A DNA stretch of 64,000 nucleotides from a phage. The stretch lies in the sequence record PZ154897.1; one strand, given 5' to 3'. A program made the position numbers and the translations under genes. Positions 1-64,000 of this stretch are shown piece after piece. The notes under the pieces are model-generated. The model was given only the letters and a program-made list of their open reading frames with translations. It was not told where the DNA came from and did not search any database. How positions within the stretch are numbered: the stretch's first letter is position 1; every line of letters starts with the position of its first letter.

Positions 1-37
1 TTAATGTACTGAATTCCAAAAATCTTATTAATTATAT

Positions 38-235
38 TCATACTAATTCCTTTAATCCATAGATAGGAGATAATTCATCACCCATACGAAGATCTTCATT
101 TCCATCTACCCAGGAAACAATATAAGCCTCTTTTATTTGAATACCACTCCATTTAAATGGAGGTAGAACCTTAGAAATTAATCCAGGTATACCAACTCCC
201 TTTAATTCAACAGTTTGACCTAAAAAGAATTTCAT
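38..235 (-). CDS. hypothetical small protein (65 aa)
   Basis: ORF in co-directional early-gene array; no recognisable motif. Confidence 0.4.
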   Translation of the reverse strand: MKFFLGQTVELKGVGIPGLISKVLPPFKWSGIQIKEAYIVSWVDGNEDLRMGDELSPIYGLKELV

Positions 236-522
236 TAAAACCTCATCTGAAAACCATGCGATTTAACATTACCACCACCAATGTCAGAAATATTAATTTC
301 ACGCGCAATTGAAGGGTCAATGTCAATTTCACGATTGAGTTTAGTGATAGCTAAAGTATCGCGCCCATTTACAGTACGGAACTCTAAAGGACATACTACA
401 TTAACGTAGTTTTTAATCGATTCGCTGGTAGGTTGCAAATGAGCAGGAAGGTCTTTAGGCGCCTTAGAGAAAACTACTTCGCAGAAGTTTTTACGAGTAT
501 CAAAATAAGTAGTCATAAACAT
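235..522 (-). CDS. hypothetical protein (95 aa)
   Basis: ORF co-directional with neighbours, start overlaps next ORF. Confidence 0.45.
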   Translation of the reverse strand: MFMTTYFDTRKNFCEVVFSKAPKDLPAHLQPTSESIKNYVNVVCPLEFRTVNGRDTLAITKLNREIDIDPSIAREINISDIGGGNVKSHGFQMRF

Positions 523-539
523 AGTATTTTCCTCAGTAA

Positions 540-553
540 GGGGCCGAAGCCCC
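540..553 (-). other. intercistronic C(UUCG)G RNA hairpin (GGGGC-UUCG-GCCCC on minus-strand RNA)
   Basis: perfect 5-bp GC stem with UUCG tetraloop between ORFs 564..929 and 235..522; T-tract lies on plus-strand side only. Confidence 0.6.
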
Positions 554-563
554 TCATTTTATT

Positions 564-929
564 TTAAATATCAAATTCGTTAAGAACTACATCAAAGATT
601 GCTTCAAGATGCTCAGGTTTAGCTCTGTTACTCAGAATATGACGAATCCAAGTTTTAACCAGAAGCTTACGATTGACGCCATTCCAGCAAGGATGAGTAC
701 CTAAATCGCGTTGACGAAAATCATCATCTAATGCGATTTTAAAAGAAGAACCTTCTTTCGTGATTGAAACCGTGCTGCCATTTTCAAATCGCATATAAAC
801 GTAGTTAGGAGTCATATACTGTTCAATTTCGCATACTGATCCATTTTGATGTTTCCAAAGGCAGATAGTATCAATAGAACCTGCAATACCATTAGAAACA
901 TATTTACGTTCAAAGTTGATGTAGTTCAT
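564..929 (-). CDS. hypothetical protein (121 aa)
   Basis: ORF in early-gene array. Confidence 0.45.
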   Translation of the reverse strand: MNYINFERKYVSNGIAGSIDTICLWKHQNGSVCEIEQYMTPNYVYMRFENGSTVSITKEGSSFKIALDDDFRQRDLGTHPCWNGVNRKLLVKTWIRHILSNRAKPEHLEAIFDVVLNEFDI

Positions 930-997
930 TTTTATTCTCCGAGATGTTTAATTGCGGTACAGGTATATAATATCATATCCTGTACCAAAGTAAACAA

Positions 998-1330
998 TTA
1001 TTTTACTACTTTCCAGTGCTGCATGTCAAGTTTACCAACTTTTTTCATCTTCTCAATTAAGCGTTCGGCACGTTGGCGAGCTGTAACATAATACCATTCA
1101 CCCAATTCATTTTGTTCAATTTTTCCAACGATTACTGTATTCAATTCATAAATCCAACCAGTAAAGAAATTATGAACTTGGATTGTAAAGGTGAAATCTG
1201 TTCCCATACCTTCTGTTGTTTCTACTTCAATAATATCACCTTCAACTGCCATTAAGAACCACATAGTTTCATCATATTTACCATTGAAGCATTTAGTTTT
1301 AACTGTAGCGTTCAGATTAATCGTTTTCAT
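998..1330 (-). CDS. hypothetical protein (110 aa)
   Basis: ORF in early-gene array, preceded by early promoter. Confidence 0.45.
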   Translation of the reverse strand: MKTINLNATVKTKCFNGKYDETMWFLMAVEGDIIEVETTEGMGTDFTFTIQVHNFFTGWIYELNTVIVGKIEQNELGEWYYVTARQRAERLIEKMKKVGKLDMQHWKVVK

Positions 1331-1351
1331 TTTATTCTCCTTTGTTTGTGT

Positions 1352-1392
1352 AAGATAATACTATCACAAAGGAACTATACTGTAAACAACTT
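1352..1392 (-). promoter_or_regulatory. T4-type early promoter (-35 GTTTAC, extended -10 GTGATAGTAT)
   Basis: revcomp of 1383-1388 is GTTTAC, 18-nt spacer, -10 like TAGTAT; upstream of ORF 998..1330. Confidence 0.6.
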
Positions 1393-1415
1393 TGTGCAAT
1401 CTTTGGAAAATAAAA

Positions 1416-1438
1416 AAGGACTCCCGAAGGAGTCCTTA
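1416..1438 (-). terminator. rho-independent terminator, GGACUCC-UUCG-GGAGUCC hairpin followed by U-tract
   Basis: stem-loop then UUUUUAUUUU on minus-strand RNA just downstream of ORF 1441..1659; identical hairpin recurs at 54034-54056. Confidence 0.7.
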
Positions 1439-1440
1439 AC

Positions 1441-1659
1441 TTATGCTTTCTGCTTACCAAAACGAGAAGCATCATCTCGAAGAACCGCACGTGCTCGGCG
1501 CATGATCTTCTCAACAGTTTGATTGATACGAGAGTTCGACCCACGCTTGTAACCAGCGCGTTTAGAATCACCAACTTTCTTTTCAACTGCTTTCTTTGCT
1601 TTAGCTTGTTTTGCCATTATAAATTCTCTTTTAAATGAAAATGCAGGACTTATTGGCAT
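1441..1659 (-). CDS. small lysine-rich basic protein (start at 1659 or internal ATG 1617)
   Basis: ORF with AKQAKAKK-type basic N-terminus; start ambiguous. Confidence 0.4.
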   Translation of the reverse strand: MPISPAFSFKREFIMAKQAKAKKAVEKKVGDSKRAGYKRGSNSRINQTVEKIMRRARAVLRDDASRFGKQKA

Positions 1660-1855
1660 TGCCTGCGCAAGCCCTCAAGGGGAACATAGGTTTTGAATAT
1701 TTACCGACAGGATAACCATAAACCTCGTCAACATTCAAGAGGTACACCATAAAACTGCCGGGGTCTTAAAACTATAATGATTCGCAAATCATTAATCAGA
1801 CAGTTCGATGGCTCCTCGATTTTAGCTCACACTAAGGCAGTGAATCTCCAATAAA

Positions 1856-2104
1856 TTACTTCAGTGTTACCACAAAGTGACGAACTGCTTTTCGTGCAGC
1901 AGAAGCCAGAGGCTTAGCATACTTAAGTTCATCTTTTTCCTGAAGCTCAGCAGCTAATGCAGTTTGAGCAGGATTCAGATGTTTGAAATAACGCAGGATT
2001 TCAAGAGCTTCGGCTTCAACATCAATAGATGCGCCATAGTTTTCGTGACCATTATTCCATGCGTTTCGTTGCAGTTCAAGAGCGTGTTGTAATTGTTTAA
2101 TCAT
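1856..2104 (-). CDS. rIII: lysis inhibition accessory protein rIII (82 aa)
   Basis: 82 aa, position downstream of gene 31 as in T4; sequence matches my recollection of T4 rIII size and context. Confidence 0.8.
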   Translation of the reverse strand: MIKQLQHALELQRNAWNNGHENYGASIDVEAEALEILRYFKHLNPAQTALAAELQEKDELKYAKPLASAARKAVRHFVVTLK

Positions 2105-2243
2105 TTAAAAATTCTCGTTAGAGATTAAAACTCGGTAGTCACGTTCTTCTGAATTTCATCTTCTTTCGACAGATCTCTCAGTTGTAGACTACCACATAGA
2201 ATTGTTCGGTTAACTTATTATTCCGACACCCAATTCATATTAT

Positions 2244-2251
2244 TATTTATA
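2244..2251 (-). promoter_or_regulatory. candidate late promoter TATAAATA (about 140 nt upstream of rIII start)
   Basis: exact TATAAATA on minus strand immediately after gene 31 stop. Confidence 0.35.
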
Positions 2252-2587
2252 TCACTTATAAAGACACGGAATAGCTTTATAGTGACAGGTAACGAATTTT
2301 TGTTTAATTTCTTTTGGCTGCTTAAGACCCAGAGCTACAAAAGGATGTGGAACGTTTCGAATTTGACCAACTGGAAGAGAAGTCAAATCACCAACTTCGC
2401 AGAAACCTTCAGGAACATCAGGACCAACAGAGTGAATTACACACAGTTCAGGAACTTCACCTTGAACACGTTTACCGATAATAAGTCCTGATTCTGTAAC
2501 TTCTTCATCACCGGCTTGTGCAGGTTCAGAAACTAAAATAACATATTCACCGACAGCACGAATTGGTAGCTGTTGTACTTCAGACAT
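2252..2587 (-). CDS. 31: co-chaperonin gp31 (GroES-like), 111 aa
   Basis: 111 aa, begins [30 protein letters not shown], matches T4 gp31. Confidence 0.95.
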
Positions 2588-2607
2588 CGTTTTTCCTTTT
2601 TGTTAAC

Positions 2608-2640
2608 AGATGAATTAATAATAACAAATAATTCTTAAAG
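2608..2640 (-). promoter_or_regulatory. MotA-dependent middle promoter for gene 31 (MotA box TGCTTTA, 12-nt spacer, -10 TATTAT)
   Basis: minus strand reads aaaTGCTTTAagaattatttgtTATTAT upstream of gene 31 ATG. Confidence 0.65.
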
Positions 2641-2643
2641 CAT

Positions 2644-2952
2644 TTATTTACCAATAAATTGAAGCAAATGCTCAACTTTCATACCATTAACGGAAATCAA
2701 TTTGTCAATAGAAAAACCTCGCCATGCACCGAGCTCAACATCAAATACTGGAATCATATCAGTAGATTCTTTCCGAGTAGATTCAGTCAATTTACCAGTT
2801 TGCATGGTTGGCATAAAGTCTGCATCACGAGTACCTTTCATAGTACGAATAGTACCGTCAGACTTTTCAAAAACTACGTTTGAAATACCCATGGACAATT
2901 TAGTTTTCAAAATTTCACGAATTGCTACTTTCTGTTCAGTCGTCAGTTTCAT
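2644..2952 (-). CDS. hypothetical protein (102 aa; 31.1 position)
   Basis: ORF between 31 and cd. Confidence 0.45.
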   Translation of the reverse strand: MKLTTEQKVAIREILKTKLSMGISNVVFEKSDGTIRTMKGTRDADFMPTMQTGKLTESTRKESTDMIPVFDVELGAWRGFSIDKLISVNGMKVEHLLQFIGK

Positions 2953-3189
2953 TTATTTACCTATCACAGTTTTAATATGAGTTGTTCCACGTTCTTTAAG
3001 AGTGGAAAGCAACTTTTGGCATTTTTCTAAATCAGATTTCCAACTATACGGTCTATCAATACAAACCCATTCTGACTTATAATACTGCTTCCATTTAGAG
3101 AAAAAATACTTCTTATACTCTACAGCAAATGAAATGTTCTCGTTGGAATAAGAACTAATTGCTGTGAGTTGTACCAAACGAAATTTCAT
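2953..3189 (-). CDS. hypothetical protein (78 aa; 31.2 position)
   Basis: ORF between 31 and cd. Confidence 0.45.
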   Translation of the reverse strand: MKFRLVQLTAISSYSNENISFAVEYKKYFFSKWKQYYKSEWVCIDRPYSWKSDLEKCQKLLSTLKERGTTHIKTVIGK

Positions 3190-3770
3190 TATTCACCACA
3201 GAATTCGTTGATATTTTCCCAGTTTAACTTATTCAAGTTTTTCTTAGGAACATTAAACACTTCAATACCCGCATTTCGCAGAATATCATCCCAGCCAGGT
3301 TTATTTTTATCGTATGTTTCGCAATAAACCAGCTTTTTAATACCAGATTGAGCTATCGCTTTTGCACAATCTGGGCAAGGAGAAAGTGTTACATACATAG
3401 TAGCACCTTCAATTGAAGAACCATTTCGCGCAGCAAACAAAATCGCATTTAGTTCAGCATGAATTTCATTTTTAGACGACCACTCAGAGTGAGCACTACG
3501 ATGTTCTTTCGCCAAGACAAAACGATCAGTTGAACCAAACGATACACATTCGGGCTTATGACCTTGAATGATAGTGTGTTTAGGCTTATTCAGCAACCAA
3601 CCTTGCTCGGCAGCATAATCACAACAATTCACACCACCTGCCGGAGAACCGTTATATCCAGTAGAAATAATACGCCCATTCTTTTCAATTACTGCTCCTA
3701 CCTTCCAGGAGCAACATTTTGATTCTTGTGATACTAAATATGCAATTTGAAGTACTGTACTCGCTTTCAT
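3189..3770 (-). CDS. cd: dCMP deaminase (193 aa)
   Basis: cytidine/dCMP deaminase zinc motifs HAELNAI and PCPDCAKAI; same length as T4 Cd. Confidence 0.95.
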   Translation of the reverse strand: MKASTVLQIAYLVSQESKCCSWKVGAVIEKNGRIISTGYNGSPAGGVNCCDYAAEQGWLLNKPKHTIIQGHKPECVSFGSTDRFVLAKEHRSAHSEWSSKNEIHAELNAILFAARNGSSIEGATMYVTLSPCPDCAKAIAQSGIKKLVYCETYDKNKPGWDDILRNAGIEVFNVPKKNLNKLNWENINEFCGE

Positions 3771-4105
3771 TTCATAATCACCAGATAAGCAGATTTAGCA
3801 GTTTCAACACGATAAATTTCGTGACGAAGTTTAGTTATACTTTTAATAACAGAACTAATTATATTCTGCCCATCTTTAAAGCGGTTTTTCTTATCAATAA
3901 AAATTGCGCCAATCATCTTTTTGTGAAGCTCAACCGGATACTTCGTCACAATAATAGCATCATACACAGAAGGATGAATACTGTTCACCAGAGTATCATT
4001 CATTAAAGTTATTCTAATGAACTGTGCTGTTTCAGAGTCAAGCGCTCTATGATCGCCAGTATCATTTTCAAGACAATTATCAATTATATCAGTTAAATTC
4101 ATCAT
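3767..4105 (-). CDS. hypothetical protein (112 aa)
   Basis: ORF overlapping neighbours by 4 nt. Confidence 0.45.
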   Translation of the reverse strand: MMNLTDIIDNCLENDTGDHRALDSETAQFIRITLMNDTLVNSIHPSVYDAIIVTKYPVELHKKMIGAIFIDKKNRFKDGQNIISSVIKSITKLRHEIYRVETAKSAYLVIMK

Positions 4106-4338
4106 AGTACGCCATACACCCTTTGTGCTTCAACTAATCCATCAAAATCCAGTTTAAGATGTGTTATTTGGTCACCATCACCTGGATTCACAATTACTAA
4201 TACTGAACGAGGAGTCTCGGTAATAACACGAACCGATGTTTCAGGAAATCGTTCAGAAACCTTATTTACCAATTCTTGAGCAAATAGTTTAACTTTTTCT
4301 TGGAATTCTTTAACAGTAATTGGTTTTTCGCTTAGCAT
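4102..4338 (-). CDS. hypothetical protein (78 aa)
   Basis: ORF in array. Confidence 0.45.
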   Translation of the reverse strand: MLSEKPITVKEFQEKVKLFAQELVNKVSERFPETSVRVITETPRSVLVIVNPGDGDQITHLKLDFDGLVEAQRVYGVL

Positions 4339-4859
4339 GTTGATCCCAGCTCCTTACTTTCAACGTTTTTAACTAATTTGACAGAAACTAATTCGGCATC
4401 TTGGGTAATCATTACCGGGCCTTCTTCATACTCTTCAAGATATTCTAGAGCTTTCTTTTTAGCTTCTTCCTTCGTATCAGTTTGAGCATAGATATAGAAC
4501 ATACAACCAGTAATACCTACTACTTTCCACTTAATTTCTTTATCAGCTTTAATTTCAAATTTACTGACAGAATCATCTTTTTGAACTTCTTCGAAAAAAG
4601 AATATTCTAACATATAAGCAATTGAAAATAACGGGCTAACTTTATAGGATTCGCCCATTACATCAACAGCTTTATACCAGCAATCGTCAATTTCGCGTTT
4701 AATGCTAATAACATTTTTCGCAGGATCTATTTTTACTTTAAATGAATTTTCCCCAATAAACTGGGCAATTCGTTTATTAGCCCCGCAAGTTTCATTAAAA
4801 ATATCTTTATATCCAGCTTTAAAGCGATAAACCTTACCTTCTTCAAACCATTCGCTCAT
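4332..4859 (-). CDS. hypothetical protein (175 aa)
   Basis: ORF preceded by early promoter. Confidence 0.45.
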   Translation of the reverse strand: MSEWFEEGKVYRFKAGYKDIFNETCGANKRIAQFIGENSFKVKIDPAKNVISIKREIDDCWYKAVDVMGESYKVSPLFSIAYMLEYSFFEEVQKDDSVSKFEIKADKEIKWKVVGITGCMFYIYAQTDTKEEAKKKALEYLEEYEEGPVMITQDAELVSVKLVKNVESKELGSTC

Positions 4860-4884
4860 TTCAATTTCCTCATTTGTTTTGGTA

Positions 4885-4922
4885 GAGCTATAATATCACA
4901 ACTCTACCGTAAAGTAAACTAT
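4885..4922 (-). promoter_or_regulatory. T4-type early promoter (GTTTAC, 18 nt, TATTAT)
   Basis: revcomp of 4915-4920 is GTTTAC; -10 flanked by 7-bp inverted repeat GGTAGAG/CTCTACC. Confidence 0.6.
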
Positions 4923-5197
4923 TAAATTGCTTTGAATTCTGATGTCTGTGATTCAAAACGAATATCGCCTTTGATAACTAACTCAGCATCAAGACCAAAT
5001 ACGACAATGATATGCGCAGAACCTGGATACAGCGTAATGGCGATAGAATCCACCTGGTCTGGAAGCAAAGTGTTCAATACATGAGTCACTTGAGCATGAA
5101 TTCGAAGCTCAGCTGCGTTATCAAGCTTTTCAAACATATTATTAGCGATAATTTGGCTAAACACTACTTCTACGATTTTAGAATAAGTCGGAAACAT
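4922..5197 (-). CDS. hypothetical protein (91 aa)
   Basis: ORF in array. Confidence 0.4.
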   Translation of the reverse strand: MFPTYSKIVEVVFSQIIANNMFEKLDNAAELRIHAQVTHVLNTLLPDQVDSIAITLYPGSAHIIVVFGLDAELVIKGDIRFESQTSEFKAI

Positions 5198-5199
5198 AT

Positions 5200-5400
5200 T
5201 TACCTCACATAATTTTCTTCAAGCCAATCAATAACATCCAACGCATTATCAAAAGTTGAACCATCTACTTTGTCTTCTGTTTCATAATCAAGAACATCTA
5301 AACCTACTCTTCCATCAACAATAGGCCATAAACAAAATAGATATTTCTTTTCTTTTTCAATCTTATCACAAAGACGATAAATCTTTTCTATGTTATTCAT
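5200..5400 (-). CDS. hypothetical protein (66 aa)
   Basis: ORF in array. Confidence 0.4.
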   Translation of the reverse strand: MNNIEKIYRLCDKIEKEKKYLFCLWPIVDGRVGLDVLDYETEDKVDGSTFDNALDVIDWLEENYVR

Positions 5401-5589
5401 AAGTTTTCCATGGTAAAGGTAGTTTAGTTTTCTTTACTGTTAGTTCAACATCAGGATTCTTTTCTCTTAATTTAAGGCATTCCTCCCAAGCTCTGATTTC
5501 ACTAGTGAATATACAAAATTGCCCATTACTAGTACCAACTAAACCACTATTTACAATAACAATAGCCCAAGTTTCATGATGCCACGCCA

Positions 5590-5590
<1 letters not shown>
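5393..5590 (-). CDS. hypothetical protein (65 aa)
   Basis: ORF in array. Confidence 0.4.
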
Positions 5591-6802
<1,212 letters not shown>

Positions 6803-6806
<4 letters not shown>

Positions 6807-7039
6807 TTATTTTTCTCAACCAATGATTGAATATAATCATGCAGGTCTTTAGATGCTTTACCCCACTTATTTTGATATTCATTTTTAAGATTAGCCCGAG
6901 ATTGAGCTAATAAAACATCATTAGTTGGAGGTAAAGATTCTAATCGTTGAATCTGGCGTCCATAAATCATTGCAGCCATCTCGGATTCATAAATCAATCC
7001 TTTGAGATGTTCAAATTGATGCCATGAAATCATTTGCAT
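6803..7039 (-). CDS. hypothetical protein (78 aa)
   Basis: ORF in array. Confidence 0.4.
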
Positions 7040-7329
7040 TTATCCTCTTTTAGCTCTTGGCGATAATAACATATCATAGTTTTCTGATCATGTACATATC
7101 GTTTTACATCATTAAGCCAAATACGAAATTCCTGGGAATCTTCGAATGGCATACCGACCCAAGCTTTACCATCAATAACTTTAACTTGCCAAGATAGTTT
7201 AGCTTCATCATATGACTTTATTTGCACAGGCCAATTAGGATGAACTGTTTCTTTCTTTACTTCTAGAGGCTTTGTCGAACAACCAACTAGAAGACCAATA
7301 GATAATATTACTGCTGATAGTTTAATCAT
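7030..7329 (-). CDS. outer-membrane lipoprotein, probable o-spanin (T4 pseT.2-like)
   Basis: signal peptide with lipobox LLVGCS; adjacent to i-spanin-like gene. Confidence 0.55.
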   Translation of the reverse strand: MIKLSAVILSIGLLVGCSTKPLEVKKETVHPNWPVQIKSYDEAKLSWQVKVIDGKAWVGMPFEDSQEFRIWLNDVKRYVHDQKTMICYYRQELKEDKCK

Positions 7330-7679
7330 TTAGAAAGGTCCTGGATGTCTTCTGCGAACTTGTTGAAGGAGTTGTTGATTTGTTTTTCAACCAATCCTGG
7401 CTTATGAGCCACCACATCCGCCTTCTTTGCATCTTTGCGCAGTTTTTCATTTTCACGCTCAATAGCAGCAATTGCCTCACGATTTTTATTATTCATCGCA
7501 TCAATATAATTATACTGAATTCGCAAATTATCTAATGCTAAAGCGTTTTCATTGGCCGTTTTTGTAATTTCTACAACAGACGTTTCTAATCTTTCAATTT
7601 TACTTTTTAAAATTAAAGAAGTTCCGCCCAATGCGATTACAATTAATAACAAACCTGCTGTCGTATTACTTAATTGCAT
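7326..7679 (-). CDS. membrane-anchored coiled-coil protein, probable i-spanin (T4 pseT.3-like)
   Basis: N-terminal TM helix then charged coiled-coil; 117 aa. Confidence 0.55.
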   Translation of the reverse strand: MQLSNTTAGLLLIVIALGGTSLILKSKIERLETSVVEITKTANENALALDNLRIQYNYIDAMNNKNREAIAAIERENEKLRKDAKKADVVAHKPGLVEKQINNSFNKFAEDIQDLSK

Positions 7680-8176
7680 AAAGTTTTAATAACCTCTACA
7701 ATATCGTCTTGAGAAAGACCGTTAATTAAAATATGATGTTCAGCTGGAGATTTAGAAATTTTAAAGCATGCCTCAACATCTTCTGCCATATCTGATGCAC
7801 TACGATTTGGATTACTAATTCCAAGACGATGTTTTCCCGTTAAAGGATTAACGATGATATAGCATTTACAGCTGTTAATATGAACATTAGGTTGAGTCTG
7901 ATTAATGAACACATCACAATCATATTTCGCAAGCTGATTTTCTAAAAAGACTTTCATCTCCTCAACTGCATCAGGAAGCATATCACGGGCTTGCTCAAGA
8001 CGACGATTTCGATATTCTTTGATGGTCGTTTTCCGCTTAACTTGCTTAGCTAAATCTTTCTTAAGATCGGTGATATATCCAACTCGACGATTTCCTTTAA
8101 ATACAGAAATCCCATCTGTAGTATCACCGTATGCTTCAACGACCATTTCAGTAGTAATAAGCTGCAAATCCATCAT
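7670..8176 (-). CDS. alc: Alc-like protein (168 aa), positional call
   Basis: size and position between rnlA and the spanin pair as in T4; no motif-level confirmation. Confidence 0.45.
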   Translation of the reverse strand: MMDLQLITTEMVVEAYGDTTDGISVFKGNRRVGYITDLKKDLAKQVKRKTTIKEYRNRRLEQARDMLPDAVEEMKVFLENQLAKYDCDVFINQTQPNVHINSCKCYIIVNPLTGKHRLGISNPNRSASDMAEDVEACFKISKSPAEHHILINGLSQDDIVEVIKTLCN

Positions 8177-8199
8177 AAAGTCCTCATGTTATGTCAGTA

Positions 8200-8236
8200 A
8201 GTCTACTATAACACAACACGAGGGACTTGTAAACAG
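8200..8236 (-). promoter_or_regulatory. T4-type early promoter (GTTTAC -35)
   Basis: revcomp of 8229-8234 is GTTTAC, about 18 nt to TATAGT. Confidence 0.55.
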
Positions 8237-8237
8237 C

Positions 8238-9825
<1,588 letters not shown>

Positions 9826-9832
9826 AATAAAA

Positions 9833-9848
9833 TGGGCCTTGCGGCCCA
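9833..9848 (-). terminator. GC hairpin with GCAA loop followed by U-rich tract, between nrdB and denA
   Basis: minus-strand RNA GGGCC-GCAA-GGCCC then UUUUAUU. Confidence 0.45.
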
Positions 9849-9852
9849 CTCC

Positions 9853-11031
9853 TTAAAAGTATTTTTTAAAACTCATCATAACTTTATCATCAACATCATT
9901 ATCAATCTGTGCAACAAGGTAAGATGACAGTTCTACTTCTTGTGGCGCGGATTGAACATTATCAGAATTAAGATATTCACGAATCCAAGGATATGGGTGT
10001 TTAACCGGAGCATCGGTAATTGGGCATGGAAGACCACACTGTTTCATACGAGATACAGTTAAGTAATCAATAAAGCTCCACATGCTATTTGTATTTAATC
10101 CAGGAACATCACCATCTTTAAATAAATGAACTGCCCAGTCTTTTTCTTGACGGTTAACTTCCATGAAAATATCAACTGCTTCTTGTTCACACTCTTGAGC
10201 AATTTTAACCCATTCATCACCATCAGTTCCAAGCTGAAGTTGACGAATAATATATTGAGTGCCTTTAAGGTGAAGCTGCTCATCACGAGCAATGAACTTC
10301 ATAATCTTGGCATTACCTTCCATGATTTCCATGTTCTTATGGAAGTTAAATGTACACGCGAAAGATACGTAAAAACGAATAGCTTCCAGGGCGTTGATTA
10401 CATGAAGGCAAAGATAAAGAGATTTCATTAGTGCTCGTTTAGCTTCGGCTTCTTGTTTAATAGCTCGATTTAAACGAAAATCAGCATCAGGAGATTCTTT
10501 GGCTAGTTCTACAAATTCTTTAGCATTTTCCCATTCACGGGTCTTCTTAAGAACATCATCGTAATAGCGACCAATGGACTCAGCGCGTTTCATAATATCT
10601 TCATCTAATACAATCTCATCAAATACCTTTGACGGATCAGTATAAAGATTTCGCATGATATGGGTATATGAACGACTATGAATAGTTTCACTAAAAGTCC
10701 ATGTAGCAACCCATGTATCAAGACTTGGGTCTGAAATTAACGACATAAGTACAGCAGACGGTGCACGACCCTGAATGCTATCTAGAAGTGATTGATACTT
10801 CAGGTTATTAGTAAAAATATCTTGCTGATATTGAGGAAGCTTGTTAAATTGTGCAGCATCCATCATCAAGTTTACTTCTTCAGGACGCCAGAAAAATGAC
10901 AATTGCTTTTCGGTTAAATCTTCAAAAACTTTATGGCGTTGAATATCATAACGCGCAATACCAAGACCTGAACCGAAGAACATAGGTTCTTTTAAAACAT
11001 CAACTGGATTTGTATTAAAAACTGTAGACAT
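9853..11031 (-). CDS. nrdB: ribonucleotide reductase small subunit NrdB, uninterrupted (392 aa from ATG 11031)
   Basis: begins MSTVFNTNPVDVL; contiguous full-length ORF, no intron. Confidence 0.95.
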   Translation of the reverse strand: MSTVFNTNPVDVLKEPMFFGSGLGIARYDIQRHKVFEDLTEKQLSFFWRPEEVNLMMDAAQFNKLPQYQQDIFTNNLKYQSLLDSIQGRAPSAVLMSLISDPSLDTWVATWTFSETIHSRSYTHIMRNLYTDPSKVFDEIVLDEDIMKRAESIGRYYDDVLKKTREWENAKEFVELAKESPDADFRLNRAIKQEAEAKRALMKSLYLCLHVINALEAIRFYVSFACTFNFHKNMEIMEGNAKIMKFIARDEQLHLKGTQYIIRQLQLGTDGDEWVKIAQECEQEAVDIFMEVNRQEKDWAVHLFKDGDVPGLNTNSMWSFIDYLTVSRMKQCGLPCPITDAPVKHPYPWIREYLNSDNVQSAPQEVELSSYLVAQIDNDVDDKVMMSFKKYF

Positions 11032-11762
11032 TAATTTTTCCTCTTTAAAATTCTGCCGTGTTTCCAACCTGGCGGAATAATATCATCTTTACCTATAAGC
11101 GTGCATTCACTTCCATTATTAATCCATTTCTTACCGCGGATTCCTTTATAATCTCTTGGTTTTATTTTGTCAAACTTTGCATCAAGTTGATATGACCATC
11201 TAAATCCATAAGCATATTGAAATTTACCCTCGGCACAATATTTGATATTTGATCCGTTTCCATTAACTGACCGGGACGCTGCCGCAATAGAGTGAAAGGT
11301 TTCTATGAAATCCCCGTCTAATGAGAATTTATGTATTTCTATAGATGGGCATGCATATCTATTCACGTTTGATACATGCTGTTTAGTTTCGTTTTTATGG
11401 TGCTTGCCTAACATTCCTTTAGGATGAGGATTATTTTTCCAATATTTCTTAAAGAACTCAGAATTAGCTTTAGCAAATAATTTTCTGTGTAAGCTGTACA
11501 ATCTGTTATTAATTCTATTGCCAGCTTTATCTGTTGCCATTAACGTTAACGCAGAGGCAAGCCCAAAATGGCCTTCATTTATCTTACATAGTAGTAGATG
11601 AGCTATAAAATGTTCTCTGGCTGTTAATTCAACTAAATTTTCCTTATCATCAGAACCTCCCATACATCTAGGGATTATATGATGTGTCTCTTTATATTCT
11701 GATAAAGATTCCCGAGCCTGAGCTCGGGAAATTAGGTCGTTATAGATTTTTTGATAATTCAT
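11031..11762 (-). CDS. mobE: HNH homing endonuclease, MobE-like (243 aa)
   Basis: HNH motif HHIIPRCMGGSDDKENLVELTAREHFIAH; located between nrdA and nrdB as T4 mobE; stop/start overlap with both neighbours. Confidence 0.8.
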   Translation of the reverse strand: MNYQKIYNDLISRAQARESLSEYKETHHIIPRCMGGSDDKENLVELTAREHFIAHLLLCKINEGHFGLASALTLMATDKAGNRINNRLYSLHRKLFAKANSEFFKKYWKNNPHPKGMLGKHHKNETKQHVSNVNRYACPSIEIHKFSLDGDFIETFHSIAAASRSVNGNGSNIKYCAEGKFQYAYGFRWSYQLDAKFDKIKPRDYKGIRGKKWINNGSECTLIGKDDIIPPGWKHGRILKRKN

Positions 11763-14026
11763 TACAATTTACACGCTGCGCAATCATCGGCTTTTGGAGT
11801 TTCTATTTCGTAATCATCAGTACCGGAACCATCACGAGTATTATGATAATAGAAGTTTTTAATGCCATAATACCATCCGTATAGCATGTCATCAATCATT
11901 ATTGACATTGGAACCTTTCCTTTTGGAAAAATCTGCGGGTCATAATATGTATTTGCTGAAGCTGATTGACATACCCATTTAAGCATAATAGCTACCTGCG
12001 TAAGATAAGGTTTATTACCTTTCTTAGCTAATTTCCATGTATAATCATATAGGTCTATGTTATGTTCAATATTGGGCACGACTTGATTAAAGGAACCCTC
12101 TTTTGATTCTTTAACAGAGACTGGTCCACGTGGAGGCTCGATACCGTTTGTACTGTTAGAAACTTGGGAAGATGACTCACATGGCATAAGTGCTGATAAT
12201 GTGCTATTACGGATGCCAAAGAGCTTAAGGTCTTCCCGCAGCGCCGACCAGTCACAAACGTATTTTGGAGCTGCGATTTGGTCAATCTTTTTATTGTACC
12301 AGTCGATAGGTAATTCGCCTCGAGACCAACGAGTGTCTGAATAATATTCGCAAGGTCCTTTTTCTTTGGCGAGCTTAATGGATGCTTTAATGAGTCCATA
12401 CTGTAATCTCTCAAATAGTTCATGTGTTAAATCGTTAGCATCTTCATAAGAAGCAAAGTTACTTGCCAGCCAAGCTGCATAGTTGGTAACACCTACACCA
12501 AGATTTCGACGCTTTTTAGCTTTTTCTGCTTCAGGAACTGGATATCCTTGGTAATCCAAAAGATTATCAAGAGCACGAACTTGAACTTCTGCTAATTCAT
12601 TAATTTTATCTTGGTCTTGCCAATCGAAGTTATCCAACACAAATGCAGATAACGTACACAATCCAATTTCGGCATCAGGACTATTCACATCATTTGTTGG
12701 AATAGCAATTTCACAGCACAAATTACTCTGACGAATAGGTGCCTTTTCACGAATAAATGGAGTATAGTTATTCGTATTATCAATGAACTGTACATAAATC
12801 CTTGCTGTTCCTGATCGTTCAGTCATGAGTAGTTCAAACAGTTCACGTGCTTTAATACGCTTTTTACGAATATTAGGGTCTTTTTCTGCGGCTTCATATA
12901 ATTCACGGAAACGGTCTTGGTCTTTAAAATAAGAATAATAAAGCTCGCCACCCATTTCATGCGGACTGAACAAAGTAATGTAGTCGTTCTTTCCAAAACG
13001 TTCCATCATCAAATCATTCAGCTGGACGCCATAATCCATATGACGGATACGGTTTTCTTCTACACCTTTGTTATTTTTCAAAACGAGAAGATTTTCAACT
13101 TCCAAATGCCAAATAGGATAATAAGCAGTAGCAGCGCCGCCACGAATTCCACCCTGTGAGCATGATTTAACAGCAGTCTGAAAATGTTTCCAAAAAGGAA
13201 TAACACCAGTATGGCGTACTTCACCTGTGCCAATCTTAGAACCTTCAGCACGAATCATACCAACGTTAATGCCAATTCCAGCTCGTTTAGAAATATATTC
13301 AACAATTGAAGCGGAAGCCTTATTGATAGACTTCAATGAATCTCCTGCCTCAATAACAACACATGAACTAAACTGTCGAGTCGGAGTACGGCAACCAGCC
13401 ATAATAGGAGTTGGCAATGAAATCTGTCGAGTAGATACTGCTTCATAAAAACGAATAACATGTTTTAATCTATCAACAGGTTCATCTTGATGCAATGCCA
13501 TTCCAATAGTCATAAATGCAAACTGTGGAGTTTCATAAATTTGACCAGTGGTTTTATCTTTAACTAGATATTTTTCTTTTAATTGCATCGCCCCGGAATA
13601 AGTAAATTCCATATCCCGCTCGTGCTTAATTTTTGATTCTAAAAATGTAATTTCTTCTGCTGAATATTTTGACAATAATTCAGGGTCGTATTTACCTTCA
13701 TTTACACAGTAAGAAATATGGTCAATAAATGAACGTGGTTCATACTGCCCATAAACATGCTTACGAAGAGCAAACATTAAACACCGTGCAGCTACGTATT
13801 GATAATCAGGCTCTTCAACCGAAATAGAATTCGCAGCAGCCTTAATTACAATGGTTTGAATGTCATCAGTGGTCATTCCATCACGGAGATATGATTTAAT
13901 ATTTTCATATAATTCATAAGGATCTACAGATGTTCCTTCAGCTGCCCAAGATAAAACTTTAATAATTTTTTGCGGGTCAAAGCTCTGAGAAACACCACTA
14001 CTTTTGATAACATTAATTAATTGCAT
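11762..14026 (-). CDS. nrdA: ribonucleotide reductase large subunit NrdA (754 aa)
   Basis: ATP-cone N-terminus, catalytic Cys motifs; same length as T4 NrdA. Confidence 0.97.
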   Translation of the reverse strand: MQLINVIKSSGVSQSFDPQKIIKVLSWAAEGTSVDPYELYENIKSYLRDGMTTDDIQTIVIKAAANSISVEEPDYQYVAARCLMFALRKHVYGQYEPRSFIDHISYCVNEGKYDPELLSKYSAEEITFLESKIKHERDMEFTYSGAMQLKEKYLVKDKTTGQIYETPQFAFMTIGMALHQDEPVDRLKHVIRFYEAVSTRQISLPTPIMAGCRTPTRQFSSCVVIEAGDSLKSINKASASIVEYISKRAGIGINVGMIRAEGSKIGTGEVRHTGVIPFWKHFQTAVKSCSQGGIRGGAATAYYPIWHLEVENLLVLKNNKGVEENRIRHMDYGVQLNDLMMERFGKNDYITLFSPHEMGGELYYSYFKDQDRFRELYEAAEKDPNIRKKRIKARELFELLMTERSGTARIYVQFIDNTNNYTPFIREKAPIRQSNLCCEIAIPTNDVNSPDAEIGLCTLSAFVLDNFDWQDQDKINELAEVQVRALDNLLDYQGYPVPEAEKAKKRRNLGVGVTNYAAWLASNFASYEDANDLTHELFERLQYGLIKASIKLAKEKGPCEYYSDTRWSRGELPIDWYNKKIDQIAAPKYVCDWSALREDLKLFGIRNSTLSALMPCESSSQVSNSTNGIEPPRGPVSVKESKEGSFNQVVPNIEHNIDLYDYTWKLAKKGNKPYLTQVAIMLKWVCQSASANTYYDPQIFPKGKVPMSIMIDDMLYGWYYGIKNFYYHNTRDGSGTDDYEIETPKADDCAACKL

Positions 14027-14283
14027 AAGTCCTCAACTTGAAAATCGTCTTTAAACAATCGGTTAACTATATGAGCTATTATATCACCATGACACGGCTT
14101 TGGTTTACATGTGCATCCTAGCCTCATTCCACGTAAAGGCTCTAAATGTGCTTTAGTTATTTCTCCGGATTTAATTCGACGTATAAAATCTTTTTTGAAT
14201 AATTCAATGGCAGCCTCCCGGCTGCCAGCATCTTTACCGACGTAATTTCCCCCAAAATGTACCACGGTGAATATTAACATCAA
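14017..14283 (-). CDS. hypothetical protein (88 aa; nrdA.1 position)
   Basis: ORF in array. Confidence 0.5.
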   Translation of the reverse strand: MMLIFTVVHFGGNYVGKDAGSREAAIELFKKDFIRRIKSGEITKAHLEPLRGMRLGCTCKPKPCHGDIIAHIVNRLFKDDFQVEDLCN

Positions 14284-14297
14284 AGTCGGATTTGTAT

Positions 14298-14573
14298 TTA
14301 TTCACTACCTGGCATAGACGGCCCGCGCGGTGATAATTCGTCATATTGTTTTTCCGTTAAAACAGTAATATCATAGTAACAATCAGAAGAAGTTTTAACT
14401 GTGGAAATTTTATTATCAAAATACTCACGAGTCATTTTATGAGTATAATATTTTTTGCCATAAATGATAATAGGCTGTTCTGGTCCTGGAACTTCTAACT
14501 CGCTTGGATTAGGAAGTGTAAAAAGAACGACACCAGAAGTATCCTTAAATCGTAAAATCATATATCCTCTCAA
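14298..14573 (-). CDS. hypothetical protein (91 aa; nrdA.2 position)
   Basis: ORF in array. Confidence 0.5.
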
Positions 14574-14584
14574 TTAAATTAAAA

Positions 14585-14896
14585 TTACACCGCCATCTTT
14601 CCTTTAATTGGCGGGTGAGATTCGTAACCTTTAAGAACGAAATCTTTAGGCCTGAGTTTAAGAACATATTTTAATTGTTCTTTAGTAGAAAGATAGCGGA
14701 ATTTATAAGGTAGACCACTTATTACCAGCTCACAAAGCTCTTTAGGTTCACGACGTAAAATTTCTTTACATTGTTCTACGTGATTCATATAGATATGAGT
14801 ATTACCACCAGAAAATATCAAATCTCCTGGAATAAGATTACACATCTTAGCTACAATATGAACTAACGCAGCATATGATGCAATATTAAATGGAAG
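14585..14896 (-). CDS. td: thymidylate synthase, exon 2 (103 codons)
   Basis: LPFNIASYA...HPPIKGKMAV; in-frame continuation of exon 1 after intron removal. Confidence 0.9.
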   Translation of the reverse strand, partial: LPFNIASYAALVHIVAKMCNLIPGDLIFSGGNTHIYMNHVEQCKEILRREPKELCELVISGLPYKFRYLSTKEQLKYVLKLRPKDFVLKGYESHPPIKGKMAV

Positions 14897-15158
14897 CATT
14901 ATGTTCAGATAAGGTCGTTAATCTTATCCCGGAATTATATCCAGCTGCATGTCGCCATGCAGTTCAGACTATATCTTCAACTTGTTAAAGCAAGTTGTCT
15001 ATCGTTTCGAGTCACTTGACCCTACTCCCTAAAGGGATAGTCGTTAGGCATTTATGTAGAACCAAAGTCCTACAATTTAGCACGGGATTGTCTACTAGAG
15101 AGGTTCCCCGTTTAGATAGATTACAAGTATAAGTCACCTTATACTCAGGCCTCAATTA
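14897..15158 (-). ncRNA. group I self-splicing intron in td, 262 nt, no internal ORF
   Basis: starts UAAUUGAGGCCUGAGUAUAAGGUG after exon-1 ...CUUGGGU, ends ...AUCUGAACAUAAUG (terminal G); core matches T4 td intron as recalled, with P6 closed by a short loop instead of the I-TevI ORF. Confidence 0.85.
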
Positions 15159-15706
15159 ACCCAAGAAAACATCTACAGAACGTTGATACCACTGCAAATC
15201 CAAATAGCCATTACGCACATTAAACTGATAGAACATATGACAAGGCGGTAATGCCATATATTTAAGTTCAGCTGGATTCCACGCCGACACAATTTGACGC
15301 CTATCATTCGGCAGTTTTTTAATACGATCAATAACTTCTACAATTTGGTCTACACCGCCAAAATCACGCCACTGTTTTCCATAAATTGGACCAAGTTCAC
15401 CACTATGATATCCTAAATCTTTTGCTTGATTTTCGTAATTTTCATCCCAGACTGTTTTGCCTTGAATTAATGAATCATGCTGAATTAATCGTAAATCATT
15501 TACGTTAGTACTTCCTGACAAAAACCAAAGGAGCTCAGCAATACAAGCTTTCCAGGCGAGCTTCTTAGTCGTTACTGCAGGAAAACCTTTAGTTAAATCC
15601 CAGCGTAATTTAGTACCGAACAGAGCAATTGTTCCTGTGCCTGTTCGATCATCAGTTTCATAACCATTTTCCAGGATATCTTTAATTAAAAATTGGTATT
15701 GTTTCA

Positions 15707-15707
<1 letters not shown>
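15159..15707 (-). CDS. td: thymidylate synthase, exon 1 (183 codons from ATG 15707; ORF track used upstream TTG)
   Basis: MKQYQFLIKDILENGYETDDRTGTGT...; exon1+exon2 = 286 aa like T4 TS. Confidence 0.9.
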
Positions 15708-16736
<1,029 letters not shown>

Positions 16737-16746
16737 ATTATTTTCC

Positions 16747-16989
16747 TTAAACAGACTTTTTCACAATTTTCCAATCAGCTTTAAACTGTTCAACGTCAGA
16801 ATGATAAATCCAGAATCCTGCGCTTTCTCCATCCTCATAAAGAGGGCATCCATCGCATTCATCTTCCCATCCCATATCACGCAAAAGATGTTCAGCTTTT
16901 TCAACGAGTTCAGAATCTTTACCGATGATATTAAAATACCATTTACCTCTAACTTCTGAATCTTTGATGCTCTGGCGTTGTAATCTCAT
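16747..16989 (-). CDS. hypothetical protein (80 aa)
   Basis: ORF preceded by early promoter. Confidence 0.45.
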   Translation of the reverse strand: MRLQRQSIKDSEVRGKWYFNIIGKDSELVEKAEHLLRDMGWEDECDGCPLYEDGESAGFWIYHSDVEQFKADWKIVKKSV

Positions 16990-17011
16990 TTTATTCTCCT
17001 TAGTTGATAGG

Positions 17012-17046
17012 GTAATAGTATCACACTACTACCCTGTTGTAAACTA
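17012..17046 (-). promoter_or_regulatory. T4-type early promoter (GTTTAC, 18 nt, gtgtgaTACTAT)
   Basis: revcomp of 17039-17044 is GTTTAC; conserved downstream TACCCTATCAACTA. Confidence 0.6.
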
Positions 17047-17424
17047 CTTTTTGAAAGTTTTTCGCAAAAGTTCAATGATTTCATCTACATTGTTTTCGTC
17101 TACAATGCAGTGAATTTTTGTTACGCCAGAAACCTTGTCTTCTATTTCATCTTCTTCAGAAGTCGGTTCTTTATACTCGCGGAAACAATGAAATTCGTCT
17201 TCGCAAATTTCTAAAAGTCTATCTTTGAGGTAAAAATGCTTTCCATTTGCGCATTCAATGTGTTTTACTGCTTTATATCCATTAGCGACGGAAACTTCTT
17301 TAACTTCAAACCATCCGCCATTATCTCGAATAGCTTTAACTATTGATGAATTAGAACGTGGGCTATAATTAATAAATGTATCAATAAGTCTTGGAACAAG
17401 TTCATATTTTCTACCAGTATACAT
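17044..17424 (-). CDS. hypothetical protein (126 aa)
   Basis: ORF in array. Confidence 0.45.
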   Translation of the reverse strand: MYTGRKYELVPRLIDTFINYSPRSNSSIVKAIRDNGGWFEVKEVSVANGYKAVKHIECANGKHFYLKDRLLEICEDEFHCFREYKEPTSEEDEIEDKVSGVTKIHCIVDENNVDEIIELLRKTFKK

Positions 17425-17444
17425 TGCGTTTTCCTCATTTTAAT

Positions 17445-17462
17445 AGGGGCTTGATAGCCCCT
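17445..17462 (-). other. intercistronic GC hairpin (AGGGGC-loop-GCCCCU)
   Basis: 6-bp GC stem between ORFs. Confidence 0.4.
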
Positions 17463-17468
17463 TGATAA

Positions 17469-17696
17469 TTACTGCTCAATAAATCCTGTGTAAAATTCTA
17501 CATCTTCAGCATCCATACCGTCACAATATTCATTAACCATAAATTGTTTAAGACGATTTAAAGGACCTTCAATAACAACTGAAACATTGCAATTAGGATC
17601 ATTTAGTGCGCTTGTAATACGGAGTTCAGGATAACGATTACGAATAATTTCTTCAATATATTCAAAATCAACAACATCAATATCAATTTTAGCCAT
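17469..17696 (-). CDS. hypothetical acidic protein (75 aa) with own SD; also forms the C-terminal part of the gene 32 read-through frame
   Basis: ATG at 17696 preceded by AAGAGGAAAA. Confidence 0.5.
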
Positions 17697-18647
17697 GTTA
17701 TTTTCCTCTTTAATCATCATCAGCAGTATTGCCGATAGTTGTATAGTACCACAGTATGCTTTGGGGTCCGTGTCATCAGCACTAGATGAACTGCCAGAGC
17801 TTGAGCTCATAAAATCATCTTCAGTTTTTGTTTTGAAGTCATCAACATTGAATGCATCCAAATCATCAGCAACTTTATCAGCTTTCTTAGCGGCAGTTGC
17901 TGCGGCACCACCCATAGCAGCAGTTCCCATAACTTGACTGAACTTAGTGCTCAGTTCTTCAAACGATTTGAATTTATCTTTAGAAGTCATTTCAGAAAGG
18001 TCAACCATTTGTTCGAACAGTTCTTTCTGGAAAGATTCATCATCAATGTTTGGAATCGCAGATTGATTCAGGAATTTAGATTCGTCGTAGTTACTAAAAC
18101 CAGAAACTTGTTTAACTTTCAGTACAAAGTTAGCACCTTCCCACGGACAAGTTACATCAACAGGAGTTTCACCCATTTCAACATCAACTGCAATCATTGC
18201 ATTGATTTTATCCCAGATTTTCTTACCGAAACGATATTTAAATACTTTACCTTCATTTTCTGGAGCAGCTGGGTCTTTTACAACAAGAATGTTAGCCCAG
18301 TAAGAAGTTTTACGTTTAACAAGACCGTACTCTTTATTGTCAGTGTTATACAAATCATTTTTACTGATGTACTGACATACTGGACAAGAATCGTAATCAC
18401 CGTAGGTAGATGAGCATGTTTCGATATACCATTTACCATTTTTCTTGAAACCGTGATTTACAAGAAGTGCGAATGGTGCTTGTTCATCATTTTTAGACGG
18501 AAGAAAACGAATTACTGCTTGACCGTTACCCGCATTATCGAGTTTCAGTTTCCACTCGCCTTTATCTTCAGAAGAAAAACCACCTTTATTTCCAGCCAGT
18601 TTAGCCATTTGTGCAGCGAGTTCAGCAGTAGATTTACGTTTAAACAT
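17469..18647 (-). CDS. 32: single-stranded DNA-binding protein gp32; frame lacks a stop at the T4 position and continues to 17469 (392 aa)
   Basis: residues 1-294 match T4 gp32 through ...SSSSADDTD; the last 8 codons and stop of T4 (LDDLLNDL*) are absent and replaced by a promoter-like repeat. Confidence 0.85.
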
Positions 18648-18700
18648 TTTTATTTCCTTTTTTAATTTAATTAACAGTTGGTGCTATGACACTTTACCTC
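18648..18700 (-). promoter_or_regulatory. gene 32 translational operator / AU-rich leader
   Basis: minus strand ...UUAAUUAAAUUAAAAAAGGAAAUAAAAAUG, the classic gp32 autoregulatory leader. Confidence 0.65.
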
Positions 18701-19331
18701 ATAGCTGGCATAATTCGCAATACTCTGGGTCTTCGAGAGGTATCCAACCTGAGTTGAAATACTTTACCATCGATTTAGCAGTTGTATCAGTTATATTTAT
18801 ATTACCTTTAACTCTTCGCCATCCAGGAGTTTTACCGTACAGATTAGAGGATAATAATAACACATAATTCTCGTAAGCAATATGAGATAATTTCCAAGAC
18901 TCTATATTAGCTCGTGATGTTTTCCAAGGTCTAAAATCGTCACGGTTCATATAATTAGCCAATCTCATATGCTCTCTAACTTCCGGGTCTTTGGCTGGAT
19001 GAGTTTCACCACTCACACCAAATCCGCCGCCAGCATATACCAGATTAAAATAGTCTGGATTATCTCTGGCATTTACTTCAAGTTGGTATTTTCGCTCTGC
19101 TTCAATAACATCCAAATCATCATCAATTTGAATTATTTTAACGCTCGGTTTTTGAAGCATTACCGCATTTAAAAATCTTTTTTGTTTGCACGAGCTCCAG
19201 TATTCCTTTCCGGAAGAGTCATATATTATTCCATTCTCAAATGAGCAATTTAATTTACTGCCGATATAGTAGTACGGCGGAGTCTTATTTTTGACACGGT
19301 CTTCAAATGTAAACCAATATACTATATTCAT
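18699..19331 (-). CDS. segG: GIY-YIG homing endonuclease, SegG-like (210 aa)
   Basis: N-terminal IVYWF...YYYIGSK GIY-YIG motif; between genes 59 and 32 as T4 segG. Confidence 0.65.
   Translation of the reverse strand: MNIVYWFTFEDRVKNKTPPYYYIGSKLNCSFENGIIYDSSGKEYWSSCKQKRFLNAVMLQKPSVKIIQIDDDLDVIEAERKYQLEVNARDNPDYFNLVYAGGGFGVSGETHPAKDPEVREHMRLANYMNRDDFRPWKTSRANIESWKLSHIAYENYVLLLSSNLYGKTPGWRRVKGNINITDTTAKSMVKYFNSGWIPLEDPEYCELCQL
18794..18801 (-). promoter_or_regulatory. candidate late promoter TATAAATA about 150 nt upstream of gene 32
   Basis: exact TATAAATA on minus strand inside segG 3' end. Confidence 0.35.
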
Positions 19332-19332
19332 A

Positions 19333-19986
19333 TCAATACTTACAAGATTTCACAGTTTCAATGAAAACACTTTTAGCTTTCTGTGAATCAATATTTAAAA
19401 TTTTTCTATAAGCTTTTAACTTTATAGAATAATTATTCCAGACTAAATTATCAGTCTGTTCATCATGTTTATCGATTATATTTAAAAACGAATCAAGCAA
19501 GATAAACGTCTCAAACGAAATTATATTCGATTGAAGTAGTTTAAAAATATAACTTGATTGAACTTTTGGATTATACTCAAAGATTTCTTTAAAAGCAGAA
19601 ACTTCAACTTTTTTACTAAAATAATAAATGTTGCGAATATCTTCTTCAAACTTAAATTTAATTTGCTTTAAGCGTCCGATATATTCACGATAAAACACAA
19701 GTGCATCAGCGTCAGAGATGTCACCAATCCAAGCATCTTGGTTAGCAACAAGATTGCTTATAAAGATTAAGGCAAGTTCCTTTAATTTATATTTTTCTGA
19801 TAGCTTCTGGAAAAAATACTTATCCCTTCGCTTTTGATAAGCGGCATCAGACACCCGCATGCACCAATTATACTTAATTACATCATACTTTCCATTCATA
19901 TGTTGTTTTATCATTAAGTATAATTTATAAACTGATTTACCATCAATGTATCTTTCACCACCAGCAGGCATGCGGAGTTTAATCAT
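19333..19986 (-). CDS. 59: helicase loader gp59 (217 aa)
   Basis: begins MIKLRMPAGGERYIDGKSVYKLYLMIKQHMNGKYD; matches T4 gp59. Confidence 0.95.
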   Translation of the reverse strand: MIKLRMPAGGERYIDGKSVYKLYLMIKQHMNGKYDVIKYNWCMRVSDAAYQKRRDKYFFQKLSEKYKLKELALIFISNLVANQDAWIGDISDADALVFYREYIGRLKQIKFKFEEDIRNIYYFSKKVEVSAFKEIFEYNPKVQSSYIFKLLQSNIISFETFILLDSFLNIIDKHDEQTDNLVWNNYSIKLKAYRKILNIDSQKAKSVFIETVKSCKY

Positions 19987-20321
19987 AGTAGAAAATCTAA
20001 TGTATTAGTTTTTTCACAACGAACAACAGAAGGACGTAAAAGATTTTCGTCGATAGCTTCTGACTGAATTTTTTCAATTATACCCGAAGGAATAAATTTA
20101 GCAAATTGAGTTTCAGGAATAGAATTTTCTTCTAAGAATGCTGTTGTAGCTTCAAGATAACTCATTCCAAACTCTTCTACCATTTTTTCAATGATAAATC
20201 CATTTTCTTGGCGGTCAAGAAGCTTTGCTATTTCATCCTTTTCTTTCTTAATTGAAAGTTCTTTTTCTGAAAGACCGGTCTCATCGACCGGACGAATATC
20301 ATTTAGAGAAAACTGTGTCAT
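19983..20321 (-). CDS. 33: late transcription co-activator gp33 (112 aa from ATG 20321)
   Basis: MTQFSLNDIRPVDETGLSEKELSIKKEK... matches T4 gp33. Confidence 0.9.
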   Translation of the reverse strand: MTQFSLNDIRPVDETGLSEKELSIKKEKDEIAKLLDRQENGFIIEKMVEEFGMSYLEATTAFLEENSIPETQFAKFIPSGIIEKIQSEAIDENLLRPSVVRCEKTNTLDFLL

Positions 20322-20568
20322 AAAGTTCAACTACCTCTTCAGTTTCAGCTTCAAACACATCACGGTTATCTTTATGATACAAAGCTAATAGACGATTAAA
20401 CATCTTGCCATCAACGCCAAGTTCATCTTTGGCACGAATTCGAATATCTTTAATCAATTCATTATAACCAGAAATTTTCAGTTTATGATCAGATGCTTCT
20501 TTAATAAATTTAGCCAAGTCTTCGCCATGGATAGCTTCATCAAATTCAACCATTTCTTTTTTAGCCAT
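20299..20568 (-). CDS. dsbA: dsDNA-binding protein DsbA (89 aa)
   Basis: 89 aa, position between rnh and 33. Confidence 0.8.
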   Translation of the reverse strand: MAKKEMVEFDEAIHGEDLAKFIKEASDHKLKISGYNELIKDIRIRAKDELGVDGKMFNRLLALYHKDNRDVFEAETEEVVELYDTVFSK

Positions 20569-20576
20569 TATTCACC

Positions 20577-21494
20577 TCAAAATTCATTAATGCTATTAGT
20601 TAATTTAGAAAGACCCGCTTTTACAAAATATGAATAAATTTTGCCACGCGGTGGTAATTTATATGAATTATAGTAATTCACAATGTTTGAAGCAATATTA
20701 TCAGGAATATAATCAAAATCAATTAGAACTAAATTTTCTTTATACCGATTATATTCAGATTCAGTGAGAAGCACCTTAGCTTGCTCGCGGTCATTAGCAA
20801 TAGCTTCAACAATAGAGGTTTTCATTGAAGGAGTTCGTTCACCTTCAACTCTGGTAAACCAAAAGTCAGATCGTACTTTAACTGAAGCAACGTTATCCTT
20901 TTTGTCGCCTTTAAGGATTTTAGTCATACAGTCAATTTCAGCAGAACCGCTTTTAATTTTAACCCATTTCTTGTGCATCGGTGACCATTGCTTAACATTT
21001 GGGTATTTGTGAAGTTGAGTAAAGTCACCATCCGATGAAATGATTAAAATCTTGTGTCCTTCTAAAGAGAACTTTTTAACCAAAACAGCAATATGGTCAT
21101 CTGCTTCATACTTATCAATATCCATAACAATGTATGGCATATAAGCTTTCAATTCATCTATAACTTTATGACTGGATTCAAAATAACCTTCCCAATCCCA
21201 AGTAGATTCTTCTCGTGCTTTTCCACGGTTTTTCTTATAATAATAAGCGAAATCACGACGCCAGTATCCAGATTTCGCATTATCGATACACAGTACAATT
21301 TTAGTGTATCCAAGAGTTTTTGCTTTTTTGACATTAAACTTAATTGAGTTCAATATCAAATGACGAACCATTGATAAATTAATTTTTTCTTTATCTGGGA
21401 AGTTTACTAGAGCAGTTGAAAGTGCAATTTGACTAAAGTCAATTAAGCAGATTCCTTCTTTGTAATCTTCATCCAGCATCATTTCTAAATCCAT
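20577..21494 (-). CDS. rnh: RNase H / 5'-3' exonuclease (305 aa from ATG 21494)
   Basis: MDLEMMLDEDYKEGICLIDFSQIALST...; FEN-family acidic residues. Confidence 0.95.
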   Translation of the reverse strand: MDLEMMLDEDYKEGICLIDFSQIALSTALVNFPDKEKINLSMVRHLILNSIKFNVKKAKTLGYTKIVLCIDNAKSGYWRRDFAYYYKKNRGKAREESTWDWEGYFESSHKVIDELKAYMPYIVMDIDKYEADDHIAVLVKKFSLEGHKILIISSDGDFTQLHKYPNVKQWSPMHKKWVKIKSGSAEIDCMTKILKGDKKDNVASVKVRSDFWFTRVEGERTPSMKTSIVEAIANDREQAKVLLTESEYNRYKENLVLIDFDYIPDNIASNIVNYYNSYKLPPRGKIYSYFVKAGLSKLTNSINEF

Positions 21495-21519
21495 ATGAAC
21501 CTCGTTCAATTAGTGAGAT

Positions 21520-21555
21520 TTCTATTATATACCATCCGAATCTTAAAGTAAACAA
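21520..21555 (-). promoter_or_regulatory. T4-type early promoter for rnh
   Basis: revcomp of 21548-21553 is GTTTAC; -10 TATAAT-like. Confidence 0.55.
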
Positions 21556-21556
21556 G

Positions 21557-21564
21557 TATAAATA
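21557..21564 (+). promoter_or_regulatory. late promoter TATAAATA for gene 34
   Basis: exact TATAAATA 35 nt upstream of gene 34 ATG. Confidence 0.8.
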
Positions 21565-21598
21565 CTTATTATTGAAAACACAATAGGAGCCCGGGAGA

Positions 21599-24500
21599 AT
21601 GGCCGAGATTAAAAGAAAGTTCAGAGCAGAAGACGGTCTGGACGCAGGTGGCGATAAAATAATCAACGTAGCTTTAGCTGATCGTACCGTAGGAACTGAC
21701 GGTGTTAACGTTGATTACCTAATTCAAGAAAACACAGTTCAACAATACGATCCAACTCGTGGATATTTAAAAGATTTTGTAATCATTTATGATAACCGCT
21801 TTTGGGCTGCTATAAATGATATTCCAAAACCGGCAGGAACTTTTAATAGTGGACGCTGGAGAGCATTGCGTACTGATGCTAACTGGATTACAGTTTCATC
21901 GGGTTCATATCAATTAAAATCTGGTGAAGCTATTTCGGTTAACACTGCAGCCGGTAATGATATTACATTTACTTTACCATCTACCCCAATTGATGGTGAT
22001 ACTATCGTTCTCCAAGACATTGGAGGAAAACCTGGAGTTAACCAAGTTTTAATTGTAGCTCCAGTGCAAAGTATTGTAAACTTCAGAGGTCAGCAAGTAC
22101 GTTCAGTACTAATGACTCATCCAAAATCACAGTTGGTTTTAATTTTTAGTAATCGTCTGTGGCAAATGTATGTTGCTGATTATAGTAGAGAAGCTGTAGT
22201 TGTAACACCAGCGAATACTTATCAAGCGCAATCTAACGATTTTATCGTACGTAGATTTACTTCTGCTGCACCGATTAATATTAAACTTCCGAGATTTGCC
22301 AATCACGGCGATATTATTAATTTCGTCGATTTGGATAAATTAAACCCTCTTTATCATACAATTGTTACTACATACGATGAAACTACTTCAATACAAGAAG
22401 ATGGAACTCATTCTATTGAAGGACGTACATCTATTGATGGTTTCTTGATGTATGACGATAATGAAAAATTGTGGAGATTGTTTGACGGGGACAGTAAAGC
22501 ACGTTTACGTATTATAACAACTAATTCAAATATTCGTCCAAATGAAGAAGTTATGGTATTTGGTGCGAATAATGGAACAACTCAAACAATTGAGCTTCAG
22601 CTTCCAACTAATATTTCTGTTGGTGATACTGTTAAAATTTCCATGAATTACATGCGAAAAGGCCAAACAGTTAAAATCAAAGCTGCCGGTGAAGATAAAA
22701 TTGCTTCTTCAGTTCAATTGCTGCAATTCCCAAAACGTTCAGAATATCCGCCTGAAGCTGAATGGGTAACTGTTCAAGAATTAGTTTTTAACGGTGAAAC
22801 TAATTATGTTCCAGTTTTACAACTTGCTTATATAGAAGATTCTGACGGAAAATACTGGGTTGTACAACAAAACGTTCCAACTGTAGAAAGAGTTGATTCT
22901 TTAAATGATTCTACTAGAGCAAGATTAGGCGTGATTGCTTTAGCTACACAAGCGCAAGCTAATGTCGATTTAGAAAATTCTCCACAAAAAGAATTAGCAA
23001 TTACTCCAGAAACATTAGCTAACCGTACTGCTACAGAAACTCGTAGAGGTATCGCAAGAATAGCAACTACTGCTCAAGTGAATCAGAACACCACATTCTC
23101 TTTTGCTGATGATATTATCATCACTCCTAAAAAGCTGAATGAAAGAACTGCTACAGAAACTCGTAGAGGTGTTGCTGAAATTGCTACGCAACAGGAAACT
23201 AATGCAGGTACTGATGATACTACAATCATCACTCCTAAAAAGCTTCAAGCTCGACAAGGTTCTGAATCATTATCTGGTATTGTAACATTTGTATCTACTG
23301 CAGGAGCTACTCCAGCTTCTAGTCGTGAATTAAATGGTACAAACGTTTATAATAAAAACACTAATAATTTAGTTGTTTCGCCTAAAGCTCTGGATCAGTA
23401 TAAAGCTACTCCAACACAACAAGGTGCAGTAATTTTAGCAGTTGAAAGTGAAGTAATTGCTGGACAAAGCCAAGAAGGATGGGCAAATGCGGTTGTAACG
23501 CCAGAAACGTTACATAAAAAGACATCAACTGATGGAAGAATTGGTTTAATTGAAATTGCTACGCAAAGTGAAGTTAATACAGGAACTGATTATACTCGTG
23601 CAGTCACTCCTAAAACTTTAAATGACCGTATAGCAACTGAAAGTTTAAGTGGTATAGCTGAAATTGCTACACAAGTTGAATTCGACGCAGGCGTCGACGA
23701 TACTCGTATCTCTACACCATTAAAAATTAAAACTAGATTTAATAGTACTGATCGTACTTCTGTTGTTGCTCTATCTGGATTAGTTGAATCAGGAACTCTC
23801 TGGGACCATTATACCCTTAATATTCTTGAAGCAAATGAGACACAACGTGGTACACTTCGTGTAGCTACACAAGTTGAAGCTTCTGCAGGAACATTGGATA
23901 ATGTTTTGATAACTCCTAAAAAGCTTTTAGGTACTAAATCTACTGAAGCACAGGAAGGTGTTATTAAAGTTGCAACTCAGTCTGAAACTGTGACTGGAAC
24001 GTCAGCAAATACTGCTGTATCTCCAAAAAATTTAAAATGGATTGCGCAGAGTGAACCTACTTGGGCAGCTACTACTGCGATAAGAGGCTTTGTTAAAACT
24101 TCATCTGGTTCAATTACATTTGTTGGTAATGATACAGCTGGTTCTACGCAGGACTTAGAGTTATATGAGAAAAATAGCTATGCAGTATCACCATATGAAT
24201 TAAACCGTGTATTAGCAAATTATTTGCCATTAAAAGCAAAAGCCGCTGACACAAATTTATTGGATGGTCTAGATTCATCCCAGTTCATTCGTAGGGATAT
24301 TGCACAGACGGTTAATGGTTCACTAACCTTAACCCAACAAACGAATCTGAGTGCCCCTCTTGTATCATCTAGTACTGCTACGTTTGGCGGATCAGTTTCG
24401 GCAAACAGCACATTAACTATTTCTAATACTGGAACGGCAACTCGTCTGATATTTGAGAAAGGACCTCAAACTGGAACTAACCCAGCGCAGACGATGACTA

Positions 24501-25468
24501 TCAGAGTTTGGGGAAATCAGTTTGGTGGCGGTTCAGATACAACACGTTCTACTGTATTTGAAGTTGGTGATGAAACGTCTAATCACTTTTATTCTCAACG
24601 TAATAAAGCTGGGAATATAACGTTTAGTATCAATGGTACTGTGATGCCGATAAATGTCAATGCTTCGGGTTCTTTGAACGCGAACGGTGTTGCAACATTT
24701 GGTAGTTCAGTTACTGCTAATGGTGAATTCATCAGCAAGTCTGCAAATGCTTTCAGAGCAATAAACGGTGATTACGGATTCTTTATTCGCAACGATGCTG
24801 CTAACACCTATTTTATGCTTACTGCATCGGGTGATCAGACTGGCGGATTTAATGGATTACGTCCTTTAGCTATTAACAATGCATCCGGTCAAGTAACGAT
24901 TGGTGAAAGCTTAATCATTGCCAAAGGTGCTACTATAAATTCAGGTGGTTTAACTGTTAACTCGAGAATTCGTTCTCAGGGCACTAAAACATCTGACTTA
25001 TATACCCGTGCGCCAACATCTGATACTGTAGGATTCTGGTCAATTGACATTAATGATTCAGCTACTTATAACCAGTTCCCAGGTTATTTTAAAATGGTTG
25101 AAAAAACTAATGAAGTGACTGGGCTTCCGTACTTAGAACGTGGCGAAGAAGTTAAATCTCCTGGTACATTAACTCAGTTTGGTAACACACTTGATTCGCT
25201 TTACCAAGATTGGATTACTTATCCAACGACTCCAGAAGCACGTACCACTCGCTGGACACGTACATGGCAGAAAACCAAAAATTCTTGGTCGAGTTTTGTT
25301 CAGGTATTTGATGGAGGTAACCCTCCTCAACCATCTGATATCGGTGCTTTACCATCTGATAATGCTACAATGGGGAATCTTACTATTCGTGATTTCTTAC
25401 GAATTGGTAATGTTCGTATTATTCCTGACCCAGTGAATAAAACGGTTAAATTTGAATGGGTTGAATAA
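21599..25468 (+). CDS. 34: long tail fiber proximal subunit gp34 (1289 aa)
   Basis: same length as T4 gp34; internal ATETRRG...TPKKL repeats. Confidence 0.97.
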   Translation: MAEIKRKFRAEDGLDAGGDKIINVALADRTVGTDGVNVDYLIQENTVQQYDPTRGYLKDFVIIYDNRFWAAINDIPKPAGTFNSGRWRALRTDANWITVSSGSYQLKSGEAISVNTAAGNDITFTLPSTPIDGDTIVLQDIGGKPGVNQVLIVAPVQSIVNFRGQQVRSVLMTHPKSQLVLIFSNRLWQMYVADYSREAVVVTPANTYQAQSNDFIVRRFTSAAPINIKLPRFANHGDIINFVDLDKLNPLYHTIVTTYDETTSIQEDGTHSIEGRTSIDGFLMYDDNEKLWRLFDGDSKARLRIITTNSNIRPNEEVMVFGANNGTTQTIELQLPTNISVGDTVKISMNYMRKGQTVKIKAAGEDKIASSVQLLQFPKRSEYPPEAEWVTVQELVFNGETNYVPVLQLAYIEDSDGKYWVVQQNVPTVERVDSLNDSTRARLGVIALATQAQANVDLENSPQKELAITPETLANRTATETRRGIARIATTAQVNQNTTFSFADDIIITPKKLNERTATETRRGVAEIATQQETNAGTDDTTIITPKKLQARQGSESLSGIVTFVSTAGATPASSRELNGTNVYNKNTNNLVVSPKALDQYKATPTQQGAVILAVESEVIAGQSQEGWANAVVTPETLHKKTSTDGRIGLIEIATQSEVNTGTDYTRAVTPKTLNDRIATESLSGIAEIATQVEFDAGVDDTRISTPLKIKTRFNSTDRTSVVALSGLVESGTLWDHYTLNILEANETQRGTLRVATQVEASAGTLDNVLITPKKLLGTKSTEAQEGVIKVATQSETVTGTSANTAVSPKNLKWIAQSEPTWAATTAIRGFVKTSSGSITFVGNDTAGSTQDLELYEKNSYAVSPYELNRVLANYLPLKAKAADTNLLDGLDSSQFIRRDIAQTVNGSLTLTQQTNLSAPLVSSSTATFGGSVSANSTLTISNTGTATRLIFEKGPQTGTNPAQTMTIRVWGNQFGGGSDTTRSTVFEVGDETSNHFYSQRNKAGNITFSINGTVMPINVNASGSLNANGVATFGSSVTANGEFISKSANAFRAINGDYGFFIRNDAANTYFMLTASGDQTGGFNGLRPLAINNASGQVTIGESLIIAKGATINSGGLTVNSRIRSQGTKTSDLYTRAPTSDTVGFWSIDINDSATYNQFPGYFKMVEKTNEVTGLPYLERGEEVKSPGTLTQFGNTLDSLYQDWITYPTTPEARTTRWTRTWQKTKNSWSSFVQVFDGGNPPQPSDIGALPSDNATMGNLTIRDFLRIGNVRIIPDPVNKTVKFEWVE

Positions 25469-25476
25469 GAGGTATT

Positions 25477-26592
25477 ATGGAAAAATTTATGGCAGAGTTT
25501 GGACAAGGATATGTCCAAACGCCATTTTTATCGGAAAGTAATTCAGTAAGATATAAAATAAGTATAGCGGGTTCTTGCCCGCTTTCTACTGCAGGACCAT
25601 ACGTTAAATTTCAAGATAATCCTGTTGGAAGTCAAACATTTAGCGCAGGTCTTCATTTAAGAGTTTTTGACCCTTCCACCGGAGCATTAGTTGATAGTAA
25701 GTCATATGCTTTTTCTACTTCAAATGATACTACATCAGCTGCTTTTGTTAGTTTCATGAATTCTTTGACGAATAACAGACTTGTTGCTATATTAACTAGC
25801 GGAAAGGTTAATTTTCCTCCTGAAGTAGTATCTTGGCTAAGAACCGCAGGAACGTCTGCTTTTCCATCTGATTCTATATTGTCAAGATTTGACGTATCAT
25901 ATGCTGCTTTTTACACTTCTTCTAAAAGAGCTATTGCATTAGAGCATGTTAAATTAAGTAATAGAAAAAGCACAGACGACTATCAAACTATTTTAGATGT
26001 TGTATTTGACAGTTTAGAAGATGTTGGAGCTACCGGCTTTCCAAGAAGAACATATGAAAGCACCGAGCAATTTATGTCAGCAGTCGGTGGAACTAATAAT
26101 GAAATTGCGCGATTGCCAACTTCAGCTGCTATAAGTAAACTCTCTGATTATAATTTAATTCCTGGTGATGTTCTTTATCTTAAAGCTCAGTTATATGCTG
26201 ATGCCGATTTACTTGCTCTTGGAACTACAAATATATCTATCCGTTTTTATAATGCATCGAATGGATATATTTCTTCAACACAAGCTGAGTTTACCGGGCA
26301 AGCTGGGTCTTGGGAATTAAAAGAAGATTATGTAGTTGTTCCAGAAAACGCTGTGGGATTTACGATATACGCACAAAGAACAGCACAAGCTGGTCAAGGT
26401 GGCATGAGAAATTTAAGCTTTTCTGAAGTGTCAAGAAATGGAGGTATTTCGAAACCCGCTGAATTTGGCGTCAATGGCATTCGTGTTAATTATATCTGTG
26501 AATCTGCTTCACCTCCGGATATAATGGTACTTCCTACACAAGCATCGTCTAAAACTGGTAAAGTGTTTGGGCAAGAATTTAGAGAAGTATAA
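25477..26592 (+). CDS. 35: long tail fiber hinge connector gp35 (371 aa)
   Basis: begins MEKFMAEFGQGYVQTPFLSESNSVRYK. Confidence 0.95.
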   Translation: MEKFMAEFGQGYVQTPFLSESNSVRYKISIAGSCPLSTAGPYVKFQDNPVGSQTFSAGLHLRVFDPSTGALVDSKSYAFSTSNDTTSAAFVSFMNSLTNNRLVAILTSGKVNFPPEVVSWLRTAGTSAFPSDSILSRFDVSYAAFYTSSKRAIALEHVKLSNRKSTDDYQTILDVVFDSLEDVGATGFPRRTYESTEQFMSAVGGTNNEIARLPTSAAISKLSDYNLIPGDVLYLKAQLYADADLLALGTTNISIRFYNASNGYISSTQAEFTGQAGSWELKEDYVVVPENAVGFTIYAQRTAQAGQGGMRNLSFSEVSRNGGISKPAEFGVNGIRVNYICESASPPDIMVLPTQASSKTGKVFGQEFREV

Positions 26593-26598
26593 ATTGAG

Positions 26599-26625
26599 GG
26601 AGCCTTCGGGTTCCCTTTTTCTTTA
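26599..26625 (+). terminator. rho-independent terminator after gene 35 (GGGAGCC-UUCG-GGUUCCC + U-tract)
   Basis: hairpin followed by TTTTTCTTT, immediately before the gene 36 late promoter. Confidence 0.65.
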
Positions 26626-26631
26626 TAAATA
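26624..26631 (+). promoter_or_regulatory. late promoter TATAAATA for gene 36
   Basis: exact TATAAATA 24 nt upstream of gene 36 ATG. Confidence 0.8.
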
Positions 26632-26654
26632 CTATTAAAATAAAGGGGCATACA

Positions 26655-27317
26655 ATGGCTGATTTAAAAGTAGGTTCAACAACTGGAGGCTCTGTCATTT
26701 GGCATCAAGGAAATTTTCCATTGAATCCAGCCGGTGACGATGTACTCTATAAATCATTTAAAATATATTCAGAATATAATAAACCACAAGCTGTTGATAA
26801 CGATTTCGTTTCTAAAGCTAATGGTGGTACTTACGCCGCGACTGTTCGATTTAATGGAGGCGTACATGTTCCTACTATAGGTAGTAGTCAACAGTGTGGC
26901 GTTTATCCAGGCAACGGTGATGCAGCTACTTTTGCTATGGCAAATATTGACATCGTTTCGTGGAATGGTATCGGTTTTAAATCATCACAAGGTTCAGCAG
27001 ACCGAACTGTTGTAATTAATGCACGTAATGGTGATATTAGTACAAAAGGCGTTGTGACAGCAGTAGGTCAAATAAGAAGTAATGCAGTTTCTCCTGTATC
27101 AGCAAATGACCTTACTAGAAAGGACTACGTTGATGGAGCAATAAATACTGTTACGGCAAATGCGAACTCTAGAGTGTTACGATCTGGCGACACTATGACG
27201 GGTAACTTAACCGCACCAAACTTTTTCTCGCAGAATCCTGCATCTCAACCTTCACACGTTCCACGATTTGACCAAATCGTAATTAAGGATTCTGTTCAAG
27301 ATTTCGGCTATTATTAA
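26655..27317 (+). CDS. 36: long tail fiber distal connector gp36 (220 aa)
   Basis: size and position; N-terminus [23 protein letters not shown]. Confidence 0.9.
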
Positions 27318-27325
27318 GAGGACTT

Positions 27326-30300
27326 ATGGCTACTTTAAAACAAATACAATTTAAAAGAAGCAAAACCGCAGGTGCACGTCCTGCTGCTTCAGTATTAGCC
27401 GAAGGTGAATTGGCTATAAACTTAAAAGATAGAACAATTTTTACTAAAGACGATTCAGGAAATATCATTGATTTAAGCATTTCTGCTGGCGGTAATATCA
27501 GTGGAAATATCACTCAAACTGGTGATTATACACAGACTGGAAAATTTAATTTAATTGGTCCGCAAATTGTAGCAAGCGGTGGATATATTGAGTTTAATTA
27601 TCGTACTACTGGAAGTGGGTCTTGGGCCGGTCAACACACCGCAAAAGCTCCAATTTTTGTAGATTTAAGCTCAGCTACTTCCACATCTGAATATAATCCT
27701 ATAATTAAACAACGCTTTAAAGATGGAACTTTTTCATTAGGTACTTTAGTTTCTGAAGGTTCGTTGAAGATTCATTATATCAATGAATCTGGCGATTCGA
27801 AATATTGGACGTTTCGACGTGATGGCGGATTTACTGTTGACGGCGGAGGTTTAGCAGTATCAGGAGGTAGTATAACTACATCTGGAAATATTGCAGCTCT
27901 CGGAAATATTACTTCACCTCAGATTAATACTAAAAATATTATTTTAGATACAAAAGCATTCGGACAATACGATTCGCAGTCATTAGTTCAATATGTTTAT
28001 CCTGGAACAGGCGAAGAAAATGGTATAAACTATCTTCGTAAAGTTCGAGCTAAATCAGGTGGAACTATTTACCATGAAATTGCTTCTGCGCAGACTGGTA
28101 AGAATGATGAAATTTCTTGGTGGACTGGAAATTCGCTTACTACTAAATTAATGGGTCTTCGTAATGATGGCGCAATGGTATTACGTCGTTCACTTGCTAT
28201 TGGCACAATTACCACTGATGAAAATACTAACAACTATGGTTCTCCTACTCCAATGGGAGAAAGATATATTGCTTTGGGTGATGCTGCAACTGGTTTAAAA
28301 TATATTAAGCAAGGCGTTTATGATTTAGTAGGTAATTGGAATTCTGTTGCTTCTATTACTCCTGATAGTTTCCGTAGTACTCGTAAAGCATTATTTGGAC
28401 GTTCAGAAGACCAAGGCGGAACCTGGACAATGCCTGGAACGAACGCTGCTCTCTTGTCTGTTCAAACCCAGGCAGATGTGAATAACGCAGGCGATGGTCA
28501 AACCCACATTGGATATAATTCTGGCGGTAAATTTTCCCATTATTTCCGCGGTAAAGGCCAAACCAACATTAATACGCAGGAAGGTATGGAAATTAACCCT
28601 GGTATTTTGAAATTGGTAACTGGCTCTAATAACGTACAGTTTTATGCTAACGGAACGGTATCTTCAATACAAAGAATTAAATTTGATAACGGAGTAATTC
28701 TTACTGGTGCTAGACCTGACGGTATTCAACTTGACGCTCCTACATCAGCAGATGGCACTAAAACTATACTGTGGGCTGGTGGTACTCGCGCAGGTCAGAA
28801 TAAAAGTTATGTATCTATTAAAGCATGGGGTAATTCATTTAACGCATCTGGCGATCGTGCTCGTGAAACAGTTTTTGAAGTGGCTGACGGGCAGGGATAT
28901 TATTTTTATGCACAACGCACTACTCCTGCATCAGGTCAAACAGTAGGTCCGGTTAACTTTAAATTTAACGGAACTGTCGAAACAGGCCATATCATAGGCC
29001 TTGGAAATATAAGTGCCTCCGGTACAGGTTCTTTTGGTGGCAATGTTACCATGTCTAATGGTTTGTTTGTCCAAGGTGGTTCTTCTATTACTGGGCAAGT
29101 TAAAATCGGCGGAACATCAGATGCATTAAGAATTTGGAATGCTGAATATGGCGCAATTTTCCGTCGTTCTGAAGATAAGTTTTATATTATTCCAACCCCA
29201 CAGAATGCGGGTGAATCAGGTGGCATTTCTAATTTACGTCCGTTCTATATTACATTAAGTAATGGTAAAGTTTCCATGGATCATGATGTAGATATCGGTG
29301 GCGGTAGATTTAAAGTAGAAGTGGCTGGAACAACATCAGGGCAACGTATTACAGTTAATATGGCATCAGATGCTATTAGACTAAATGCTCCAACGCAAGA
29401 GTCTTCTAACTTCATCCAAGGACGTAAAGCAGATGTTCCGAAATGGTATTTAGGTATTGGCGATGGCGGCAACGTCGTTCGTATGCACAGTTACACCTAC
29501 TCCCACGGTATTGCATTAAACTCTGATACGGTTGATATAGCTAAACCTCTTAGAATAGGTTCAGCTCAATTAGGTACTGATGGTAATATTACTGGCGGTT
29601 CTGGTAATTTTGCTAACTTGAATACCACAATAAATAACCTTAAGACGGATATTGTCTCAAGTTATCCAATTGGTGCTCCGATTCCTTGGCCTACTGATAC
29701 ACCTCCTGAAGGTTATGCCATCATGGAAGGTCAAACATTTGATGCCAACTTGTATCCTAAGTTAGCTGCGGTGTATCCTTCCGGCGCTCTGCCTGATATG
29801 CGTGGTCAAACTATCAAGGGTAAACCATCCGGGCGTGCTGTATTAAGTACAGAAGCAGACGGTGTTAAGTCACATAGCCATAGTGCAAGTGCATCAAACA
29901 CAGATTTGGGTACTAAGACCACTTCTAGTTTTGATTACGGCAGCAAAACGACTTCAAGCTTTGATTATGGTACTAAGACCAGTAATACCACTGGCAACCA
30001 TAACCATACAGTGAGTGGTAATACTGGTTCCGCTGGTGCTCACCAACATGCGCGTTCAGGCCCTCAGATGCAAGGCGGCATACCCACTAGCATATTCTAT
30101 GATGGATACAATAGTGCGGGTCCAAACGGCAACGCTAAAATCACTGGAACCGTGAGCGGTGCTACTGCATCGTCGAATATGGCCAAAACTTCTTCAGACG
30201 GTGCCCACACCCATAGTTGGTCTGGTACTACTAGCGCTACTGGTAACCATGCTCATACTGTGGGTATTGGTGCTCATACACACACTGTAGGCATTGGTGC

Positions 30301-30418
30301 TCATACTCACACGGTAGCTATTGGTTCCCATGGACATACAATAACTGTAAATGCCACAGGAAATACAGAAAACACAGTTAAAAACGTTGCTTTTAACTAT
30401 ATCGTTCGTTTAGCATAA
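27326..30418 (+). CDS. 37: long tail fiber distal subunit gp37 (1030 aa), receptor-binding
   Basis: C-terminal His-rich HxH repeats ([16 protein letters not shown]...) typical of T4 gp37. Confidence 0.95.
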
Positions 30419-30423
30419 GGAGA

Positions 30424-30443
30424 AGGGACTTCTGTCCCTTTTT
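30424..30443 (+). terminator. terminator-like hairpin after gene 37 (AGGGAC-UUCU-GUCCCU + U-tract)
   Basis: stem-loop followed by TTTTT. Confidence 0.5.
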
Positions 30444-30448
30444 ATAAT

Positions 30449-31000
30449 ATGAAACTCTATCACTATTATTTTGACACTAAAGAATTTTACAAAGAAGAAA
30501 ATTATAAACCATTAAAAGGCGTAGGATTTCCGGCTCATTCGACACCAAAAAAACCTTTAGACCCTAAAGAAGGCTATGCTGTTATATTTGACGAACGCGA
30601 ACAAGAATGGGTTTATGTTGAAGACCATCGTGGAAAAACAGTATGGACATATGATAAGCAAAAAATTGTTATTGACACTCCAGGTGCTCTTCAAAATGTT
30701 ACTACAGAAGAACCTGGTGAATTTGACATTTGGACCGGCGACGGGTGGAAGGAAGATGAAGCATATAAACGCGTAGTTCAACGTGATAAGAAAATTCATG
30801 AACTCTATAAATTATTCAGTGTTTTAAGTTCTCTTATTGACGCAGAGGTTGCTAATAGAGAAGAAAAACGAAAATTTAAAGAGCTCAAAAAATTCTTTGC
30901 CCTTTTAGAAAAACATGAACATCTTGGCGGCGAATTCCCTAAATTCCCTGACCTTGAAAACAAATCTATTTTCAAAGCGATTATAAATATCTTTAAGTAA
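30449..31000 (+). CDS. 38: gp38 tail-fiber assembly chaperone, T4 type (183 aa)
   Basis: 183 aa like T4 gp38; directly downstream of 37. Confidence 0.85.
   Translation: MKLYHYYFDTKEFYKEENYKPLKGVGFPAHSTPKKPLDPKEGYAVIFDEREQEWVYVEDHRGKTVWTYDKQKIVIDTPGALQNVTTEEPGEFDIWTGDGWKEDEAYKRVVQRDKKIHELYKLFSVLSSLIDAEVANREEKRKFKELKKFFALLEKHEHLGGEFPKFPDLENKSIFKAIINIFK
30982..30989 (+). promoter_or_regulatory. late promoter TATAAATA for holin gene t
   Basis: exact TATAAATA 21 nt upstream of t ATG, inside 3' end of gene 38. Confidence 0.75.
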
Positions 31001-31009
31001 GGAGGTATT

Positions 31010-31669
31010 ATGGCAACACCAAAAGTATCATTTTCGCCTAGTGATATTCTATTTGGGTTGCTAGATCGTATTTTCAAAGATAACGCTACTGGAAAGGTTT
31101 TAATGTCACGAGTAGCGGTAATTATTCTTTTGTTCCTAATGGCACTAATATGGTACAAAGGAAGTATTTTGCTGGATTATTATGTAAGAGCTAAGTATGA
31201 TACTTATACTGAAATAATCCAAAAAGAACGAGCTTTACGTTTTGAATCTGCGGCTCTAGAACAACTGCAAATAGTTCATATCTCATCTGGTGCAGATTTT
31301 AGTGCTGTGTATTCTTTCAGACCTAAAAACTTAAATTATTTCGTCGACCTTATAGCTTATGAAGGCAAACTACCTAGCACAATTTCTGAAAAGTCCCTTG
31401 GTGGATTCCCAGTGGATAAAACGGCTAATGAATATATGGTTCATTTAAGTGGCCGTCATTTCTCATCTAAATCAGAATTTGCATTTTTGCCTACAAAATC
31501 TAAGACTGCCGAACTTTCTTATATGTATAGTTGTCCATACTTTAATTTGGATAACATCTACGCTGGAACTGTGACGATGTATTGGTATAAGGGGAGTAAT
31601 ATACTTGAGGAAGATCGCTTAGCGGCTATATGCAACCAAGCGATCCGAATACTAGGAAGGGCTAAATAA
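31010..31669 (+). CDS. t: holin T (219 aa)
   Basis: MATPKVSFSPSDILFGLLDRIFKDNATGKV..., single TM then large periplasmic domain; matches T4 holin. Confidence 0.95.
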   Translation: MATPKVSFSPSDILFGLLDRIFKDNATGKVLMSRVAVIILLFLMALIWYKGSILLDYYVRAKYDTYTEIIQKERALRFESAALEQLQIVHISSGADFSAVYSFRPKNLNYFVDLIAYEGKLPSTISEKSLGGFPVDKTANEYMVHLSGRHFSSKSEFAFLPTKSKTAELSYMYSCPYFNLDNIYAGTVTMYWYKGSNILEEDRLAAICNQAIRILGRAK

Positions 31670-31942
31670 TTAGTTGTTAGAATACATCGCTAAATGACGA
31701 TAAATATTTTCAAAACCTTCATTGAATTCACTAATCAGTGTTTTCTTTTCTTCGGCAGTTAAATTTGTAATTAGTTTTCTGAACGAATTCTGATTTAGCT
31801 GCCGACCATCTTTTTTAATTCCAATCTCATTCAAGAATCCGATGAAACTTGCTCGGTCTTCAACAATATCTTCCCTAGAGAATTTAATCAAAATAGAAGC
31901 AATAGTAATAATTTCACGTACGATTTCAATGTCTTTATTCAT
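31670..31942 (-). CDS. asiA: anti-sigma70 factor AsiA (90 aa)
   Basis: MNKDIEIVREIITIASILIKFSREDIVE...; 90 aa. Confidence 0.95.
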   Translation of the reverse strand: MNKDIEIVREIITIASILIKFSREDIVEDRASFIGFLNEIGIKKDGRQLNQNSFRKLITNLTAEEKKTLISEFNEGFENIYRHLAMYSNN

Positions 31943-31971
31943 AACGTTTTATTCATTCCACTTAGTTGATA

Positions 31972-32008
31972 TGGATATAGTACCATTATCAGTGTTGATT
32001 GTAAACGG
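31972..32008 (-). promoter_or_regulatory. T4-type early promoter for asiA
   Basis: revcomp of 32001-32006 is GTTTAC; extended -10 TGGTACTAT. Confidence 0.6.
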
Positions 32009-32150
32009 CTTTTTCTACGCTTTTAACGTAATCAATGTAGTCTTCCTGTTCGTACGAGTGTAAGGCTAAGAATGAGGCCAATAGTTCATTATAGACTAAA
32101 GCCTCACGCTCACGTTCGGCCTCTACTACGTTCTGAAGATTATGACTCAT
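31989..32150 (-). CDS. hypothetical small protein (start uncertain; ORF track extends to 32204)
   Basis: ORF whose 3' end overlaps the asiA promoter. Confidence 0.3.
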   Translation of the reverse strand: MSHNLQNVVEAEREREALVYNELLASFLALHSYEQEDYIDYVKSVEKAVYNQH

Positions 32151-32439
32151 ATTGTTCCTTATAACTATCAATATAGTCCTGTATGTCGAAGAATGACATT
32201 TCATATTCTAGGACATTAAGAGCCCGTTCTTCAGTATAGTCAGAACCAAAGACGATAGTGATTTCACCAGGCTTCATATGATTGAAATCGACACTAAAAG
32301 GAATACGAGAACATACTTCGTCTGCCATATCTACGATAACACTACGACACACTTCTCGGTTAACCTGATAAAGCTCTGCAAGTTCTTCACATCGAATAAC
32401 AAGTTCAGTGGCAGGATTTTCTTTGATTTTAGTAAGCAT
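32140..32439 (-). CDS. acidic protein (99 aa), Arn-like candidate
   Basis: strongly acidic, position near asiA where T4 encodes Arn; no sequence-level confirmation. Confidence 0.35.
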   Translation of the reverse strand: MLTKIKENPATELVIRCEELAELYQVNREVCRSVIVDMADEVCSRIPFSVDFNHMKPGEITIVFGSDYTEERALNVLEYEMSFFDIQDYIDSYKEQYES

Positions 32440-32513
32440 AGTCTTTACCCTTATGTTTTTGTTTGCGTTTAGATTGAAGTTCTGATTTCTTCTTGTCCTT
32501 ATGGACAGAAGCC

Positions 32514-32741
32514 TTATTGAAATCGTGTTTTGCTACAAGATTGTTCATAATGATTTATAACCTCGTTTAAACATTTACTAGTGAAAGAAAACTTTTTAGC
32601 CACAGAACATTCGATAATGTGCTCTTTCAAATCTTTAGAGTCGGTATAACCCATCTCAGTAATAAAGTGGCGAATTAAAGCTTTATTCTTATCATTAACA
32701 GAATTAAAATAATCTGCTTTAGAATCAATTATTCTCATCAT
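32514..32741 (-). CDS. hypothetical protein (75 aa)
   Basis: ORF in array. Confidence 0.4.
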   Translation of the reverse strand: MMRIIDSKADYFNSVNDKNKALIRHFITEMGYTDSKDLKEHIIECSVAKKFSFTSKCLNEVINHYEQSCSKTRFQ

Positions 32742-33006
32742 CTAATTTCCTTAATTGATATTGCAACGAGCTAATAATTTCTTCGTTCATTTTAATATAC
32801 ATGTCGCGCAAGAAAGGTTTTAACCCATCACGAATAATTGCTAACGTATCACCTTTACATAAATTAACCAAATAAGGATGGTCTAAAGCATCCCAACCAG
32901 GCTGATTAGCATACATACCATAGTTTTCTTCCATCATATGATTAAGACGTTTGATATCTTGGATACGTGATTCAATAGCATCTTTCTGGAGTTGTTTAAT
33001 ATTCAT
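32725..33006 (-). CDS. hypothetical protein (93 aa)
   Basis: ORF in array. Confidence 0.4.
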   Translation of the reverse strand: MNIKQLQKDAIESRIQDIKRLNHMMEENYGMYANQPGWDALDHPYLVNLCKGDTLAIIRDGLKPFLRDMYIKMNEEIISSLQYQLRKLDDENN

Positions 33007-33467
33007 TAATAAAGGTCCTCAGAGTAAAGTTCTTTTTCACTACCACCACGTTCAATACGCACTTGTCCAGCATAAGTTGCAATAATCATTGCTTCTTCAC
33101 GTGTCCAATAATTACTATATTGGTCAATAAACCCTTGGTCATCATCACAAACTTGCTGAGTAACTAATTGGGGTTTAACTACATCTAAAACTGCTGCCAT
33201 ATCTTTAGAATAATGACGAGCACCCGGAATAATAAGAGTTCGTCCATCTTTTAATTTAAAACGGTTGGCTGCGCAAACAATCCGTCGTTGGTACTTTTGG
33301 TTTTCATCCCAGTATGCAGACTGCCAACAGATTTCCGGAACTTCTGCAAGAATATCTTCTTCTGTGCATTTATAACCATGTGCTTTAAATTTTTCAACAA
33401 GACTTTCTGGAGTCTCACGAGATAAAGGAACATTCAGCATTTTTAAACGATTAATAAATGGATTCAT
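33006..33467 (-). CDS. hypothetical protein (153 aa)
   Basis: ORF in array. Confidence 0.45.
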
Positions 33468-33793
33468 TTAAACCATCCTTTAATACGCTGCCATAAAGTT
33501 TTCTGTTGAGCTTTGTTAACACCAATTGAGCGAATAACTGGTTGAGATTCCTGGAATTCTTTATAATCAGCAAGGTAAATTTCGTAAGCTGCATCCGTAA
33601 ATGAACTTATCGCTGCCATAAAATTATTGCGAATACCTACTGGAGCATCTTTACTTTCACGAATAATCATGTATTTACCGGTCTTAATCTTTACGATAGT
33701 TCCAAGATAAGCTCCATGGTACCAGATATCCCACCCCTCTTGAGTGGGTTCTGCACAACGACGAAGTTCATTGATAATTTCTAACTTGTTCAT
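33464..33793 (-). CDS. hypothetical protein (109 aa)
   Basis: ORF in array. Confidence 0.45.
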
Positions 33794-33803
33794 TATTTAT
33801 TCC

Positions 33804-34439
33804 TCACAGTTCAGATGCTACAGTAATTACAGCTTCAATGTTTTCTGCCGAGCGTTTAATGTCAAGATACACATTACCGTTTTTAGCGATTTTACATGAC
33901 ATTCCGATATCAGTAAATTTCTGAATATGATGTTCCATCATTTTGTATCCAAAAATTCGCATATTTCCATTGTTGTTAATTTCAAAATTACGAATTCCGT
34001 GAGTGCGTTTTTCTAAAATAGCAAGATAGTTACTACGATAAGTTTCAACCTTTTTAAGAACAAATCCATTTTCATCTAAAAGTTTTAACATGAAGTCTTT
34101 ATCTTCTTCCATATCAGAAGTAATCTCGCGAGCTTTACGAGTTGCTCGTTTTTTCAGCAGTTCAGGAGCGTTTTCCTGCGCGTATAAAGTTGCCGCATTT
34201 GAAATAATATCCTGAGCTTCACCTGTAATGATTAATCCATCACCAGATTTCTCTACCAGGCCTTTTTTAATCAATACCCCAATATTACTATTAACTACTG
34301 CATTACCTAAATCTGGATGCACCTCACGAACTTCTGCAGCTGTAATGAAATCTTTCTTAGCAATGGTAATTAAAATCGCAGCAGTTTTTTCATTCAGAAC
34401 ATCGTTAGAAGCTTTGATGATGTAAGTTACTTTAGACAT
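33804..34439 (-). CDS. motA: middle-transcription activator MotA (211 aa)
   Basis: MSKVTYIIKASNDVLNEKTAAILITIAKKDFITAAEV...; matches T4 MotA. Confidence 0.95.
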   Translation of the reverse strand: MSKVTYIIKASNDVLNEKTAAILITIAKKDFITAAEVREVHPDLGNAVVNSNIGVLIKKGLVEKSGDGLIITGEAQDIISNAATLYAQENAPELLKKRATRKAREITSDMEEDKDFMLKLLDENGFVLKKVETYRSNYLAILEKRTHGIRNFEINNNGNMRIFGYKMMEHHIQKFTDIGMSCKIAKNGNVYLDIKRSAENIEAVITVASEL

Positions 34440-34519
34440 TTTCTAATCTCCGTAATTCTGTATCAGTAGTTGATAGTTGTATAGTACCACAGTATGCTTT
34501 GGTCGGCTCTCCCTAAAAT

Positions 34520-34669
34520 TTACTGCATGACTGTGATAACTGTCATAATAACACGTTGAATTCCGAATGCAAGAAGACCTCCTGCTACGGCTTGAACAAC
34601 ACCTAAACCCGCCAGTAAAATACTACCGGATACTAATGCAGCGCTTGTAATACCTATGAATGGACTCAT
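34520..34669 (-). CDS. small hydrophobic membrane protein (49 aa)
   Basis: ATG overlaps gene 52 stop (ATGA); hydrophobic throughout. Confidence 0.4.
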   Translation of the reverse strand: MSPFIGITSAALVSGSILLAGLGVVQAVAGGLLAFGIQRVIMTVITVMQ

Positions 34670-35994
34670 TTGATTTCCTCTAAATCTTTGGTGTATTCTG
34701 TAACTACATCAGTAGTTTTCCAATATTCGTTTTCTTCTTTTTTAGCTTTAGCTTCTTCAGCAAGTTTCTTTGCTTCGTCAGAAGTCATATGAAAAATGTT
34801 CATTCCAACTAGTTTATCAACATAAGAAGAATACATATCAATTTTAGAAAGTTCTTCGGTCAGTTCTTTGCGAGTTTTACCTTGTACAACAATTTCACCT
34901 GAAATTACTTTCTTAATGAAATGTGCCTTAGCAAAAGCTAAACGAAATGCTGATTCAGTTTCTTTGATTTTGTTATCAATTCGTTTTTGGACATAAGTTT
35001 TACGAACTTCAACGAAGTCTTTAATTAAATCAACTACGTTATCGTAAACTTGCAGCTTTCCTTTCTCATTAATAACGGTAATATTCTGGGAACGACGCTC
35101 AATCAACCCGAAGTCTTTCATAATTTTTGCATGGCGTTCTTCTTCGTTATCACTCAAAGAGTATTCTTTACGGATTTTAACTTTGAAGCCAAAGCCATGC
35201 TCACCACAAGCATCATCCCATGTAATGAAGCCTTTATCTTCAAGTGGGTCTAAGATTTTACTCACATAAGTTTCACGATCATACTTATACGGAATCTCAG
35301 TGATATTCATTTGAGTTCGTGAAGTAAACTTGTACGTTCCACGAATTTCATATTGACCGTCAATTTCAACGACTTCACCACGAAATTCTGGGAATTCTAC
35401 CTTCGGTTTAGTTACTTTCTTTCCTTGAAGAGCTTGTAGTACAGCTTTCTTGACAGAAGAAACACTATGAGGAAGAATGTAAGTTGCATAACCAGTTGCA
35501 ATACCGGAAACACCATTAAGAAGAACAGTAGGAATAATAGGCAAATAGAAAGCAGGCGGAATGTGTTCTTTATCTTGATGTACCGGAGCATATTCAGTAT
35601 CTTTATATACGTTATAGAAATTTTTACTTACGCGAGCAAAAATATAACGACTTGCCGCTGCTTTTTGAACGGTACGAGAACCAAAGTTTCCTTGACCGTC
35701 TAACAGAGGAAAGTTATTATTCCAAGTGTTAGCCATCAAAGCCCCCGCATCTTGTGCAGAGTTTTCACCATGATGATATCCAAGGTCTGCTACACCACCT
35801 GCAATAGAAGCAAGTTTGTGAAACTTATCTTTATTTCCTCGCGCCAAATCAAGAGCTCGAGCAATAACAAATCGTTGGACTGGCTTAAATCCATCAATCA
35901 TATTTGGAATAGCACGATTTTCAACCGTGTACATAGCATAAGCCAGTGCTTCATTATCAATGATACTTTTTAAATCGCGATTATTCAGTTGCAT
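34666..35994 (-). CDS. 52: DNA topoisomerase II medium subunit gp52 (442 aa)
   Basis: GyrA-like breakage-reunion domain; same length as T4 gp52. Confidence 0.95.
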   Translation of the reverse strand: MQLNNRDLKSIIDNEALAYAMYTVENRAIPNMIDGFKPVQRFVIARALDLARGNKDKFHKLASIAGGVADLGYHHGENSAQDAGALMANTWNNNFPLLDGQGNFGSRTVQKAAASRYIFARVSKNFYNVYKDTEYAPVHQDKEHIPPAFYLPIIPTVLLNGVSGIATGYATYILPHSVSSVKKAVLQALQGKKVTKPKVEFPEFRGEVVEIDGQYEIRGTYKFTSRTQMNITEIPYKYDRETYVSKILDPLEDKGFITWDDACGEHGFGFKVKIRKEYSLSDNEEERHAKIMKDFGLIERRSQNITVINEKGKLQVYDNVVDLIKDFVEVRKTYVQKRIDNKIKETESAFRLAFAKAHFIKKVISGEIVVQGKTRKELTEELSKIDMYSSYVDKLVGMNIFHMTSDEAKKLAEEAKAKKEENEYWKTTDVVTEYTKDLEEIK

Positions 35995-35998
35995 AAAT

Positions 35999-36139
35999 TT
36001 ACCATACTAGTGAATGTAGTGCCATAATAACATCAGAAATGAAAAGCACGACTTGAATTAATCCGAACATTACTCCATAATATAGTGCTATCAATAAAAT
36101 AGCAAGGGCTACCGAGTAGCCCAAGATTTTCTTAATCAT
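35999..36139 (-). CDS. small hydrophobic protein (46 aa)
   Basis: short ORF overlapping next small ORF. Confidence 0.3.
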   Translation of the reverse strand: MIKKILGYSVALAILLIALYYGVMFGLIQVVLFISDVIMALHSLVW

Positions 36140-36287
36140 TAGATAACAACGCAAATGTTAAATATGCACACATACCCTGGGCTAAAGCTTGTGAAAACAC
36201 ACTGCTAGCATCGATACAGATAGTTAAAACACATGCTACTATCCAACAAATAAATGAAATAACTCCTAATAGTTTTGCGATATTCAT
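36132..36287 (-). CDS. small membrane protein (51 aa), Ac-like by size and position
   Basis: 51 aa, GAGGAAA SD; position between 52 and stp. Confidence 0.4.
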   Translation of the reverse strand: MNIAKLLGVISFICWIVACVLTICIDASSVFSQALAQGMCAYLTFALLSND

Positions 36288-36294
36288 ATTTTCC

Positions 36295-36375
36295 TCACTG
36301 GCGTCCGAAGACGCCTTTAGTTTTAAGATTGTTACGATAGAACTGCATCACATGTTCATTATGGAAATTACTCAT
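36295..36375 (-). CDS. stp: Stp peptide (26 aa)
   Basis: [26 protein letters not shown]; ATG overlaps ndd stop; contains C(UUCG)G hairpin. Confidence 0.8.
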
Positions 36376-36830
36376 TAATATGCCTGCAAAACAAATTTAA
36401 AGTTATCAGCCAACATACGGTTCATTTCTTCAAGCGTTTGATACTCAGAATGATGATTACGAGTAAACGCTAAAGCTAACTGACCTTTTCCAAATCCCGT
36501 CGTCAGAGGTTTCATCTTAGAAGCAGGTAGATAAAATACTGTGTATGGAACATTATTATTTGCAATAGTACGCGCAAGCTGAGATCGACGCTGGCGAATA
36601 TGACTTAGAACTGCACTGAATCCTTGCTTAGAACGCTGATTACCTACATAAAATCGTGCAGATACACATGGACTATCAAATGGACCACCAAATTTGCTCA
36701 CTAAAAAGTAAAATCCAGGGTTAGACAAAATGTCTTTATGCGGAGTTCCAAAAACCCATTCACCGCCCTTGATTGTACCAATAACAGTTGCGCCTGCATT
36801 ATTCAAATCAGTAACAGTCATATATTTCAT
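36375..36830 (-). CDS. ndd: nucleoid disruption protein Ndd (151 aa), positional call
   Basis: 151 aa, directly upstream of stp as in T4. Confidence 0.6.
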
Positions 36831-36889
36831 GTTAATTTCCTCTAATTATTTTCTACTCCAAGGCCGCATGAATGCACACGGCCGATAAA

Positions 36890-37105
36890 TTAATCGTCGC
36901 AGTCGACGCTCAATTCCCAGAACTCTTCTACAGTATAAGTTTCAGTATCATTTTCAATACAGAAACGTTCATTGCTGTTGTTTGCTAAAGTAGCGTTAAC
37001 TGTCATTTTCTCGCTAGTGCTCTTAAGAGGAGAAATACGAATTAACTGATCACCATTATCTAAGCAAAAAATTTCGCCAACTTTTATATCTTTAAAAAAT
37101 TTCAT
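36890..37105 (-). CDS. hypothetical protein (71 aa)
   Basis: ORF in array. Confidence 0.4.
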   Translation of the reverse strand: MKFFKDIKVGEIFCLDNGDQLIRISPLKSTSEKMTVNATLANNSNERFCIENDTETYTVEEFWELSVDCDD

Positions 37106-37220
37106 AATTCACCTCAAGGAGTATAAAATCCAAATGCAGTTGTTGACCATCCCATCCAATATGGGATATTTGCGCCAATGTAAAATACAAGAATATAAAA
37201 CCAAATGCTTAGTAAATTCA

Positions 37221-37439
37221 TTATTTTACACCATTCCAAATTGTTTCAACCACAGATTTCAAACCATTTTGGTGAATATCCATTCCGACAACCGCCATCA
37301 AATAGATTCCAACCACAACTGAACCCAAGGCGAAAATCAGCATGAAAATGAATAAAGCTGGAAAAATATTATCGAAAAACCATTCCATAAATGTAAAAGC
37401 ACTGCGTTTACGCTTCATATTTTCCTCACATAAATCCAA
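37221..37439 (-). CDS. hypothetical membrane protein (72 aa)
   Basis: two predicted TM helices. Confidence 0.4.
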   Translation of the reverse strand: MDLCEENMKRKRSAFTFMEWFFDNIFPALFIFMLIFALGSVVVGIYLMAVVGMDIHQNGLKSVVETIWNGVK

Positions 37440-37539
37440 AGTAAGCGTTTAATACATCAATCATTAAAATGATTGGGAATATACTTAAAACTACTAGTAT
37501 TATAACTACATTCCATATAGCTTTAACAATCTTTTTCAT
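37426..37539 (-). CDS. small membrane protein (37 aa from ATG 37539)
   Basis: GGAGG SD upstream of ATG; ORF-track version runs through promoter. Confidence 0.35.
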   Translation of the reverse strand: MKKIVKAIWNVVIILVVLSIFPIILMIDVLNAYFGFM

Positions 37540-37564
37540 TTTCTGTTCCTCCGTAGTTGATAGG

Positions 37565-37600
37565 GTAATAATACCACAGAGGAACAGTCTTGTAAACAAC
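37565..37600 (-). promoter_or_regulatory. T4-type early promoter (GTTTAC, 18 nt, TGGTATTAT)
   Basis: revcomp of 37592-37597 is GTTTAC. Confidence 0.6.
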
Positions 37601-37782
37601 TTTTTTAAAAATATTCGTAATAAATGTGAATACCAACTACTACTGCTGAAACTTGCGCAACCCACCATGCACAAGCAATAAGTACAGAATTCAAAATTTT
37701 CATAATAACCTCATCACAAAAGTAAATGTTAAACAAATTAATGGAATACTAATTAACCAAACGAAACACCACCATAATGAAC

Positions 37783-38046
37783 TCATAGTTCAATCTCAGC
37801 GATTTTCATTTCATTACTATTAATAGCCGCTTTAAGACTATCTGAAAGAATTACATTCCAGTGGTCATTCATATGACCATTAACTAAGCGTGTAATTTCT
37901 TCGGGAGTTGAAAAATAAGGCGTATCAGACTCCCAATGCGATAGTCCCAAGCGAGTATAAATCATACCTTCATCACCGCTAGAATATTCAACTGACACAA
38001 ACTCATCAGTTATTTTATGTTTAGCGTAATAAAATTTAAATTTCAT
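37783..38046 (-). CDS. hypothetical protein (87 aa)
   Basis: GGAGG SD; downstream of early promoter. Confidence 0.45.
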   Translation of the reverse strand: MKFKFYYAKHKITDEFVSVEYSSGDEGMIYTRLGLSHWESDTPYFSTPEEITRLVNGHMNDHWNVILSDSLKAAINSNEMKIAEIEL

Positions 38047-38069
38047 TTTTACTCCTCCGTAGCTGATAG

Positions 38070-38106
38070 TTGTATAGTACCACGGTCCTTGTGGTATGTA
38101 AACTGT
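38070..38106 (-). promoter_or_regulatory. T4-type early promoter (GTTTAC, 18 nt, TGGTACTAT)
   Basis: revcomp of 38099-38104 is GTTTAC. Confidence 0.6.
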
Positions 38107-38119
38107 TTTGTGAAAATTT

Positions 38120-38677
38120 TTAAATGGAAAGATACCATCCGTTGTAGTTGCTTTTTCTTACAACCTTACGAAGGTCTTCTCTATCACCGATGAACTTCGG
38201 AGTGTACTGGATGACACCTGGATGAATTTCTTTAGTGTTGAATATAATTATACAGTCAGCGACTTGGTGATTCAGAATGGGCCCTAGATTTATTCCAGAA
38301 CCGTATGGATACTCTCCGCTGCATCCGGTTGTTACCGAAATCCAACGTGAGTCAGTTTGGTGTGTCTTAACTTCTACACGAAGCCCACAGTATTTTGGAT
38401 GCGCCAATACATCCCATGCGTATGTATACGGGTCATTAACATCCTCTTGGCCTTTGTTAACATACCCGCTTAGCCAATCTGCTACAAAAAACTCTGCATA
38501 TACAGCGATACGACATCTTTCAATAACTTCTGCTTTATCCTGATTAGGATTTTGTTTTAAAGAGTATCTTGCTGTATCAGCAATTTTGACCTTCATTTCA
38601 CTAGTCAAATCATTGTTCGATAGGGTAAATGTTGGAATCTGAAATAGTCTCTGTAAACCCGGATTCGTTTTCTGCAT
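38120..38677 (-). CDS. denB: endonuclease IV DenB (185 aa), positional call
   Basis: 185 aa like T4 DenB, upstream of rIIB side. Confidence 0.6.
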   Translation of the reverse strand: MQKTNPGLQRLFQIPTFTLSNNDLTSEMKVKIADTARYSLKQNPNQDKAEVIERCRIAVYAEFFVADWLSGYVNKGQEDVNDPYTYAWDVLAHPKYCGLRVEVKTHQTDSRWISVTTGCSGEYPYGSGINLGPILNHQVADCIIIFNTKEIHPGVIQYTPKFIGDREDLRKVVRKSNYNGWYLSI

Positions 38678-38743
38678 TAAACTTTCCTTTTACGTCGGAA
38701 TCACTGATATTCATATAATAAATCATAGTTTCTCTTAAAACAA

Positions 38744-38760
38744 AAGGGCCGAAGCCCTTT
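38744..38760 (-). other. intercistronic C(UUCG)G hairpin
   Basis: AAAGGGC-UUCG-GCCCUUU on minus-strand RNA. Confidence 0.55.
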
Positions 38761-38763
38761 ATT

Positions 38764-38958
38764 TTATTTGAATTGTGCAATTCTTTTCTCTAAACAATCT
38801 GCATAAGATTTCATTGAGATAAACTGCGAAAGCAACAGTTCTTGCTCAACTGCATTAACCGTTGAAAACTTTTCACTTTCTAAAAATTTGCTCAATGCAT
38901 TAATTTTGAGCATTAATTGATCGTATTCTTCTTTTACTCGTGCTTGATAACCTAACAT
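38764..38958 (-). CDS. hypothetical protein (64 aa)
   Basis: ORF between rIIB and denB. Confidence 0.4.
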   Translation of the reverse strand: MLGYQARVKEEYDQLMLKINALSKFLESEKFSTVNAVEQELLLSQFISMKSYADCLEKRIAQFK

Positions 38959-38972
38959 AATTTTCCTTAGTT

Positions 38973-38988
38973 AAGGGCCGAAGCCCTT
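38973..38988 (-). other. C(UUCG)G hairpin at rIIB stop
   Basis: AAGGGC-UUCG-GCCCUU. Confidence 0.5.
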
Positions 38989-39925
38989 ATTTAAATTGTT
39001 CAGTAACGTCTTCAACTACTTCGTATTGGCAGGTACGCATTTTAGCATCGTTGTAATCAATTGGAATTGATACTACATCGCGAGGATGTACTTTAACTTT
39101 TACAACTCGGCTGGTTGAACTGCCAAAGTGACGAATATAAGATTTAGAACACACATGCAGACCATGAGAACAAGTTTGTGTATCATCGTCATTCACACGA
39201 GTACGTGGCATTTTAACTACTTTACCCGGACTGTTATCAAAGGTGTTTGAGTGACAGTCAAAGTAATTGCTACGAACTACTTTCCAAGCATAGAAGTAAC
39301 CATCTTCTGTAATTTCAATATCGTTTGCTACCAAGAAATCAAAGAGTCGAGATACCGCTTTTTGGCTTGGGTTTTCCAACAGATTTTCCAAGAACGGAAA
39401 ATAAAATTCAAAGTTTTCGCCTTTTTCCATCGAGTCAAGAATACGATCAACCAAACCAGACCGCAATTCAATATTTTGATAGAACAGGCTTCCACCTTCA
39501 ATTCGAACATCGCCGGAAATATATTTTTCAACAGCGCGACGAACATTAATTTTTTGTGCCGCTTCTTCCAATTTATCTGCAACAAGCAGATTAAGAATTT
39601 CCTGGAAGTTTGAATGAGTATTAGGAGTTGCGTTATAAGTTACACCGTCAACAGTAATTGAAATGAATTTTTTAGATGCATTCCAAATAATGTCAGATTT
39701 AGCAACTGGAGCAATAACTGCATCGCTATTAACTTTAACTGTAATATCACCGCTAATAGTAACTTTAGGGCGTTTAGCTTCTTCAGCATTTTTCAAAACA
39801 CGACGGATTGTGTCAACCGATACATCCTTCCAATAAGCCAATTCCTGTTGGGTGTAATTACCGCTTGAATACAGTTTAACAATTTCAGCTTGTTCGTTTT
39901 TGGTCAGGCATTTAATATTGTACAT
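38987..39925 (-). CDS. rIIB: rIIB protein (312 aa)
   Basis: 312 aa, adjacent to rIIA. Confidence 0.85.
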   Translation of the reverse strand: MYNIKCLTKNEQAEIVKLYSSGNYTQQELAYWKDVSVDTIRRVLKNAEEAKRPKVTISGDITVKVNSDAVIAPVAKSDIIWNASKKFISITVDGVTYNATPNTHSNFQEILNLLVADKLEEAAQKINVRRAVEKYISGDVRIEGGSLFYQNIELRSGLVDRILDSMEKGENFEFYFPFLENLLENPSQKAVSRLFDFLVANDIEITEDGYFYAWKVVRSNYFDCHSNTFDNSPGKVVKMPRTRVNDDDTQTCSHGLHVCSKSYIRHFGSSTSRVVKVKVHPRDVVSIPIDYNDAKMRTCQYEVVEDVTEQFK

Positions 39926-39936
39926 AATTTTCCTTA

Positions 39937-42114
39937 TTAGGCCGCAAGGGCCTTCATAGTTTTAGCGATTTGAGAAACTTCATCATCACTTAAAGAGTTG
40001 CGATATCCGATGAAGTCGGAAACAATACGGAATTTCTTGGTAAACTCAGCAACCATTTTATCACTGTTTTTTGAAGCATTATTTGATAATACATCAAAAA
40101 GATTAGTTACTGTCCAGATGTCATGACCGATGGTATCTCTTCCACCATTAAAATATACACCCTGTAATGAACTAACCATATTAGCAAGTCGTGTATATTC
40201 TTCAGAAACTTCATCTACACTGAAGTACTTCATCATAAAATCTAACTCAGGATACTTGATAATTTTATCAATATATCGTTTAGCTGAACTTGAATAACCT
40301 ACATACTTATCATAATCTACATCATCAAAAGCATCTACATATAAATCACGCAGAGTTTCAAAAATACATTGGCACTGACCGAGTTCTTTTACCTTTTTCT
40401 GTAAAAGCGGACGAATAACATAAAATTCATTAATGCCAATAAGATTAGCCATACGAATCAAAATATTCATAGATGGATGACAGAGAGATGTAGTACCATC
40501 CATAGAGAAAATATCAGAACGATGCATATACGCTACATAACCAGTAATTTCATCTGCTTCTGATGTGAGCGTAAACAGTTCCTCTTTTTCCCAGCGCCCA
40601 TCTTTAATTTCAAACTTAAATACTGTAGCAGCTTTAGGACGAGGAGCTTTACTTTTAACTACCTTTGGAATATAGCTTTTAACTAAAGCTTCAATTTCTG
40701 ACAAATAATGAATGTTAACTTCATCACTTTCAAACATTGCCATAATATCAGGAAGTAAATCAATCTGTGATTCTACTTCCGGATTAATAAACAGAAGACG
40801 CTCGTTGTGATGAATATTTAAAGTGTTATTAAATTCACTATCATCTAATGCACGTGCTAATCCACGGACAATATTAACACGATTTTTAATATTATCAATA
40901 ACGATATTAATTTTTGTTGTATTAATACCAAACAGACGATAACTTGATGCAACGGCTGAAGTTTCATGGCTTTGCTTAATGCGTTTCAGTCGAGGGTCAA
41001 GATTTACTTCATACACAACCCCTGCATTGCATAACTTACTGTCAGGTTCAAACATGCTTTGCATCTTCTTATATGACAGATTTTTAGTCGTGAATTTGAC
41101 CGAATTACTAATCATATAATCTCGAGCAGAATATCCCATCTTCATCAATTCACGGTATGTATGACGAGGAGATGTAGATTCTTTAAATCGTTTTACATCT
41201 TCATTAAATGCCTTCTCACTGAGCTCTTTAACACGCTCAATAATATTTTTACGAGTACGATCATCTAGTGAAAGAGCCTCACGCGATGGAGCAATATCAA
41301 GTGAACCCATTGGAAACTTAATGTAATTCACTTCATTACGAATGCTTAACCAGTTACGGTCTCTAATAACACCGTCTATAGGATAAACAATACCACCATA
41401 GATAGCATATAATCCACCACGATCTGGCCAGTATCTTTCTGGATTTACGCCGTAATAATCATCAAAATCAGGAAAATAATCAATTTCGCGGTCAAGACCA
41501 TTAATGATAGCCAAATCTTTGAATGGTCGCATGATATAAGAAACTTCATAAGCAAAGTTTCTAAAGTCTTTTTCTTCAACTGGAACTACGATTTCAATAC
41601 CAGTTTTATCGTCTGGACCCATTTCTTTTACGAATGTAGGTTTAATCTGCGGACCGTCACCATCCATGTAAGCTACATAACCACGAATTTCGCCTTTATG
41701 ATATGAAGTGATACTAAACGTATCAGTATAACTAAACGGAGATTTAGAACCTAAACCAAATCCACCAATGAAATCATTAGATTCAGCCTTAGATGAACTG
41801 AAGTATGAATTATACAACCCAGGAGAATTATCATCACCCTGAATATCAAAATCGCTCATACCCGGACCAAAATCTCGACAAACAAATCGCGGATCTAATC
41901 GTCCTGGAACTTGAATGATAAATTTTTCAGGATTTCCATTAAGAGCATGGGCATCAATCATGTTGGTAATCAATTCACGAACCACTGCGCGAATCTTGTT
42001 TGTATACAAATCAGATGACAGAATTTTAAATACTTTAGGAGACGCTGTGATGCTAAATGCTTTTGATTTAGAACCATTACCAAGAATTGTTTCTTTTTCA
42101 GTGGTGATAATCAT
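39937..42114 (-). CDS. rIIA: rIIA protein (725 aa)
   Basis: 725 aa, GHKL-like ATPase N-terminus. Confidence 0.9.
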
Positions 42115-42124
42115 AATTTCCTCA

Positions 42125-42328
42125 TTAATTCATATTGCGTTTAATAACTTCAGCAACTTCTAGTAGTTCATCTTTAGTTGCAGTGTCGGATTGAATTTTA
42201 TCTCTAATATCCTTAAAGCGGTTTTTAAACTCTTCGGCTTCTCCCATATCGAAAAAGCGTTGAATGATTCTATATTCTCGATGAACTGCTTTATCAAATA
42301 GTTCTAAATTTACTTTATATGATTTCAT
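42125..42328 (-). CDS. hypothetical protein (67 aa; rIIA.1 position)
   Basis: ORF in array. Confidence 0.45.
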
Positions 42329-42349
42329 TTCAATATCCTCATTTGCCCA

Positions 42350-42386
42350 ATTAATTATACCACATCCTTGTGGTAAAGTAAACTAT
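42350..42386 (-). promoter_or_regulatory. T4-type early promoter
   Basis: revcomp of 42379-42384 is GTTTAC; -10 GGTATAAT. Confidence 0.6.
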
Positions 42387-44203
42387 TGGCTCATCCATTC
42401 TTTACGAAGGTCAGCATTATCTCCCATGAGCATTTCAAAAAGCTCTTTCCAGTTCTCAGGAAGTTTAACAACATCATAAACTGGGTTTTGAATCATCTCA
42501 CGATATTCAGATTTTTCCAAAGAGCCAAGTCCCTTAATATAACGGATGCTATGTTTAGGTAGAGCATCTTTGGCACTCTCATATTCAGCGACTGTATAAA
42601 ACCATTCTTGTTTTTTACCGACCTGAGCGATGATTACAGGAGTTTTGACAAAGCGAATTCTTCCTTGTTCAAACAGTTCTGGCCAATTACTAAAAAATCC
42701 GAGCAGAGAAGGATAAATGCTTCCTAGACCATCATGGTCAGCATCGGTCATAATTGCAATATTATGATAATTCAAGTTTTCGGCTTTTTCACCAAGAACT
42801 AATCCAGTGATTGCGCAAATATCAAACAGTTCTTTGTTTTTAAGCATATCAGCATATGACATACCCCAACTGTTGAGAACTTTACCACGTAATGGATAAC
42901 CACCATGAAGTTCTTTATCACGAACATCAATAAGATATCCAATAGCAGAATCACCCTCAGTCAAGAAAAGAGTAGTATCAGCATCTTTACCACAAAGATT
43001 CGCTTTAATATGTTTATGAACCTTAGCTTTAGAAGCCTTTTTAGCTGCTTTAGTTTCTGCTGCTTTTTCTGCCGCCAATTTACGAGCAAGGGCAGCTTCA
43101 ATGATTGGCATTAAAATTGCTTCATTATTTAAAATAGCACGTGAAATCTTTTTAGCATCAAGCTGAATATGACTACGGATTTCACCAAATGGAGAAGTAA
43201 GTCGTTCTTTAGTTTGAGAATCAAATCGCATGTTTTTCATATCACGGACAAACATAACGATAGTCAAACATTCTTTGACACGTGCTTTAGTTACATCAAT
43301 TTTGAATTTACGTTTGATTTGTGGAATAAGGTCTTCACAAATATCATCCATAACGCAGTCAATGTGATGGCCACCATTCTTAGTATGAATGTTATTGACG
43401 TATGTTAATTGACGAAAACCATCCGGTGAACGACCAACAGCAATAGAACAATTTTCTTGTTCTTGAACGATAGCATGTTCATCATACTGTCGTGCATATT
43501 TCTTAAAATTACCCTGAACCTTTTTACCATTAAAGGTAAATTGAATATCAGGATAAACTACTGCAAGTGTCTGGAGACGATCCAGTGTAATGTCAAGATA
43601 AACTTGAGATAGCTCATTAGTTTCAAATGACATAAAATCAGGAATGAAAGTAACGCGAGTTCCTTTCCATTTTCCAGGAATAGTTTCCCACGATTTATTT
43701 TCCATGCCATTTGAACAACGAACTACAATATTATTTTGACCATCGCCGGTTTCACCGACAAACATCACAGAAAAAATATTAGTTAAACTAGAACCAACAC
43801 CATTCATACCACCAGTGACGCGTTCTTTATCATCACCGAAGTTACCACCTGCTTTTGGAATAGTCCATGCAGCAACTGGACCAGGAATTTCTTCACCGGT
43901 AGGTGTTTTAACCATCGCCTGTGGAATACCGCGACCGTTATCTTCAACTGTTACTTGATTGTTTTTAATAGTAACATTAATTTTATTTGCGAATTTAAAC
44001 TTAGTACGAATACCTTCATCTACTGAGTTATCGATAATTTCATCAATAAGCTTAACAAGACCAGGTACATACTGAACACTTTCCCATTTACCAAACAGAA
44101 AGCGCTCATGCATTTCATTAGCTGAAGAGCCAATGTACATGCCGCTACGCTTTTTGATATGTTCAATATCGCTCAGAATTTTAATTTCATTCTTAATCAT
44201 CAC
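42383..44203 (-). CDS. 39: DNA topoisomerase II large subunit gp39, unsplit (606 aa)
   Basis: GHKL ATPase plus Toprim in one continuous ORF. Confidence 0.95.
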   Translation of the reverse strand: MMIKNEIKILSDIEHIKKRSGMYIGSSANEMHERFLFGKWESVQYVPGLVKLIDEIIDNSVDEGIRTKFKFANKINVTIKNNQVTVEDNGRGIPQAMVKTPTGEEIPGPVAAWTIPKAGGNFGDDKERVTGGMNGVGSSLTNIFSVMFVGETGDGQNNIVVRCSNGMENKSWETIPGKWKGTRVTFIPDFMSFETNELSQVYLDITLDRLQTLAVVYPDIQFTFNGKKVQGNFKKYARQYDEHAIVQEQENCSIAVGRSPDGFRQLTYVNNIHTKNGGHHIDCVMDDICEDLIPQIKRKFKIDVTKARVKECLTIVMFVRDMKNMRFDSQTKERLTSPFGEIRSHIQLDAKKISRAILNNEAILMPIIEAALARKLAAEKAAETKAAKKASKAKVHKHIKANLCGKDADTTLFLTEGDSAIGYLIDVRDKELHGGYPLRGKVLNSWGMSYADMLKNKELFDICAITGLVLGEKAENLNYHNIAIMTDADHDGLGSIYPSLLGFFSNWPELFEQGRIRFVKTPVIIAQVGKKQEWFYTVAEYESAKDALPKHSIRYIKGLGSLEKSEYREMIQNPVYDVVKLPENWKELFEMLMGDNADLRKEWMSQ

Positions 44204-44225
44204 TTATCCTCGTTTGGTTTCGGGA

Positions 44226-44254
44226 ATATTATACTCCAGTAATCATAAAGCTAA
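44226..44254 (-). promoter_or_regulatory. candidate MotA-box middle promoter for gene 39
   Basis: minus strand tAGCTTTAtgattactggagTATAAT. Confidence 0.4.
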
Positions 44255-44270
44255 AGGCCCGAAGGCCTTT
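44253..44270 (-). other. intercistronic C(UUCG)G hairpin
   Basis: AAAGGCC-UUCG-GGCCUUU. Confidence 0.5.
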
Positions 44271-44530
44271 TATTTAAAACGAATAGTCGAATCCTTGAAG
44301 AATAGTCCAGAACATACTGTTCCTTCTACTTTCTGCCCAGTAGGTCCAATAGCACGAAATCCAGTATGTTGGAAATCATTTTCAGAGCAACCGAACCAAT
44401 TATATCCAGTGATTTCAATATTAGTAAAACCACTTGAAGACAAAACTTTAGTTGCATTATCAGCATCAGTACATCCTACTAAAGACACTGCTAATACTAA
44501 TGCTGCAATAGAACGATTAATATATTTCAT
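44270..44530 (-). CDS. putative lipoprotein (86 aa)
   Basis: signal peptide with lipobox LVGCT. Confidence 0.5.
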   Translation of the reverse strand: MKYINRSIAALVLAVSLVGCTDADNATKVLSSSGFTNIEITGYNWFGCSENDFQHTGFRAIGPTGQKVEGTVCSGLFFKDSTIRFK

Positions 44531-44532
44531 AA

Positions 44533-44709
44533 TTACCCTTTAAGCAAGTCGTAAAATCCACCATTCACATGCTTAGGAGCGGAAACTAACCGAATAGCAA
44601 TCCGATGACAATCAGGACATACATCAGTATCCCTTTCAGAAATTTTCTTGATTTTTTCGTATTCTTTTGCACAGTCTTTGGATTGACATTTATAATCATA
44701 AAGCGGCAT
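44533..44709 (-). CDS. zinc-ribbon protein (58 aa, CxxC...CxxC)
   Basis: YDYKCQSKDC...CPDCH; AAGGAA SD. Confidence 0.5.
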   Translation of the reverse strand: MPLYDYKCQSKDCAKEYEKIKKISERDTDVCPDCHRIAIRLVSAPKHVNGGFYDLLKG

Positions 44710-44711
44710 AA

Positions 44712-45137
44712 TTATTCCTTAAAGTGAGCTTTCAACATCTGATACAAGGACCATGCTTGTTCATTATTTTCAATAGTAACTTTCATTACCGGGAATTCTG
44801 TGAAATCTTCTATTTGTTCTTGCTCTTTCTCTTCCTGCTCTTGCTCTTCAGCTGCCTGGTATGGATTTTCAACTTCATCAAAGAATTCAGCTTCGCTCGC
44901 TGAAAGCCAGATAAAATCTTCATCCAAAATATCTTTACCAGAAGATAACGCCAATTTTCCACTAGATGTCACAAGTTTAGTAGGACGACCAAGATAGTCA
45001 ATATCTGTAACTCTAAAAGGTTCCATACCTAAACGTCGTGCATAAATTCCGTTTTCAGTATGATATTTAATAAATTTTTCTTGAGCTTGTTTATTTTTAA
45101 ATTGATACCATTTATTAACTTCAAATTTAATAGCCAT
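44712..45137 (-). CDS. hypothetical protein (141 aa), goF-like by size and position
   Basis: same length as T4 goF; acidic [11 protein letters not shown] tract. Confidence 0.35.
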
Positions 45138-45352
45138 TAATAAATTTCCTTCCAGTAAGTTGTACCGTCTTCAGTGATTTCACGAAATACGCCATAAATT
45201 GGTTGTTTATCACCGACTTTCTCATACACATAAACAGAAGTCAAGTGAGTAAACTTGCTAGTATGTTCCTTTTGAACTACTACCAAATTTGGATCAAATA
45301 ATACATCTTCAAATTCATCATTAGTGCAATTCTGAACAATTTTACGTTTCAT
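45137..45352 (-). CDS. hypothetical protein (71 aa), cef-like by size and position
   Basis: 71 aa. Confidence 0.35.
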
Positions 45353-45523
45353 TACAATTTCCTCATTAATTGAACATTGGAGCGATGCGTTTCAGAAGAG
45401 TATCAGCACCTTTAACGAATTATCCATTTTATTCTCCAAGTTGTTTTCTGTATCAGTAGTTGATATTGATATAGTACCATAATCAACTACTGATGTATAT
45501 AGTTTTATGAAAAATTTTAAACT

Positions 45524-46021
45524 TTATGCACAGCGAGCTTTGCTATAGTGTTTAATCCAACTTTCAGGAATGGCTTTGTATGTTCCTAAAAATACCGCAT
45601 TGTACAACTTAACGCCATCTTCTACCCACTGATCGGTAATGTATGCGCACATAGCACGAGTACGGTGTTTTTGAACAACCCCTTCCTCATCTTCAGTAAA
45701 TTCGAATTCATAAGGAGCAATGAACTTAATAGCTTGACCGAGTTTCCACTTAAAGTCTACACCTACATGCGAAGTATCAATCGTTTCAATTCCTTTAGCG
45801 GGAACAGCTTTCAAAAACGCAGATTCAAGAAATTTCGCACGAACATAGCCAAACTGAGGTTTAGACTTTCCATCTTTAGGAATGATACGCACTTTTACTT
45901 CAGAATCTTCATCTTTAACACCATGTTTAAGCTGAATGCTTACAATTTCGACCAATTTTCCTGCTGCTTTAGAACGGGATTTATCAGATACACGAGCAAT
46001 TTCACCAATATTAATAATCAT
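45524..46021 (-). CDS. hypothetical protein (165 aa), motB-like by position
   Basis: C-terminal motif TDQWVEDGVKL shared with next ORF. Confidence 0.4.
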   Translation of the reverse strand: MIINIGEIARVSDKSRSKAAGKLVEIVSIQLKHGVKDEDSEVKVRIIPKDGKSKPQFGYVRAKFLESAFLKAVPAKGIETIDTSHVGVDFKWKLGQAIKFIAPYEFEFTEDEEGVVQKHRTRAMCAYITDQWVEDGVKLYNAVFLGTYKAIPESWIKHYSKARCA

Positions 46022-46061
46022 AGTTATCTCTCACTTGTTAAAAAGATTTTATACTCCACAG

Positions 46062-46097
46062 GACCATTATACTCTGGCCCCAAGAGTTTGTAAACTA
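46062..46097 (-). promoter_or_regulatory. T4-type early promoter
   Basis: revcomp of 46090-46095 is GTTTAC; -10 TATAAT. Confidence 0.55.
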
Positions 46098-46640
46098 TTA
46101 ATTCAAAATAGCTACCACTGCACTACGAGGTACTACACTAAAATCACCTGCATGAACAACATTCAGAAGTTCAACGCCATCTTCAATCCACTGGTCTGTT
46201 ACCCAACCACAGACCGAAACAAATGGGGTCTTAATAGCTACAGCACGAGTTAGAAGGTCAGTAGGGTCTTGTTCTTCAACTTCTTGGAACAGGATGAACC
46301 CTTCTTCATAAACCAGGATTTTCTCTATTTTGTTATTGTCTAAACGACGACCGTGGACAATATAAGATTTAGTAAACCATTTACTTTTTTCAAAGTCTTC
46401 AACAATAAATTCGCCTTCGCCAAAAACAACAGTCAGAGTTTTATGGCCGGAAATCAAGGCATTAGTTTTAATTTTAGGTTCAACCAGTTTGTAAGTTTTG
46501 CCGATTTCAATAGCGGTAGTCATAGTAGGTTCCTTAATTTCCAGCGGTTTAACAGGGCATACATAAGTGCTTACAACATCAAAATCAATCAGTTTAGCTA
46601 CCGGATTTGGAGTGTATTCAGGATTATAATTAAATTTCAT
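46098..46640 (-). CDS. hypothetical protein (180 aa), paralog of 45524..46021
   Basis: shares TDQWIEDGVEL motif. Confidence 0.45.
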   Translation of the reverse strand: MKFNYNPEYTPNPVAKLIDFDVVSTYVCPVKPLEIKEPTMTTAIEIGKTYKLVEPKIKTNALISGHKTLTVVFGEGEFIVEDFEKSKWFTKSYIVHGRRLDNNKIEKILVYEEGFILFQEVEEQDPTDLLTRAVAIKTPFVSVCGWVTDQWIEDGVELLNVVHAGDFSVVPRSAVVAILN

Positions 46641-46642
46641 AA

Positions 46643-47182
46643 TTATCTCATTTCAATAAAATCTACGAGTTCAGCATGCGATTTGCGGAACATTACTTGG
46701 CGTCCGCCAATGATAACTTGGTCATCTGGCACTTCGTATACAGCAAGATAAAATCCCTTAGAAGATAATTCTTCACGCTCTTCTCGTGTGAACCATCTCA
46801 TCATATCATATTCGCTAGCGAAAGCAAAATGATAAAGACCTATAAACCATCCTGGAATATGATATTCTACTCCAACATAATCTTTCTTGAACTTAGTATT
46901 AATTACGATATTAGCATTTTTAACTAATAATTTGTCTTCATGTGGAAGAGGAATTCTTTTATTATCATTACTATGATGCATAAAATTAGGTCTGTCATAA
47001 CCTACGTGTAATAACCACTCTTCGCTCCATGAATCTATTATACTCCTGTATGGCGTTATTTGACCACAAAGATTTCGACGTATTGTTATAGCATCTTCAT
47101 TATTAAGAATACTAAAAGATGATTCAACACGATAAATTTTCATTTTATTATCCTCAGTAGCTATGGTGTTATAATACCACAA
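46643..47182 (-). CDS. hypothetical protein (179 aa)
   Basis: ORF in array. Confidence 0.45.
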   Translation of the reverse strand: MWYYNTIATEDNKMKIYRVESSFSILNNEDAITIRRNLCGQITPYRSIIDSWSEEWLLHVGYDRPNFMHHSNDNKRIPLPHEDKLLVKNANIVINTKFKKDYVGVEYHIPGWFIGLYHFAFASEYDMMRWFTREEREELSSKGFYLAVYEVPDDQVIIGGRQVMFRKSHAELVDFIEMR

Positions 47183-47202
47183 CTAACCGAGGAAGTAAAC
47201 AA
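47165..47202 (-). promoter_or_regulatory. T4-type early promoter
   Basis: revcomp of 47195-47200 is GTTTAC; -10 GGTATTAT. Confidence 0.55.
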
Positions 47203-47206
47203 CTTT

Positions 47207-47890
47207 TTATCGTTTTGTTGGAAGAGATAGAGGATCGCAATCTTCCTCTGATGGAGCATCTTCAAGACCCATAGCGTATCGCAAAGCATACTTCATCATC
47301 AGGATGTCTTTCGCACAGTCATGAATAGAATTATGCGCAACAAATCCATCTAAAGTTCCCTTTGGAAGGGGACACGTTGTCATATCACGAACAAGTAGAA
47401 GTGCTTCAATTCTGGTACGAATATCACGCTGATTCCAGAATTTACATGGTTCTAACTTAAATGTGTCAAGTTCATTCTCAGAAACGCCATTAAGACGTTG
47501 AATATCGCGAATGAGATCGACTAAAATTGGAAAATCAAACGACATTCCACGGCACCAGCCTTGAGATTTCCAAGGATCGATGTTATGTGCATTGATGTAA
47601 TCATTAAATTTTACAATACCATCGATAGTGCTTACATCTTCATCTGATGGCGCAATATTTTTTCGAGCTTCAGGAGACTGATTTTTCCACCATTCGATAG
47701 TGCTTTTAGTAAAAAGACGATGTCCTTTTTGGCTTTTTAAATCAAATTTGATTTTAATGCCACGTGAAACTAATTCATCAAATGTTTCAACTACTTCTGG
47801 GTTAGGGTCAAAGGCAATAACAGCCAAATCAATAACAGCTGCCTTTTCACCGCTTCCCATTGTTTCAAAATCTATAATAAAATCAAACAT
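47207..47890 (-). CDS. dexA: exonuclease A, DEDDh 3'-5' exonuclease (227 aa from ATG 47890)
   Basis: Exo I motif FDFIIDFETMG and Exo III motif HNSIHDCAKD. Confidence 0.75.
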   Translation of the reverse strand: MFDFIIDFETMGSGEKAAVIDLAVIAFDPNPEVVETFDELVSRGIKIKFDLKSQKGHRLFTKSTIEWWKNQSPEARKNIAPSDEDVSTIDGIVKFNDYINAHNIDPWKSQGWCRGMSFDFPILVDLIRDIQRLNGVSENELDTFKLEPCKFWNQRDIRTRIEALLLVRDMTTCPLPKGTLDGFVAHNSIHDCAKDILMMKYALRYAMGLEDAPSEEDCDPLSLPTKR

Positions 47891-48128
47891 TAATAATCGC
47901 CTTATAAAGATTGCTAATTTCACCTAAAATGTAATCACTGATTGTAACAGTTTTCACTTCACCACAAAAGAATTCTAACGCAATCAAATCTCGTTCAATT
48001 TCTTCTAGTTGAAGCATTAACTTGCCTGATTTAATTTTTACATTTGTACAATTTTTACTATAAGCTATTTCATAAATTTCGCTCACTTTATCTTGGAGCA
48101 GATAAAACTGATCTTTAGTTATTTCCAC
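47883..48128 (-). CDS. hypothetical protein (81 aa)
   Basis: ORF in array. Confidence 0.4.
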   Translation of the reverse strand: MEITKDQFYLLQDKVSEIYEIAYSKNCTNVKIKSGKLMLQLEEIERDLIALEFFCGEVKTVTISDYILGEISNLYKAIINV

Positions 48129-48149
48129 GAATAGCTTCCTTAAATTTAA

Positions 48150-49469
48150 TCATACATAAAACACATCATAACGACCACGAGTGACACCAACATAAAGAAG
48201 CTGCTGAGCTAGTTCAGCATCTGCATAATGAATACAAGGCGTATAGATGAAAGCACGATCTACAGACATGCCCTGAGCTTTGTGGAATGTTGATGCAGGA
48301 AGTGCTTTCACTTTACTAAACTGTGATTTAGCATCCCAAAAATCACTCCACGGAGCTTTTCCGCCTTTATTCCAATTTTTATAAGTTTCTGCCGTTTTAC
48401 CTAAAAATAAGTTAAACTTATACAGCTCTTCATCAGATGAAATTATTTTAATCTTTTCACGATAATATTCATCATCGCCGTAAGTTTCTACTGTTAAATC
48501 CCAATGACGAATTAGATATTCTCCAGAAACACCGCGAGCTTTAACAAATGTTGATGTATACTCTGCTTCTATAATACGAACTAATTGTCCGTTATTAAAA
48601 ATAATTTCTGACACAGGCTTTCCATCAATTTTATATGTTTTAATTAACGGTTCCTGCATTACAATAATTTCACCGACAATAAAATCTTTATCAGTTTCAA
48701 AAATCTTTTTACGAATAATGCTATTTAACTTATCAACAGATTTATTCGTAAATGCCATTACACGATTTTCAAACAAATCATCTAAAGATTTGACGATTGA
48801 AAAATAATTTACCATAAAATCGCGTAAAGCGGTATCACCAGTAAATCCACGTACTCCATGTCCGTCAACAATTTTATCATAAATCCACTTACCGTTACGA
48901 ACATCAGTAGCTACATCAATAATAGGAGCATTACTGCGTTTAACTTCAGTAAGTTCACACTGATAAAAATCTTTGTGTGTAAAGAATGGACTGATATAAG
49001 CAGTATTTTCTCCTGGGTCAACAGGTCTAATTTGCTTATTATCGCCTATTCCAATTATAGTACACCACGGCGGGATAGTTGAAAGCAGAATTTTAAATAG
49101 CTTTCTATCATACATTGACACTTCGTCGCAGATTAATACCCTGCATTTAGCTAAATCTGGTACTTCCTTCTGTTCAAAAAGAACGTTTTCTTCATACGTA
49201 ACTGGGTTAATTTTAAGAATACTATGAATAGTACTTGCTTCTTTCCCCGACAGTTTTGAAAGAATCTTTTTAGCTGCATGTGTAGGAGCTGCTAAAATAA
49301 TACCAGTTTCACCCGTAGATATTAAAGCTTCAATGATGAACTTAGTAAGAGTAGTCTTACCAGTACCAGCAGGTCCATTAATAGTTACATGATGTTTCTT
49401 TTCTTTAATAGCCCTCATAACAATGTTAAAGGCATTTTTCTGGCCTTCGGTCAAATCATCAAATGTCAT
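48150..49469 (-). CDS. dda: Dda DNA helicase (439 aa)
   Basis: MTFDDLTEGQKNAFNIVM..., Walker A GPAGTGKTT; matches T4 Dda. Confidence 0.97.
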   Translation of the reverse strand: MTFDDLTEGQKNAFNIVMRAIKEKKHHVTINGPAGTGKTTLTKFIIEALISTGETGIILAAPTHAAKKILSKLSGKEASTIHSILKINPVTYEENVLFEQKEVPDLAKCRVLICDEVSMYDRKLFKILLSTIPPWCTIIGIGDNKQIRPVDPGENTAYISPFFTHKDFYQCELTEVKRSNAPIIDVATDVRNGKWIYDKIVDGHGVRGFTGDTALRDFMVNYFSIVKSLDDLFENRVMAFTNKSVDKLNSIIRKKIFETDKDFIVGEIIVMQEPLIKTYKIDGKPVSEIIFNNGQLVRIIEAEYTSTFVKARGVSGEYLIRHWDLTVETYGDDEYYREKIKIISSDEELYKFNLFLGKTAETYKNWNKGGKAPWSDFWDAKSQFSKVKALPASTFHKAQGMSVDRAFIYTPCIHYADAELAQQLLYVGVTRGRYDVFYV

Positions 49470-49777
49470 CGTAAATTCCCTGCAATTGGTATACTAACAA
49501 TACGCCCAGTATCTAAAATTCGCTGATATAATCTTTGTGTGTCTACATCAGGCTTAACATGTTTAACTTCTATTTTATTAAACCAAAATTTACGTGGAGT
49601 CTCAACTAATCTTGGAATTCCCTTGCCTAAAGCTAGTTGATACTGCTCTTTAAGAGTGGTAAATACTTTGTCAGCAATATTCCATTCAAAAAATACAGCA
49701 GGACGATGTTCATCAAGTGGAACTGGCGCCGTAAATCCGTCTTTGTCTCGGTAAACTATCGCATATACATAAACCAT
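49466..49777 (-). CDS. hypothetical protein (103 aa)
   Basis: ORF in array. Confidence 0.45.
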   Translation of the reverse strand: MVYVYAIVYRDKDGFTAPVPLDEHRPAVFFEWNIADKVFTTLKEQYQLALGKGIPRLVETPRKFWFNKIEVKHVKPDVDTQRLYQRILDTGRIVSIPIAGNLR

Positions 49778-49778
49778 A

Positions 49779-50525
49779 TTATCCTCGGATAAGTTTAAAA
49801 ATTGAACAATTCAGCGGGTATCCTCTTTTCAGTTTAAGTTTATCAATAAAAGACAAATTTTGATACCGCTCTACACCTTGAATAATTTTATCACACATAT
49901 CATATTGCATTTCTGCTTCTGACAGCTTTTTCACAGTTTTCCAATCCGAGCCTTTAAGAAGAACGTTCAATTTAACAACTTCAGCGCCTTCTGCTATACG
50001 AGAACCATCAATACGAGCTTTGAGTGCTACAATCGTTAGCTTAACGTCAGAAGTTTGTTTTGATTTAGAAAGCTGAGAAATGTGTTCAATTCGGTTTTCA
50101 CGTTTTTTCTGTATAGCTTTAATTTGATTATAAGTCTTTTTGATTTTAGCCCATTTCTTTTCATCTAAATTTAGTTTATGAACTTTTTTCGCAGATGAAC
50201 GACCAATTCGCAAAGCAAATAAATCACGCTTTTCAATCAACTCTTCTAAAGTATAATCAGAACGAAATGTATTATACTTTTTCTTTACTGCAATAACATT
50301 CCCTTTAATGTATCCAACATTATTATCAAAACGTTCTAATGATAATTTCTCTCCTTCAATACGATTATCAAAAGGTTCTCCTGAGTAAGCGCAAACTTTC
50401 TGATCTAAAATGTTCTTAATGTAATTGAAGTCTAAGTTAAAATCTTTAGAACGTCTTTTAGCAGATGCCTGAGTATGCTCTAAACGACGTGTAATTTTAC
50501 GAATTTGATTTTTAGACAGTTTCAT
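49779..50525 (-). CDS. hypothetical basic protein (248 aa), Srd-like by position
   Basis: position between dda.1 and modA. Confidence 0.4.
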   Translation of the reverse strand: MKLSKNQIRKITRRLEHTQASAKRRSKDFNLDFNYIKNILDQKVCAYSGEPFDNRIEGEKLSLERFDNNVGYIKGNVIAVKKKYNTFRSDYTLEELIEKRDLFALRIGRSSAKKVHKLNLDEKKWAKIKKTYNQIKAIQKKRENRIEHISQLSKSKQTSDVKLTIVALKARIDGSRIAEGAEVVKLNVLLKGSDWKTVKKLSEAEMQYDMCDKIIQGVERYQNLSFIDKLKLKRGYPLNCSIFKLIRG

Positions 50526-50549
50526 ATTTTTCTCACGGACGGGTTAACT

Positions 50550-50587
50550 ACTTATACTATAACATTTTTACTTCAGCTTGTAAACAA
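50550..50587 (-). promoter_or_regulatory. T4-type early promoter
   Basis: revcomp of 50580-50585 is GTTTAC; -10 TATAGTATAAG. Confidence 0.55.
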
Positions 50588-50596
50588 CTTTATGAA

Positions 50597-50624
50597 AAAT
50601 GCTTTAAAACTTTCATGGTATAAT
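50597..50624 (+). promoter_or_regulatory. MotA-type middle promoter motif on plus strand (aaaaaTGCTTTA, 12 nt, TGgTATAAT)
   Basis: consensus MotA box 50600-50606, spacer 12, extended -10 at 50616-50624; points antisense into modA. Confidence 0.45.
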
Positions 50625-50641
50625 GAATCTAAGTCCTTCCA

Positions 50642-51244
50642 TTATAGATTAAATCCTTCAAAGTCAAGAGTATAGATAGTGTACGTTGAATACTTTTTAT
50701 ACTCATATCTATCTGCAATTCTAAATACACTTCCAGCTGGTATCATTACTTCTTGTTCATCTGAAACTAATTCCATATTACGATAACGATGGCTATCTGG
50801 AAACTTAAAACTCGGACTATATTCTTTACAACGTAGAGCTTTTATAGCATACTCCTGAAAATTAAATACCATAGGAGCTTTGAATTCAAAAATAACCTGT
50901 GTGTTATACTCTAAACCGGAAGCAAAATGTAGAGCTATATTTTTATCATATGAAGCTGATACTACTTTATCAAATGTAATAATATCAATTCCTTGATTTA
51001 ATATTTGTTTAGTCTCAACTGGAACACCTCTCCAAAGAGGTTTATCGTTTGGAACCAAACGAGATTTGATTATTTCATTTAACCAAGTATGGTCATCTGG
51101 CTTATTAGTAATACAATGAATTAAAAGTTCAATTTCAGATAAATTAAACCCTTCAGAAAGTAATTCTTCACGAATAGAAGCACGCACCGATGCATCCATT
51201 GATTTTATTTTAAAATCTTTTAGTTGCATTACTGAGTATTTCAT
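50642..51244 (-). CDS. modA: ADP-ribosyltransferase ModA-like (200 aa)
   Basis: 200 aa, tandem with paralog; size and position match T4 ModA. Confidence 0.55.
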   Translation of the reverse strand: MKYSVMQLKDFKIKSMDASVRASIREELLSEGFNLSEIELLIHCITNKPDDHTWLNEIIKSRLVPNDKPLWRGVPVETKQILNQGIDIITFDKVVSASYDKNIALHFASGLEYNTQVIFEFKAPMVFNFQEYAIKALRCKEYSPSFKFPDSHRYRNMELVSDEQEVMIPAGSVFRIADRYEYKKYSTYTIYTLDFEGFNL

Positions 51245-51864
51245 TCAACTACCTCAATATCATACACTTTAAATGTTCCAAATGAATCGTGTAATTTTTC
51301 TTTTGAAATAGAAGTTATTTTATACTTTCCAATTGGAATCATCCATTCTTGTTCACGCACAATCATCATTAAGTTATCAGTGCGTTCTGAATCTAATCCA
51401 TCAGTATCTTCATATGTGTACTTAAATTCAGTATTAGGAGAAGAAAGTATAATATCGCTGATATGGTCAGAGTAATTAAAAGCTTTATCAGTTTTTAAGC
51501 GAAATATTATTTCAGTGAAATACTCAACATAAGAAAAACCGCACGCTGTGTGCAAACTAGTAGTAAATGAATCTACTCTGTTCGTTGAAAACACTTCTTC
51601 AACTTGTAAATCTTTAATGAGTTCTTTTGTCGATTTTGATATACCACGATATAGCTGATAAGGTGATTTAGTTAAATGCTTTTTGACGATTTTATTCAAC
51701 TGCCGATGAAGAGCTTCATTCTTTTTGGCTTCCATACATTGCCAAAGAACTGACTGTTCAAAGTCAGTAAATTTTTCACAGACCTTTTTATACATATCAT
51801 ATTGAAAATCAACGCTTTCAGCTTTTATAGATAACTGTTCAACATCTGCAAGATTAATAATCAT
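51241..51864 (-). CDS. modB: ADP-ribosyltransferase ModB-like (207 aa from ATG 51864)
   Basis: paralog of upstream ORF; size matches T4 ModB. Confidence 0.55.
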   Translation of the reverse strand: MIINLADVEQLSIKAESVDFQYDMYKKVCEKFTDFEQSVLWQCMEAKKNEALHRQLNKIVKKHLTKSPYQLYRGISKSTKELIKDLQVEEVFSTNRVDSFTTSLHTACGFSYVEYFTEIIFRLKTDKAFNYSDHISDIILSSPNTEFKYTYEDTDGLDSERTDNLMMIVREQEWMIPIGKYKITSISKEKLHDSFGTFKVYDIEVVE

Positions 51865-51886
51865 GATAGCCTCCATATACTTCAGA

Positions 51887-51922
51887 AGCTATCATATCAT
51901 TGTTAGGAAGGAAAGTAAACAA
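51887..51922 (-). promoter_or_regulatory. T4-type early promoter
   Basis: revcomp of 51915-51920 is GTTTAC. Confidence 0.5.
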
Positions 51923-51931
51923 CTTTTTGAA

Positions 51932-52114
51932 TTATTTTGCCCAGGGAGCCCAGGGCGGAGGGTCAAGATGGTATGAAGCTAGTTCTTCTAGAAGAGCATC
52001 TGGGGCTTCAATTCCATAATTCTGTAATACTATACGGTACTCTTTCTTATAATCACTGGAATCATTCTGGATATTCGTAGAATGATTATCTTCTAACATC
52101 TCAAATAAATCCAT
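51932..52114 (-). CDS. hypothetical protein (60 aa)
   Basis: ORF in array. Confidence 0.4.
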   Translation of the reverse strand: MDLFEMLEDNHSTNIQNDSSDYKKEYRIVLQNYGIEAPDALLEELASYHLDPPPWAPWAK

Positions 52115-52122
52115 ATTAATTC

Positions 52123-52593
52123 CTAGCGATAAAAACCAAAATGACGATTAGCTTCAGCAATCTTTCTTTCTTCTTCGGACATTCTCCAGCGTAGTCCAAC
52201 ATCAAAATGAGCCCAGACCATCCTAACAAATGCATTTATATCTTTAATATCTTCAATAATGAATGTTTTACTTTTAAAAGGCTGACTCGCTAATTTAACT
52301 TTATCATCTTCAAACAGGTCAAAAAGACCATATTCATGAGCTCTTTTATAGCCTTTAATAGTTAAAGCTTCAGAAGAAGAAAACGGTGAATCAGTATTCT
52401 GCAAAATATCTTCAGTATGCTTTATAATTAGAATAATATTTTCTGGATATTTTCTTTCCTTTATATCTTTAATTAAAATATCCGGATTTTCTGCTAAAGG
52501 AATAATTAACGAGCAATTTTTATCAAGTGTATTTACCGATTTACCTTCTTTAGACATAAATTCTATTGAATAATGTTTTGCTACTTCAATCAT
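52123..52593 (-). CDS. hypothetical protein (156 aa)
   Basis: ORF in array. Confidence 0.45.
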
Positions 52594-52738
52594 GGGATTT
52601 CCTTTTGCCTACTAATGGACCATCAGGAATTTTGTTTTCCTGGATATATTTCTCATTTTCTTCCATCATTTTACTACCGATTTTAAGAAGCAAATCCAGT
52701 GCTTCATTTGCTTTAGCTTTAGCCTCTTCCAGCGTCAT
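52586..52738 (-). CDS. hypothetical small protein (50 aa)
   Basis: short ORF filling gap, overlapping stop/start. Confidence 0.3.
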
Positions 52739-52746
52739 ATCTTTGT

Positions 52747-52950
52747 TCACGATTTATCCCCATAGATGTCTCTCATCAATTTAAGCGCTGAGCGTTCTAA
52801 TTTCTTTTCTTTCTCAGCACTAATCATTGATTTCATCCATTCTTCCGATTCGTTCTGCATTTCTTTATTTGCTTGTTCAACCCAACCATCGTCAATATAC
52901 ATTGAGTTTGGTCTATTGAACCATTCAAGCATTTTCTTCAGAACTTTCAT
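52747..52950 (-). CDS. hypothetical protein (67 aa)
   Basis: ORF in array. Confidence 0.4.
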
Positions 52951-53422
52951 TTGTTTTACCTAAAACAATAGTAGGAGCATCGTCAAATTCATGAATTTTT
53001 AGCAATTTTGGATTTAAATTATTCCATACATAATAAATAAAGTATGATAAAGCATCTTCACTCGCAATTATAAATTTATTTCCTTCATTTATTTTCCAGT
53101 CATATACTGAATCGTACGAATAAAAAGATAAAGGATTACCATTATATTGTTCTGCGCTAACATTAATGTATTCGGATTTAGTAAATGCTTCAATTGCTCT
53201 AAACGGACTATTTGGCACAGTTTCAATAATTCCGATCTTTTTAAGTTTTATTTCAGCATCTTCTGGAACTGGCATTGAAACGAAATTTTCTACGAGATAC
53301 ATAGGGTTACGATAACCCTTATCAATCATTACGGCTACAGTAATTGGAACATCTTTAGCAAACGACATGCTATTACTGCTAATATACATTTCAAACAAAA
53401 TCGCTTCCATAATTTTCCTCAA
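52925..53422 (-). CDS. hypothetical protein (165 aa)
   Basis: ORF in array. Confidence 0.45.
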
Positions 53423-53751
53423 TCACAAGATGTAGATGAACAGCTAGAATCACAAGAACTTCCGCATGAATCACCTGCCCATACATGAACAGGGACATTT
53501 GTATCATATGAATCAGAACTAGACTGTGTGTTAGATGATGTAGTAGGTGTTGACCAGCGCCAAGGATTTTTATAATATTCTTGGGCTTCTTCATAAGTCA
53601 TAGTAACTGCTTCTACTGTTCCATCTCCCATATAAACATACTCAACTACAGTTAAAGGAAGGTAGTCATTTGAAATAGGAACTACACCTTCTCCAGGAGT
53701 CGTAGAGAAAAAATCCGTAAAGAAACTTTTAAACCAATTAAAGATAAACAT
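53419..53751 (-). CDS. hypothetical protein with Ser/Cys-rich C-terminal tail (110 aa)
   Basis: C-terminus [15 protein letters not shown]. Confidence 0.45.
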
Positions 53752-53963
53752 TACAAAAAGCCTCTTTGAAATTCGACTCTTTGAAATCCACCCCAGTCAG
53801 TATATCGCATTTCAGCATTGAACTCGACTGAACCATCTGCATGCATCATGAATGAATGCGTGACGACATCACAATCCCAGCTTTTCATACCCCATTTATC
53901 AGAGATAGCTTTATCAAGAACCTTCTGAAGGTCTTCATTTGGTTTAATCCAACGATTTAACAT
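53751..53963 (-). CDS. hypothetical protein (70 aa)
   Basis: ORF downstream of early promoter. Confidence 0.45.
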   Translation of the reverse strand: MLNRWIKPNEDLQKVLDKAISDKWGMKSWDCDVVTHSFMMHADGSVEFNAEMRYTDWGGFQRVEFQRGFL

Positions 53964-53987
53964 AGTGCTCTCCTCTATAAGATAATT

Positions 53988-54020
53988 CTATTATACCATA
54001 CTCATTTTGGAAAGTAAACC
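53988..54020 (-). promoter_or_regulatory. T4-type early promoter
   Basis: revcomp of 54013-54018 is GTTTAC; -10 TGGTATAA. Confidence 0.55.
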
Positions 54021-54033
54021 ATAAAATGAAAAA

Positions 54034-54056
54034 AGGACTCCCGAAGGAGTCCTTGA
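54034..54056 (-). terminator. rho-independent terminator after soc (identical hairpin to 1416-1438)
   Basis: GGACUCC-UUCG-GGAGUCC then UUUUUUCAUUUU on minus-strand RNA. Confidence 0.7.
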
Positions 54057-54060
54057 ATTA

Positions 54061-54297
54061 TTAACCACCTATTGCTGTAGGCGTAAACATTGCAGCATTC
54101 TTAGTTTTCCAGTCAGCTGCATCAGAAACTACAGTAGAATATGCCGCCTTTTCAGAAGGAAAGGTCTGATAATGAGAATCTGCAATACGATGCTCGTTAG
54201 AATAAATTTCAAACGGAACAGAAACTTCCATACCTTTAACTTCTTTGCCTTCACCCGCTGGATGAGTAAAGGTCTTGATGTTAACGAAACCACCCAT
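54061..54297 (-). CDS. soc: small outer capsid protein Soc (78 aa)
   Basis: ...HYQTFPSEKAAYSTV... matches T4 Soc; late promoter upstream. Confidence 0.85.
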   Translation of the reverse strand: MGGFVNIKTFTHPAGEGKEVKGMEVSVPFEIYSNEHRIADSHYQTFPSEKAAYSTVVSDAADWKTKNAAMFTPTAIGG

Positions 54298-54328
54298 AAT
54301 AAACTCCTTTATTGTTTAATTACAGATG

Positions 54329-54336
54329 TATTTATA
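54329..54336 (-). promoter_or_regulatory. late promoter TATAAATA for soc
   Basis: exact TATAAATA on minus strand about 32 nt upstream of soc ATG. Confidence 0.75.
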
Positions 54337-54506
54337 TCAATCTTCAATGAAAACTTGTGCCAGGAATTCATGCTCATCTTGAATTTGTTTATATAAAGCC
54401 ATTACAGCATTTATGTTAGAGCTATCTACTTTAAGTTGATAAGCATACCACTCATATAAATTAATTAAAGCTTTTTGACGTCTAATAAATTCTTCTTTGG
54501 ATATTT

Positions 54507-54707
54507 TCATTTTGAATGCTCTATAATTAATTTTAAGGCTTCTTCACTTACAAAAATTTCGTCAGGGCTTTCTTCTGCAACCCAATCAACCATACGAAGC
54601 TGATTAGATAAGAGCTCATATGTGAGCTCCTTGTCATAATCTTTAAATAGCTGGTCAATACGTTTCTTGTGGGCTTTCTTAAGTTGACGTTTATTTAAAC
54701 GAGCCAT
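54507..54707 (-). CDS. hypothetical basic protein (66 aa)
   Basis: ORF between soc and gene 56. Confidence 0.4.
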   Translation of the reverse strand: MARLNKRQLKKAHKKRIDQLFKDYDKELTYELLSNQLRMVDWVAEESPDEIFVSEEALKLIIEHSK

Positions 54708-55225
54708 TAATAACCTCGGTCTTGACGAGCGAAATTTTCAGCATTTTTCAGATAATAAAGTTTAAAGATTTCTTCAGCTGACATTCCAAGAGCAATGAAT
54801 TTATTCATGAAAAAGTGAAATTGATCAATCAGTTCAAATTTAATTTCAAGTTGATCTTCAGGAGATAAATCTTGAATTTTCTTGGATTGCATTTCAGAAT
54901 AACGTTTCTTCCAAGGTTTCCATACAGCAGAAGCTTCTTTTTCACCATTACTCATACCACCAAGAGAAGTATATAACTCGCGAGTTTCGTCTGCGATATA
55001 ATCGTCTTGGTTTCGCAGCCAAGCAAGAACTTCTCCTGCAGTTTCAAGTGAATCGGGATGACGATTTGTTTCTGGTTTATCATTAGCCAAACGAATCTGT
55101 AAATGCCGCTGCATGTCAAGCATAACCTGCAATGGGTCAATACTGTGCATAATATACTCAGCATATGCACGATTTGCTTTATCAACACCTTCGATCAAAT
55201 GAGCACATTCATTAAAGTGAGCCAT
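54707..55225 (-). CDS. 56: dCTP pyrophosphatase gp56 (171 aa from ATG 55225)
   Basis: MazG-like all-alpha NTP pyrophosphatase; size matches T4 gp56. Confidence 0.8.
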   Translation of the reverse strand: MAHFNECAHLIEGVDKANRAYAEYIMHSIDPLQVMLDMQRHLQIRLANDKPETNRHPDSLETAGEVLAWLRNQDDYIADETRELYTSLGGMSNGEKEASAVWKPWKKRYSEMQSKKIQDLSPEDQLEIKFELIDQFHFFMNKFIALGMSAEEIFKLYYLKNAENFARQDRGY

Positions 55226-55285
55226 TAGTTTTCCTTTCAATTCATTAATAAGTTAAATAATTATATCATTTGAGTATGTAAGCAA

Positions 55286-56077
<792 letters not shown>

Positions 56078-56134
56078 TCATTTATTGCAGCAAAAACGAA
56101 TTGTGATAAATATTATTTTTAAGGAGGACAGCGC

Positions 56135-56335
56135 ATGGTACAAAAATTAATGGCACTTGTTAATGCCATCAAAGGTAATAAAAAACGTATAGCTTTTACT
56201 ATTTCTGCTATGATAGGAATTTTACTTTGGAATTTTGTTTTATCGCCAGTTGCTATTGCTCATGGCGTTAGTATTCCAGTAATTACTCTTGATACATTCG
56301 TAGATTTAGCATTTGCTTTGGTTGGGTTAATTTAA
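56135..56335 (+). CDS. small membrane protein (66 aa) on opposite strand
   Basis: AAGGAGG SD 7 nt before ATG; two hydrophobic segments; intergenic between dam and 61. Confidence 0.45.
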   Translation: MVQKLMALVNAIKGNKKRIAFTISAMIGILLWNFVLSPVAIAHGVSIPVITLDTFVDLAFALVGLI

Positions 56336-57360
56336 ATCTTAGCATATTTAGATAGCCGCATTTTAGCCATCAGCCCCTGCGCAATATTATTTTTCATATA
56401 TTCCATAATTTGTTCAGGGGTTGCACCTTCCTTTCTAATCATATCATTGACATCTTTTGATTTCCAGGGAGATTTATCCCAAAACATAACCCTTTCTCCT
56501 GCATCAACTAATTTAGTCATTCGTTTAATAGTGTCAGGGTGACGAGGTTCATTATCTAAAACCCATACACGTCTATCTTTAAATGGAACAATTTCTAGGT
56601 CTAATTGACCACCAGTAATAGCTATACCATTTTCAATAAAAAGTGAATCTATAGGTCCTTCTAGAACATATACATCACCATCTTTAACCCGTTCGACACC
56701 ATAGATTTTTGTTGCCTCAGGATAAGCTTTGATGGTGATATATTTTTGAGGAGCATCTTTCTTTAATGCGCGTCCTTGAAAAGACTCAGCTTTTCCATTA
56801 GCATTATAAATTGGAATAACAAGACGAGGCTCAGGTATTTCCTTTTTATATGTTCCTGGCGCTATACTATTAACTAATTTAGGCCATTCGGTTGTAAACC
56901 AAAGATATTTCCATTTATCCTTTGGAATACAGCGAGCTTTTACATATTTTATAATTGGATGGCCTTCCGCCAGTTTATCTAATCTAACACATGACGGAAG
57001 AGATTTAATTATTTTCTTCTCAGGTTGTTTAGGAAGTTCTTTAGGTTTTTCTACTGGACGACTTTTACCTTTTTCTTTTCTTATTTCAAAGATATACTCA
57101 CGATATAAATCAGGTTCAAACTCCTTTAGATATATTCCGATTGGTGCATGATAGTTACAGTTATAACAATGAATATTTCCTTCATTATTATCACCATAAT
57201 ACCATCCACGGGCTTTATTTTGGTCGGTTTTTGAATCTCCACAAACAGGACATCTAAACCGCAATTTAAAAGTTGAACTATTATTTACTTGTGTGAATTT
57301 AGGTAAATGAGCTAATGCACGGTATGCAAACTCATTATCAATCCAAGGTATTGATGACAT
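56332..57360 (-). CDS. 61: DNA primase gp61 (342 aa)
   Basis: zinc motif CPVCGDS...CYNC and Toprim region; same length as T4 gp61. Confidence 0.9.
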   Translation of the reverse strand: MSSIPWIDNEFAYRALAHLPKFTQVNNSSTFKLRFRCPVCGDSKTDQNKARGWYYGDNNEGNIHCYNCNYHAPIGIYLKEFEPDLYREYIFEIRKEKGKSRPVEKPKELPKQPEKKIIKSLPSCVRLDKLAEGHPIIKYVKARCIPKDKWKYLWFTTEWPKLVNSIAPGTYKKEIPEPRLVIPIYNANGKAESFQGRALKKDAPQKYITIKAYPEATKIYGVERVKDGDVYVLEGPIDSLFIENGIAITGGQLDLEIVPFKDRRVWVLDNEPRHPDTIKRMTKLVDAGERVMFWDKSPWKSKDVNDMIRKEGATPEQIMEYMKNNIAQGLMAKMRLSKYAKI

Positions 57361-57362
57361 TT

Positions 57363-57527
57363 TTACTCTTCTTTTTCTTTAGATTCCTCTTTTTTCTTTT
57401 TAGGAATCTGTTCAGGGCCTTTATTTACTACAGCGCCTGATGTTGTTCCAGTAGAGATATTTTCAGGACTACCACCTGAATCTCCAGCGACCATATCTTC
57501 TTTGATAAATTCTTTATATGTTTTCAT
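57363..57527 (-). CDS. hypothetical small protein (54 aa)
   Basis: AGAGG SD, stop adjacent to gene 61 start. Confidence 0.35.
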   Translation of the reverse strand: MKTYKEFIKEDMVAGDSGGSPENISTGTTSGAVVNKGPEQIPKKKKEESKEKEE

Positions 57528-57528
57528 A

Positions 57529-58155
57529 TTAACCTCTATTCATAAAAGCATTAAAAATTTGGTCATCAATAGAAACATTTACTTTAGACTGTTTTTCTGA
57601 TGGTAATTCATATCCACATATTACAATTTTGTGATCAATATCAAAATACACAGAAGCAATATGATTAATGATGTTTTCAGTAAAGTCTAAATCAACATCA
57701 ATATCTTTTTGACCAAAGCCCAAAGGATAAATAATGCGAGTAATTCGATTATCTTTAACAAAGATTCCACCGACATACTCTGTACTGCGTTTAAAGTCTA
57801 CACGCCGACGAAATGAAAAATATTCAGGCTCTTTATGAGCTCGGCTCATAGGGCACAACGAATAACTAGAATAAGAGATGTCAAATCCTACGCCTTCAAT
57901 ATGAACTAAATTGTCATGATTAAACCAATTATAATCATATGCCAAGTCCATTAGATTGTCATATGTGAAAGGCACCGGATTAACATCATTGGTCACAAGC
58001 ATATAATTAGCAACTGCTATAATTTCATTATTTTTAACGAATACAAACCGTGGCTGATGCGAATGGCCTGGACCTGCGTTTTCACGATTAATGATATAAC
58101 ACTGGGCACCTTTATATTTGTACGTGTCTTTACACTTGTGCATTTGATAAAGCAT
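57529..58155 (-). CDS. hypothetical protein (208 aa)
   Basis: ORF in array. Confidence 0.45.
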   Translation of the reverse strand: MLYQMHKCKDTYKYKGAQCYIINRENAGPGHSHQPRFVFVKNNEIIAVANYMLVTNDVNPVPFTYDNLMDLAYDYNWFNHDNLVHIEGVGFDISYSSYSLCPMSRAHKEPEYFSFRRRVDFKRSTEYVGGIFVKDNRITRIIYPLGFGQKDIDVDLDFTENIINHIASVYFDIDHKIVICGYELPSEKQSKVNVSIDDQIFNAFMNRG

Positions 58156-58448
58156 TATTCACCTACCACTTCAGCGATGATATTTTTATTATTAAAGTTT
58201 TTATCGCAATACAGAACATAATTATACTGCATTACACCACCAGACTTAAGTTGTTTTTGCACTTCAGCTTTCATTTCAGGACGATCACGCTCAACGATAT
58301 TCATAATATCTGCTTCAATTTGAGTTTCAACCTCAGTCTGATCCGCAGTCATAGACCATTCGCACAAATCTTTATCATAACCTGCCATAGCAGGCTGAGC
58401 AGCACAAGAAGCTAAAGCAAAAATTGCAGCAAAAACAAATTTTTTCAT
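58155..58448 (-). CDS. putative secreted protein (97 aa from ATG 58448)
   Basis: signal peptide MKKFVFAAIFALASCAAQPAMA; GAGGAG SD. Confidence 0.45.
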   Translation of the reverse strand: MKKFVFAAIFALASCAAQPAMAGYDKDLCEWSMTADQTEVETQIEADIMNIVERDRPEMKAEVQKQLKSGGVMQYNYVLYCDKNFNNKNIIAEVVGE

Positions 58449-58509
58449 GATTAATCTCCTCAGTAGTTTATGTTTATATAGTATCTCAATTTCCAATAAA
58501 AGTAAACAG

Positions 58510-58809
58510 TTATTTTAAAACTTTTGCGTAATCACATGTTACAAACTGTTTCTCTAGCTTAACGATCTTACGAAAATACCTTTTACACTGACGAATCTGC
58601 CGCTTCGTAGGGCGAACAGCAAACTTAATAAATTCCACTCGACCAAATGGAGGACTTTCTTCTGCTGGAATATCTAGCACCAATTCCCACGTATCTGCAA
58701 TAAGTGCTTTGAATTGAGTATTTTTCCTGACGTTATACGGAGTAGGTTTAAATAAAACAATATGCATATTATCCTCGGCAATCCACTTCACATACTTTCT
58801 TGTCATCAA
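58510..58809 (-). CDS. hypothetical protein (99 aa)
   Basis: ORF in array. Confidence 0.4.
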   Translation of the reverse strand: MMTRKYVKWIAEDNMHIVLFKPTPYNVRKNTQFKALIADTWELVLDIPAEESPPFGRVEFIKFAVRPTKRQIRQCKRYFRKIVKLEKQFVTCDYAKVLK

Positions 58810-58951
58810 TGAAAGCTTTAACTAATGCTTTATTAACTTCAGCATATTGAGTAGTAGCCCATTGAACGTCATCTTTCATCATTGTGATTTCTTTAGTAAA
58901 CATGCTTTCATTCTTAAACCACCCCATAAAAACTACCTTTACCAATTCCAT
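58769..58951 (-). CDS. hypothetical protein (60 aa)
   Basis: ORF downstream of early promoter. Confidence 0.35.
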   Translation of the reverse strand: MELVKVVFMGWFKNESMFTKEITMMKDDVQWATTQYAEVNKALVKAFIDDKKVCEVDCRG

Positions 58952-58979
58952 AACGATCTCCTCATTTAACCAACAAGAC

Positions 58980-59012
58980 TACTATACCATAGTCTTGTCA
59001 GCTTGTAAACTA
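58980..59012 (-). promoter_or_regulatory. T4-type early promoter
   Basis: revcomp of 59005-59010 is GTTTAC; -10 TGGTATAGT. Confidence 0.55.
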
Positions 59013-60437
59013 AAATTTTAATTCATTTGCCAAAGCATCTAACTGGGCTCGAGTAGATTCATTTCTTTGATAGCGATTCTGTTCAGCCTGAATCTGTTGT
59101 GAACCTGCTACTTCGTTCACTTCAGTTGGAGTAGAATCTTGTTCAATTTCTACCCATTTCTGATTTCCTTTTTGAACACCCATCAAAAACTTATTCCATT
59201 TATTCTTATCACCATATCGTGATTTGATTTGCTTAATGAGTTGTTGTTCAGCAGCTGCTAGCTCCTCGGTTTCAATGACCGCAAGCATAAAATCAGCTGT
59301 TGCTGGAAGACCGGCAGATTCTGCGATATCACTCATGTTAACATCAGAAGAATCCCAAGCTTGTTTACCAACCTGTGCTGCAGTCCAAAGAACAGTTTCG
59401 GTTTCAACAGCCAGAGCACGCAATTCTTCTGCAATAGCTTTAACAGTTGTGTAACTATTTTCTGAATAAACTCTAATGCGGCAAGATTTACAAATACCTA
59501 GATAGTCGACAATAATGATTGTTGGAACAAAATTCTTCTTGAGCTTCAATTCATTCAAGAGAGACCTGAATGTGTTAGCATCTGCTCCACCAGTAGGATA
59601 CTGTTTAACGATTAAACGACCAAGAGTAGATTTCTCACGCCATTTTTCCATTTTTCCTTTATATTCAGCGTAAGAAATATGCCCATCATCAATGTCATCA
59701 AGAGAAACATCGAGCATATTAGCGTCAATACGTTTAGCACAGACTTCTTCAGCCATTTCCATGGAAATGTAAAGAACATTATGTCCGAGCTGCAAATAAT
59801 CTGCTGCCAATGAACACAGACCTAATGACTTACCGACGTTAACACCAGCCATTAAAACGTTCAGTGTTCCAGTTTCAGCTCCGCCTTTAGTAATTTTATT
59901 TAGAATTTTGAGTTTAAATGGAACCTTACGAGCTTTATTCATATAAGATAGCCAACGTGCTTCATAGTCATCCATCCAATCATGACCAACGTAGCTATCA
60001 AATGAAATTGATAATGCTTGGCGCATGATGTCAGGAATAGCACCAACATCCGGCATTTTCTTATTTCGTTTTTCCGGAGGAAGCTCAGCATTAGTTTGAA
60101 TTTCGATTATTTTAGACGTAGCATTAAACATCGCCTTTTGCTGAACATATTTTTCTGTTTCTTTTACTAACCAGCTGTGGTCTTCCGGAGAATCAGCCAG
60201 TTTTGAAATAAGTGTTTTTACACCAGAATATTCTGTTTCAGTAAATGAACTATTTTCTAATGCAACATTTAACGCATTAATAGATGGAACGCTATGATAC
60301 TCATTGACATGAGATTTAATTAATTTGAATGTATTTTTAGCTGGACCACTTTCAAAATATTCTGAATCCATATATGGCCAAACTTTTGAAAAATAAGCTT
60401 GATCAAATATGAGATGAGAAAGAATAATTTCTACCAC
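59010..60437 (-). CDS. 41: replicative DNA helicase gp41 (475 aa, GTG start)
   Basis: MVEIILSHLIFDQAYFSKVWPYMD...; Walker A GVNVGKS; AAGGAG SD before GTG. Confidence 0.97.
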   Translation of the reverse strand: MVEIILSHLIFDQAYFSKVWPYMDSEYFESGPAKNTFKLIKSHVNEYHSVPSINALNVALENSSFTETEYSGVKTLISKLADSPEDHSWLVKETEKYVQQKAMFNATSKIIEIQTNAELPPEKRNKKMPDVGAIPDIMRQALSISFDSYVGHDWMDDYEARWLSYMNKARKVPFKLKILNKITKGGAETGTLNVLMAGVNVGKSLGLCSLAADYLQLGHNVLYISMEMAEEVCAKRIDANMLDVSLDDIDDGHISYAEYKGKMEKWREKSTLGRLIVKQYPTGGADANTFRSLLNELKLKKNFVPTIIIVDYLGICKSCRIRVYSENSYTTVKAIAEELRALAVETETVLWTAAQVGKQAWDSSDVNMSDIAESAGLPATADFMLAVIETEELAAAEQQLIKQIKSRYGDKNKWNKFLMGVQKGNQKWVEIEQDSTPTEVNEVAGSQQIQAEQNRYQRNESTRAQLDALANELKF

Positions 60438-60446
60438 ACTTACTCC

Positions 60447-60809
60447 TTAAAAGAATTTAAATTTTTTCTTTGACCTTTTATTAAATGCATCTTGTAGTTG
60501 CATTGTAATACATTTTTCTACATGAGGAGCTAACTCAGCTTTTCTTTCTTGGTCAAGAACAGCAAAGTCCATTACAACCTTTCCATCAACCCAATCCAGT
60601 TTAGTTACATACACTATATGTGTAGAACCATCTTCTAGTTTAATGACAATCTCCTGGATAACATTTTCCATGGCAGATTTAATTATCTTAAGAGATTCAT
60701 TAAAAAGACGTTCTTTTCTTTCTTCTTCCCCCTCCGAAGAGGGGGATTCATCGATAATTTCTAGATCTAAATCTAAATCATCTTTATTCATTAAATTCTT
60801 CCATATCAC
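60447..60809 (-). CDS. hypothetical acidic protein (120 aa; gene 40 position)
   Basis: position between uvsX and 41; start uncertain. Confidence 0.4.
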   Translation of the reverse strand: MIWKNLMNKDDLDLDLEIIDESPSSEGEEERKERLFNESLKIIKSAMENVIQEIVIKLEDGSTHIVYVTKLDWVDGKVVMDFAVLDQERKAELAPHVEKCITMQLQDAFNKRSKKKFKFF

Positions 60810-61965
60810 TTAACTGATCTAGGTCAGTTTCTAAATCAGCTGCTGATTTGTTTTTACTTTCTGGAGATTTAAATTTTTCAACCTTTGAGTTAATCAATTC
60901 ATCAACTTCAGCTTCAACAATTTCATTACTATCAATAGCACCTAACTGATAAGCACGTTTAATAGCATCTCGGAATGGCTGATGCTTAAATAAAGGACCC
61001 CAGAATGTAGTGCAGTTGGTATCTTTTGCACGCCAAGATTTTTCTTCGCGAATCATCTCGCCTGTTTCTTCGTCAAGAAATTCACGAGCATACCAGCCAT
61101 TTTTAGGTTTTACTACAAATCCTAATTCAAGAGCCATATCTAACAATCCAGAATAAGGATCGATACCACCGTCAAATTTAACATCAATAAAGAATTTACT
61201 TTTTTCTTTAACAGTACGAGATTTTTCTACATTTAGAACAAATTGATACCCCTGAAGATCAGAACCATCTTTAATCTGGCGCTTACCGATAATGAATACA
61301 GTATCAGCCGAATACATTACGCCTGTACCACCTGTCATCACGGTTTTACTAAACATTTCAATTGTTTCAATTGTATGGTTAACCGCAACACATGGAATAT
61401 TTTTAATGCTAAAATAAGGAGTAACAATACGGAATAATGACTTCAGTGATTTAGCACGAGTCATATCTGCCACAGATTTTTCATTCAAGGCATCTTCCGT
61501 TTCTTTCTTAGAAGCCATATTACCGATTGAGTCGATGAATACAATAACTTTTTCACCGCGCTCAATAGCTTCAAGCTGATTCACCATATCAATTTTCAGC
61601 TGTTCAACTGACTGGATTGGCGTATGAATTACTCGTTCCGGGTCAACCCCCATGGATCGCAAATAAGCTGGAGTAATACCAAATTCACTATCATAGAATA
61701 GACAAACCGCGTCAGGATATTTGTTCAAATATGCCGCAACCATAGTCAAAGACATATTTGATTTAAAGTGTTTAGAAGGCCCTGCGAAAATAGTTAAACC
61801 AGACTGCATACCGCCATCAATCGCACCAGAAATAGCAATATTGAGCATTGGAATTTTTGTACGGATTACATCCTTTTCATTAAAGAATTTAGATGTAGTC
61901 AGTTCAGCAGTCATTTTAGAAGTGGAAGCTTTAATCAAACGGGATTTTAAATCTGCAATAGACAT
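60784..61965 (-). CDS. uvsX: UvsX recombinase, RecA-like (393 aa)
   Basis: MSIADLKSRLIKASTSK...; Walker A GPSKHFKS. Confidence 0.97.
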   Translation of the reverse strand: MSIADLKSRLIKASTSKMTAELTTSKFFNEKDVIRTKIPMLNIAISGAIDGGMQSGLTIFAGPSKHFKSNMSLTMVAAYLNKYPDAVCLFYDSEFGITPAYLRSMGVDPERVIHTPIQSVEQLKIDMVNQLEAIERGEKVIVFIDSIGNMASKKETEDALNEKSVADMTRAKSLKSLFRIVTPYFSIKNIPCVAVNHTIETIEMFSKTVMTGGTGVMYSADTVFIIGKRQIKDGSDLQGYQFVLNVEKSRTVKEKSKFFIDVKFDGGIDPYSGLLDMALELGFVVKPKNGWYAREFLDEETGEMIREEKSWRAKDTNCTTFWGPLFKHQPFRDAIKRAYQLGAIDSNEIVEAEVDELINSKVEKFKSPESKNKSAADLETDLDQLSDMEEFNE

Positions 61966-62042
61966 TCATTTTTTCCATAGGCATCATTATATTTTCCTCA
62001 CTGGTTAAAGATAGAGTAATTATAACACAATAAATTTAGGCA

Positions 62043-62891
62043 TTAATCAACCGCTATTGGATGAATAGCATTAAACTTATGAAACGCTTCTGATTTTTCT
62101 TTGCGCGAAACACACATGCGAAGAACCTTTAATGGCTCGTCTTCTTCACCCAACGATTTTCGTTTTTCAATATTAGAAGTTTTCCAACGAGCTTGCTCTG
62201 GAAACTCTTTATTGATTTGCTCAAGAGCTCTATTATGTTTTGAATTACTACGAATTGAGCTGCATCCACCGGGAGCCTGCGCTTTTCCAGATACAACCAA
62301 ATATTTGAACAAGGCCAAATGCGGATAACCTTGATTAATTAAATTGAGAAATGCATACATATCTTCGCATAAATCAATTTTTCCATACCCAATTTGTTCT
62401 GTTGTAAGTTTTCCAAGGTCATACCATGTATTCGTGAATCCATATGAATTTTCACGGTAATTACCCCAAGATGAAGTAATTTTAAAAATAGGTAGACGAG
62501 CATGGCCATGATAATACCCGCAATCCATGGCATCTTCAACGTATTGAATCAATTCATAGAACTGCTCACGGGTTAACTGATTAATTTTATCTACGCAGCG
62601 ACGATCATCTTTCTTTCGCATTGAACTCATACGAATAGTAGTATCATCATCAATCATCCAAATTCGTTGACCTGCATACATATCAGTAATCGCTTTACGA
62701 GTACCAGCAATTCCATTGACATCATCAGGAATAGTTATAATTTTAGCTCTAGACCCATAGGCATCATAATAAGCTTTTTCTTCATGTTCACGCACTACAA
62801 TATGGGGTTCATAATCAGTCGGAAACATATCAAGGGCAGAAACTGCCCCTACACGTTGATAACTTGGAATTACAAATTGAATCATTTCCAC
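62043..62891 (-). CDS. putative glycosyltransferase (282 aa), GT-A-like, at the beta-gt locus
   Basis: hydrophobic stretch then DDD (IWMIDDDTTI) typical of a DxD motif; does not resemble T4 beta-gt as I recall it. Confidence 0.5.
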   Translation of the reverse strand: MEMIQFVIPSYQRVGAVSALDMFPTDYEPHIVVREHEEKAYYDAYGSRAKIITIPDDVNGIAGTRKAITDMYAGQRIWMIDDDTTIRMSSMRKKDDRRCVDKINQLTREQFYELIQYVEDAMDCGYYHGHARLPIFKITSSWGNYRENSYGFTNTWYDLGKLTTEQIGYGKIDLCEDMYAFLNLINQGYPHLALFKYLVVSGKAQAPGGCSSIRSNSKHNRALEQINKEFPEQARWKTSNIEKRKSLGEEDEPLKVLRMCVSRKEKSEAFHKFNAIHPIAVD

Positions 62892-63622
62892 TCACCGTTA
62901 TAATCTTTTTTCATAATATGAGTTTCGCCAGTATTCCACCAATGATCAACCAAGTAAAAATGACGAGAATATACATGAAGACTTCCAACATTCCATATAA
63001 TAGAACCTGCTTTATACTGACGAGTTGAATCGCCTGCATTCAAATCAGATACTAATTTATCTAATACGTATTTTTGCCATGCATAATCATTACGGAATCC
63101 GAAGACCACGTCATTTGAGCGCATGCTTACTACTGCATTGACTTTCTTATCACGAATCAGGTACTGTACTGTATTAGTACACATGAAATCTGACATGCCA
63201 TCTTTATTGTAGTCAAACTGCATAGATGGACGAGTATAAATCATGATACCACGTCGAGAATCAGGATTTTGACCAAGTTCAGCTAAACACATGTCATATT
63301 GAGCATAGTTATCTTCTGACCAGATAGCCCAACCATAATTCGAGTTAATTTCACCTTTAGAAGATGCTACCTGTTGCCAAATCTTTGGTGTTTCACCTGG
63401 AATATCTTTAACAAACAGACTTTGAGACTTGTACCATTCAAGTTCACGCTGAATGTATTCATCATTAAGAGCGCCAAAAATAAACGGTTCATCTGCTACA
63501 AATGATGCGCCAATAATTTCAATAGTTTTAACACCAGTTTTATCAACTACGAAATCTTTTTCCTTTAATGCAGTTCCCAAATGAAGACGGATTTCTTCAA
63601 CTGTCATAGAGTCACTAATCAT
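62882..63622 (-). CDS. 42: dCMP hydroxymethylase gp42 (246 aa)
   Basis: thymidylate-synthase-like fold, 246 aa as in T4. Confidence 0.95.
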   Translation of the reverse strand: MISDSMTVEEIRLHLGTALKEKDFVVDKTGVKTIEIIGASFVADEPFIFGALNDEYIQRELEWYKSQSLFVKDIPGETPKIWQQVASSKGEINSNYGWAIWSEDNYAQYDMCLAELGQNPDSRRGIMIYTRPSMQFDYNKDGMSDFMCTNTVQYLIRDKKVNAVVSMRSNDVVFGFRNDYAWQKYVLDKLVSDLNAGDSTRQYKAGSIIWNVGSLHVYSRHFYLVDHWWNTGETHIMKKDYNGEWK

Positions 63623-63629
63623 TTAAACC

Positions 63630-63779
63630 TCAATTGATACATTCATATTTAACTTGTAACAGTAATAAACCCCAACCTAAAATAATAGTTGGAATCATAA
63701 GAGGAACCGTTACACTATAGTATATACTTATTATAATCATCAAGATTAAAAGCAATGCTGATATAATTTTGCTTTTCAT
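63630..63779 (-). CDS. small hydrophobic membrane protein (49 aa)
   Basis: ATG overlaps upstream stop (ATGA). Confidence 0.35.
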   Translation of the reverse strand: MKSKIISALLLILMIIISIYYSVTVPLMIPTIILGWGLLLLQVKYECIN

Positions 63780-63997
63780 TCCTTCTCTCTGATGATAATT
63801 ACCTGATTTGGCTGCGCAGACTTTTTAGTTTCACCTGCAATTGACCAAATAAATGTAATAAACCAACCAATAATTGACCAGTTAAACAGTAAAGATGTGA
63901 AAAAGATTCCTACTGTCGATTTTGACCCACGCATCAAGGCGATAAACCATGGAAGCATGTATATAATAATAGCCAACACGCCTGAAACTAAAACCAC
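63776..63997 (-). CDS. membrane protein (73 aa), Imm-like by position
   Basis: two TM helices; located next to gene 42 where T4 encodes imm. Confidence 0.45.
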   Translation of the reverse strand: MVLVSGVLAIIIYMLPWFIALMRGSKSTVGIFFTSLLFNWSIIGWFITFIWSIAGETKKSAQPNQVIIIREKE

Positions 63998-64000
63998 AAA

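Follow-up and report, generated by a model that had tools for sequence, protein, structure and literature searches.

The stretch of DNA analysed (the window; 64,000 nucleotides of sequence record PZ154897.1) is a segment of a Tequatrovirus (T4-like) genome, and its gene order at the locus considered here is the same as in T4 (Table 1). The gap between nrdA and nrdB is occupied by an ORF of 243 codons in the orientation of its neighbours, an arrangement that is found also in T4, RB3, HY03 and T6. The plus-strand letters read cattac at positions 11760-11765 and cattaa at positions 11029-11034, which gives TAATG on the coding strand at both junctions, and each end of the ORF shares one base with the neighbouring gene. 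The initial annotation had described an HNH protein of 243 amino acids filling the nrdA-nrdB gap with overlapping stop and start codons on both sides, and this description agrees with the ORF list and with the junction letters. The nrdA/mobE junction reads UAAUGA, which is exactly the nrdA/mobE overlap of T4 (PMC2988022), and by analogy the overlap would be a translational-coupling arrangement. At the other end, the Shine-Dalgarno sequence of nrdB (GAGG, 11040-11043) sits within the last codons of mobE and is kept in all RB3-type alleles examined.

Table 1. [quoted passage not shown]
Feature	Position	Strand	Remarks
td, then nrdA.2/nrdA.1-like ORFs		minus	first in transcription order, before nrdA
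nrdA	11762-14026	minus	5' of the 243-aa ORF
mobE-linked nrdA 3' variant, left edge of the cassette	11762..11789	minus	last 28 nt of nrdA; ADDCAACKL
nrdA stop/mobE start TAATG overlap	11760..11764	minus	TAA 11764-11762, ATG 11762-11760
mobE (RB3-type allele), free-standing HNH homing endonuclease gene (putative)	11031..11762	minus	ATG start, 243 aa; ORF list
Conserved 5' segment common to T4, T6 and HY03 mobE	11592..11762	minus	gene nt 1-171, aa 1-57
Intrinsic-terminator hairpin (predicted) in the 5' end of mobE	11699..11730	minus	stem-loop 11709-11730; terminator scan
HNH motif	about 11598-11684	minus	H27-H28...N42...H51...H55; inside the conserved 5' segment
Allele-specific 3' segment	11031..11591	minus	helical linker, NUMOD1 and C-terminal beta-hairpin tail
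NUMOD1 module	about 11232-11324	minus	aa 147-177; Pfam
mobE stop/nrdB start TAATG overlap	11029..11043	minus	TAA 11033-11031, ATG 11031-11029; includes nrdB Shine-Dalgarno
nrdB	9853..11031	minus	uninterrupted, 392 aa
Position homologous to the T4 MobE nick site	10906-10910	minus	nrdB nt 122-126; comparison with T2
Empty nrdB intron insertion site	between 10356 and 10355	minus	after nt 676; alignment with RB3 and HY03
denA	9415-9849	minus	3' of nrdB
rnlA	8238-9398	minus	3' of denA

In amino acid sequence, the product of the ORF equals a protein of Shigella phage ESH35 that is annotated 'homing endonuclease' (100% identity), and it is 97% identical to MobE of RB3 (243 of 243 residues covered), as it likewise is to the proteins encoded by mobE of RB5-RB10. 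The gene therefore counts as already catalogued, and it is annotated in dozens of phage genomes, in its usual place. The RB3 gene (AIT72962.1, 'mobE, putative homing endonuclease') equals that of the window in locus, length (243 aa), TAATG overlaps and internal hairpin, and in ESH35, as in about 50 further records of Tequatrovirus, a 'homing endonuclease' of the same length stands at the locus that it occupies in the window. The difference from RB3 is that RB3 also has a 1091-nt intron in nrdB with an intact I-TevIII gene, which the window lacks; otherwise there is essentially none. Judged by its sequence, the ORF is the RB3 allele of mobE over its full length.

The protein matched PHROG 655 ('homing endonuclease') with E=7e-58 and the Pfam model NUMOD1 with 25.9 bits, exceeding the cut-off of 22.8, and its Pfam HNH match (aa 21-44, 20.3 bits) was slightly under the curated cut-off of 21.4. 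The motif ETHHIIPRCMGGSDDKENLVELTAREH lines up with canonical HNH motifs (group II intron maturase, McrA) and reads E25-T-H27-H28-I-I-P...N42-L-V...E50-H51...H55. Residues H27, H28, N42, E50, H51 and H55 are unchanged in all 26 aligned homologues, in an alignment that reaches down to 36% identity; the HNH catalytic residues, the possible loss of which had been raised as a weak point of the initial annotation, are thus intact, and the protein has the motif by which it can be assigned to the HNH (beta-beta-alpha-Me) nuclease superfamily. A sequence search of the PDB gave no significant match, the best being to the HNH motif of a group II intron maturase (E=0.2). The AlphaFold2 model built from the 26-homologue alignment is confident (mean pLDDT 86.5): a beta-beta-alpha region at the N-terminus is followed by a long helical linker and then by a small alpha/beta module, and the chain ends in a beta-hairpin. 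Its best fold match in the PDB, a weak one, was to I-HmuI (1u3e; Foldseek probability 0.97, E=3.8e-3, TM 0.23-0.30). The C-terminal tail reads KWINNG...PPGWKHGR, and the 3' segment of the gene with its NUMOD1 module is presumed to encode the DNA-binding region. Kinship with I-TevIII, the intron endonuclease of RB3, was considered and rejected, the match between the two being marginal (23 bits) and limited to the HNH motif.

Comparison with the mobE genes of T4, T6 and HY03 divides the ORF into two parts of different affinity. When aligned with T4 DNA, the window is about 97% identical over a stretch that starts at the end of nrdA and takes in the first ~165-170 nt of the ORF, and the first ~57 codons match T4 mobE with 97-99% nucleotide identity; beyond about nt 171, identity to T4 mobE is abruptly 30-40%, until the start codon of nrdB. 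At the protein level, homology to T4 MobE stops at about aa 57-60 (69% over aa 1-101, with nothing beyond). The T4-type allele in its intact form is a single ORF of 213 aa in HY03 and T6, with two NUMOD3 modules and a C-terminal zinc finger, and in the T4 reference sequence it is represented by two ORFs, mobE with 141 aa and nrdB.1 with 83 aa. Pfam and pairwise comparison found no homology to the NUMOD3/zinc-finger region of T4/T6 MobE in the window protein, which has NUMOD1 and a different tail. What the window gene has in common with mobE of T4, T6 and HY03 is the insertion site, the UAAUGA coupling to nrdA, the near-identical first ~170 nt and the linked variant of the nrdA 3' end. The label 'MobE-like' given in the initial annotation thus fits the canonical site and aa 1 to ~60, which are homologous to T4 MobE, but not the remainder, which is unrelated; likewise, the alignment with T4 MobE that had been proposed there, when carried out, finds all catalytic residues kept but no full-length orthologue of T4 MobE.

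Over the first 142 nt of the conserved part, the window has one mismatch (141 identical positions) to HY03, a phage with the other allele, versus eight to RB3, whose allele is that of the window. Since this stretch is nearer to HY03 than to RB3, the 5' catalytic segment is swapped between alleles by recombination, and mobE at this site is a modular mosaic. Among the accessible papers, none was found to name mobE together with NUMOD1. The allele dimorphism can be seen in public annotations; a description of it was not found in the searchable literature, and Sandegren et al. (2005), who reportedly screened T-even phages for mobE, may already report it.

An nrdB promoter is present within the 3' end of mobE in T4. 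For the 3' end of mobE in the window, a sigma-70 scan gave six matches versus 4.5 in shuffled sequence, which is no excess. An element noticed by eye, GCTT...TATTAT, resembles a MotA-type middle promoter; it is conserved in near-identical alleles and not in relatives from Gaprivervirus or from Morganella phages. The predicted terminator within the 5' end of the gene is a hairpin with a 9-bp stem, a 4-nt loop and a weak U tract (TTCCCGAGCTCAGGCTCGGGAA then TCTTTATCAG), of which the stem-loop letters are TTCCCGAGC-TCAG-GCTCGGGAA and the RNA fold has z = -3.9. Its stem sequence is identical to that in T4 mobE, where the hairpin is a weak intrinsic terminator that ends about 30-50% of transcripts (Wilson & Edgell 2009, PMC2790892).

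Downstream, the NrdB protein aligns end to end and without gaps with that of the intronless phage T2, at 93% identity. The nrdB introns of RB3 (1091 nt) and HY03 (1096 nt) were both placed after nt 676 of nrdB by alignment, and at the corresponding position of the window there is no intron remnant, the sequence running straight through. Scanning the whole 64-kb window with all Rfam models gave no match to RF00028 (group I intron) in nrdB, and the only Rfam hit of the window is a group I intron in td (14945-15168). The statement that nrdB is one uninterrupted ORF was therefore correct, and the unnoticed split that might have lain behind it is absent.

The distribution of mobE and of the nrdB intron was compared by means of a 1.5-kb probe that extends from the allele-specific part of mobE across the intron site of nrdB. 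The probe found 55 records with the RB3-type allele, 43 of them colinear with the window and hence intronless and 12 with an insertion of ~1090 bp, the intron; counted by distinct phage, 35 of the 44 carriers of RB3-type mobE are intronless and 9 have the intron. The nrdA/nrdB junction is empty and T2-like in 377 records, of the RB3 type in about 55-58 and of the T6/HY03 type in 36, and about 30 additional T4-like records match the 3' half only of the T6/HY03 allele. The T6/HY03 allele is accompanied by the intron in HY03, SHFML-26 and GBLB0003 and stands without it in T6 and six others (GRNsp7, Killian, HMD-9, JEP6, vB_Eco_CP and a48), and the intron is present beside an empty mobE site in SHFML-11 and Pu-Krd-SF7. 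Thus, all four combinations of mobE and the nrdB intron exist, the two assorting as independent elements, and mobE most commonly stands beside an nrdB that lacks the intron, which is no anomaly. The RB3-type allele occupies this locus also in Gaprivervirus RZ, a phage of another genus (76.7% nucleotide identity over the 1.5-kb mobE and nrdB probe), and a scan of IMG/VR gave only two close relatives, L006 (99%) and L007 (68%).

The two elements do occur together in T4, as the initial annotation had said; they are about 700 bp apart there, as in RB3 and HY03. The T4 intron has a defunct endonuclease of its own (I-TevIII) and owes its mobilisation in trans to gene conversion that MobE initiates (PMC2790892). 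The functional dependence is thus that of the T4 intron on MobE and not of MobE on the intron, and the view that the endonuclease is tied to the intron of nrdB, so that its persistence alone would be notable, is not supported, considering this dependence and the predominance of intronless carriers.

Selection on the gene was assessed by pairwise Nei-Gojobori comparisons. Values of dN/dS were 0.05-0.08 when the window was compared with six other alleles, 0.09-0.11 in three further allele pairs and 0.09 against the orthologue of Gaprivervirus RZ, and those for the allele-specific (C-terminal) part were similar (0.02-0.08). Such low values indicate a maintained protein under purifying selection. 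Among the full-length alleles inspected there is no frameshift except in Aplg8, where a 1-nt deletion lengthens the C-terminus.

The presence of mobE is patchy among near-identical Tequatrovirus backbones, and the cassette has sharp borders, one formed by the final 28 nt of nrdA and the other by codon 2 of nrdB; both observations lend indirect support to homing. The 3' end of nrdA encodes ADDCAACKL in mobE-carrying phages versus AEDCSSCKL in those that lack mobE, with seven fixed differences in 28 nt in a comparison of eight phages with RB3-type mobE and just three without (T2, BF15 and P8); T4 and HY03 likewise have the mobE-linked variant. The gene replaces an intergenic spacer of 51 nt, and nrdB has TCT rather than AGC as its second codon. 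Fixed differences are limited to these last 28 nt of nrdA and the replaced spacer, and a search of the first 300 nt of nrdB for fixed 'immunity' substitutions gave none, in both cases with only the three mobE-less sequences for comparison.

This pattern bears on the target of the enzyme. The nick that T4 MobE makes in T2 nrdB lies in the non-coding strand at nt 122-126, and T4-type phages have many substitutions around the nick site, for which a role in immunity has been proposed; cleavage by MobE has never been reproduced in vitro, even in the case of T4 (PMC2790892). Reports on the activity of the RB3-type allele were looked for in the accessible literature, and none was found. The nrdB gene of the window differs from that of T2 at one of 51 positions in nt 100-150 (codon 42 is AAG) and is T2-like, that is, of the sensitive kind, where T4 and HY03 phages have a cluster of substitutions (nrdB nt 39-133). 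The region of the nick site is T2-like also in RB3, SF2-1 and G28; SP1, IME537, Ptacy1496 and Aplg8, which carry the RB3-type allele too, have T4/HY03-like substitutions there. Since the nrdB of the window is T2-like at the T4 MobE nick site, the RB3-type allele may recognise a different target, a reading that is favoured also because its putative DNA-binding region is non-homologous to that of T4 MobE. The candidate site is the 3' end of nrdA with the spacer, which would be disrupted by the insertion. Alternatively, it is possible that the RB3-type enzyme tolerates cutting of its own genome, or that it makes no cut.

With its T2-like nick site, the phage of the window would be expected to be sensitive to the MobE of T4/T6-type phages. 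A tentative extension, somewhat doubtful at present, is that competing mobE alleles meet at the nrdA/nrdB site, with a common, recombining HNH cassette joined to non-homologous DNA-binding cassettes that would direct them to different targets, and that in a co-infection the window phage may be cut by T4/T6-type MobE and its allele overwritten. If true, this would be a natural competition of endonuclease versus endonuclease through the swapping of modules at a single locus.

The best explanation of the locus, to which we assign a probability of roughly 85%, is that the ORF is a functional mobE gene of the RB3 type, a selfish mobile HNH homing cassette at the nrdA-nrdB site of T4-like phages. 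For this allele, nuclease activity, target site and homing are inferred by analogy with T4. By the same analogy, mobE would have no promoter of its own and would be transcribed with nrdA from the nrdA promoters, the transcript level would be lowered by the terminator hairpin at codons 11-18, and translation would be low and would proceed by coupling at the UAAUGA overlap. Upon mixed infection with a phage that has an empty junction, the N-terminal HNH module would nick or cut the nrd region of the recipient, with the C-terminal NUMOD1-containing module presumably positioning the nuclease on the recipient DNA, and recombinational repair would copy mobE and its flanks into the recipient. The cassette also provides the ribosome-binding site of nrdB, and its presence is independent of the group I intron of that gene.

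Three other explanations were weighed against the homing cassette. Were the endonuclease a companion of the nrdB intron that was left behind after intron loss, its persistence would need explanation, and both the short distance between the two elements in T4, RB3 and HY03 and the role of T4 MobE in driving inheritance of the intron (PMC2790892) would fit; but with dependence running from intron to MobE and not the reverse, most carriers of the RB3-type allele intronless, seven phages of the T6/HY03 type in the same state, two phages with the intron and an empty mobE site, and a clean intron site in the window, this explanation is scarcely tenable. It is also highly improbable that the ORF is a domesticated or decaying remnant that has lost its nuclease and is kept for signals serving nrdB (ribosome-binding site, terminator, possible promoter). 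The Shine-Dalgarno sequence of nrdB inside the final codons of mobE and the split allele of the T4 reference sequence are what such a remnant might leave, but dN/dS of about 0.05-0.10 over all 243 codons argues against decay, pointing to selection on the protein beyond that on DNA signals, and the catalytic residues are invariant and the reading frames preserved, save for the lengthened C-terminus in Aplg8.

Less easily separated from homing is the proposal that the endonuclease is kept mainly for the benefit of the phage, whether through exclusion of co-infecting phages, competition between alleles, or amplification or variation of nearby genes driven by recombination. In its favour, the gene is under strong purifying selection, the one site is shared by at least two or three alleles that differ in their DNA-binding modules, the 5' segment has been exchanged between alleles (as in nt 1-142 of the window gene), and the T-even homing endonuclease SegB is reported, in a 2026 paper (PMC13096335), to aid immune evasion. 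The locus, however, is one of housekeeping nucleotide metabolism and not of defence or anti-defence genes, and the proposal overlaps the homing model without being exclusive of it; as the main reason for the maintenance of mobE, phage benefit is considered improbable.

With the gene itself already known, the residual value of the locus lies in the natural modular evolution of HNH homing endonucleases that it displays, one catalytic segment being combined with alternative DNA-binding segments at a single site, and this modularity bears on change of specificity in homing endonucleases, on competition among them and on the design of chimeric nickases. The target of T4 MobE (nrdB nt 122-126) should accordingly not be extrapolated to everything that is annotated as mobE. 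Among T4 proteins the best architectural match to the window protein is MobB, a free-standing HNH endonuclease that is encoded between a-gt and a-gt.2 and has an HNH region, a helical linker and NUMOD1-like module(s). The two proteins are 40% identical over aa 1-191 (E=5e-41, pairwise), making MobB nearer overall than T4 MobE, and one database relative of the window protein is named 'MobB-like'; MobB differs in being at another locus, in having two NUMOD1-like repeats and in lacking the C-terminal KWINNG...GWxxGR tail. I-HmuI, an HNH nicking homing endonuclease of Bacillus phage SPO1 (PDB 1u3e), has the same extended modular design, with the HNH nuclease at the N-terminus and the DNA-binding modules after it, although sequence identity to the window protein is 13% and global superposition is weak (TM 0.23-0.30), and I-HmuI is encoded by an intron whereas mobE of the window is free-standing.

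In the reference genome of T4, the annotation divides the mobE allele between a mobE ORF of 141 aa and a second ORF, nrdB.1, of 83 aa, whereas the homologous sequence of T6 and HY03 is a single ORF of 213 aa. The central part of the T4 allele has diverged from that of T6 and HY03, the megablast match being confined to the 3' half. Given this two-ORF annotation and diverged centre, the experimentally studied T4 mobE is itself a variant or split form.

The RB3-type mobE, the allele present in the window, is also carried by phages IME537 and Aplg8. In Escherichia phage IME537, another annotated 'putative homing endonuclease' adjoins an nrdA annotated as truncated, which suggests that nrdA is split by a second endonuclease insertion. 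In phage Aplg8, a deletion of one nucleotide just before the mobE stop codon (GAGGAAAATTTATG vs GAGGAAAAATTAATG) makes MobE 5 aa longer and its overlap with nrdB 17 nt; this phage combines the RB3-type mobE with the HY03-like nrdB 5' haplotype (T4/HY03-type substitutions in the first part of nrdB).

Features of the window and of the comparison loci of T4 (L001), IME537 (L073) and Aplg8 (L074)
Feature	Sequence	Coordinates	Strand	Basis or remark
td (thymidylate synthase) group I intron	window	14945-15168	-	Rfam RF00028, 76 bits
td exon ORFs	window	15156-15719 and 14585-14899	-	split gene; region 14900-15170
68-aa ORF between frd and td	window	15707-15913	-	ORF
gene 32 (ssDNA-binding protein), 392 aa	window	17469-18647	-	ORF
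mobE allele region	L001	5717-6417 (NC_000866 139716-140416)		T4 reference annotation
nrdA region upstream of RB3-type mobE	L073	2854-3892		nrdA annotated truncated, 990 nt
mobE (RB3-type)	L074	2116-2862		1-nt deletion directly before stop

The gp32 of T4 has 301 aa and ends in ...ADDTDLDDLLNDL. In gene 32 of the window, the usual acidic C-terminal end is absent past ...SSSADDTD, and the frame continues into the next small ORF. Since the annotation of phage phiC600P9 has the same fused ORF of 1179 nt, and other close relatives have approximately 106 nt more at the fusion point, this looks like a natural deletion and fusion rather than an error.

The td exon ORFs of the window are separated by only approximately 260 nt, and the td intron therefore lacks an I-TevI ORF. 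Thus, the window has an ORF-less intron in td and none in nrdB. The td intron of T4, in contrast, is 1016 nt long and contains the I-TevI ORF. T4 also has no gene at the frd/td position where the window has its 68-aa ORF, whereas T2 and T6 have 'td.1' there.

Follow-up and report, generated by a model that had tools for sequence, protein, structure and literature searches.

The td locus

The window (the whole stretch of phage DNA analysed here, 64,000 nucleotides) comes from a T4-like (Tequatrovirus) genome, and the 14-kb piece around the td intron shows 95-96% identity with many T4-like phages of Escherichia, Salmonella and Yersinia. On the minus strand, the genes are arranged in the order gene 32, frd.3, frd.2, frd.1, frd, a 68-aa ORF, td, nrdA.2, nrdA.1 and nrdA; the neighbours of td in the Pfam survey are nrdA.2 (DUF5496), nrdA.1 (DUF4326), frd and the 68-aa ORF. 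The td gene itself lies in two exons on the minus strand. Exon 1 (positions 15159-15707; 549 nt, codons 1-183) begins with the ATG at 15707 and ends in CUUGGGU, while exon 2 (14585-14896; 312 nt including the stop codon) begins with CUUCCA. Between them is an ORF-less td-type (IA) group I intron of 262 nt (14897-15158, minus strand). A preliminary description, prepared from the letters of the window, had placed a 262-nt td intron at exactly these coordinates, and the end of exon 1 and the two intron ends that it quoted are all correct.

The joined exons (549 + 312 nt) give 286 codons and a stop, i.e., the 286-aa thymidylate synthase named in the same description. In an end-to-end alignment, 278/286 residues of the spliced product are identical to the T4 enzyme. 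The protein spans the whole Pfam Thymidylat_synt profile (1-266 of 266, E value: 1e-95) and matches the T4 thymidylate synthase structure PDB 1TIS, residues 1-286 to 1-286 (E value: 1e-195). Exon 1 shows 93.6% nucleotide identity to that of T4, and over both exons 54 of 861 nucleotides and 8 of 286 residues are changed, counts which indicate purifying selection on td. The first codon inside the intron is a stop, an in-frame UAA at 15158-15156 with which the exon-1 ORF ends after VFLG, and the sole independent start in the conserved frame of exon 2 is the overlap with the terminal AUG of the intron.

The 68-aa ORF (15707-15913, minus strand) lies between frd and td, overlaps both by ATGA-type junctions and has no Pfam match. 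T4 has nothing at this position. The same ORF is present in phages PD112, CE1, BYEP01, C2-3 and GRNsp7, and a different ORF of about 115 aa occupies the frd-td spot in 215Ecol030PP, N2 and SYGD1. Further along, gene 32 is a 392-aa ORF (17469-18647, minus strand) in which one reading frame joins two Pfam domains, gp32 at residues 40-240 and Phage_FRD3 (Frd.3) at residues 318-392, the fusion junction lying at 17758-17774. Relative to T4, the fusion corresponds to a deletion of about 106 nt by which the last 11 codons, the stop and the terminator hairpin are gone. The identical gene 32-frd.3 junction occurs in phiC600P9, vB_Eco-B1.1 and GEP001, and the fusion is hence a real circulating allele. 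A 210-aa ORF (18699-19331, minus strand) without a Pfam match at E ≤ 0.001 is located between gene 59 and gene 32, where T4 has segG.

On the other side of nrdA, nrdB (9853-11067, minus strand) is one unbroken ORF that Pfam matches in full, and it thus has no intron. A mobE-like ORF with HNH and NUMOD1 domains (11031-11762, minus strand) is found between nrdA and nrdB, and a 144-aa GIY-YIG ORF (9415-9849, minus strand) directly downstream of nrdB.

Boundaries and fold of the intron

The intron extends from UAAUUGAGGCC (5' end, from 15158) to AACAUAAUG (3' end, at 14897), or in short form from UAAUUGAGGCCUGAG at 15158 to ...CUGAACAUAAUG at 14897. A covariance-model search, by which the preliminary description had proposed to check its assignment, was carried out with Rfam on all 64 kb and returned a sole match on the minus strand (15168-14945), RF00028 (group I intron). 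The score, far above what chance would give, was 76 bits (gathering threshold: 50; E value: 1.6e-17) and the match was not truncated, running over the full model (1-253 of 253). The intron ends in ...AUAAUG at 14897, i.e., in a terminal guanosine, and its removal restores the td frame exactly. It is inserted after the Gly183 codon, the same exon junction position as in T4, and has the further features of td-type IA introns, namely P7.1 and P7.2 between P7 and P3' as well as P9.1 and P9.2.

The P4-P6 domain and the P3-P7-P8 domain, including the P3/P7 pseudoknot, can all form (all positions below are on the minus strand). P1 (15145-15164) pairs the exon sequence UUGGGU (15164-15159) with the internal guide GCCUGA (15150-15145), the last exon U pairing with G9 as a U.G wobble at the 5' splice site. 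The P2 hairpin (15127-15144) has 7 bp and a GUGA loop. P3 (15120-15115 with 15003-14998; span 14998-15120) forms the pseudoknot with P7, and P4 (15111-15106 with 15087-15082; span 15082-15111) encloses P5 (15101-15099 with 15093-15091). A 2-bp P6 encloses P6a within 15048-15081, where P6a has 8 bp (15074-15067 with 15062-15055) and the loop UUUG (15066-15063), the site at which T4 carries 754 extra nt including I-TevI; the hairpin reads GUAGGAC-UUUG-GUUCUAC at 15073-15056. The preliminary description had P6 closing with a short loop and the I-TevI ORF of T4 looped out of P6. The short hairpin is present and the T4 ORF does lie in a loop, but in both cases the element is strictly P6a, an extension of P6, and not P6 proper.

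The guanosine-binding helix P7 (15042-15038 with 14971-14967; span 14967-15042) was placed manually and does not vary among the 16 introns aligned. The IA-specific hairpins P7.1 (15037-15026) and P7.2 (15022-15009) are situated between its strands. The P8 hairpin (14978-14997) has 7 bp and shows an A-U to U-A compensatory change in three sequences. P9, with a GCGA tetraloop, P9.1 and P9.2 occupy 14908-14962 (P9.1 and P9.2 at 14944-14908). In P10 (14894-14897), next to the terminal G at 14897, the first three bases of exon 2 can pair with intron nt 6-8 (15153-15151) in 3 bp: G-C, A-U and G.U.

A fold based on energy only reached -81.8 kcal/mol (z = -4.0 against 200 shuffles) and, with no prior structure supplied, gave 12 helices, i.e., P2, P3, P4, P5, P6, P6a, P7.1, P7.2, P8, P9, P9.1 and P9.2. 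P1, P7 and P10 were placed by hand before the full structure was scored. Pairing was then counted in 16 aligned td introns, each from a different source (15 distinct sequences). Standard pairs were found in 99.2% of cells, as compared to 30-46% when the 3' partners were slid by 1-3 columns, a comparison biased in favour of the structure in that it was derived from one of the aligned sequences, the compensatory changes being the informative part. Such two-sided changes occur in 8 pairs, located in P6a, P8, P9.2 (two pairs) and P10, a signal from few pairs in closely related sequences. None of 500 shuffles attained any of the five pairing measures. All P1 pairs (100%) form in each of the 15 distinct sequences, and the variation in three of them is confined to one side; P10 has one covarying pair (G.U / U-A) and is unpaired in four sequences. 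P3, P4, P5, P6 and P7 are invariant and therefore neutral, carrying no covariation signal. With P1-P9.2 and P10 all able to form at this level of pairing, the structural check of P1-P9 suggested in the preliminary description came out in favour of its reading.

Relation to the T4 intron and to other short td introns

Compared by BLAST with the T4 td intron (1017 nt, NC_000866), the window intron consists of T4 nt 1-94 (100%, 94/94) joined to nt 849-1017 (96.4%, 163/169), which bears out the match to the T4 core noted in the preliminary description and gives the deletion boundaries that it had proposed to map: T4 nt 95-848 (754 nt) are absent. I-TevI occupies nt 133-870 of the T4 intron, so that 716 of its 738 ORF nucleotides are gone and the last 22 are left. 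The T4 sequence upstream of the ORF holds the I-TevI promoters, a late promoter among them, the operator and the ribosome-binding-site hairpin. Of the I-TevI frame, six codons and the stop survive from its very end (W F Y I N A stop; 15044-15064, minus strand). These codons double as the 3' strand of P6a, that of P6, and J6/7; the 22 nt remain because they are part of these elements, and the overlap between the end of the I-TevI ORF and the intron core has been described (PMC3073962). The junction, GGACU/UUGGUUC, has a microhomology of 1 nt. The 8-bp P6a stem is intact, and the deletion is the largest that spares it.

The window intron and that of T4 differ at six positions, all in the 3' part. 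The J7/9 linker has two of them, and the P7.1 loop, J8/7, the P9 tetraloop and P9.2 have one each. In J8/7 the window has the Rfam consensus base. The P9 tetraloop is changed from GUGA in T4 to GCGA, both GNRA, and a G.U pair of P9.2 in T4 is A-U in the window. Judged by the predicted structure, all six are harmless. The intron does not encode a GIY-YIG homing endonuclease. A tblastn search detected no I-TevI homologue anywhere in the 64 kb (best E value: 0.35, outside the intron), and the two small ORFs of the intron have no Pfam match. No free-standing endonuclease gene adjoins td and none lies between td and nrdA, the nearest endonuclease-like ORF being the mobE-like HNH gene past nrdA. The RF00028 match and the T4 alignment together support the proposal of a natural minimal td intron without a homing endonuclease.

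Short td introns were sought by intron blastn in 50,697 phage records, and about 39 records have one that covers no less than 80% of the query at a single place; none is identical to the window intron, the best reaching 98.5%. A search with the spliced td gene retrieved 595 records, among which td lies in one place (intronless or with a short intron) in 414 and is split by a long intron in about 167. Short introns hence make up about 6-7% of td genes in the phage collection, a census that depends on how BLAST matches were joined into places and on a collection with many near-duplicate isolates. At least seven distinct short architectures, including that of the window, were distinguished among aligned representatives. 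The 262-263 nt form of the window is shared by 215Ecol030PP, PD112, CE1 and BYEP01, with the identical junction and the same insertion site. The other forms have other deletion end points or a different P6a hairpin. A 320-nt form (C2-3, SYGD1, Pinarejo, HP3 and others) keeps CCCUUUAAUAA directly after P6a together with the last 58 nt of the loop (ORF region); the stretch that it retains immediately ahead of I-TevI is the one in which the operator and late promoter of T4 lie. A 445-nt form (G28, vB_EcoM_112 and F1) keeps the first ~28 I-TevI codons, the deletion lying between two 9-nt CATTTTAAA repeats, and in the 315-nt intron of Klebsiella phage EI, where the deletion falls between 5-nt GGAAT repeats, the I-TevI start codon is left with four codons after it. 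P6a is replaced by an unrelated 4-bp hairpin in the remaining three: GUUC-UUUU-GAAC at 254 nt in N2 and CJY920, GUUC-GAAA-GAAC at 250 nt in SEA1, and CAGC-AGUA-GCUG at 254 nt in GRNsp7. These 4-bp hairpins covary and are not derivable from the T4 form by simple deletion.

The window allele has a substitution set of its own (A in J8/7, AA in J7/9 and GCGA in L9). Its junction is found on at least three 3' haplotypes, that of the window, that of PD112, CE1 and 215Ecol030PP, and that of BYEP01, which combines the junction of the window with an N2-like 3' half. About 10 sites vary among the td intron haplotypes. Recombination between them is clear and, as BYEP01 shows, blurs any td intron phylogeny; a tree from these sites would not tell loss of I-TevI from its never having been acquired. 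A scan of IMG/VR with the 19-nt junction gave no match; three JGI metagenome matches to the same 19 nt were rejected as unrelated chance matches.

In GenBank, short-intron loci are entered as two thymidylate synthase CDSs, at times with spurious small proteins between them (e.g. Pinarejo, 1204-1527), and no intron feature is annotated in the short-intron phage records inspected. Short td introns have been in public genomes for years, unannotated, and annotators routinely split td into two 'thymidylate synthases', missing the intron.

The intron has also crossed phage genera. In Klebsiella phage EI (Marfavirus) it is 97.5% identical to that of the window over the last ~158 nt, with td exons at 70.7%; in Salmonella phage SEA1 (Gelderlandvirus) the exons are at 71.8% and the intron at 88-98% (88% over the last ~158 nt). 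Of the first 84 nt of the EI and SEA1 introns, 82 agree with the window. The 3' haplotype of EI agrees with the window at 153/157, tying with 215Ecol030PP and C2-3 among the three closest, and shares the A in L7.1, the GCGA in L9 and the A-U in P9.2. Intron identity being far above exon identity, the comparison implies that the td intron moved between phage genera far more recently than the td genes diverged.

The preliminary description left open whether the endonuclease had been lost or never acquired; the comparative evidence favours loss without proving it. We consider it probable that the td intron lost I-TevI when its entire P6a loop (754 nt) was deleted. Loss is favoured because the different partial-deletion alleles show repeated erosion of I-TevI, and because the intron lineage has spread by transfer, which normally needs an endonuclease. 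Some short alleles keep I-TevI fragments and endonuclease loss is, as these sequences have it, ongoing in td introns.

An alternative of lower standing, which we regard as unlikely, takes the 262-nt allele as an ancestral empty td intron and the UUUG loop of P6a as the site of a later invasion by the I-TevI cassette. Insertion and precise deletion leave the same sequence, and therefore the sequence itself cannot decide between loss and gain. The four-base loop is clean and its microhomology is 1 nt, whereas the deletions in G28 and EI are repeat-mediated; this speaks for an empty site, and the occurrence of the junction on three 3' haplotypes suggests an old, recombining allele. Reviews take group I introns as ancestrally ORF-less (PMC3073962, PMC3984707). 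The td introns of N2/CJY920, SEA1 and GRNsp7 also lack an ORF but have unrelated mini-P6a hairpins, and judging by these lineages ORF-less td introns may be old. On the other hand, the retained parts differ by only about 2-4% from I-TevI-bearing introns, a near 3' haplotype (Klebsiella phage EI) retains I-TevI start codons, and the several independent partial deletions mean that loss is frequent, all of which favours loss. The invasion model, for which the T4 sunY intron and I-TevII provide an analogy with a test described in a review (PMC3984707), would also have the fused junction resemble the homing site. When the I-TevI homing site UCUUGGGUCUAC was locally aligned against the intron, the fused junction ACUUUGGUUCUAC showed no significant likeness and was rejected as a mimic, 478 of 2000 shuffles scoring at least as well and the best match lying elsewhere. 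Were the empty-site account true, the 262-nt and 250-254-nt lineages would form a natural before-and-after pair for the entry of an endonuclease into a ribozyme, and could test the later extension of the ORF into the core ('core creep') and the persistence of ORF-less introns as passive shields against I-TevI.

It is highly improbable that td is broken, with the insert a dead intron relic or spacer and the halves separate or non-functional ORFs, even if public records do give the halves as separate CDSs, sometimes with small hypothetical proteins within the intron. All core helices are intact with compensatory changes across relatives, and the reading frame and splice junction are exact. The intron opens with a stop and exon 2 has no start of its own beyond the terminal AUG overlap, while the 54/861 nucleotide against 8/286 residue changes from T4 indicate purifying selection. 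Least probable of all, to the point of being negligible, is a laboratory or assembly artefact (an engineered ORF deletion of T4 td or a collapsed assembly): engineered td introns without the ORF and of comparable length are in wide use (PMC8565351), but the exons here are 6% diverged from T4, the surrounding 14 kb match various wild isolates at ~96%, six natural substitutions separate the intron from that of T4, and four phages that were isolated independently, with records naming Poland and China, have the identical junction.

Proposed splicing and maintenance, and known systems

The mechanism that we propose is taken from general knowledge of group I introns and of T4 td. After transcription, the td RNA would fold into the P1-P9.2 ribozyme, and a free guanosine bound in P7 would attack the phosphate after the exon-1 U of the P1 U.G wobble. 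The 3'-OH of exon 1 would in turn attack after the terminal G of the intron, with P10 aligning exon 2, to yield the mRNA for the 286-aa thymidylate synthase. Unspliced td RNA would terminate translation at the UAA that opens the intron (PMC8565351). Engineered ORF-deleted td introns splice in vivo (PMC8565351), and the deletion of the P6a loop should therefore not impair function; we infer that the 262-nt intron would be active in splicing.

With I-TevI gone, the intron would not home by itself, and its movement would depend on ordinary recombination or on I-TevI supplied in trans. As the intron splits the I-TevI recognition site, the td allele would be expected to be immune to co-infecting producers of I-TevI. 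It would be kept since only base-perfect excision restores td (PMC2988022). Introns lacking homing endonuclease genes are known to be mobilised by free-standing endonucleases, as in the trans homing by mobE and in collaborative homing (PMC2790892, PMC2988022, PMC2993671). Escherichia phage N2 carries a free-standing I-TevI paralogue (2024-2654 of the N2 locus, minus strand) about 570 nt downstream of a td gene with the ORF-less 254-nt intron, and the two are a candidate for a collaborative or trans-homing pair.

A 2010 review states that all three T-even introns encode their own endonuclease genes (PMC2993671), and our literature search found no description of a natural td intron that is entirely ORF-less. 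Endonuclease genes of T-even introns are known to decay, e.g. I-TevIII in T4 nrdB (PMC2988022, PMC2790892), and it is textbook knowledge that homing endonucleases go through a cycle of invasion, fixation, decay and loss (PMC5009752). The window intron is a real but expected stage of mobile-element decay, and known views stand. It exemplifies, in the best-studied phage intron, the last stage of this life cycle, in which the ribozyme outlives the mobility gene. Together with the partial-deletion alleles it provides a natural series for the rate of endonuclease-gene decay, and the allele series could show what retains an immobile intron and how introns cross phage genera. Sandegren and Sjöberg (2004) reportedly observed that the endonuclease genes of several T-even introns had suffered deletions and that the introns had recently been transferred horizontally.

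Among known systems, the closest is the T4 td intron (IA2, with I-TevI), an experimentally characterised self-splicing intron. The two have the same insertion site, splice-site sequences and helices P1-P9.2, and the T4 core is identical to that of the window except for the P6a loop, where the window lacks the 754 nt and with them autonomous homing. The T4 nrdB intron with its defunct I-TevIII is similar in being a T-even group I intron with a decayed or absent endonuclease; however, T4 nrdB retains a truncated ORF and has a neighbouring, mobilising mobE, whereas no ORF is left in the window td intron and no endonuclease gene is found between td and nrdA. Engineered ORF-deleted td introns, made for splicing studies or, in a theophylline-dependent form, used in SIBR-Cas, likewise keep the ribozyme core with a shortened P6a loop, and self-splice in E. 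coli and other bacteria (PMC8565351). Those introns are man-made, with a restriction site or an aptamer at P6, whereas that of the window is natural and has a 4-nt loop on the native P6a stem. The 262-nt sequence is a compact, evolution-tested ribozyme resembling the engineered tools for gene control.

Follow-up and report, generated by a model that had tools for sequence, protein, structure and literature searches.

In the 64,000-nt stretch of phage DNA analysed here (sequence record PZ154897.1; hereafter the window), gene 32 lacks its last codons and runs in frame into frd.3, giving a 392-aa open reading frame (ORF). On comparison with related sequences, this gp32–Frd.3 fusion is probably an artefact of assembly or consensus calling rather than a real change in the phage, which most probably makes a normal gp32 (301–302 aa) and a separate 75-aa Frd.3. 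The original prediction had offered either a real recombination product or an artefact; a paired gap upstream of motA, the haplotypes that carry the deletions, and a single unstable base in phage phiC600P9 favour the artefact and disfavour the real product. The joint damage to both copies of a repeated promoter and the instability of the junction base are direct observations, and biology offers no ready account of many deletions that are independent, near-identical and free of microhomology.

The open reading frame as written

The ORF is confirmed as residues 1–294 of gp32, a 23-codon linker and full-length Frd.3 (Table 1), in agreement with the original prediction that gene 32 has no stop codon at the T4 position and reads into the next ORF. 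Residues 1–294 align with residues 1–293 of T4 gp32 with 285 of 294 identical, ending at ...SSSSADDTD, exactly as far as the match had been foreseen to extend, and the gp32 core is recognized by PF08804 (E = 9e-66, residues 40–240, profile positions 1–208 of 208). The linker is non-coding DNA read in frame. It begins with a remnant of the frd.3 early promoter, comprising 16 of the 17 spacer bases and then the TG-extended −10 TACTAT at 17748–17743, and continues with the frd.3 leader, in which the Shine–Dalgarno sequence GAGG (17707–17704) and the frd.3 ATG (17696–17694) are both retained. The extended −10 (TGnTAYWAT; TGG TACTAT at 17751–17743) is found in the motA copy of the promoter as well. 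The linker and the Shine–Dalgarno-led 75-aa downstream ORF of the original prediction are thus both present, and that ORF is frd.3: residues 318–392 cover PF05798 positions 1–75 of 75, with their own ribosome-binding site and start codon, and are 69% identical to T4 Frd.3. In T4, N2 and all the ENA and Logan contigs examined, Frd.3 is encoded separately. Directly upstream of gene 32, the window SegG has no Pfam match at E ≤ 0.001, though the T4 annotation places it in the GIY-YIG family.

Table 1. Features of the gene 32 and motA regions in window coordinates. A slash marks the join at each junction.
Feature	Position	Strand	Remarks
ORF as written (gp32 1–294, linker, Frd.3)	17469..18647	-	392 aa
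Gene 32 codons 1–294	17766..18647	-	PF08804 core at residues 40–240; 97% identity to T4 gp32 1–293
23-codon linker, codons 295–317	17697..17765	-	frd.3 early-promoter remnant and frd.3 5′ leader
frd.3 coding sequence, 75 codons	17472..17696	-	Stop 17469–17471; full-length PF05798
Gene 32 junction	17764..17765	-	GGACC/CCAAAGC; no microhomology
31-bp exact repeat, shared with motA upstream region	17734..17764	-	Equals 34472–34502
Second promoter-remnant copy, upstream of motA	34472..34503	-	motA ATG 34439–34437
Second junction, GAGCCG/ACCAAAGC	34503..34504	-	49 bp missing relative to T2, SholemSchwarzbard and Aplg8
frd.2	17044..17424	-	PF03197; exact-match probe for independent assemblies of the locus
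segG, 210 aa	18699..19331	-	99% identity to T4 SegG; directly upstream of gene 32

A 107-bp gap at the end of gene 32

When the window is aligned with N2, T4 and other intact relatives, 107 bp prove to be missing from it at the junction, and most of the 503 matching phage records have ∼107 bp extra relative to the window. The coding part of the missing segment, TGGATGACCTTTTGAATGACCTTTAA, holds the last eight gene 32 codons and the stop (LDDLLNDL, then stop); the remainder holds GGGGACCCTAGAGGTCCCC, a hairpin that has a T-run attached, as well as an A/T-rich tract and the −35 element (...CACAAAACGGTTTACAA). The eight codons and stop are indeed missing, as had been proposed, but the true loss is these 107 bp, with terminator hairpin, A/T-rich tract and −35 included. 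The divergence had been placed at 17765/17766; in nucleotides the junction is 17765/17764, since codon 295 has its first C in common with the intact gene. A 1–2 nt indel or a missed stop near the junction, which had also been considered, does not account for the difference, a clean 107-bp loss paired with a loss at the other promoter copy.

N2, T4 and every intact contig have the terminator GGGGACCCTAGAGGTCCCC-T7 in the interval from gene 32 to frd.3, and a search of 17300–18800 for an intrinsic terminator of gene 32 found no terminator-like site. The early-promoter −35 hexamer and its upstream A/T tract are missing from the window both at 17764/17765 and at 34503/34504, and intact relatives keep them at both sites. 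Phage N2 is ∼99% identical to the window across 601 bp spanning the junction. The nearest relatives are not the same on either side of 17765: two contigs show ∼98.9% identity to the window upstream of it (gene 32, segG, 59) but only ∼93–94% downstream (frd.3 onward). Mosaicism of the ordinary kind at a promoter cassette would account for this; otherwise it hints that the join is chimeric.

The missing codons encode a strongly conserved tip. Scored at the C-terminus or no more than two residues from it, the motif [LI]D[DEAS][LI]Lxx[LMFI] occurs in essentially all of ∼120 gp32 homologues of 280–320 aa, down to ∼57% identity; the window ORF has other residues in its place, a loss that, judging from this conservation, should be costly. 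The original prediction had the acidic tip contacting other replication proteins. Conservation of the motif supports this indirectly, but the Dda-binding site of gp32 maps to residues 248–270 (PMC11551737), so that the extreme tip is unsupported as the Dda contact; the 248–270 helix is kept in the window ORF, and the literature consulted names no partner for the last eight residues.

A paired gap upstream of motA

The 31-bp exact repeat of Table 1 is the longest in the whole window. Shifted by one position, the promoter-like 31-bp element that had been reported to recur upstream of motA does so, at 17735–17765 and 34473–34503, with one mismatch and a chance expectation of 0. At the motA copy, 16.7 kb from the gene 32 gap, the 49 bp missing from the window take away the −35 GTTTACA along with the A/T tract and T-run, and also the hairpin’s 3′ arm in the terminator of motA.1. 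In both gaps the right breakpoint falls at the same promoter position, and the left breakpoint at motA lies inside the hairpin loop. Intact phages have a near-identical ∼80-bp repeat at the two sites; when the window is restored at both gaps, k-mer multiplicity (k = 13–31) gives a 55-bp exact two-copy repeat.

These gaps stand apart from the rest of the window, where the 13 other early-promoter-like sites all have a −35 and an A/T tract, and where the remaining indels relative to Aplg8 and phiC600P9 are clean whole-ORF cassettes. Positions 12975–13137 of phiC600P9 (window ∼1725–1730) hold ∼155 extra bases missing from the window and from Aplg8; this stretch contains the tRNA-T-arm-like sequence GGTTCCGGGTTCGATTTCTCG on the other strand.

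Other phages with the junction

The gene 32 3′ end has been lost in eight distinct GenBank phages (CrRp10, phiC600P9, vB_Eco-B1.1, GEP001, TB004, Sfk20, SP21535, and IME537), found with a junction-spanning query that gave single-piece matches in only a few records. One class, with 107 bp missing, has a 1179-nt SSB CDS (CrRp10, phiC600P9 in two records, vB_Eco-B1.1, and GEP001); another, with 106 bp missing, encodes a gp32 of 311 aa that ends in a new tail (TB004, Sfk20, and SP21535). IME537 has a 1209-nt CDS for a 402-aa fusion at a different, untidy junction, GGACC/CATTTTTTTTTTTCACAAAACGGTTTACA, containing a T11 run seen in none of the intact phages examined. Relatives whose annotation has this extended gene 32, the existence of which the original prediction had raised, are therefore on record (the 1179-nt CDS in four phages and the 1209-nt CDS in IME537), and the pattern among them speaks for a common error rather than a common allele.

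The motA-upstream deletion is present in all eight gene-32-deleted GenBank phages (8/8; hypergeometric p ∼1e-15), as GGCTCTCC/AAAGC in most, GGCTCT/ACCAAAGC in TB004, and ...CTCCCT/CCAAAGC in IME537. At gene 32, every affected record has the same left breakpoint, after GGACC, and junctions across the affected phages vary by 1–10 nt. The window resembles these records in its GGACC breakpoint, its terminator loss, its paired motA-upstream deletion and, with IME537 excepted, its −35 loss; it differs from them in carrying segG and in having its own motA junction (GAGCCG/ACCAAAGC), and it is only ∼93% identical to phiC600P9 over 24 kb. A deletion of the motA-type promoter is also seen in Yersinia phage ZN18, where the gene downstream of that promoter is not motA, and in PQ871103 (ZCEC15).

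The adjacent segG, at 99% identity to its T4 counterpart and directly upstream of gene 32, had led the original prediction to name SegG as a plausible driver of gene conversion; in this reading SegG-driven conversion or repair would have produced the truncated 3′ end. We regard it as very improbable indeed, and the claim falls: phiC600P9, CrRp10, GEP001 and B1.1 have the same junction but no segG, the other affected phages lack segG as well, identical SegG sits beside an intact gene 32 in 10 of 10 independent contigs among those listed, and the paired deletion 16.7 kb away is left unexplained.

Two properties of the affected records bear on whether the deletions are real. At least five promoter-spacer/flank haplotypes carry them, and each of these haplotypes is also found in intact phages. 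In addition, the two phiC600P9 records, MT630408 and MZ681930, match throughout 49,664 aligned positions but for a single base (record position 142705), namely the junction base of gene 32, GGACC[C/T]CAAAGC (chance ∼1e-5). The T is the base that follows GGACC in the intact gene 32, and the C is the base that precedes CAAAGC in the intact promoter; this is the pattern of a consensus call where reads from two non-adjacent sequences abut.

Were the deletions real, certain T4-like phages would genuinely be without the terminator, A/T tract, and −35 in each of the two early-promoter cassette copies, and would make a tip-less gp32 fused to Frd.3 (107-bp class) or given a short new tail (106-bp class); selection against the shared sequence, e.g. 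by nuclease targeting, or recombination at promoter/stem-loop cassettes could be the cause. The junction has after all been deposited for at least eight isolates, from France, China, Poland, India, and Malaysia, weak promoter activity from the TG-extended −10 that remains is conceivable, and loss of both copies is how escape from a sequence-specific nuclease would be expected to look. We nonetheless think this reading unlikely, as it requires at least five independent, near-identical events without microhomology on different haplotypes, a perfect pairing of two rare events, and the loss of a near-invariant gp32 tip motif, and it is faced with a phiC600P9 junction base that varies between two records, one of them matching the intact gene, and with the independent assemblies described below. 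Its fuller version, in which the module has gone repeatedly from both cassette copies in some wild T4-like phages (for example, in escaping a factor that recognizes the shared ∼40-bp sequence), which would replicate with a tip-less gp32–Frd.3 and express motA without an early −35, strikes us as distinctly unlikely.

Independent assemblies of the locus

An exact-protein look-up of the 392-aa product returned no match on record; gp34 of the window likewise had none, so its source strain is absent from that collection. The fusion protein on record comes from phiC600P9 in NCBI only, with none from Logan or ENA. Contigs in NCBI, ENA, and Logan with the exact Frd.2 or SegG of the window encode a separate gp32 (301–302 aa) and Frd.3, phiC600P9 being the sole exception, and all contigs with either exact protein lose alignment to the window precisely at 17765. 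The junction was found in none of the ENA and Logan contigs examined. The distribution is thus not that of a natural fusion: the junction is confined to a few NCBI isolate records, and its base is unstable in phiC600P9. Scans of IMG/VR and JGI metagenome contigs for the junction pattern gave 0 matches, a result without weight because only 1 and 3 intact copies, respectively, are present there.

Three Logan contigs (SRR31216277_40811, SRR3578151_86, and SRR23946462_28713) stop inside the segment missing from the window. These independent contigs, built at k = 31, have their first bases in the A/T tract/−35 upstream of frd.3 (TTTTTTATTTCAAAAATTTTTTCAC... and TCACAAAACGGTTTACA...), direct evidence that graph assemblies break in this stretch; among T4-like phages the repeat here is therefore one that breaks contigs generally.

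How the join may arise

The artefact that we favour would start from the layout of real T4-like genomes, in which gene 32 ends in ...DTD-LDDLLNDL and the stop, a G+C hairpin terminator comes next, and an early promoter driving frd.3 lies after that. The promoter reads, in order, T-run, A/T-rich upstream tract, −35 GTTTACA, 17-nt spacer, and extended −10 TGnTACTAT. Its terminator-proximal half is multi-copy, with a near-identical ∼80-bp copy upstream of motA, and short-read graph assemblies break in the repeat. Some pipelines appear to join the flanking contigs with the ambiguous stretch omitted, by a software step that we infer. As it happens, the reading frame of gene 32 continues across the join into the leader and coding sequence of frd.3, and a 392-aa ‘SSB’ is what gene callers report as a result.

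CLC software can join contigs minus an ambiguous region of the graph, and can drop uncovered columns when contigs are updated from reads; either step could be the source of such joins. Both affected phages that have published methods (2/2) were assembled with it: the CLC assembler was used for CrRp10, and CLC Genomics Workbench "with reads map back option" for Sfk20. For CrRp10 the paper gives 171.5 kb and 267 CDSs, and GenBank MG775043.2 has 168,403 bp and 264 features; the AVX... protein accessions of its SSB CDS and of one other CDS belong to a later series than the AUV... accessions of the CDSs around them, suggesting that the record was revised at the SSB gene. Counting against the artefact, the same extended CDS has been deposited for isolates of several countries, which at face value resembles replication.

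The fixed left breakpoint places limits on simple models. It lies 60 nt before the start of the repeat, and the k-mer multiplicity profile of the restored window (k = 13–31) does not reproduce it; simple de Bruijn collapse was accordingly rejected as a sufficient model. The 31-bp remnant was likewise considered as a k-mer overlap signature and set aside, given a mismatch within it in phiC600P9 and differing spacers in Sfk20 and SP21535. Microhomology-mediated deletion through shared ACGG or ACC predicts junctions that were not observed.

The terminator’s 3′ arm (GGTCC) is the complement of GGACC, which also repeats part of the 5′ arm, so a hairpin-related jump, in the library or in graph simplification, is possible. 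One form of this is polymerase template-switching during library amplification across the hairpin- and A/T-rich region, in which GGACC of gene 32 would pair with GGTCC of the terminator, the junction would exist in some sequenced molecules and not in the phage consensus, and the assembler would prefer this shortcut over the tangled repeat. The left breakpoint directly after GGACC, the motA left breakpoint of the window in a hairpin loop, and the fixed, sequence-determined position expected of a structure-driven jump are all consistent with it. The right breakpoint lies 45 nt past the hairpin, which the hairpin does not explain. We consider template-switching quite improbable, and it would in any case be a sub-type of the artefact rather than a true alternative to it.

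Implications

The extended gp32 is most likely not a real feature, and if the fusion is an artefact, then the biology is ordinary. At least nine T4-like genome sequences (the window and eight GenBank phages) would in that case carry the same error pair, which yields a spurious ‘single-stranded DNA-binding protein’, 392–403 aa or 311 aa long, and strips away the gene 32 terminator and the −35 of both the frd.3 and motA early promoters. The affected records may mislead comparative work on the gp32 C-terminus, promoter catalogues, and pangenome clustering, and the paired deletion upstream of motA would offer a quick diagnostic for this recurrent error. If instead the deletions are real, it would be truly surprising, given T4 replication biology, for a phage to be viable with the conserved tip of gp32 missing.

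Comparison with known systems

The order of the locus is that of T4 (59 - segG - 32 - frd.3 - frd.2 - frd), with frd.3 the direct downstream neighbour of gene 32; unlike T4, the window is without the last eight gene 32 codons, the stop, the terminator, and the −35, and the frame continues into frd.3. The ORF shares the missing extreme C-terminus with the laboratory truncation gp32-A (gp32*I), which is without the C-terminal A domain. That truncation loses the whole C-terminal domain, whereas the window ORF lacks only the last 8 residues and has 98 unrelated residues appended.

A further comparison is with the PeSL (Promoter-early/stem-loop) cassettes of T4-type phages, reportedly described by Arbiol et al. 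in 2010, whose shuffling is said to have been proposed there to exchange or delete DNA between two cassettes. In intact relatives, both sites studied here have the look of such cassettes, with a stem-loop terminator followed directly by a conserved early promoter and with repeats genome-wide. The difference is in what is missing: here it is the inside of each cassette that has gone, and the 16.7 kb between the two cassettes is intact.

Follow-up and report, generated by a model that had tools for sequence, protein, structure and literature searches.

The 31-bp repeat that occurs twice in this phage DNA is a biologically ordinary element: judged by its sequence, it is the downstream half of the already known early promoter of motA and frd.3 in T4-like phages and a member of the promoter-early stem-loop (PeSL) cassettes. 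What looks extraordinary around it, namely the missing -35 elements and terminators, the "breakpoint" in gene 32, and an open reading frame fusing gp32 to Frd.3, is very probably the product of vector-contamination trimming of the sequence record and not of a loss suffered by the phage. The window, i.e. the whole stretch of 64,000 nt from record PZ154897.1 that was analysed, is a segment of a Tequatrovirus (T4-like) genome in which the motA, frd.3, and gene 32 loci lie on the minus strand.

A search of the whole window finds two exact plus-strand copies of the 31-mer, GATAGTTGTATAGTACCACAGTATGCTTTGG, one at 17734-17764 and the other at 34472-34502, as the earlier note had reported; allowing up to three mismatches adds no copy in the window, and 100 shuffles yield none. 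The minus (coding) strand shows CCAAAGCATACTG-TGG-TACTAT-ACAACTATC, composed of a 13-nt spacer (CCAAAGCATACTG), a TGn element (TGG), a -10 hexamer (TACTAT), and a start region (ACAACTATC). The element had been described as promoter-like, and rightly so, since these are the successive parts of a T4 early promoter and are identical to those of the T4 motA promoter. Copy 1 (17734-17764, minus strand) matches exactly and is the remainder of the frd.3 early promoter, whose intact form in phage SH-2 has GTTTACAA upstream. Its spacer occupies 17764-17752, TGG 17751-17749, TACTAT 17748-17743, and ACAACTATC 17742-17734, all on the minus strand, and transcription is predicted to start near A17736. Copy 2 (34472-34502, minus strand) is the remainder of the motA early promoter, the same 31 nt standing upstream of T4 motA; its -10 hexamer lies at 34486-34481 and its TGn element at 34489-34487 on the minus strand, with a putative start near A34474. 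At both copies the TGn element directly precedes a -10 hexamer of the form TAnnnT (17751-17743 and 34489-34481). Downstream of copy 2 follow the motA leader, with a GGAG Shine-Dalgarno sequence that is a known RegB site (PMC2988021), and motA itself (211 aa, 33804-34439, minus strand, placed by the annotation of relatives). Upstream lies motA.1 (49 aa, 34520-34669, minus strand), whose stop codon is intact. At the other locus, frd.3 proper (17469-17696, minus strand) begins with an ATG at 17696 and has a Shine-Dalgarno sequence of its own, AAAGAGGAAAATAACATG. At 17710-17718 (minus strand), CTGCTGATGATGATTAAAG contains an extra GAT that is common to phage GEP001 and appears to be a natural variant.

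What the file lacks is the upstream half of the promoter. A consensus scan of the window finds no GTTTAC(A/T) -35 element 17 nt upstream of the -10 hexamer at either copy, in agreement with the earlier note, and calls no -35/-10 promoter and no terminator at the two loci. The A/T-rich UP region (about -40 to -60), TTTTTTATTTCAAAAATTTTTTCACAAA, likewise has no match in the window and is found in relatives. In T4, the region upstream of motA is identical to the 31-mer at 31 of 31 bases, which makes the element orthologous to a known early-gene promoter: motA encodes an early product, and T4 early promoters are of the UP/-35/TGn/-10 class (PMC2988021). The T4 motA promoter is preceded by the motA.1 terminator hairpin and TTTTTTATTTTAAAAATTTTTTCACAAAACGGTTTACAA. 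The T4 frd.3 cassette, immediately past gene 32, agrees with the motA copy in the 42-bp upstream part and in the 18-bp -10 core but has a different spacer, and the gene 32 stop there is normal. In SH-2, the motA and frd.3 loci share a repeat of ~72 bp with 2 mismatches, including the full 31-mer at both, and again gene 32 ends normally; several other relatives also have a frd.3 copy with the motA-type spacer. Intact relatives show at both loci a terminator hairpin, a T-tract/UP region, GTTTACAA, and then directly the 31-mer, and a -35 element at the orthologous sites is seen in T4, SH-2, ime09, and SA20RB. The earlier note had named the presence of the element at the equivalent position in T4, next to a normal gene 32 stop, as a finding that would count against its reading; this is what T4 has, and SH-2 has the same with the 31-mer at both loci. 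Its suggestion of an extended -10 promoter working without a -35 element is accurate for the file, but the -35 element is probably missing from the file only, as the relatives have GTTTACAA and the absent DNA corresponds to a vector-like fragment.

At gene 32, alignment with SH-2 and SA20RB places a junction, GGACC/CCAAAGC (a slash marks a junction or cut), between 17764 and 17765, where 106 bp are absent relative to intact relatives. The file reads GACACGGACC/CCAAAGCATAC at this point, and in the intact relatives the two halves stand 106 bp further apart. The absent DNA runs from TGGATGACC...TAATAG through the gene 32 terminator hairpin and the T-tract/UP region to the -35 element GTTTACAA, and takes with it the last 8 codons of gene 32 and the stop. 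Deprived of its own stop, gene 32 runs through the 31-mer into frd.3, giving a 392-aa ORF (17469-18647, minus strand) composed of gp32 residues 1-293, 24 residues from the promoter remnant and the frd.3 leader, and the 75 aa of Frd.3. This ORF is most likely a spurious fusion made by the missing 106 bp. One copy of the repeat had been said to coincide with a gene 32 rearrangement, and the ORF does read through the 31-mer there, but the breakpoint most likely reflects trimming. Pfam domains PF08804 and PF05798 are both found on protein cluster P0001, the homology search returns a single fusion cluster (phiC600P9) against a normal cluster of 417 members, and the exact 392-aa protein has no entry in the protein collection. 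A 1179-nt CDS annotated as SSB is also present in CrRp10, phiC600P9, vB_Eco-B1.1, and GEP001, and the gene 32 junction has no match in the IMG/VR scan. Beside this locus, between genes 59 and 32, the window carries a segG-like homing endonuclease gene (18699-19331, minus strand) that is missing from these four phages despite the same gene 32 junction, and the junction thus occurs on different backgrounds.

At motA, comparison with SholemSchwarzbard, a haplotype with identical flanks, places the junction GAGCCG(A)/CCAAAGC between 34503 and 34504, with 48-49 bp absent. Of the motA.1 terminator hairpin the 3' arm is lost, along with the T-tract/UP region and the -35 element (GTTTACAA), and GGGAGAGCC (34505-34513, minus strand) is left as the orphan 5' arm of the hairpin. 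No record in the phage collection matches this motA junction. An extra A in GCAGTAAATTTT at 34521-34523, after the motA.1 stop, is also present in SholemSchwarzbard, Shfl2, and HMD-9 and looks natural.

The 18-nt minus-strand core TGGTACTATACAACTATC has three exact copies in the window, the third of which (38065-38082) sits within an intact early promoter with GTTTAC at 38098-38103, close to the span of 38070-38106 that the earlier note had given for this promoter. This third, intact member of the cassette family, GTTTACATACCACAAGGACCGTGGTACTATACAACTATC, occupies 38065-38103 on the minus strand and is preceded by AAAAATTTTCACAAAAC. Seven other early promoters of the GTTTAC type in the window are all intact, and the -10 sequence TGGTA(C/T)(T/A)AT is common to the 31-mer and the window's other early promoters. 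The shorter core noticed upstream of asiA, rnlA, and a cef-like gene is indeed there as the 10-nt TGGTACTATA (31976-31985, 9388-9397, and 45470-45479, respectively), and is simply the common T4 -10 consensus. Upstream of rnlA (9388-9430, minus strand), ATGCTTCC stands before TGGTACTATA at the position of a MotA box, and hence the site at 9388-9397 looks like a middle promoter and not an early one. Just downstream of the promoter at 45470-45479, at 45413-45420, a small ORF is ~215 bp shorter than in SH-2 (9968-10183), its ATG and first codons being joined to ...AAAGGTGCTG..., a cassette-adjacent indel.

The same gaps recur in public records. Ten gapped GenBank records (GEP001, CrRp10, phiC600P9, vB_Eco-B1.1, TB004, SP21535, Sfk20, IME537, ZN18, and ZCEC15) represent several Tequatrovirus species, with origins in France, China, Poland, Malaysia, and India. 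Every record with a gap at the motA locus (10/10) is also gapped at the gene 32 locus, while in ~98% of records neither locus is gapped. The exact gene 32 junction of the window is found in GEP001, CrRp10, phiC600P9, and vB_Eco-B1.1, and with one extra base in TB004, which keeps one extra A at both loci, fitting an off-by-one cut. The left end of the gene 32 gap follows GGACC in nine of the ten records, ZCEC15 being the exception, on at least three promoter-spacer haplotypes, and the right end lies after GTTTACA(A) on three spacer haplotypes or earlier within the T/A tract. The motA gaps of the ten records have several left ends and a right end no more than one base away from GTTTACAA/CC, and they occur on three hairpin-loop haplotypes, each of which exists intact too. 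In uncultivated material, metagenome and IMG/VR scans for the 31-mer returned 11 loci, 10 of them intact and the other a copy of ZN18.

Gene 32 annotation has suffered in these records, and the damage traces to the same missing stretch. In CrRp10 (NC_054899.1, 654-1832) the 392-aa fusion is deposited as an "SSB" with the RefSeq accession YP_010065297.1, and IME537 (3961-5169) has a 402-aa "SSB" fusion. Sfk20 (4263-5198) has a 311-aa SSB that overlaps an extended frd.3, whereas in SP21535 (3265-4291) gene 32 is unannotated and TB004 bears no annotation at the locus of the gene 32-frd.3 fusion. In ZCEC15 (PQ871103.1, 5138-5430), the gene 32 gap starts ~100 nt further upstream, adjoining an earlier TGGATG, and a truncated 277-aa SSB results; this gap may have been cut by hand, with the wrong TGGATG chosen as its start.

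The ends of the gaps point to a laboratory construct. The Omega interposon of Prentki and Krisch 1984 carries T4 gene 32 terminators beginning at the GGACC/TGGATG point. Omega interposon ends, known from the work of Prentki and Krisch in 1984 and Fellay in 1987, are a T4 gene 32 terminator fragment that has been built into many cloning vectors and gives rise to false "vector contamination" hits, and the vector-screening database UniVec presumably contains this T4 gene 32/Omega fragment. The interposon is flanked by strong terminators (PMC6381291). A search of a plasmid collection finds the T4 stretch TGGATGACC...GCATAAAGCTT (117 bp, NC_000866 146857-146973) at 100% identity in three marked plasmids, twice in each and as inverted pairs; in pCoo, for example, two inverted copies surround aph(3')-IIIa, and TGGATG is directly adjoined by a GATCCGG linker. 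These 117-bp plasmid stretches are the ends of the Omega interposon. The first base missing at gene 32 is the first base of the 117-bp fragment (GGACC/TGGATG), a point that is also a BstNI/EcoRII site, and the far end of the gap is where the phage stops matching the fragment.

To simulate such trimming, we compared intact relatives with the Omega end by blastn, using the parameters of VecScreen, and deleted the matched span. The simulated junctions, GGACC/CCAAAGC (that of the window), GGACC/TCCCTG, GGCTCT/CCAAAGC, CTCTCCC/CCAAAGC, and CTCTCCT/CCAAAGC, are alleles that have really been observed, and nearly all junctions of the ten genomes were reproduced, at scores of 27-117, which rank as moderate to strong under VecScreen rules. 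The gene 32 junction of the window was obtained from haplotypes of the OIWM01 and ERZ1673747 types, and that of the SP21535 type from the SA20RB haplotype. Intact SH-2, put through the same screen, gives strong matches at exactly the gene 32/frd.3 and motA loci. The window gives no match in that screen and has no 14-mer in common with the Omega fragment. The third cassette at 38065-38103 escapes flagging because it has diverged too far from the T4 gene 32 fragment; its counterpart in SH-2 scores 20.

The simulation also accounts for the finer differences among the cuts. With a CC spacer, in which the base following GTTTACAA is not that of T4, the right end comes directly after GTTTACAA; it comes after GTTTACA in SP21535 and Sfk20, which have T where T4 has A, and inside the T/A tract in IME537 and ZN18, which diverge earlier. 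The one-base differences between spacer types thus arise because the next base does or does not match T4. Similarly, the motA left ends differ because the length of the T-run differs. In other words, the gap ends depend on the haplotype, the gene 32 gap starts at the boundary of a cloning fragment, and the similar loci of a record are hit together regardless of phylogeny. The exceptions are the gene 32 left end of ZCEC15 and the motA left end of the window. The latter lies to the left of every cut simulated on the one haplotype whose flanks are identical, by 10 nt or, when scoring is relaxed, by 5-6 nt, and was not reproduced by eight BLAST scoring schemes.

These observations suggest the following history. 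The 31-mer is the downstream half of two paralogous terminator/early-promoter cassettes of the T4 type, one just after gene 32 that would drive frd.3 and another just after motA.1 that would drive motA. In the phage itself both cassettes are almost certainly complete, with a GC-rich hairpin, a T-tract, an A/T-rich UP region, GTTTACAA, and the 31-mer, and host sigma-70 RNA polymerase would be expected to start early transcripts there ~7 nt after TACTAT, right after infection. A vector screen would flag the spans matching the 117-bp T4 gene 32 terminator fragment, and cutting out the flagged spans would leave an exact 31-bp repeat with sharp upstream edges, no -35 element, and no terminators; at gene 32 the excision would create a false in-frame gp32-Frd.3 fusion. 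We infer that a UniVec-type screen followed by excision is what PZ154897.1 actually underwent. A literature search turned up nothing published about fusions to frd.3 or about false VecScreen positives among T4-like phages.

One may argue that the gaps are real and that phages recurrently lose the DNA separating the terminator hairpin from the promoter spacer because it is prone to breakage or attacked by a nuclease, which would convert two strong UP/-35/TGn/-10 promoters into AsiA-immune extended -10 promoters fed by read-through and fuse gp32 to Frd.3. The junctions are indeed present in several deposited isolates from different laboratories, the phages are reported viable by several labs, which fits a real allele if the fusion is tolerated, and TGn/-10 promoters can work without a -35 element and are AsiA-immune (PMC2988021). 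In addition, the gaps are bordered on each side by the foot of a hairpin, a small one in the spacer at the right end and that of the terminator at the left ends, and the window's own motA junction is unique and not given by the trimming simulation. We nevertheless regard such deletions as unlikely, as there is no biological reason for them to begin at the first base of a restriction-fragment boundary from 1980s cloning, to shift their ends by 1 nt according to whether the next base matches T4, or to affect both loci in every affected record and neither in ~98% of records. Moreover, the junctions are blunt even where CC microhomology is available, an essential protein would lose its stop and final 8 residues, and the deletion is not found in uncultivated contigs. 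Taken as a statement about the phages, this reading means that the terminator, UP, and -35 half of the cassette is lost recurrently and almost to the base, simultaneously at the two loci, and that gp32 stays viable with its final 8 residues gone and Frd.3 as a C-terminal extension. This is quite improbable; if it were true, the acidic C-terminal tip of gp32 would be dispensable and site-specific breakage would act on these cassettes. Several biological causes of the common right end at GTTTACAA/CC were considered: a T4 primase start at GTT, which is on the opposite strand and would give 5'-ACCAA, stalling of an exonuclease at runs of CC, cleavage by endonuclease VII at the homology borders of ectopically paired cassettes, slippage between the terminator hairpin and the small spacer hairpin, and one ancestral deletion followed by C-run changes or ectopic copy-choice. 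All were dropped because the fixed gene 32 left end, on three spacer haplotypes, is the boundary of the Omega fragment. A new MotA box at the junction was also rejected, as consensus and spacing do not fit.

An assembly artefact unrelated to screening, in which a short repeat or a hairpin plus an A/T-rich, low-coverage stretch was collapsed or bridged, would explain why the motA loss is almost exactly the 42-bp stretch common to both cassettes and agrees with the differing homopolymer lengths in the tract among assemblies. It is very unlikely all the same, since a de Bruijn or overlap assembler cannot make a junction k-mer that is absent from all reads, the gene 32 gap reaches 64 bp into unique sequence, the idea of a repeat border fails in genomes whose spacer is common to both loci, and the same ends appear across assemblers and platforms (e.g. 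CLC on MiSeq for CrRp10; PMC7412075). A variant involving repeat collapse or an "update contigs" step was discarded, as it leaves the loss of 64 bp of unique gene 32 sequence unexplained. That the 31-mer itself is an active recombination or mobile element behind the gene 32 rearrangement is scarcely credible, even though PeSL cassettes mediate indels and exchanges (PMC2839356, PMC4122927) and the 31-mer ends downstream at a natural mosaic boundary, beyond which the motA leader, the frd.3 leader, or an extra 75-aa ORF stands in different contexts. Cassette recombination removes or exchanges the intervening DNA, not the upstream half of each copy separately, and many relatives carry the 31-mer with a normal gene 32 stop. 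The proposal of a recombination hotspot in the earlier note holds for the cassette class in general, which shows spacer conversion and insertion of the 75-aa ORF (PMC4122927), but leaves the gene 32 breakpoint unexplained.

Trimming of the record, the preferred reading, has practical implications. Taken literally, the file would describe TGn/-10 remnants, with frd.3 and motA also reached by read-through from gene 32 and from gene 52/motA.1, respectively; we do not think that this describes the phage. Instead, genuine phage sequence matching the T4 gene 32 terminator of Omega interposons has apparently been cut from PZ154897.1 and from at least ten public Tequatrovirus records, and this serves as a data-quality warning. 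The cuts remove two terminators and two -35 regions and damage the annotation of gene 32, and gapped records would mislead promoter surveys, comparisons of the gp32 C-terminal domain, and analyses of recombination breakpoints, as they did the earlier note.

In comparison with known systems, the 31-mer is closest to the T4 motA/frd.3 early promoter, to which it corresponds at 31/31 bases, in its position before the motA leader with GGAG, and in a -10 core that is the same at T4 frd.3; the file differs in lacking the GTTTAC -35 element, the A/T-rich upstream region, and the preceding terminator at both copies. It also resembles extended -10 sigma-70 promoters, with TG at -15/-14 and TACTAT at -12 to -7, a class that needs no -35 element and is AsiA-immune (PMC2988021), although the real phage promoter most likely has all four elements. 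The likeness to the Omega ends is of another kind: the plasmid stretch of 117 bp is 100% T4 and starts where the gene 32 gap of the window starts, yet the window holds none of the fragment, so that the likeness is to the stretch that is missing and not to one that is present.

The PeSL cassettes described in T4/PST and other T4-like phages (Arbiol 2010, PMC2839356; Comeau 2014, PMC4122927) provide the natural frame for the intact element. In intact relatives the cassette has the stem-loop terminator, A/T-rich tract, TTTACW, 17-nt spacer, TAYWAT, Shine-Dalgarno sequence, and start codon; it recurs at several places in one genome, it lies at indel borders, and an extra ORF occurs between two cassettes before motA. 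Its repetition is evident from the three 18-nt cores in the window and the ~72-bp repeat at two SH-2 loci, and its place at borders of indels and exchanges from the conversion of the frd.3 spacer (T4 vs SH-2), found in its motA version in many phages, and from the 75-aa ORF insertion. This extra ORF, seen between the 31-mer cassette and motA in OBRH01000009.1 (6100-6600) and also in ZN18, ZCEC15, and L022, is bounded by two terminator/promoter cassettes, each followed by ATCAAATAAATGAACTGAAAC, a textbook PeSL-bounded insertion or deletion. The stem-loop is a feature that the window does not show, there being no terminator at either locus and only the 5' arm at 34505-34513, whereas both hairpins are intact in relatives. 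Published "half" PeSLs keep the -35 element, the stem-loop, or both, and the window keeps only the -10 half; the loss of the upstream half here looks editorial rather than evolutionary.

Follow-up and report, generated by a model that had tools for sequence, protein, structure and literature searches.

The 210-aa open reading frame (ORF) at 18699..19331 on the minus strand of the phage sequence PZ154897.1 is very probably the free-standing homing endonuclease gene segG of the T4-type phages (GIY-YIG family), located in a Tequatrovirus where segG normally resides, between genes 59 and 32; as part of the same highly probable reading, the altered 3' end of the neighboring gene 32 represents an independent deletion. 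The window (the whole stretch of 64,000 nucleotides that was analysed) belongs to a T4-like phage of the genus Tequatrovirus; its best 24-kb match in the phage collection, phage Aplg8, shows 94.9% identity over 92% of the query. At the sequence level, the window appears as a distinct mosaic member of this genus. On the minus strand, the gene order is rnh, dsbA, 33, 59, segG, 32, frd.2, frd.1, frd, and a single base separates the TGA stop codon of gene 59 from the segG ATG. The features of this region are as follows.

18699..19331, minus strand: segG coding sequence, 210 codons plus TGA (ORF list, T4/SH-2 identity, PHROG 7504)
19017..19331, minus strand: predicted N-terminal catalytic domain of SegG, about aa 1-105, divergent GIY-YIG fold (conserved Y5, Y22-I23-G24, E79, N96)
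18702..18995, minus strand: C-terminal helical domain of SegG, about aa 113-210, presumed DNA-binding/target-recognition module
18801..18794, minus strand: TATAAATA, the gene 32 late-promoter consensus within segG, beginning 154 nt upstream of the gene 32 ATG
18683..18710, minus strand: gene 32 mRNA pseudoknot, nucleation site of the gp32 translational operator (folding, T4 identity)
18648..18682, minus strand: A/U-rich unstructured part of the gene 32 operator (UUAAA/UAAA repeats) and Shine-Dalgarno sequence (from sequence; function as in T4, PMC535899)
17469..18647, minus strand: gene 32, encoding a 392-aa gp32-Frd.3 fusion (Pfam gp32, E 9e-66, residues 40-240; Phage_FRD3, residues 318-392)
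17764..17765, minus strand: junction of a 106-bp deletion with 2-bp CC microhomology (alignments to T4 and SH-2)
19333..19986, minus strand: gene 59, helicase loader (Pfam T4_Gp59_N/T4_Gp59_C, E 1e-53)

Two further segments of the window depart from T4. An 81-aa ORF between frd and frd.1 (16491..16736, minus strand) is present also in SH-2, phiC600P9, and other phages but corresponds to an alignment gap in T4, and the frd.2 region (17200..17400) shows up to 52 mismatches per 100 nt with T4 while being near-identical to SH-2 and phiC600P9. Both are typical mosaic blocks.

The protein encoded by the 18699..19331 ORF is identical to T4 SegG (NP_049855) at 209 of 210 amino acids and 622 of 633 nucleotides, with equal length, and matches orf66 of Shigella phage SH-2 at all 210 residues. 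The window gene differs from T4 at 11 nucleotide positions and from SH-2 at 10; 20 of these 21 differences are synonymous, which indicates clear purifying selection on the segG frame, and the remaining one accounts for the only amino acid replacement (L57V). The search against PHROG profiles identifies PHROG 7504, "homing endonuclease", over the entire protein (residues 1-210 of 210, E 1.9e-133). The exact protein is found in 67 contigs of public collections, e.g., in Escherichia phage HY01 where it is annotated as "homing endonuclease", and the T4 reference annotation describes SegG, encoded by a 633-bp gene between 59 and 32, as "site-specific DNA endonuclease; GIY-YIG family". The sequence-only reading had described this ORF as a SegG-like GIY-YIG endonuclease and had pointed to an alignment with T4 SegG as a check; that description holds given the alignment result, the same synteny, and the annotation of an identical protein elsewhere. 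Full-length identity, position and orientation between genes 59 and 32, and the gene 32 signals embedded in the frame all agree with T4, so that the ORF is the segG orthologue rather than merely a SegG-like gene.

The distribution of segG is equally characteristic. The 633-bp gene is present at 95% identity or more, always full length, in 142 of the 50,697 phage records, in comparison to about 500-700 records that contain the flanking 59/32 region, a patchy distribution such as a mobile endonuclease gene would be expected to show. The single amino acid replacement among 21 differences, together with the 142 full-length copies, argues that this ORF is not a chance frame. In six segG-less phages (phiC600P9, vB_Eco-B1.1, GEP001, TB004, CrRp10, and Sfk20), the spacer between genes 59 and 32 is 99 bp long (...TAA TTGCTTATTATAAATAGATTATAATTATCTCACTGACCAGCTATGAGGTCATACATCGTCATAGCACC...) and harbors, exactly at the segG position, a T2-type pseudoknot and a separate copy of TATAAATA. 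Up to the pseudoknot, this spacer is replaced by segG in the window and in T4 alike. The pseudoknot of the segG-less phages has the form CUGACC...GGUCAUACAUC, i.e., CUGACC...GGUCA(UACAUC), and the segG-linked T4 type has the form UGCC...GGUA(AAGU), with compensating changes in the short stem (UGCC/GGUA vs UGACC/GGUCA). The linkage of the two pseudoknot types to the presence or absence of segG suggests that the right-hand boundary of the segG cassette lies inside the pseudoknot. Thus, some close relatives contain segG and others do not, the flanks are conserved, and the empty site is clean, as is the case for homing endonuclease genes.

The assignment of SegG to the GIY-YIG superfamily relies on the fold and the motifs. 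The N-terminus of the protein reads MNIVYWF, and the two motifs quoted in the initial annotation, IVYWF and YYYIGSK, are indeed located at residues 3-7 and 20-26, respectively, with the IVY of the GIY-YIG signature at residues 3-5. Profile methods do not recognize the domain: no Pfam (PF01541 and related) or NCBIfam family matches the SegG protein at E<=1, a profile of 26 homologues compared to PDB sequences yields only noise, and hhalign of SegG with I-TevI gives no match. A Foldseek search ranks I-TevI first, albeit with a non-significant E of 1.4, and the predicted GIY-YIG alpha/beta fold of the catalytic domain is the sole line of analysis that detects the relationship. According to the structural model, SegG would adopt a GIY-YIG fold in which a helix is added between the two motifs and YIG is followed by a hairpin. 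Compared to the catalytic domain of I-TevI (PDB 1LN0/1MK0), to which it shows about 15% identity that is undetectable by HMM/profile methods, SegG contains the additional helix at residues 10-15, which includes the invariant R12, and the insert after YIG forms a beta-hairpin. The only Pfam signal of a GIY-YIG domain in the family is a weak SegE_GIY-YIG match (E 0.035) in one distant member of the 26 homologues. The GIY-YIG assignment of the SegG family accordingly exposes a gap in Pfam and NCBIfam, the current profiles of which do not capture it.

Altogether, 29 SegG homologues were identified (33-99% identity), of which 26 were aligned. Conservation is concentrated in the N-terminal region of about 105 residues, where R12, P19, Y22, I23, G24, S25, K26, C29, Y44, S47, E79, N96, and A100 are invariant in the 26 sequences and Y5 is nearly so. 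Of the catalytic positions of the superfamily, the two Tyr (Y5 and Y22), the Glu (E79), and the Asn (N96) are thus conserved. The counterpart of the catalytic R27 of I-TevI is probably R52, which is found in the context KRF (KRW in I-TevI) although it is replaced in 6 of the 26 homologues; the alternative candidate, R12, is invariant but belongs to the insert, so that the identity of the catalytic arginine, R52 or R12, is ambiguous. In contrast to the N-terminal domain, the C-terminal halves of the homologues belong to several types that are not related to one another: some show signatures of NUMOD1, NUMOD3, or the I-TevI DNA-binding domain, others are Cys-rich or zinc finger-like; unrelated C-terminal halves are found in the distant family members P0014, P0016, P0017, P0020, P0021, P0023, P0026, P0028, and P0029. 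The conserved N-terminus combined with the variable C-terminus has the appearance of the modular build typical of GIY-YIG homing endonucleases, and the swapped C-terminal halves point to domain shuffling that would retarget the nuclease. In SegG itself, the C-terminal domain is predicted to be helical, with helix-turn-helix-like matches, and from this model a role in DNA binding can be inferred.

The 3' part of segG contains regulatory elements of the downstream gene. The sequence from TATAAATA through the end of the pseudoknot aligns with T4 base for base. The 28-nt pseudoknot UGCCAGCUAUGAGGUAAAGUGUCAUAGC occupies positions 18710..18683, and its first 12 nt are segG coding sequence that includes the stop codon TGA (18701..18699). 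Folding recovers the long stem of the pseudoknot (GCUAUGA/UCAUAGC), and the segG stop codon forms part of this stem. According to the literature on T4, segG (ORF 32.1) shares sequence with the 5' portion of the pseudoknot (Borjac-Natour et al. 2004, PMC535899) and houses both the middle and the late promoters of gene 32, as well as a region of RNase E processing (Edgell, Gibb and Belfort 2010, PMC2988022). The functional reading of TATAAATA and of the leader derives from the identity with this characterised T4 region: by this comparison, TATAAATA within segG would be the gene 32 late promoter, with the activity published for T4. The sequence-only reading had drawn attention to TATAAATA and to the overlap of the gene 32 leader with the 3' end of segG; both are present and T4-identical, in an arrangement that has already been published.

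As a stand-alone indication of a promoter, TATAAATA was discarded because this motif occurs 7 times in the AT-rich window compared to 9.9 occurrences expected by chance, i.e., without enrichment. An Rfam scan of positions 17300-20100 matches no family, and in particular no model matches the gene 32 pseudoknot; a generic sigma-70 promoter and terminator scan returns background counts only. The A/U-rich gp32 operator (18655..18680, minus strand) has one ATTA/UUAA unit fewer than that of T4 (AATTAAATTAAAAAAGG vs AATTAAATTAAATTAAAAAGG) and one more A than that of SH-2, ZJUN4, and the segG-less phages. These length differences could modestly change the autoregulation of gp32.

The embedded signals also raise the possibility that segG is an inactive remnant kept merely for the late and middle promoters of gene 32 and its part of the pseudoknot. 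Essential promoters inside the frame would favor retention even without nuclease activity (PMC2988022), and the failure of all profile HMMs to recognize the nuclease domain fits this scenario as well. Nevertheless, we consider it very improbable. The frame is intact, with the synonymous bias of substitutions extending along its whole length rather than only over the 3' end, all family-invariant residues are present, each of the 142 database copies is full length, and the protein is one conservative change at a variable position away from the biochemically active SegG of T4.

For T4 SegG, GIY-YIG endonuclease activity directed at gene 32 has been demonstrated (PMC2988022, PMC2330249). As summarized in later articles, it cleaves gene 32 of the segG-less phage T2 and is responsible for the SegG-dependent exclusion of T2 gene 32 markers (Liu et al. 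2003, via PMC2988022, PMC2330249). Given that L57V is a conservative substitution in a variable column, we infer that the window allele has the same endonuclease activity. The similarity to T4 SegG (ORF 32.1) extends to the position between genes 59 and 32 and to the identical embedded TATAAATA and pseudoknot region; the differences consist of L57V, the loss of one ATTA unit in the operator, and the adjacent gene 32 deletion with the Frd.3 fusion. The cleavage and insertion sites of SegG are reportedly 332 bp apart; assuming the same distance from the insertion site, the cut in gene 32 of the window would presumably fall at about 18360.

Other GIY-YIG endonucleases differ from SegG to varying extents. 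SegG is free-standing, unlike the intron-encoded I-TevI, and the cut lies hundreds of base pairs from the insertion site in the case of SegG but only about 23 bp away in the case of I-TevI. Parallels in genomic organization are found in SegA-F, especially segA and segE, which, like segG, are intergenic, share the orientation of their neighbors, are present or absent in related phages, contain promoters of downstream genes inside their ORFs, and cause marker exclusion (PMC2988022). Nevertheless, SegA-F show no significant sequence similarity to SegG, which also differs from them in targeting gene 32 and in the overlap of its cassette with a regulatory RNA pseudoknot.

Extrapolating from T4 work to the window phage, the following mechanism can be proposed. 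SegG would be made from the polycistronic message of the gene 59 region and, in a mixed infection, would cut gene 32 of a related phage that lacks segG. With the segG-containing genome as the template, recombinational repair would then replace the gene 32 markers of the recipient (marker exclusion) and sometimes copy segG itself. On insertion, the cassette would have displaced the ancestral spacer between genes 59 and 32 along with its late promoter; as a consequence, the segG frame would now include the late promoter of gene 32 and the 5' portion of the operator pseudoknot, an overlap that ties the retention of segG to the expression of an essential gene. The 3' alteration of gene 32 would be a separate matter, namely an allele with a 106-bp deletion whose circulation among tequatroviruses is unconnected to segG.

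This deletion is delineated by alignment to T4 and SH-2, relative to which the window lacks 106 bp at the junction 17764/17765, with a 2-bp CC microhomology. Gene 32 has thereby lost its stop codon, the 8 codons in front of it (LDDLLNDL), and its terminator hairpin (GGGGACCCTAGAGGTCCCC-T6); the -35 element of the frd.3 promoter is missing as well. The result is an in-frame fusion of 392 aa that consists of gp32 residues 1-294 (numbered as in the window protein), a 23-aa linker derived from the former frd.3 leader, and the 75 aa of Frd.3 (residues 318-392). The helix of T4 gp32 that binds Dda (residues 248-270; PMC11551737) is retained in the fusion. PHROG 1764 (391 positions, "unknown function") matches the fusion protein end to end and corresponds to the gp32-Frd.3 fusion. 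The exact 392-aa protein is absent from a collection of 15 billion proteins, and a literature search for a gp32-Frd.3 fusion retrieves only papers on plant FRD3.

A search with the junction sequence retrieves 10 database records, among which both IME537 records cover only half of the query, without the junction. The identical 106-bp junction is found in CrRp10 (2 records), phiC600P9 (2 records), B1.1, and GEP001. Given that these phages were isolated in France, China, and Poland, the allele is a circulating natural variant rather than an assembly quirk of a single genome. In TB004 (GGACCA/CCAAAG) and Sfk20 (GGACCT/ACAACAAGG), the junctions are shifted but located at nearly the same place, and the resulting frameshift yields a 311-aa gp32; this points to repeated loss of the terminator and of the C-terminal tip of gp32, by a hotspot mechanism or through selection. 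A 3-bp GAT indel in the frd.3 leader (17713..17715; GCTGATGATGATT vs GCTGATGATT) is polymorphic independently of the deletion: it occurs in the deletion-free ZJUN4 but not in the deletion phage CrRp10.

The sequence-only reading had considered the presence of segG next to a gene 32 with an altered 3' end to be suggestive of a link between the two. This suggestion is not borne out. All six database phages with this or a closely similar deletion (CrRp10, phiC600P9, vB_Eco-B1.1, GEP001, TB004, and Sfk20) lack segG, and the nearest segG-containing phages, SH-2, ZJUN4, and T4, have an intact gene 32 3' end; hence the deletion is independent of segG in cis, even though 0 of 6 does not amount to a significant negative association when the frequency of segG across the genus is only about 0.2-0.3. 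The deletion lies about 880 nt into gene 32, i.e., about 600 bp past the expected cut, the position of which follows from the reported 332-bp distance. Local alignment of the expected target region with the deleted segment gives a score of 18 compared to a shuffle mean of 17.2, i.e., no similarity.

One could still envisage that the deletion arose from imprecise repair after SegG had cut a secondary site close to the 3' end of gene 32, in cis or, during a mixed infection, in trans. The occurrence of the deletion in segG-less phages does not exclude such an origin because GIY-YIG enzymes tolerate degenerate sites and act in trans, and the at least two or three junction types (the 106-bp one in five phages, others in TB004 and Sfk20) hint at a recurrent event at one spot. 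However, the segment does not include the expected cut site some 600 bp away, its resemblance to the target stays at the shuffle level, and none of the six deletion phages carries segG. Furthermore, replication slippage is a possible route, since the 106 bp lost include a strong terminator hairpin with short GACC/CC repeats on either side. We therefore regard an origin of the deletion through SegG as extremely unlikely, and an independent deletion is the preferred reading.

A different question is how segG and the deletion allele came to be in the same genome, a combination for which the phage collection searched contains no record. Within the first 245 nt of gene 32 (sites 18404, 18414, 18423, and 18467), as in segG, the window agrees with the segG-containing phages SH-2 and ZJUN4 and, at these sites, with none of the six deletion phages. 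The stretch from 17430 to about 18160, with the junction and the GAT indel, matches phiC600P9, B1.1, and GEP001. These two SNP blocks imply a crossover between 17764 and 18404; the expected SegG cut (about 18360, if the distance of 332 bp is as reported) falls within this interval. It is conceivable, although we hold it to be somewhat unlikely, that the window is the product of segG homing, along with a co-converted 5' portion of gene 32, into a genome with the deletion allele or of recombination of the deletion allele into a segG-containing genome. Such an origin is compatible with the identification of segG as a homing endonuclease gene next to an independent deletion, given that it concerns history rather than function. 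In its favor are the match to SH-2/ZJUN4 on the 5' side and to the deletion phages on the 3' side, with the expected cut in the interval between them, and the absence of the combination from the databases. The SNP mosaic analysis yields, however, only a crossover interval and no clean co-conversion tract: SH-2 and phiC600P9 are near-identical over the 3' two thirds of gene 32, so that the tract boundaries are poorly defined, and T4, despite its segG, has the "segG-less" allele at each of the four diagnostic positions. Moreover, the region is finely mosaic, with private SNPs, as is usual in tequatroviruses, and ordinary recombination fits these data equally well.

With respect to segG itself, these results have little significance beyond a correct annotation, the identical protein having been deposited from other phages; the gene, its GIY-YIG nature, the gene 32 marker exclusion, and the embedded promoters and pseudoknot have all been known in T4 from work published between 1989 and 2010. 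The "rearranged gene 32" becomes uncoupled from segG, and the gp32-Frd.3 deletion allele stands as a separate and more curious feature. Slightly new is the linkage of segG to the deletion allele, for which this genome is the sole case in the collections searched. As a speculation that we consider unlikely, segG may hitch-hike the gp32(deltaC8)-Frd.3 allele into segG-less populations or, alternatively, the genome may record a homing event with a tract that ended in gene 32. If SegG-induced conversion extends about 600 bp past the cut, segG would drive an altered essential replication gene into segG-less populations; if true, either version would be an example from nature in which a selfish endonuclease carries along a structurally altered form of the very gene that it targets.

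Follow-up and report, generated by a model that had tools for sequence, protein, structure and literature searches.

The 64,000-nucleotide stretch of phage DNA analysed here (the window; record PZ154897.1) carries on its minus strand a 26-codon reading frame with a C(UUCG)G hairpin embedded in it. The locus raises the question of whether this frame is an authentic stp gene and whether the hairpin is a side effect of the peptide or an element in its own right. The window belongs to a Tequatrovirus whose nearest relative is phage Aplg8 (94.6% identity over 24 kb), and the gene order ndd-stp-ac-52.1-52 is that of T4 (NC_000866). The gene for the nucleoid disruption protein, ndd (36375..36830, minus strand), whose product is identical to that of T4 at 145 of 151 residues, ends in a stop codon that overlaps the start of stp (UAAUG). 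The stp gene itself (36295..36375, minus strand) consists of an ATG start, 26 amino acid codons in all and a stop, the last overlapping the Shine-Dalgarno sequence of ac within a UGAGGAAAAUAUG block (36285..36297, minus strand) that leads into the ac AUG. The acridine resistance gene ac (36132..36287, minus strand) encodes a 51-amino-acid membrane protein (50/51 identical to T4), and the end of ndd together with stp and ac aligns with T4 over 281 nt at 99% identity. Gene 52.1 (35999..36139, minus strand; 46 amino acids) and gene 52 (34666-35994) complete the order. The opening codons of 52.1, a short distance ahead of gene 52, contain a second stable hairpin (36106-36122, minus strand; GGGCUAC-UCG-GUAGCCC, -10.2 kcal/mol), which is followed by UUGCUAUUUU, bears the label of putative terminator in phage G50, and looks like a sense-strand terminator because of its U-rich tail. 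Elsewhere in the window, nrdB (9853-11067) is one unbroken ORF with neither group I intron nor I-TevIII, unlike its T4 counterpart, while the td group I intron is present (14945-15168; Rfam RF00028, 76 bits). This intron is the sole Rfam match in the window, no family being found over the stp locus, and no tRNA genes were found in the window.

The sequence-only reading had identified the peptide as T4 Stp, and this is fully borne out by alignment: all 26 residues are identical to those of T4 Stp (NP_049878; NC_000866 165505-165585), and the 81 nt of DNA differ from T4 at two positions, both synonymous (AAT/AAC and CAT/CAC). Stp scores 75.3 bits over positions 1-26 of 26 of Pfam PF08133 (Nuclease_act, 'Anticodon nuclease activator family'), for which the gathering score of 25 bits served as cut-off, and it also matches phrog_6763. 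That reading had named divergence at the residues needed for PrrC activation as what would speak against it. The alignment contains zero amino acid differences, and the N-terminal 18 residues, residues 4-14 included, carry no substitutions. In Stp, the N-terminal 18 residues are the critical ones, and suppressor (loss-of-function) mutations are concentrated at residues 4-14 (PMC3014915). With its place downstream of ndd, stp has an early-gene position in a T4-type genome. The copies in T4 and in the window have in common the 26-amino-acid sequence, their placement between ndd and ac, a start that overlaps the ndd stop codon, and the hairpin with its downstream Shine-Dalgarno sequence; they differ by the two synonymous nucleotides and reside in different Tequatrovirus phages. 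No solved structure containing Stp was found in the PDB. The gene often goes unannotated, and in GenBank many of the nearest relatives show no CDS here or have the hairpin labelled as a terminator.

The link between Stp, PrrC and the tRNA repair enzymes Pnk and Rnl1, which had been put forward as established T4 biology, is indeed documented: Stp inhibits type Ic restriction (EcoprrI, EcoR124I) and so unmasks the tRNA-Lys anticodon nuclease PrrC, after which the ends of the cut tRNA are healed by PseT/Pnk and sealed by RnlA/Rnl1 (PMC3014915, PMC12409349, PMC12707154). The statement that Stp triggers PrrC stands with one refinement, namely that the primary role of Stp is inhibition of the type Ic enzyme, activation of PrrC being the response of the host. 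By its identity with T4 Stp, the peptide of the window would likewise be a type Ic inhibitor and an activator of latent PrrC in prr+ cells. Both repair genes lie about 30 kb from stp in the window, at the coordinates previously assigned to them. The polynucleotide 5'-kinase/3'-phosphatase gene pseT (5590..6495, minus strand) encodes 301 amino acids, 288 of them (96%) identical to T4, with the Pfam domains AAA_33 at 5-148 and HAD_PNKP at 159-301. It retains the GCPGSGKS P-loop, D35, R38, R126, the phosphatase motif DVDGT, R176, R213 and D277/D278, the catalytic residues of the literature on T4 Pnk. The RNA ligase 1 gene (gene 63; 8238..9362, minus strand), here named rnlA after the usage of the T4 reference record, encodes 374 amino acids, 369 (99%) identical to T4, with the Pfam domains RNA_lig_T4_1 at 52-246 and T4_Rnl1_C at 253-374, and retains K99 (in LTKEDGS), E159, E227, K240 and K242. 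The earlier description of the module as intact holds at the level of sequence, to which it is confined, the checked residues of Stp, PseT and Rnl1 being unchanged. PseT also shows a local peculiarity: residues 174-177, beside the conserved R176, read VDRS in the window and NGRG in T4, and nowhere are differences denser in this protein, which is otherwise 96% identical. The ORF directly upstream of pseT (6495-6806, minus strand) encodes 103 amino acids (phrog_2364) versus 75 for T4 pseT.1, and its stop overlaps the pseT start (TGATG).

Several siphophage genera have Stp-like peptides with the pattern MS[NS][FWH]HNEH[VI]MQ[FWL][YHW]R, all of which exceed the gathering score of PF08133. Such loci were found in K1ind2, U136B, STGO-35-1, ZL19, XT34, GJL01 and Sf11 (loci L040-L046) and in many viral and metagenome contigs; of 97 metagenome matches to the HNEHVMQ pattern, 33 are Stp-like and 64 are unrelated chance matches. 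The siphophage peptides (from Tlsvirus U136B, Kagunavirus K1ind2, Cedarrivervirus Sf11 and others) share the N-terminal motif with T4 Stp, but their C-termini either diverge or spell KGVFGK in other codons, none of these siphophage loci has the hairpin, and the genomic context is unrelated. The K1ind2 peptide is identical to T4 Stp at 24 of 25 residues, with many codons synonymously different. In U136B, a phosphatase-only HAD_PNKP protein is encoded about 570 nt downstream of the Stp-like gene.

The hairpin of the window, GGCGUC-UUCG-GACGCC (36300..36315, minus strand, sense RNA), occupies the codons of G21, V22, F23, G24 and R25 and the first base of Q26. It had been placed inside the stp coding sequence, which is where it lies, and assigned to the residues KGVFGR, of which GVFGR can be kept and K20 falls outside the stem. 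The stem has 6 bp; folded alone, the hairpin has a free energy of -10.0 kcal/mol and makes up 97% of the ensemble (z = -4.3), and it is present in both the MFE and the centroid structure of a 131-nt context.

The hairpin might be an accidental by-product of the residues GVFGR, with no function of its own. The peptide motif is kept for its own sake, since GVFG plus a basic residue is conserved in the protein even in phages that have no hairpin, and compensatory double changes, which would argue for the stem, are absent from the alleles compared. The codons tell against such an accident. Of the 3072 synonymous ways to encode KGVFGRQ, none is more stable than the one observed, which shares the top rank, and with codons weighted by their usage in the 46 long ORFs of the window, equal stability has a probability of 3.4e-4 (0.034% of weighted encodings). 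The codons of the stem are rare ones (relative frequencies GGC 17%, GTC 7.5%, TTC 24%, CGC 12%). In the Kagunavirus and Braunvirinae homologues KGVFGK is retained but coded GGR GTG TTT GGA AAA, with a structure of 0 kcal/mol, so that peptide and hairpin are separable and the C-terminal motif is conserved on its own account. The hairpin also fits a recurrent motif of T4 that is biased to the sense strand and found in the same downstream context. Codon choice, the hairpin-less homologues, the T2-type alleles and the variation among hairpin-bearing alleles together argue that the hairpin is not a mere product of the peptide, and a by-product is quite improbable. The hairpin itself is under selection, being the product of an extreme choice of rare codons superimposed on an independently conserved peptide C-terminus.

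Comparison of alleles is consistent with an RNA structure but not decisive. Ten distinct hairpin-bearing alleles, drawn from viral and metagenome contigs, were compared, and all 60 of their 60 pair cells are paired. Stem changes occur at three positions and are exclusively from G-C to G-U or U-G; nine alleles have the loop UUCG, and the tenth has UUUG. The flanking codons vary in the amino acid encoded (TK, LT, II or IT at 19-20; Q, P, L or stop at 26). As the G-U wobbles would be mismatches on the antisense strand, they favour a structure in the sense-strand RNA. All the stem changes observed are, however, either synonymous transitions or located inside a variable codon, compensatory double changes are not seen among the ten alleles, and a shuffle control was uninformative, so that the comparison taken alone speaks only weakly for a structure. 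T2-type alleles, with NFGILGFKK or NFGILGSKNS as their C-terminus, do without the hairpin, which indicates that it is not essential. The downstream Shine-Dalgarno sequence of the T2-type alleles (loci L047, phage T2, and L049, phage TOPO13, at about 660-740) reads UUGAGGAGAA and includes GGAG, the RegB cleavage motif, which does not occur in the T4-type block GAGGAAAA.

The stp hairpin is not alone in the window. CTTCGG is observed 29 times versus 13 expected, and nine stemmed C(UUCG)G hairpins lie on the transcribed strand, in accordance with a published T4-wide bias that confines stemmed CTTCGG to the sense strand (PMC7165471). Four of these hairpins have a U-tract behind them and are terminator-like. 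Another three (537-556, 36300-36315 and 38972-38989) are followed after 2-3 nt by GAGGAAAAUA or AAGGAAAAUU and then AUG; the one at 38972-38989 lies at the rIIB/denB.1 boundary and contains the rIIB stop codon within its stem. C(UUCG)G hairpins of T4 were reportedly described by Tuerk et al. (1988, PNAS 85:1364; cited through PMC7165471 and PMC8948821). The stp copy resembles the T4 hairpins in its C-UUCG-G tetraloop, its G+C-rich stem, its sense-strand location, and its position in an early transcription unit beside a cistron boundary. T4 hairpins are mostly intercistronic, whereas the stp copy is wholly coding and must also spell GVFGR. It is an ordinary T4 cistron-boundary hairpin that is read through by the upstream ORF. 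A second wholly coding C(UUCG)G hairpin is found at 60727-60746 (minus strand; UCCCCCUC-UUCG-GAGGGGGA, -15.9 kcal/mol) in the ORF 60447-60791, where it codes for ESPSSEGE near the N-terminus of a gene 40-like head vertex assembly chaperone (phrog_999).

Several functions were weighed for the hairpin. The annotation of phage G50, in which the homologous 16 nt are called 'putative transcriptional terminator, -10.30', implies a sense-strand intrinsic terminator or attenuator that would stop or diminish ndd-stp transcription ahead of ac and gene 52, and the four UUCG hairpins of the window with U-tracts do resemble real terminators. The tail at stp, by contrast, reads AGUGAGGAAAAUAUG and has no U-tract, and a consensus scan did not call this hairpin on the minus strand. 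The hairpin moreover lies inside a translated ORF, and a better candidate with a U-rich tail is found 180 nt downstream in gene 52.1. With no U-tract, sense-strand intrinsic termination is unlikely and was rejected. Termination of antisense transcription entering the early region from the plus strand has the formal advantage that there the hairpin (-9.1 kcal/mol), GGCGTCCGAAGACGCC followed by TTTAGTTTTA, was called terminator-like by the scan. This T-rich tail is no more than the codons for LKTK read on the opposite strand, the KLT alleles have lost it and kept the hairpin (AGTTAATTTCAG), the G-U wobbles of the relatives become A-C mismatches on the plus strand, and the nearest plus-strand late-promoter motif is 5.3 kb upstream. 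A T-tract that is not conserved and wobble pairs that are strand-specific led to the rejection of antisense termination, which is very improbable indeed. The third proposal draws on spacing: the end of the stem precedes GAGG by 3 nt, a distance invariant in all alleles, and two other UUCG hairpins of the window are placed alike relative to a ribosome-binding site, as would be expected if the hairpin insulated the ac ribosome-binding site and kept its Shine-Dalgarno sequence and AUG unpaired. The native ac site nevertheless has an opening energy that is average among all 1536 synonymous recodings of GVFGRQ (44-58th weighted percentile for the ac Shine-Dalgarno and AUG under three window definitions), which lends insulation no support, and we regard it as improbable.

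A different kind of explanation places the selected property in the DNA. The stp cassette, 97 nt that begin at the stp ATG, take in the hairpin and Shine-Dalgarno sequence and reach to the following ATG, shows 96% identity between the window and locus L037, in which ndd is only 71% and gene 52 only 77% identical. In the relatives, at least six different small membrane-protein genes are found downstream of the same hairpin-Shine-Dalgarno block, one and the same downstream gene can follow different stp alleles, and upstream of stp there is either ndd or an inserted 57-amino-acid ORF. The stp gene is missing altogether from many T4-like loci whose Ndd is more distant, which marks it as an accessory cassette in a hyperplastic region. 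The hairpin-Shine-Dalgarno block coincides with recombination junctions at which stp alleles and downstream small membrane-protein genes are reassorted. It might accordingly be kept mainly as a junction for DNA recombination, a promoter-less analogue of the PeSL cassettes that shuffles small genes behind stp. Homology breaks at the block, at least six downstream genes and several upstream contexts adjoin it, with downstream genes reassorting among stp alleles, and TGAGGAAAATATG-like blocks occur 11 times in the window versus 3.8 expected (up to 2 mismatches); in T4-type phages the nearby ndd.4/.5 region is a documented case of shuffling by PeSL cassettes (PMC4122927). Conservation of a block may, however, lead to recombination there instead of resulting from it, and loci without stp share the Shine-Dalgarno block but not the hairpin (L014). 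The likeness to PeSL cassettes (promoter-early plus stem-loop; PMC2839356, PMC4122927) consists in a short conserved stem-loop block bordering reshuffled small ORFs in a hyperplastic early region, and the difference is that the stem-loop at stp is part of a gene and has no early promoter attached. The scan found no promoter-like site beside 36300-36315 on the minus strand, the nearest such sites on that strand being at 37249-37220 upstream and at 36105-36077 downstream, and as PeSL cassettes are defined by their promoter the stp block was not filed among them. A mainly DNA-level role is a minor contender, though one with a real chance.

A second exact copy of TGAGGAAAATATG is found at 37416-37428 (minus strand) in the ndd.x region. 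Dhakavirus-type loci (L010 at about 3170-3330, L013, and L050 of phage NC-G at 560-680) contain two stp copies each, one of them intact and of WH type and the other of FY type with no ATG. The microhomology TATTA-TG-AGTAAT connects the FY-type copy with a 5' fragment of gene 52.1, in frame in NC-G; in this remnant the N-terminal codons are substituted and the hairpin and Shine-Dalgarno sequence are unchanged.

It is conceivable, as a speculative minority reading, that the 30-nt block of hairpin and Shine-Dalgarno sequence is a promoter-less mobile junction element, at once an RNA structure and a recombination handle. Such an element would fit both the near-identical stp cassette between flanking genes that are only 70-77% identical and the survival of an intact hairpin-Shine-Dalgarno block in stp remnants that lack a start codon. 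If so, the block as RNA would determine how stable the ndd-stp and ac-52 mRNA segments are relative to each other, and as a handle it would let the gene for an anti-restriction peptide and the small membrane-protein genes swap between T4-like genera.

The reading preferred here is that the locus is an authentic stp gene in a Tequatrovirus, carrying a selected hairpin of the T4 class with a presumed post-transcriptional role, and as a whole it is very probably right. In the early polycistronic message ndd-stp-ac-52.1-52, the stp hairpin would act on the mRNA after transcription, either as a barrier to exonucleolytic decay or, alternatively, as a boundary between the ndd-stp and ac-52.1-52 segments. 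This post-transcriptional role is preferred by elimination of the other functions and by analogy with T4 gene 32 mRNA, in which a CUUCGG hairpin is reported as stabilising (as cited in PMC8948821). The specific mechanism, barrier or segment boundary, is put forward tentatively and with somewhat less than even confidence. Ribosomes translating stp must melt the hairpin, which counts against even this best explanation, and a search of the literature for 3'-end or Term-seq maps of T4 found nothing usable.

The observation of an stp gene with its repair enzymes and the interpretation given to it are correct, and both are established T4 biology rather than a new kind of system. A T4-like phage here carries the classical set of Stp, polynucleotide kinase and RNA ligase 1 that stands behind the textbook arms race with EcoprrI-PrrC, and this has little importance beyond annotation. 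The additions to that picture are modest: the hairpin does not simply follow from the peptide but is a selected layer engineered through codon choice; the C-terminal motif of GVFG and a basic residue is conserved whether or not the hairpin is present, though reported to be only moderately important; and Stp-like peptides are spread over several siphophage genera.
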